From Promethearchaeota archaeon (GTDB taxonomy: Archaea > Asgardarchaeota > Thorarchaeia > Thorarchaeales > Thorarchaeaceae), in assembly GCA_027031765.1 (NCBI GenBank), contig JALVPN010000003.1, positions 1 to 11,081 on the forward strand: 11,081 nucleotides of DNA, read 5' to 3'. The stretch's first letter is position 1, and each line of letters begins with the position of its first letter. Shown piece by piece: positions 1 to 11,081 of this stretch. The notes under the pieces are model-generated. The model did no database searches, had not been told where the DNA came from, and saw only the letters and a program-made list of their open reading frames with translations. Position numbers and translations under genes: made by a program.

Positions 1-1083
1 GATTATGCGGTCCCGTTCGTCAGCAGTGATTGGCTTCGAACAGGTAGGGCAGCGCAGGCCCTCAGTACTGTCGCCATCCCCGGCCTCCCGGAGGCGGGAA
101 ATCTTCTCCCGCAGGTCACGCTCGACACCCTGGAACGCACCGATCTGGCGGTTCGTTTCTGATGTCTTCGACTGCAGGTCATCTAGGGCGGCCTCCTGCT
201 CGGCCAGCTCCCGCTCAAGTATTTCCCGTCGGAGCCTGACTGCCTTCTCGTCGAACGACACGAGACCGACCGCCTCTATGTCCCTGTCGCGGAGGCTGAC
301 AGCATCGTTGTAGCGAGCGGTCGCCTGCTGCAGCTGAGTGGCCAGTTGCTGCACCGTGTCCAAGACGTCAGGAGGGGGCAGGACGGCGAGGAACTCCTTG
401 AACTCACGCATCTCGGCACGCCTCTGCTCAAGGTCGTCCTCCAACGACCGCAGACGACGACGTGTGTCCTCGACCTGTTTCTCGATGACCTCGGGACGGG
501 TGAAGTCGGCCTCAAGCGCTACGAGGCGGCCCTTGAGCTCTGCCTCAAGGTCGTTGAGCTGGTCACGCATACGTTCCAACAGCTCAATATTGTATACCTT
601 TACCAGCAGGTCTCGGAGGACGGAGGGCGTTGCACTTGCAATGAGGGCGACCTCACCCTGTCGGACGAGCAGGGTGTTGAGGGCCTGTTTCAGCTCGAGG
701 TTGAGGACTTCGGTGAGCTTGGACGCCACGGACTGGCTCTTGTCCGCGACCCGCTTCCAGGCGCCCTTGACCTGTGCGTAGAGCGAGACCTGCATCCTTG
801 ATGCCTGGTCGTATGAGCGGTCAATCTTGTAGCGCACACCGGCGACCTCGAAGACCAGTACGACACGACAGTAGGTGGACGAGAAGTTCACCAAGTCTTC
901 GTTCTTCAGCTCAACAGCTGACGCCCCCCACAGCGCCCACAGTATCGCCTCGAACAGTGACGACTTGCCGGTGGAGTTAGGGCCACGTACAAGTATGAGG
1001 CCGTCTGGGAGCTCCCCTTCCTCGGGAACCCTTACGCGCAGGAACGGCTTGAAGTTCTCAATCTTGAGGCTCACTATCTTCAT
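1..1083 (-). CDS. rad50: Rad50 DNA double-strand break repair ATPase, N-terminal 361 aa (runs off the left edge)
   Basis: Not in the ORF track; translated by hand from ATG at 1083 with no stop down to base 1: MKIVSLKIENFKPF...LILVRGPNSTGKSSLFEAILWALWG (Walker A), ...LNTLLVRQGEVALI (Q-loop), a long heptad-rich coiled-coil segment, then LRCPTCSKPI (zinc hook, 40-51). Overlaps the mre11 3' end by 26 nt. Confidence 0.97.
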   Translation of the reverse strand, partial: MKIVSLKIENFKPFLRVRVPEEGELPDGLILVRGPNSTGKSSLFEAILWALWGASAVELKNEDLVNFSSTYCRVVLVFEVAGVRYKIDRSYDQASRMQVSLYAQVKGAWKRVADKSQSVASKLTEVLNLELKQALNTLLVRQGEVALIASATPSVLRDLLVKVYNIELLERMRDQLNDLEAELKGRLVALEADFTRPEVIEKQVEDTRRRLRSLEDDLEQRRAEMREFKEFLAVLPPPDVLDTVQQLATQLQQATARYNDAVSLRDRDIEAVGLVSFDEKAVRLRREILERELAEQEAALDDLQSKTSETNRQIGAFQGVERDLREKISRLREAGDGDSTEGLRCPTCSKPITADERDRII

Positions 1084-2392
1084 CCATGAAGTCCCCCACG
1101 AACTCTTCGGGCACCATCTTCCCTGTGTCGGCGCCAACTGCAAGGCGGAGTGCCCTGACGGCAATCTTGGTGAGCACATCGGGACTGTACTTCTCCCCGA
1201 TGTCGAGAGTAGACAGGTACTCCCTGAAGTCGTCCTCCGGGCTCTCGATCAGGTACTCAGACTCTATCTCGGGGTATGCTAGTGGGGTCTCTGCAGACAT
1301 GTCCGACCGCAGGTCCCAGACGAACTGCGCGATGTTGTACGTCGAGTCCCGTGCGAGGACTGATGAACGGAGGGCCTCAAGGGCAATCCGGGTCTCCAGT
1401 GTGCCCCCCGTCTTTGGAGAGCCCTCGAGCACAATGCGCACACGGGCTGCGGTCTCAGGGTCGAACTCCCCGACAAAGCCCTGTCCCTTGAGCCAGTCCT
1501 CGACCTGCGCCACGACCGACTGGGGCGTTGCCGCACCGTCCATGCTGAGCTTCTTGTTCAGTACAGGACGTCTGAACTCGATGATGTGTGGCTCCACATG
1601 TGGTGCACTGCCCGGTGAGACCTCGACCACGAGGAAGCCCTTCTCATGTCCTGCCTCATCGAAGCGCCACCTCTCTGGGGAGCCCGCATACCATGCCTTC
1701 GCCGAGTGCTTGTGCTGGCGGTGGTCGTGGCCAAGGGCGATGTAGTCGTACCGGTGGCTGAGAATAGAGGAGTAGAGCGTGCCATCGAGCGACATGCCGT
1801 GTGCAACTGCGATGGACGGCCTGTCTGCGCTTGTGGGGGCCTGGTGTTCAAGGACCCACCCCTCGAACTCCGGCATGAGGTCAGCAGACCGCAGCGGTCC
1901 CGGCTGCATGAACGGAAAGCAGAACACATCCAGCTCGTCCAGTCCAAACATGAGGGGCTCTCCGGACGCGAACGCCCGTTTCAGGTCCTGCTGGGTCGCA
2001 ACATACAGCCCCGGCACAGCCAGTCGCAGGGTGTCCAAAAGGGAGACCTCAAGGGTACGGAACAGGCCGTGGTTGCCCTCGATTATGACCACCGGTATGC
2101 CGGTCTGCTCTATGAAGTCCTTGAGCACGCGGATAGCGGTCTCCTGTGCCACTACGGGGGGCTGTGACGGGTTGCCCTCCCAGGGTGAGTCGTACAGGTC
2201 GCCAGAGTGGACAACGACATCAACGGGCGGGTCGAGAGCAGCGATGGCACTGAATATCTCCTCGAAGCGGTCGTAGAAGTCGTTCTCAAGGAGGCGGGAG
2301 CGCATCTCGACAGCCCAGATGTTCTGTCGGATACCCTCCTGTGGCCTGGCCCCCAAATGAGTGTCGGACAGGTGGGCAATCCGGACGACCAT
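1058..2392 (-). CDS. mre11: Mre11 (SbcD-family) nuclease, calcineurin-like phosphoesterase fold
   Basis: Phosphoesterase motifs IAHLSDTHLG, VVHSGDLYD, IEGNHG, VAHG, YIALGHDH and YAGSPERWRFDE, then a capping domain and a helical C-terminus. Lies between herA and rad50. ATG 2392 is preferred over GTG 2398 because GAGG (2400-2403) lies 7 nt upstream. Confidence 0.95.
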   Translation of the reverse strand: MVVRIAHLSDTHLGARPQEGIRQNIWAVEMRSRLLENDFYDRFEEIFSAIAALDPPVDVVVHSGDLYDSPWEGNPSQPPVVAQETAIRVLKDFIEQTGIPVVIIEGNHGLFRTLEVSLLDTLRLAVPGLYVATQQDLKRAFASGEPLMFGLDELDVFCFPFMQPGPLRSADLMPEFEGWVLEHQAPTSADRPSIAVAHGMSLDGTLYSSILSHRYDYIALGHDHRQHKHSAKAWYAGSPERWRFDEAGHEKGFLVVEVSPGSAPHVEPHIIEFRRPVLNKKLSMDGAATPQSVVAQVEDWLKGQGFVGEFDPETAARVRIVLEGSPKTGGTLETRIALEALRSSVLARDSTYNIAQFVWDLRSDMSAETPLAYPEIESEYLIESPEDDFREYLSTLDIGEKYSPDVLTKIAVRALRLAVGADTGKMVPEEFVGDFMDEDSEPQD

Positions 2393-2401
2393 GGTCACCC
2401 C

Positions 2402-4168
2402 TCACATGATGTGCTCTTCTTTCTTCTCTCTTTTGGTACCATACTGTGCCTGTGTCCTCTCGAACAGCTCGTCGAACTTGGGGACGTGGACCGGGACTGG
2501 CATGTCACGGTATGAGGCTGTCAGGATGGCGTCGCCACGCCCCATGACCCGGAACTCGTCCTCGAAACCGGCAATGTTGACGCTGGCATTGTCTATGCAG
2601 GCTGATATCTCGCGTTCATTGCCGAGGCGGAGGTTGATCTCCGTGTTCGTCTGACTGAGGATGACATTGTCAAGCACACTCACCTGTTGACTGACCACCA
2701 AGAGGCCGATGTTGAACTTGCGGCCCTGCCGGGCGATGTCCTTGAATACCGAGCCCCCGCGCATCAGGTCTGGGTTGAGCAGCGAGGGTGCCTCCTCCAC
2801 CGTAACAAGCACCACAGGTAGCTCGCTGGTGTCCTTCACTGGAGCACTGTCACCTGCTGCACCACGCCCACGGTAGAACCCTTTTGCCTTGTCCAGCACC
2901 CCTCGGAGGAAGGTGGCTGGCAGGCGGCTCTTTGCCTGGCTCTCGAAGTCAGCAATCGTCCCGCTGCTCTTCACTGCACGGCGCATGTCGAATATTGTAC
3001 GCGCCACCACAGTGGTGAGCAGGAACTGGCTGGTCTCGGACATTAGGCTGGTGTTCACTATCAGCACGCGACCAGACTCCATCGCCTCGTAGATCTCACC
3101 GAGCACGGACTTGCCCGACTCGACGAAGATGGGCGACCTCTCAATGAAGCCCAGACGTCGGCGCACCGCGTGAAAGGTCACGGCCTGCACACCACTCGGG
3201 CTCTCCTCCATCTCAAGTATTGATGCAATCCAGTTCTCCCCCTTGATTGCATACTGTCGGTCAATGAAGAGCTGCATCTGTGGTCGGAACTCCATGATTG
3301 AGTACAGGTCACGGGGCTGGATTTCCTTCCAGAGTATGCGGATATCGCGTGCATAGCGCTGGATCTCACGTGGAGTACCGCGTGCACTGGTCGTGAGGTA
3401 GTAGTAGTCACCAATGACATGTCTGCGCGTATCACTGTCCAGCGCTGCTACAATGTCATTGACACCATACTTGTCTACACCCCGTGCGAACTCGTCGTGG
3501 GGGTCTATACAGAAGGCCGAGATTGACGGCCCAGCGGCCTTGCCGTCCAGTACCTTGATGTTGTGGTCGATGATAGACTTGATGAGCACCATCATCAGGT
3601 TGCTCTTTCCAGAGCCGGTAGCACCAAAGATTGCCACATGCATCGGCAGGTACTCTGCGGGGAGGGTCACGGGGATGTCGAGTTCACGTTCTCCGGCCTG
3701 GAGATTACCAATGTAGATGTCACCTCTGAGCTGACTGGCGAGCATGTCCGGGAGAGATGAAGGTGTGACCGTCCGTGTTGGACGGTATACCTCAGCCAGC
3801 AGAGCAGGCAGTCGCCGGGGTGGCCGGAACACCCATTTTGTCTTGCCATGTCCGTCAGTGACCTGTTCGGCATAGCCCAACAGGCGGCCCTTGAGGAGCA
3901 CTAGCAGGTTGCGGTCGATGCCAGAGATGTAGGCTTCCCCCTCCACAAGGAATGTCCCGGCCATGGCGTGCGTGTCCTTCACAAGACGCATGTAGTTCTC
4001 CAGCTCAAGCACTCTGAAGAGGAATATACGCTCGCCCCCGTCACGCTTCGAACGGATAAGCAGCATCTCTCCAACGCAGATGTCCTTGTTGGCACCAATG
4101 ACCAGGAGCCCGACCTGGTTGCCCCCACCGACAATTCCCAACCTCTCACCCAGTTCCGTCGTACTCAT
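2402..4168 (-). CDS. herA: HerA bipolar helicase/translocase (FtsK-HerA superfamily)
   Basis: N-terminal HAS-barrel-like region, Walker A HVAIFGATGSGKSN (3602-3625), Walker B VLVTVEEAP (2786-2800), IARQGRKFNIGLLVVSQ arginine-finger/sensor region, and C-terminal GRGDAIL. Operon context with nurA, mre11 and rad50. Confidence 0.95.
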   Translation of the reverse strand: MSTTELGERLGIVGGGNQVGLLVIGANKDICVGEMLLIRSKRDGGERIFLFRVLELENYMRLVKDTHAMAGTFLVEGEAYISGIDRNLLVLLKGRLLGYAEQVTDGHGKTKWVFRPPRRLPALLAEVYRPTRTVTPSSLPDMLASQLRGDIYIGNLQAGERELDIPVTLPAEYLPMHVAIFGATGSGKSNLMMVLIKSIIDHNIKVLDGKAAGPSISAFCIDPHDEFARGVDKYGVNDIVAALDSDTRRHVIGDYYYLTTSARGTPREIQRYARDIRILWKEIQPRDLYSIMEFRPQMQLFIDRQYAIKGENWIASILEMEESPSGVQAVTFHAVRRRLGFIERSPIFVESGKSVLGEIYEAMESGRVLIVNTSLMSETSQFLLTTVVARTIFDMRRAVKSSGTIADFESQAKSRLPATFLRGVLDKAKGFYRGRGAAGDSAPVKDTSELPVVLVTVEEAPSLLNPDLMRGGSVFKDIARQGRKFNIGLLVVSQQVSVLDNVILSQTNTEINLRLGNEREISACIDNASVNIAGFEDEFRVMGRGDAILTASYRDMPVPVHVPKFDELFERTQAQYGTKREKKEEHIM

Positions 4169-4173
4169 AACAA

Positions 4174-4179
4174 CACCTC
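4174..4179 (-). promoter_or_regulatory. Shine-Dalgarno GAGGTG for herA, overlapping the nurA stop codon (translational coupling)
   Basis: Minus strand reads ...ctgTGAGGTGttgttATG: the nurA TGA is fused to GAGGTG, 5 nt before the herA ATG. Confidence 0.7.
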
Positions 4180-5500
4180 ACAGACCATAGTCCTCCCGCA
4201 GTGGCCGTACCGGCCGGTCGTCAAGGCCTGCCCCGTGACGCACCTCACGGCACATCTGTCTGAGCACCTCAACGTCCTCATGCTTGAGTTCGCACACGAC
4301 GTGGGCAAGCGCGAGCGGCACGGGATAGCCGTACCAGCGGGCGTCCCGTGACATCAGTTCGAGGTCGCGGAACAGCTTGCGCTCACGTGCGTGGGTCTCC
4401 TCATTGTCATCCTCCACGAACACTTCCTTGCGCCACCACACCCAGTCAAAGTCGACCCTTGAGGGACGGTTGTCCTCGCTGAAGGAGAACAGGTAGGGTA
4501 TTGCAAGGTGTGGGGGGATGTACGGCCGGTTCTTGAGGATATTGAGGCCACCGGACGGGTGGTCCCTGCCCGGGAGGAGGCAGAACCACTTGCACGCGCC
4601 GGTGCCGGACGCATGGCCCTGACAGCCAGACCCATCACTCCACTTCTCAATGGCCATCCTCGCAATGCGGTGTGCAAAGGGGACACTGTGACCCTTGCTG
4701 ACGGCACAGAGGACAGTCCCCTTCTCTCTTGCAAGCGCACAGAGGTGGCGCAACATGAAACCGCTCGGCATCACGGGGATGCGCTCCTGGCTGATGAACA
4801 CAGAGAGGGCCCCATCCAGCAGGAGGTACTTTGGCTGCAGGTCGCTCTCCAGCACCCTGCGGGCCGCAGCGTACTCCATCGCTTTGCGGACCTCCTCATG
4901 AACCACTGCAGAGGAGAGTATCTGCTCACGGCCTATCAAGTCCTCCATCTCAATCAGTCTGTCTTTGAAACGGTCAAACTGGTTGGAGGCGTTATGACGG
5001 AGCCGTCTCTGCAGCTCAAAGTCGTCATCGAAGAACGGACGGATCAGCTCCTCGATTTCGACCTCGTACACTGTTTCGAGGATCTCGGCCAGCTTCTTCT
5101 TCGCGTCCCCGCGCACTGTGGAGTTCCAGTGGACATCAAAGTGTGGCTGTGGGCCAAGGGTCTGGGCCAGTTCGTCTGGGCTCACAGGTGTGAACGGTGT
5201 GTCCGACCGTATGTTGGACCTCAGGACAGATGTCGCTGTCGTAAAGAAGTGCACGCGGACATCGTTGAGCATTGCAAGGCTGTCTGTACCCGAGCCGTCC
5301 ACAGCAGCCACTTCGAAGTCCTCGAAGTCGTCAGGCGGGTCATTGAGCGGTATGGGGTCGAGGAGCACTATGAGGTCATCGCGCAGGCGCGACTCATCGG
5401 CGTCCAGCAGGTGTTCCTCAAGGAGCTCCGCATTGTTGATGTCCTCGAACACGGCCGTCAGGGCCTTGCGCAGGCGGTCCGAGTGGACTCTTGCGAACAT
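4178..5500 (-). CDS. nurA: NurA 5'-3' nuclease (RNase H-like fold)
   Basis: Motifs VAAVDGS (5291-5302), YLLLDGAL (4808-4819), AVSK, and C-terminal GYPVPLALAH; adjacent to herA. The track's GTG at 5512 is part of a GAGGTG SD (5510-5515) lying 9 nt before ATG 5500, so 5500 is the preferred start. Confidence 0.92.
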   Translation of the reverse strand: MFARVHSDRLRKALTAVFEDINNAELLEEHLLDADESRLRDDLIVLLDPIPLNDPPDDFEDFEVAAVDGSGTDSLAMLNDVRVHFFTTATSVLRSNIRSDTPFTPVSPDELAQTLGPQPHFDVHWNSTVRGDAKKKLAEILETVYEVEIEELIRPFFDDDFELQRRLRHNASNQFDRFKDRLIEMEDLIGREQILSSAVVHEEVRKAMEYAAARRVLESDLQPKYLLLDGALSVFISQERIPVMPSGFMLRHLCALAREKGTVLCAVSKGHSVPFAHRIARMAIEKWSDGSGCQGHASGTGACKWFCLLPGRDHPSGGLNILKNRPYIPPHLAIPYLFSFSEDNRPSRVDFDWVWWRKEVFVEDDNEETHARERKLFRDLELMSRDARWYGYPVPLALAHVVCELKHEDVEVLRQMCREVRHGAGLDDRPVRPLREDYGL

Positions 5501-5509
5501 GGGCTCAGA

Positions 5510-5515
5510 CACCTC
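5510..5515 (-). promoter_or_regulatory. Shine-Dalgarno GAGGTG for nurA
   Basis: Minus strand cccGAGGTGtctgagcccATG; matches the archaeal anti-SD consensus with a 9-nt spacer. Confidence 0.7.
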
Positions 5516-5926
5516 GGGTCTTACTCTTCCGTGGCAGTGGGCCGGGTCTGGGCAGGGCCAGTCCAGTCCTGTTTGCCCGGCATTGCGGTACCGTCAGCAG
5601 TACAGCACACCATGCCCTCCACCAGAGCTGATAAGAACATACTACTCGGTACTGACGAGTGGGAACAATGACTCACCCGGCCCACACTGGTCGGTCAACC
5701 TCCGACGACAGACTGCAACTGTTAACGGGCACGCATGACGGCTGAGAGGCGCGTGGTACCAGCACTACAGACCGGACAGCTGGCAGGGCGGACAACTGGG
5801 GCCGGGCGTCGTTGGTGTTGTGCACCGTCACTGGCGCCATGAGGACGACACCGACCAGTGTGGCCAGCACTCCCCCAGGAGGGCCTGTAGAGGCGCAGTC
5901 ATCCGCCAATGACCACACAGAGGCAA

Positions 5927-5945
5927 TTTGTTTTTAAGAAACAAA
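5927..5945. promoter_or_regulatory. AT-rich 7-5-7 inverted repeat containing a TATA-like box (putative promoter plus operator)
   Basis: TTTGTTT-TTAAG-AAACAAA has perfect 7-bp arms and contains TTTTTAAG (5931-5938). It is a conspicuously AT-rich tract in the divergent intergenic region, about 60-80 nt upstream of the plus-strand gene start. Confidence 0.55.
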
Positions 5946-6015
5946 GGCAGTCAGAATCCTAACCGCAGTGTTCTGGCCTCGGTGCGGCCCAAACAGGATG
6001 TTGGGAAGTGTTTGC

Positions 6016-6711
6016 TTGCTGAGAATACGCTACTTTGGCCACTCCACGTTCGCACTTGAGTCCGCAGAGACCTCACTGCTACTGAACCCTGGTATCTGGG
6101 ACGGGGAACCGGTAGTGCCTGATGACTTTGATGTCAGGGTCATCGCACTCACCCACCATATGGACGACGCCGTAGGCAATGCCACCGCCATTGCTGAGAA
6201 CTCCAAGGCGTGGATACTCGGCAATGAGAGGACGATAGAGAGGGTACGCGAACAGGGGGGCAGACCATGGCTCCTCCATGTGCTCAGACCAGAGGAGCCC
6301 TACACGATTCCGGGCCTGAGCATAACGCCGTACTCGCTGCAGAGGGCAGACCCGGACACCGGCGAGCGTTTTGAGAACCTCGGCCTGTACATAGAGATGG
6401 GCTCAATGCGAGTGGGGTATCTCGGCGACACAGTTGTGAGGGGGCCATTCGGGCAGCTCGAGATGGACATCCTCATCACACCAGTGGGGGGTGGCGATGT
6501 GTTCCCGATCAAGGATGCAGTGAGCCTCTGCATTGATGCAGCCCCGCGGCTCGGTATCCCGGCACGTGCATCGTCGCCTGACCAGGTGTCCAAGTTCGCC
6601 AAGTACGTGGACCAGTTCAGTAGTTCCACGGTGCCAATGGTCATGGAGCCCGGACAGGTCCTCGAGGTCATGTGGGCTGCCGGTAACGAGTTCAGATACA
6701 CACTGTCCTGA
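6016..6711 (+). CDS. Metallo-beta-lactamase-fold protein (UPF0173/UlaG-like) with a degenerate metal-binding site; probable pseudoenzyme
   Basis: RIRYFGHSTFALE...LLLNPG...IALTHHMDDAVGNA...RVGYLGDT...DILITPVGG...DAVSLCIDAAPRLGIP follows the UPF0173 motif layout. TTG 6016 (preceded by GGGAAGTG at 5 nt) matches the usual family start. ATG 5998 is an alternative. Confidence 0.85.
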   Translation: MLRIRYFGHSTFALESAETSLLLNPGIWDGEPVVPDDFDVRVIALTHHMDDAVGNATAIAENSKAWILGNERTIERVREQGGRPWLLHVLRPEEPYTIPGLSITPYSLQRADPDTGERFENLGLYIEMGSMRVGYLGDTVVRGPFGQLEMDILITPVGGGDVFPIKDAVSLCIDAAPRLGIPARASSPDQVSKFAKYVDQFSSSTVPMVMEPGQVLEVMWAAGNEFRYTLS

Positions 6712-6779
6712 CATCCGTGTGCGTCGCACCGAAGAGGCTGGGACGGGCCATCCCGGAAAGGTATACGCAAGGTCGAGTG

Positions 6780-8573
6780 GTGAGTCAGTTGAGCGAGAAC
6801 AGGAAGATGGTCGTGATAGACCTAGAAGAGAGCGAGAAGACCGTCATTGGGGAGCTCAGCGAACTCCAGAGTGCTGAGGCTACAGGAGTGCTGAGTATCA
6901 ACAATGTCTCGGAACAGAACAGGATCTGGAACGTCAGGGTGCTGCTGGATGACACGAGAGGACGTACGACTTTCGAAGAGGATGTCCTCCATGCTGGAGA
7001 GATCGACGCGGGCAGCCAGTGGAGGACCGAGTATGGCATAGAGATAGATGCACCGGTACTGACGCTGACAGAGGTCTATGACACCTGCAGTACTGTGGAG
7101 AGCGAGAAACCACACTGGGCGTATGCCTTTGGAAAGGAGAACCCTGTGAGGATTACCATCACAGTGAAGAACGAGTGTGACGGACAGATTGACGACATAG
7201 CGGTCACCAAGTGGATTCCACCGGAACTGGACAACGTCGTTATCGAGAGCATGGAGTCTGGGAACGCCAACTATGACCCTGAGAACCGTCAGGTCGTATG
7301 GAACGACTTCATAGTATACCCGGGAGAGAGCTCAACACTGGTAATCACCGCCACCGCGACGGTCGAGGACAGCAGCCCCAAGGATGCTGGCAAGATACTG
7401 GTCACCTATCGTGCCGAGGGACAGCAGAGGTCAGTCCTGGCCCCAGACATGACCGCGCTCACTGACTTCCTGACCGGGATTGACACTGCCGAGACCGAAC
7501 CGAACCAGTGGGAGTGTACACTTGAGTGTTCAAACGAGAGTGACCTGATGGTGCGGCTCGACCGTGCAGAGGCGTATGTGGAGCCAGAGGGGGGTGGCGA
7601 GAAGGTCAAGATGATTGACGAGGCGCCGGCACTGGAGATGGAGCCGAACGCAGAGTGGAGCAAGATGTTCGAGATTGAGAGCAAGTCGCCACCTCGCTGC
7701 ACACACGATGTTGTGTACACACCCATGCGCACTGTCACAAAGAGGGTGCTCGGTACCATTGAGAAGGTCCCACAGACCATCCCGGTCTACCAGATCGACT
7801 ACATGAAGGAGTTCGACCCGCCATCAGTAGCAAGCTTCGACAAGACACCTGTGGAGGTGACTGTCGAGGTCAAGAATGTGGGCTCGGCCAGGCTCAACGA
7901 GGTCACGGTGGAAGACCACCTGCCAGATGATGTCATGCCACCAAAACGCGAGCACATCACGGTCTGGGTCAAGGGCGAGGAGTACACGGGGGACTATGAG
8001 TTCAGTATCGAGCCCGACGACCAGGATCCTGAGAAGCCACACACCCTTACGTTCAGGATAACGGGGCTCAAGGACACTGTCGGCGAGCTGGAGCCCGGTG
8101 AGAGCATCAAGATCAACTACGCCATCATGGCATGGCGCAACAGACCCGAGAAGGAGTACCCGTCACCAATCCACTGCACAGCGAACACATACCCGGCGGG
8201 CCTCATCACTGAGATAGGCAGTGCTCCCGACGGGCACAAGCTCGGTGTCATCTACAAGAAGCGCCGGATTGCGGTGAAGAAGGGCATCAACCGGGGTGCG
8301 GGTGCTGGCGAATACGATGTTGTGATAGTTGTGGAGAACAAGGGTGAGGTGACTGTGGAGAACGTGGTCGTCAGGGACTGGATACCGGCCGGTTTCGAGT
8401 TCCAGTCTGTAGACCCACCAGAGGAGGAGCCATCACTCCAGTCTGCAGAGGACGGCACCGACCTCATCTGGAGGTGGGCCCGAATGAGCCCTGGCGACAA
8501 GAAGAAGATGGTAGTACATGTGCGCGGTGAGGGAGAGTACGAGCGCCGGGAACCTGTGGTCACATCGGACTAG
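6780..8573 (+). CDS. Acidic multi-beta-sandwich protein: putative N-terminal mu-homology (adaptor mu/delta-COP-like) domain plus three Ig-like/DUF11-like domains
   Basis: The long ORF has coding-like composition and is certainly a gene. Repeated V.ITITVKN / VTVEVKN / VIVVENK...V.D.(I/L)P...W....PG(E/D) units are typical of DUF11-like sandwiches. The N-terminal VVIDLEESEKTVIGELSELQSAEATGVLSI resembles the start of the mu MHD. There is no signal peptide or TM segment. The start is uncertain (GTG 6777/6780 or ATG 6807). The confidence refers to the MHD call. Confidence 0.6.
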   Translation: MSQLSENRKMVVIDLEESEKTVIGELSELQSAEATGVLSINNVSEQNRIWNVRVLLDDTRGRTTFEEDVLHAGEIDAGSQWRTEYGIEIDAPVLTLTEVYDTCSTVESEKPHWAYAFGKENPVRITITVKNECDGQIDDIAVTKWIPPELDNVVIESMESGNANYDPENRQVVWNDFIVYPGESSTLVITATATVEDSSPKDAGKILVTYRAEGQQRSVLAPDMTALTDFLTGIDTAETEPNQWECTLECSNESDLMVRLDRAEAYVEPEGGGEKVKMIDEAPALEMEPNAEWSKMFEIESKSPPRCTHDVVYTPMRTVTKRVLGTIEKVPQTIPVYQIDYMKEFDPPSVASFDKTPVEVTVEVKNVGSARLNEVTVEDHLPDDVMPPKREHITVWVKGEEYTGDYEFSIEPDDQDPEKPHTLTFRITGLKDTVGELEPGESIKINYAIMAWRNRPEKEYPSPIHCTANTYPAGLITEIGSAPDGHKLGVIYKKRRIAVKKGINRGAGAGEYDVVIVVENKGEVTVENVVVRDWIPAGFEFQSVDPPEEEPSLQSAEDGTDLIWRWARMSPGDKKKMVVHVRGEGEYERREPVVTSD

Positions 8574-8632
8574 TCCGGTGCAAGCAGTGCGTACACTGTG
8601 CTACCACATGTTTCACGGATGGGGCCGACCCC

Positions 8633-8998
8633 TCATGCCTGCTCCCCTAGATGACCGGCCGCCTCAGACTCGGCCTCCAACAGCTCACGCCGGGTCGCCT
8701 CCAGTTCGGCGTCCAGCAGCTCAAGGGGGACGTAGTCATCGGAGTCCTCCGTGTAGTGAGTGTCAAGCGTGAACAACACCTTGAACCCGGCCAGCGCAGA
8801 GTGGAGGGCATCCGAGATATCGAGGATTGCAGTGCTCAGGTCGGCACTGTTCATATCCTCGGCCTTGTGCCTATAGATGAAGTCGTAGGCCCCCCGCACA
8901 GGTGTGAACCCCATGGCTGTGAGTTTCTGGATTATCTTGGAGGGGGTGGTCCCCTCACTGTTGAACCATATCTGGACTCTTGTCACATATGGGGACAT
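8633..8998 (-). CDS. Small conserved archaeal hypothetical protein (121 aa; probable ferredoxin-like alpha/beta domain plus acidic helical tail)
   Basis: The true start is internal to the track ORF 8633..9250: ATG 8998 with SD-like GAGGCG upstream. QIWFNSEGTTPSKIIQKLTAMGFTPVRGAYDFIY...ALAGFKVLFTLDT resembles, from recall, a small uncharacterised archaeal family (FNSEG..PS....L...GF.P..G.YDF.Y). The upstream 84 codons overlap raSEA and are not protein-like. Confidence 0.8.
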   Translation of the reverse strand: MSPYVTRVQIWFNSEGTTPSKIIQKLTAMGFTPVRGAYDFIYRHKAEDMNSADLSTAILDISDALHSALAGFKVLFTLDTHYTEDSDDYVPLELLDAELEATRRELLEAESEAAGHLGEQA

Positions 8999-9045
8999 TA
9001 TCCGACGCCTCGTAGATTGGATACTGCACCCGCCGCCCGGTTTGG

Positions 9046-9058
9046 TTTTATCCTTTAC
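9046..9058 (-). promoter_or_regulatory. Possible promoter (purine-rich BRE plus TATA-like element) for the 8633-8998 gene
   Basis: Minus strand GTAAAGGATAAAAccaaa, an A-rich tract about 48 nt upstream of ATG 8998 in the 94-nt intergenic gap. Confidence 0.35.
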
Positions 9059-9092
9059 TCCACCGGCCACTTGAGCCCTGACAGTACACGGC

Positions 9093-10208
9093 TCAGGCCC
9101 TGCTGCCTGTGTCCACCAACCGGTCACCATCTCCCACAAGCAGTGACATGTCCTCGTGTACCAGCAAGTAGCGCCACTGGTTGATGCAACTGCAGACCGG
9201 GACATGGAGATGCCTGACATCCTGTGACAGGGAGAAGGCGCGGATCCCACGGGTCACACGTGGATCACAGAGCCCACAGTTGTGGGGACCACGCCTCTTT
9301 CCCGCGGCGACCGGGTCGGACACGATTTCGACCGCCGGGGCTACCTGACCCCTAGCGGTCCGGAGGAGCTCGACCAACGTCCACAGCCACGGCGGTGCAT
9401 ACAGTCCACGTCTCCAGAGCCGTTCCACCAGCGTGTTGCGCTGGATATTGACTGGGTTCACAGACACGGTCCTGACACCCATGTCCGCAGCTGCCACTAT
9501 GGTCTCCAGTGCATCGACCAGTGCGTCGCGCTCCGTGAGGAACGGTGGCTTCAGGAGCACATAGGCACGTACACCCACCTCATACTCGGCTGCGACCTCT
9601 ACAGTAGCACGGAACTGGTCGGTAGTGAACCCTTTGTTCACCGCCACCATACGGACCGGGTCGCTTGAGGACTCGAGGCCCACACCGACCTGCACAGAAT
9701 GGTGGTCGAGGACAGAGCGCACTCCTGACAGGGCCTCACCGGTGACGAACTCGGGCCGTGACTCGAGCACCACCTCTTCCACCCTGTCGTCAGAGGCAAT
9801 GAGCTGCAGTATCCGCTCGCGGGCCTCCAGTGGCACTTCGCACGGGTCGAGAAAGCTCCCACTCGTATAGACCTTCACGGCAACCGGCGGCGACAGGTCG
9901 CCTGCACTCTGCATTGCACTCCTGAACTGCAGGACAAGGTCGTCCGACGTGACCGGGGCTGACGTCCCATCGAGGAGGTAACTGCACATCGTGCAGCCCC
10001 CGTCCTCAGAGCGTGCATGTGAACAGCCCTGCGTGGCAAGGACTACTGCAATGGCCTTTCCCGGCCTGCCGGCCACCCTTGCATCGGCCACCCATGTCGC
10101 GGCGGGCCTGGTCGGGTCTCTCCGGCGGCGTGTGTGGACTGACGTGCCACGGGCCTCAAGAGAGGAACGGCGGACAATGCCGGAGAGGACATCGTAGAGC
10201 GACTGCAT
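9093..10208 (-). CDS. raSEA: Archaeosine biosynthesis radical SAM protein RaSEA (TIGR01210-like)
   Basis: VVLATQGCSHARSEDGGCTMCSY (expanded CX9CX2C radical SAM motif), VKVYTSGSFLD, VVLESRPEFV, VGVGLESS, AYVLLKPPFLTE, SVNPVNIQRNTLVERLW...PPWLW and SDPVAAGKRRGPHNCGLCD. Immediately downstream of arcS, with an AGGTGA SD. Confidence 0.92.
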   Translation of the reverse strand: MQSLYDVLSGIVRRSSLEARGTSVHTRRRRDPTRPAATWVADARVAGRPGKAIAVVLATQGCSHARSEDGGCTMCSYLLDGTSAPVTSDDLVLQFRSAMQSAGDLSPPVAVKVYTSGSFLDPCEVPLEARERILQLIASDDRVEEVVLESRPEFVTGEALSGVRSVLDHHSVQVGVGLESSSDPVRMVAVNKGFTTDQFRATVEVAAEYEVGVRAYVLLKPPFLTERDALVDALETIVAAADMGVRTVSVNPVNIQRNTLVERLWRRGLYAPPWLWTLVELLRTARGQVAPAVEIVSDPVAAGKRRGPHNCGLCDPRVTRGIRAFSLSQDVRHLHVPVCSCINQWRYLLVHEDMSLLVGDGDRLVDTGSRA

Positions 10209-10209
10209 A

Positions 10210-11081
10210 CTATCTCACCTTGTGTCTTATGTCGACAGCGACCCCCGACTCAAGTGCGCACATCTCGGGCCCCGACATCTTGCTACGTCCCACAGCGACC
10301 ACACGACCATCGTCTGACCGCACCACCACCTCGTCGCCAGGGCGGACTGCCGCGTCTGCACCGGTCACACCGACCGCGAAGAGGGAGCCACCACGGATCT
10401 CATGGCCCTCGAAGGCGACCCAGTAACGGTCGAGCGTGGCGAGCTGCTCTCCCCCTGCAAGTGTGAGGGACAGGTGCCCTTGGGGCGCCACGAATGCACA
10501 CAGTTGACCCCTGTCCGTCCTCACGACCACCATGCGGTCAAGCCGGCCCGTGAGGCGGCAGCCATCGGGGACGAGGACATCACCGGCAGGGGGCCCGAAC
10601 TGGAAGTCTGCAACGGCCCGCAGGGTGTCCACCACCTCTGTAGACGGGGCGCGTGTCAGCGAGAGCGAGGCACACAGTCCTCTGAGGGCCTCTGTCAGGG
10701 AGTCAAGGGAGGCCTTCGCAGTATGTGCCTGGCCAGTACACGTGTATATGACCTCCTGACGGGTGTCGGGCTCCGCGTGCCTGACAATCTCCTCGTAGCC
10801 GCCGGACACATGCGCGACAACAACACACGACTCGTCGAACTTTGAGAGGTGCGTCGCGAGTGCCTCTGCTGCAATCTCGACCTCCTCGGCGTCCCAGTCA
10901 CCCGTAACTGGCAGGTCGTAGTTGGCTGCCGGGAAGACCCGTTCGAGTTCCCGGGGCACAACACCGATTGGGCTCGTGACGATGACCTCTGAGAGCCACC
11001 GACGCCTCTTGGACATTGCCGAGCTGATGGCCTGTGCGAACAGCCTGTGAGACCTAGAGGTGGAATAGGGCTTTCTTGCAG
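10210..11081 (-). CDS. arcS: Archaeosine synthase ArcS (TgtA2), C-terminal part with PUA domain (5' end off the right edge)
   Basis: The frame stays open upstream of the track's Met 11016 to the window edge: ARKPYSTSRSHRLF...SEVIVTSPIGVVPRELE.VFPAANYDLPVTGDW (ArcS/DUF5591-type motifs). It ends in a PUA domain, GGSLFAVGV...VRPGDEVVV...VAVGRSKMSG.EM...SGVAVDIRH. Confidence 0.93.
   Translation of the reverse strand, partial: ARKPYSTSRSHRLFAQAISSAMSKRRRWLSEVIVTSPIGVVPRELERVFPAANYDLPVTGDWDAEEVEIAAEALATHLSKFDESCVVVAHVSGGYEEIVRHAEPDTRQEVIYTCTGQAHTAKASLDSLTEALRGLCASLSLTRAPSTEVVDTLRAVADFQFGPPAGDVLVPDGCRLTGRLDRMVVVRTDRGQLCAFVAPQGHLSLTLAGGEQLATLDRYWVAFEGHEIRGGSLFAVGVTGADAAVRPGDEVVVRSDDGRVVAVGRSKMSGPEMCALESGVAVDIRHKVR

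Follow-up and report, generated by a model that had tools for sequence, protein, structure and literature searches.

The stretch of DNA analysed here, referred to below as the window, comprises 11,081 nucleotides of a thorarchaeal genome (2.95 Mb, 95% complete) and contains, at positions 6789..8573 of the forward strand, a gene for a protein of 594 amino acids (TTG start counted, stop codon included in the range), of which this genome carries one copy. The gene was delimited from the open reading frame and from the N-termini of its orthologues. The enclosing long open reading frame, 6717-8573 (+), includes the segment 6807-7460 that an earlier note, made from the letters alone, had interpreted as a putative mu-homology domain (MHD). 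Directly upstream, at 6016..6711 on the same strand, lies a gene for an MBL-fold protein of 231 amino acids (Lactamase_B_3 in Pfam) with a degenerate HxHxDH motif and a TTG start that is placed by alignment with orthologues. The remaining neighbors are a Rad50/Mre11/HerA cluster at 1-5512 (-) and, downstream, radical-SAM-like and archaeosine-synthase-type genes at 9093-11081 (-). No functional link of the 594-amino acid protein to the Rad50/Mre11/HerA cluster or to the archaeosine genes is proposed, since these are not conserved neighbors beyond close relatives.

The orthologues begin with MSEEKR or MSERKK, and translation from the TTG codon at 6789 gives MSENRK, so the start is placed at this codon. 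The ATG at 6807, previously taken as the start, does lie inside the gene but is its codon 7; residue numbers given below count from this ATG unless the 594-amino acid numbering is stated. The protein begins six residues ahead of the fold and a Pfam scan yields no match to PF01217 (longin, Clat_adaptor_s), in agreement with the initial observation that there is no N-terminal longin/sigma domain. The architecture is one of multiple beta-sandwiches, and the whole protein is strongly acidic (pI 4.5, net charge -51), as is every one of its domains. A simple hydropathy scan, used in place of a dedicated predictor of export signals, detects no hydrophobic stretch resembling a signal peptide or a membrane segment either in this protein or in 22 of its relatives; judging by its sequence, the protein is soluble. 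Its full-length homologues at 63-70% identity number more than 200, and nearly all of the named ones come from Candidatus Thorarchaeota, which bears out the Asgard source that had been suggested for this DNA. The neighboring genes are archaeal.

A search started with residues 1-335 against 1.8 billion cluster representatives identifies 170 clusters with E <= 0.001, and the query together with 74 diverse members makes up an alignment of 75 sequences (hereafter A1) with a mean column identity of 28%. A single-sequence AlphaFold2 (AF2) run on the whole protein gave a pLDDT of 37 and was discarded, whereas AF2 supplied with A1 produces for residues 1-335 an all-beta model with a pLDDT of 97.1 and a pTM of 0.87. 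When this model is compared with the PDB using Foldseek, the top 50 rows are all MHDs, the best match being AP-3 mu (4ikn, E 5.5e-12, TM 0.67 by target), and, outside archaea, the shapes closest to it in the ESM Atlas are eukaryotic AP-mu and muHD clusters, with TM values of 0.56-0.59. The two-subdomain match that had been proposed as a check on the MHD call is thus recovered, and the outcome that would have spoken against it, structural matches only to generic DUF11/CARDB or S-layer Ig domains, did not occur.

The MHD is a banana-shaped pair of beta-sandwiches that is present in the medium subunits of the AP complexes, in delta-COP and in muniscins. The model displays the features that define this fold, namely an all-beta domain of about 250-280 residues that consists of two sandwiches, one of which (subdomain B) interrupts the other (subdomain A); computation shows the predicted subdomain B to be nested as it is in eukaryotes. 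The N-terminal strands of subdomain A occupy residues 1-110 (6807..7136; this and all following coordinates refer to the forward strand), with approximate bounds from AF2 strands E2-14 to E85-92, and carry the family motif I-D-x-x-E-x-E...G...G-x-L-x-x-x-N-P-S...R-I-W. Subdomain B follows at residues 111-205 (7137..7421), as delimited by the Adap_comp_sub and DUF11 matches and by the family-profile alignments, and the chain then returns to subdomain A through strands at residues 206-232 (7422..7502, approximate bounds; AF2 strands E214-218 and E221-231). Ahead of the last strand of the MHD, the model contains an extra beta-sandwich, residues ~233-306 (7503..7724), which is recognized from the AF2 strands, six of them between residues 234 and 306, and from the structural ranges, and in which W235, C237, N243, S245, W284 and P296 are conserved across the 75 sequences. 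This sandwich of about 75 residues appears to be an insertion within the MHD, as can be gathered from the ranges of the matches rather than from coordinates: the matches span model residues 1-322 but align 209-226 residues, so that about 100 remain unmatched. The basic strand that closes the MHD, residues 307-322 (7725..7772; AF2 strand E308-320), includes the conserved G316 and K320. All structural alignments with MHDs stop here, at model residues 321-324, opposite the C-terminal residues of the matching chains (mu2 435, mu3 418, delta-COP 511). Hence the domain called at 6807-7460 is real, but its end at 7460 (residue 218) was set too early, given that the structural match reaches residue 322 (nucleotide 7772) and takes in the additional sandwich. 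The rest of the protein consists of a first DUF11/CLIPPER domain at residues ~340-455 (7824..8171), covered by Pfam CARDB/DUF11 stretches and containing the predicted docking site for the MBL-fold protein discussed below, a short basic linker (8172-8303, pI 10), and a second DUF11/CLIPPER domain at residues ~500-588 (8304..8570), which harbors the best Pfam DUF11 stretch (503-573, E 7e-18) and also matches TIGR01451.

At the level of sequence, a relationship to known MHDs is detectable as well, mainly via subdomain B. The Pfam profile Adap_comp_sub (PF00928) aligns with residues 109-200 of the window protein over profile positions 122-217 of 259 (24.7 bits, E 1.7e-5), with a score that falls below the gathering cut-off of 31.6 bits for curated membership. 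A search of all PDB sequences with the A1 profile places AP-3 mu first (E 7e-5), with delta-COP at E 0.005 and AP-2 mu at E 0.01, and the top 22 distinct sequences, with E from 7e-5 to 0.11, are MHDs without exception. The profile matches cover residues 290-395 of AP-3 mu, 121-207 of delta-COP and 301-380 of AP-2 mu; in the window protein, the latter two correspond to residues ~112-197, as in the by-eye alignment with delta-COP in the earlier note. HMMER extends the alignment up to residue 218 against AP-3 mu up to 395 of 418. The segment KILVTYRAEG...APDM, which had been matched to mu by eye, aligns with AP-3 mu across the final strand of subdomain B and the strand after it. Across the family, 35 of the 75 members match Adap_comp_sub at E <= 0.01 (best E 2e-10) and 47 match DUF11 on the same stretch; the Adap_comp_sub match of one Lokiarchaeia-type member extends over positions 12-234 of the 259 in the profile. 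The significant signal resides mainly in subdomain B and the strand that follows it. When residues 1-110 are searched as a profile by themselves, no PDB sequence reaches significance (best E 0.33), with yeast delta-COP at E 0.8 and colinear over the first 30 positions; subdomain A thus lacks independent sequence support, and its homology to MHDs rests on the predicted structure. In the latter, the N-terminal strand pair, also aligned with mu2 by eye at the outset, takes the expected place, the structural alignment putting model residue 1 on mu2 172. HMMER assigns profile positions 7-30 to the corresponding strands of mu3, at a score (-3.8 bits) that is not significant. Our reading is that the N-terminal ~320 residues are very probably an MHD, remotely homologous to those of the AP mu subunits, delta-COP and muniscins; the protein is not an orthologue of any mu subunit.

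The same data can be read differently, such that the protein would be a plain multidomain DUF11/CLIPPER protein of the adhesin-like or envelope repeat kind, with the likeness to MHDs resulting from convergence of two packed Ig-like sandwiches. DUF11 (PF01345; 65.4 bits in 3 stretches, with TIGR01451 at E 3e-10) is the only Pfam family that scores above its cut-off in the window protein, and public databases annotate the homologues as "DUF11 domain-containing protein". Within subdomain B, residues 113-192 reach 27.9 bits with DUF11, which is above the cut-off and slightly better than the score of Adap_comp_sub, and the two DUF11 domains at the C-terminus of the protein are matched by positions 110-203 of the A1 profile as well; by these sequence matches, subdomain B is a DUF11-type sandwich. 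The failure of the first 110 residues to match MHD sequences significantly would fit the repeat protein equally. The name CLIPPER itself stands for "Extracellular Region". DUF11/CLIPPER domains have been described as CnaA-like extracellular stalk modules of surface adhesins (10.1101/2025.04.25.650565), whereas the protein described here has no export signal. Of the two properties expected of a CLIPPER protein, a DUF11 score above the cut-off is present and export to the cell surface is not indicated by the hydropathy scan of the protein and 22 relatives, for which reason a surface adhesin was rejected. The N-terminal module as a whole fits MHDs far better than it fits CLIPPER domains, and convergence of this kind seems improbable.

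With the A1 profile, the module is found in 168 of the 201 sampled Asgard genomes, in 72 of the 85 high-quality ones and in 55 of the 59 genera; the family is near-universal in Asgard archaea, not sparse. As an Asgard MHD candidate, it is already published and does not represent a new kind of protein. Table S3 of Eme et al. 2023 (Nature 618:992; PMC10307638) lists 44 Asgard Adap_comp_sub candidates, including three thorarchaeal entries, and most of the candidates compared from this table (jord-, hel-, hermod- and lokiarchaeal) belong to the same family, with shared N-terminal motifs and architecture. The earlier note, too, mentioned that related domains had been reported in Asgard archaea. That report (PMC10307638) consists of Pfam matches only and calls the distribution sparse; structure, domain boundaries, partner and occurrence outside Asgard are not part of it. 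In a literature search, no publication turned up with a structure, domain boundaries, a partner or a distribution beyond Asgard for this protein family, and the family does not appear in the main text of two recent structure-based Asgard surveys. What is new here is the spread over 168 of 201 Asgard genomes, the copies in Thermoplasmatota, the DUF11-like nature of subdomain B and the MBL-fold neighbor with its predicted binding.

The copies in Thermoplasmatota bear directly on the view of the protein as a eukaryotic signature that points to Asgard. A shape search of the ESM Atlas identifies a Thermoplasmatota cluster that matches the whole model with a TM of 0.85 over 321 residues; a Pfam domain found together with it in this cluster, AF2028_C, hints at an occurrence in Archaeoglobi. 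One phmmer match obtained with the thorarchaeal query (E 8e-15) is 84-90% identical to proteins of Candidatus Thalassarchaeaceae and related marine euryarchaeal genomes, and full-length matches with E <= 1e-69 are present in 42 of the 151 sampled Thermoplasmatota genomes; these latter E-values are partly circular in that A1 includes relatives, which does not apply to the single-sequence phmmer match. The copies in marine group II (Thermoplasmatota) have long proline-rich N-terminal tails. Given this occurrence, the module is not an Asgard-only "eukaryotic signature", which qualifies the original interpretation.

The window and seven further loci have the MBL gene directly upstream in the same orientation. 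This arrangement was found in two thorarchaeal genomes (that of the window included), a second family of the same order, Jordarchaeales, Ranarchaeia and one further Asgard family, and was not found in representatives of 15 other Asgard families. In the MBL-fold partner of Jordarchaeales, the HxHxDH motif is intact. Many of the MBL and MHD homologues come from contigs of the same size in both match lists. A complex prediction for the full-length protein and the MBL-fold protein gives a score of 0.67 (median of three runs), compared with 0.00 for the best of three controls, the score being a model confidence and not a measurement. Of the solved complexes, 58 of 80 attain the 0.67 mark, and so do 2 of 110 mismatched pairs; these counts apply only approximately, since alignments made for this analysis were used. 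The complex runs share at least 50% of the contacts, and the pLDDT of the partner is at least 89. The predicted interface is located on the first CLIPPER domain and involves D351-K-T-P354, M383-H389, Q412, A445 and M447 (594-amino acid numbering), which contact conserved residues of the MBL-fold protein (165-174 and 193-203). Those jordarchaeal and ranarchaeal orthologues that have the MBL neighbor retain the DKTP motif. We know of no solved complex of an MHD protein with an MBL-fold protein, so that the prediction is unlikely to reproduce a known structure. The model supports binding of the MBL-fold neighbor to the first CLIPPER domain.

Other gene associations are less regular. In two loci, the gene next to the orthologue encodes an Arf-family GTPase, in one a Roadblock protein, and an actin gene is found near some orthologues. 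No conserved linkage or fusion to adaptin, sigma/longin or coat genes was detected in 27 loci. In eukaryotes, linkage of adaptor-subunit genes is not required.

A working counterpart of mu-adaptin or delta-COP, that is, the part of an Asgard coat that selects cargo by reading short sorting motifs in the tails of membrane proteins, would account for the fold, which is shared with the cargo-binding domain, and in part for the residues at the ligand-binding site. In mu2, the pocket for tyrosine motifs is formed by F174, D176, K203, W421 and R423. By structural alignment, Asp5 does occupy the position of mu2 D176, as the earlier note had it, but only 20 of the 75 members have Asp there. The near-invariant residues in its vicinity are others (E8 in 68/75, G27 in 70/75, N33 in 75/75), the column equivalent to K203 varies between N, I, K and R, and the conserved features of subdomain A look structural by their pattern of conservation. 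Variation at the D176 and K203 positions across the family speaks against a sorting-motif reader, and the aligned sequences give no support to a YxxPhi pocket as a trait of the family.

Further differences separate the protein from the known MHD-containing systems. In the mu subunits of AP-1 to AP-4 and in delta-COP (PF00928), a longin domain precedes the MHD, whereas the archaeal protein has none and adds instead the ~75-residue sandwich before the last strand and two CLIPPER domains; besides the variable D176 and K203 positions of the pocket and a score below the PF00928 cut-off, it shows no sign of a heterotetramer. It is also strongly acidic; mu2 carries basic lipid-binding patches. In the muniscin/stonin-type proteins (FCHo1, SGIP1, Syp1; PF10291, muHD), the muniscin MHD is C-terminal and follows an F-BAR domain and a linker, unlike the archaeal MHD, which is N-terminal and followed by the CLIPPER domains, and the ligands in solved complexes of this type are DPF motifs, which are not known in archaea. 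The lack of a longin domain, the absence of sigma-like, adaptin or coat genes as fusion partners or conserved neighbors, the acidity and the identity of the sole conserved neighbor, an MBL-fold protein, all count against a coat component, as do the full-length copies in Thermoplasmatota, in which, to our knowledge, there is no coat-adaptor machinery. On the other side, all five AP-subunit domains have been reported in Asgard archaea and a similar complex has been suggested to be possible (PMC10307638). The adjacent Arf-family GTPase genes and the Roadblock gene could be taken to point the same way. Small GTPases abound in Asgard genomes (PMC10307638), so that chance would account for the two neighboring GTPase genes, and a trafficking link based on nearby Arf-like GTPase, Roadblock and actin genes was set aside as inconsistent and attributable to chance. 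A coat component of the mu-adaptin or delta-COP kind is, on balance, an unlikely description of this protein.

The function that we consider most likely is that of a soluble scaffold. It would be co-expressed, in Thorarchaeia, Jordarchaeia, Ranarchaeia and some other lineages, with the MBL-fold protein encoded upstream and, with roughly even chances, might hold it on the first CLIPPER domain. The MHD could then be left free as a platform for binding proteins or peptides, which is a tentative proposal; a direct role in the selection of cargo for vesicle coats is unlikely.

How vesicle-coat adaptors arose is a central question, still open, in eukaryogenesis. For this family, a weak Pfam hint becomes a high-confidence fold assignment with domain boundaries, and the family-specific profile revises the published picture of its distribution from sparse to near-universal in Asgard. 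Its occurrence outside Asgard weakens the family as a marker of an Asgard-specific "eukaryote-like" trafficking. With a subdomain B of the DUF11 type, the family would bridge prokaryotic CLIPPER domains and the MHD, and this sequence bridge, along with the predicted complex with the MBL-fold protein, provides a testable lead. Read jointly, and only as a speculative scenario, these observations could mean that the MHD is not an invention of eukaryotic or Asgard vesicle traffic but descends from a cytoplasmic archaeal scaffold, near-universal in Asgard and common in Thermoplasmatota, in which one DUF11/CLIPPER-type sandwich is nested in another. Ancestrally, this scaffold might have served as a support for an MBL-fold (pseudo)hydrolase and other partners, and its later fusion to a longin domain in eukaryotes may have given rise to the coat adaptors.

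The reverse strand of the first half of the window (1-5512) carries an archaeal DNA-end-resection cluster consisting of the genes for a Rad50-like ATPase (1-1179, truncated by the window end), an Mre11-like phosphoesterase (1058-2398), a HerA-like helicase (2402-4168) and a 444-aa ORF (4178-5512) that occupies the place expected for NurA and has no match in Pfam. At the opposite end, also on the reverse strand, an archaeosine-synthase-type protein is represented by its C-terminal part (DUF5591, TGT_C2 and PUA domains; 10210-11081) and is followed by a 371-aa ORF (both within 9093-11081). The layout of these two genes resembles the ArcS-RaSEA pair, and the orthologue of the 371-aa ORF in the Thorarchaeota locus L001 shows a faint radical-SAM match. 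The mu-homology domain (MHD) gene of the window faces a convergent, small and conserved gene of about 113-116 aa (MxxYVTRVxxWFxSEG...; 8633-8980, reverse strand), as it does in two other Thorarchaeota loci (L001 and L002); the product of this small gene has no match in Pfam.

Three neighbours of MHD-gene orthologues (at L014:6791-7306, L013:2993-3289 and the P0130 locus) stand out: an Arf/Ras-family GTPase gene converges directly on one orthologue, another has a 518-aa Arf-domain protein encoded 2.6 kb away, and a Roadblock/LC7 gene adjoins the Ranarchaeia orthologue. Because this pattern is too inconsistent across loci, these genes were not counted as linked to the MHD gene.

Some family members carry N-terminal extensions. 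In marine Thermoplasmatota (Thalassarchaeaceae-type; P0180, P0298, P0164, P0175, P0192 and P0212), proline-rich repeats (PPAPPGLPPMP...) of 100-380 residues precede the MHD-like module, and these proteins too lack any export signal; at one such locus (L012:8001-11558), the gene is flanked by those for a GPN-loop-type ATPase and an EMC3/TMCO1-like membrane insertase. Many genomes of the Lokiarchaeia/Promethearchaeota lineage encode 3-6 copies of the module, and paralogues of about 700 aa (P0158, P0159; L011:8001-10142) are extended at the N-terminus by about 115 residues that have no Pfam match.

The MBL-fold neighbour is encoded upstream of the MHD gene (6016-6711, forward strand). Its metal motif is degenerate in Thorarchaeota (THHMDDA instead of HxHxDH) and likewise in Ranarchaeia (SNTDEEN), and the Jordarchaeales orthologue retains an intact HSHPDH. 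Some lineages may have a pseudoenzyme as the MBL-fold partner, and others an enzyme.
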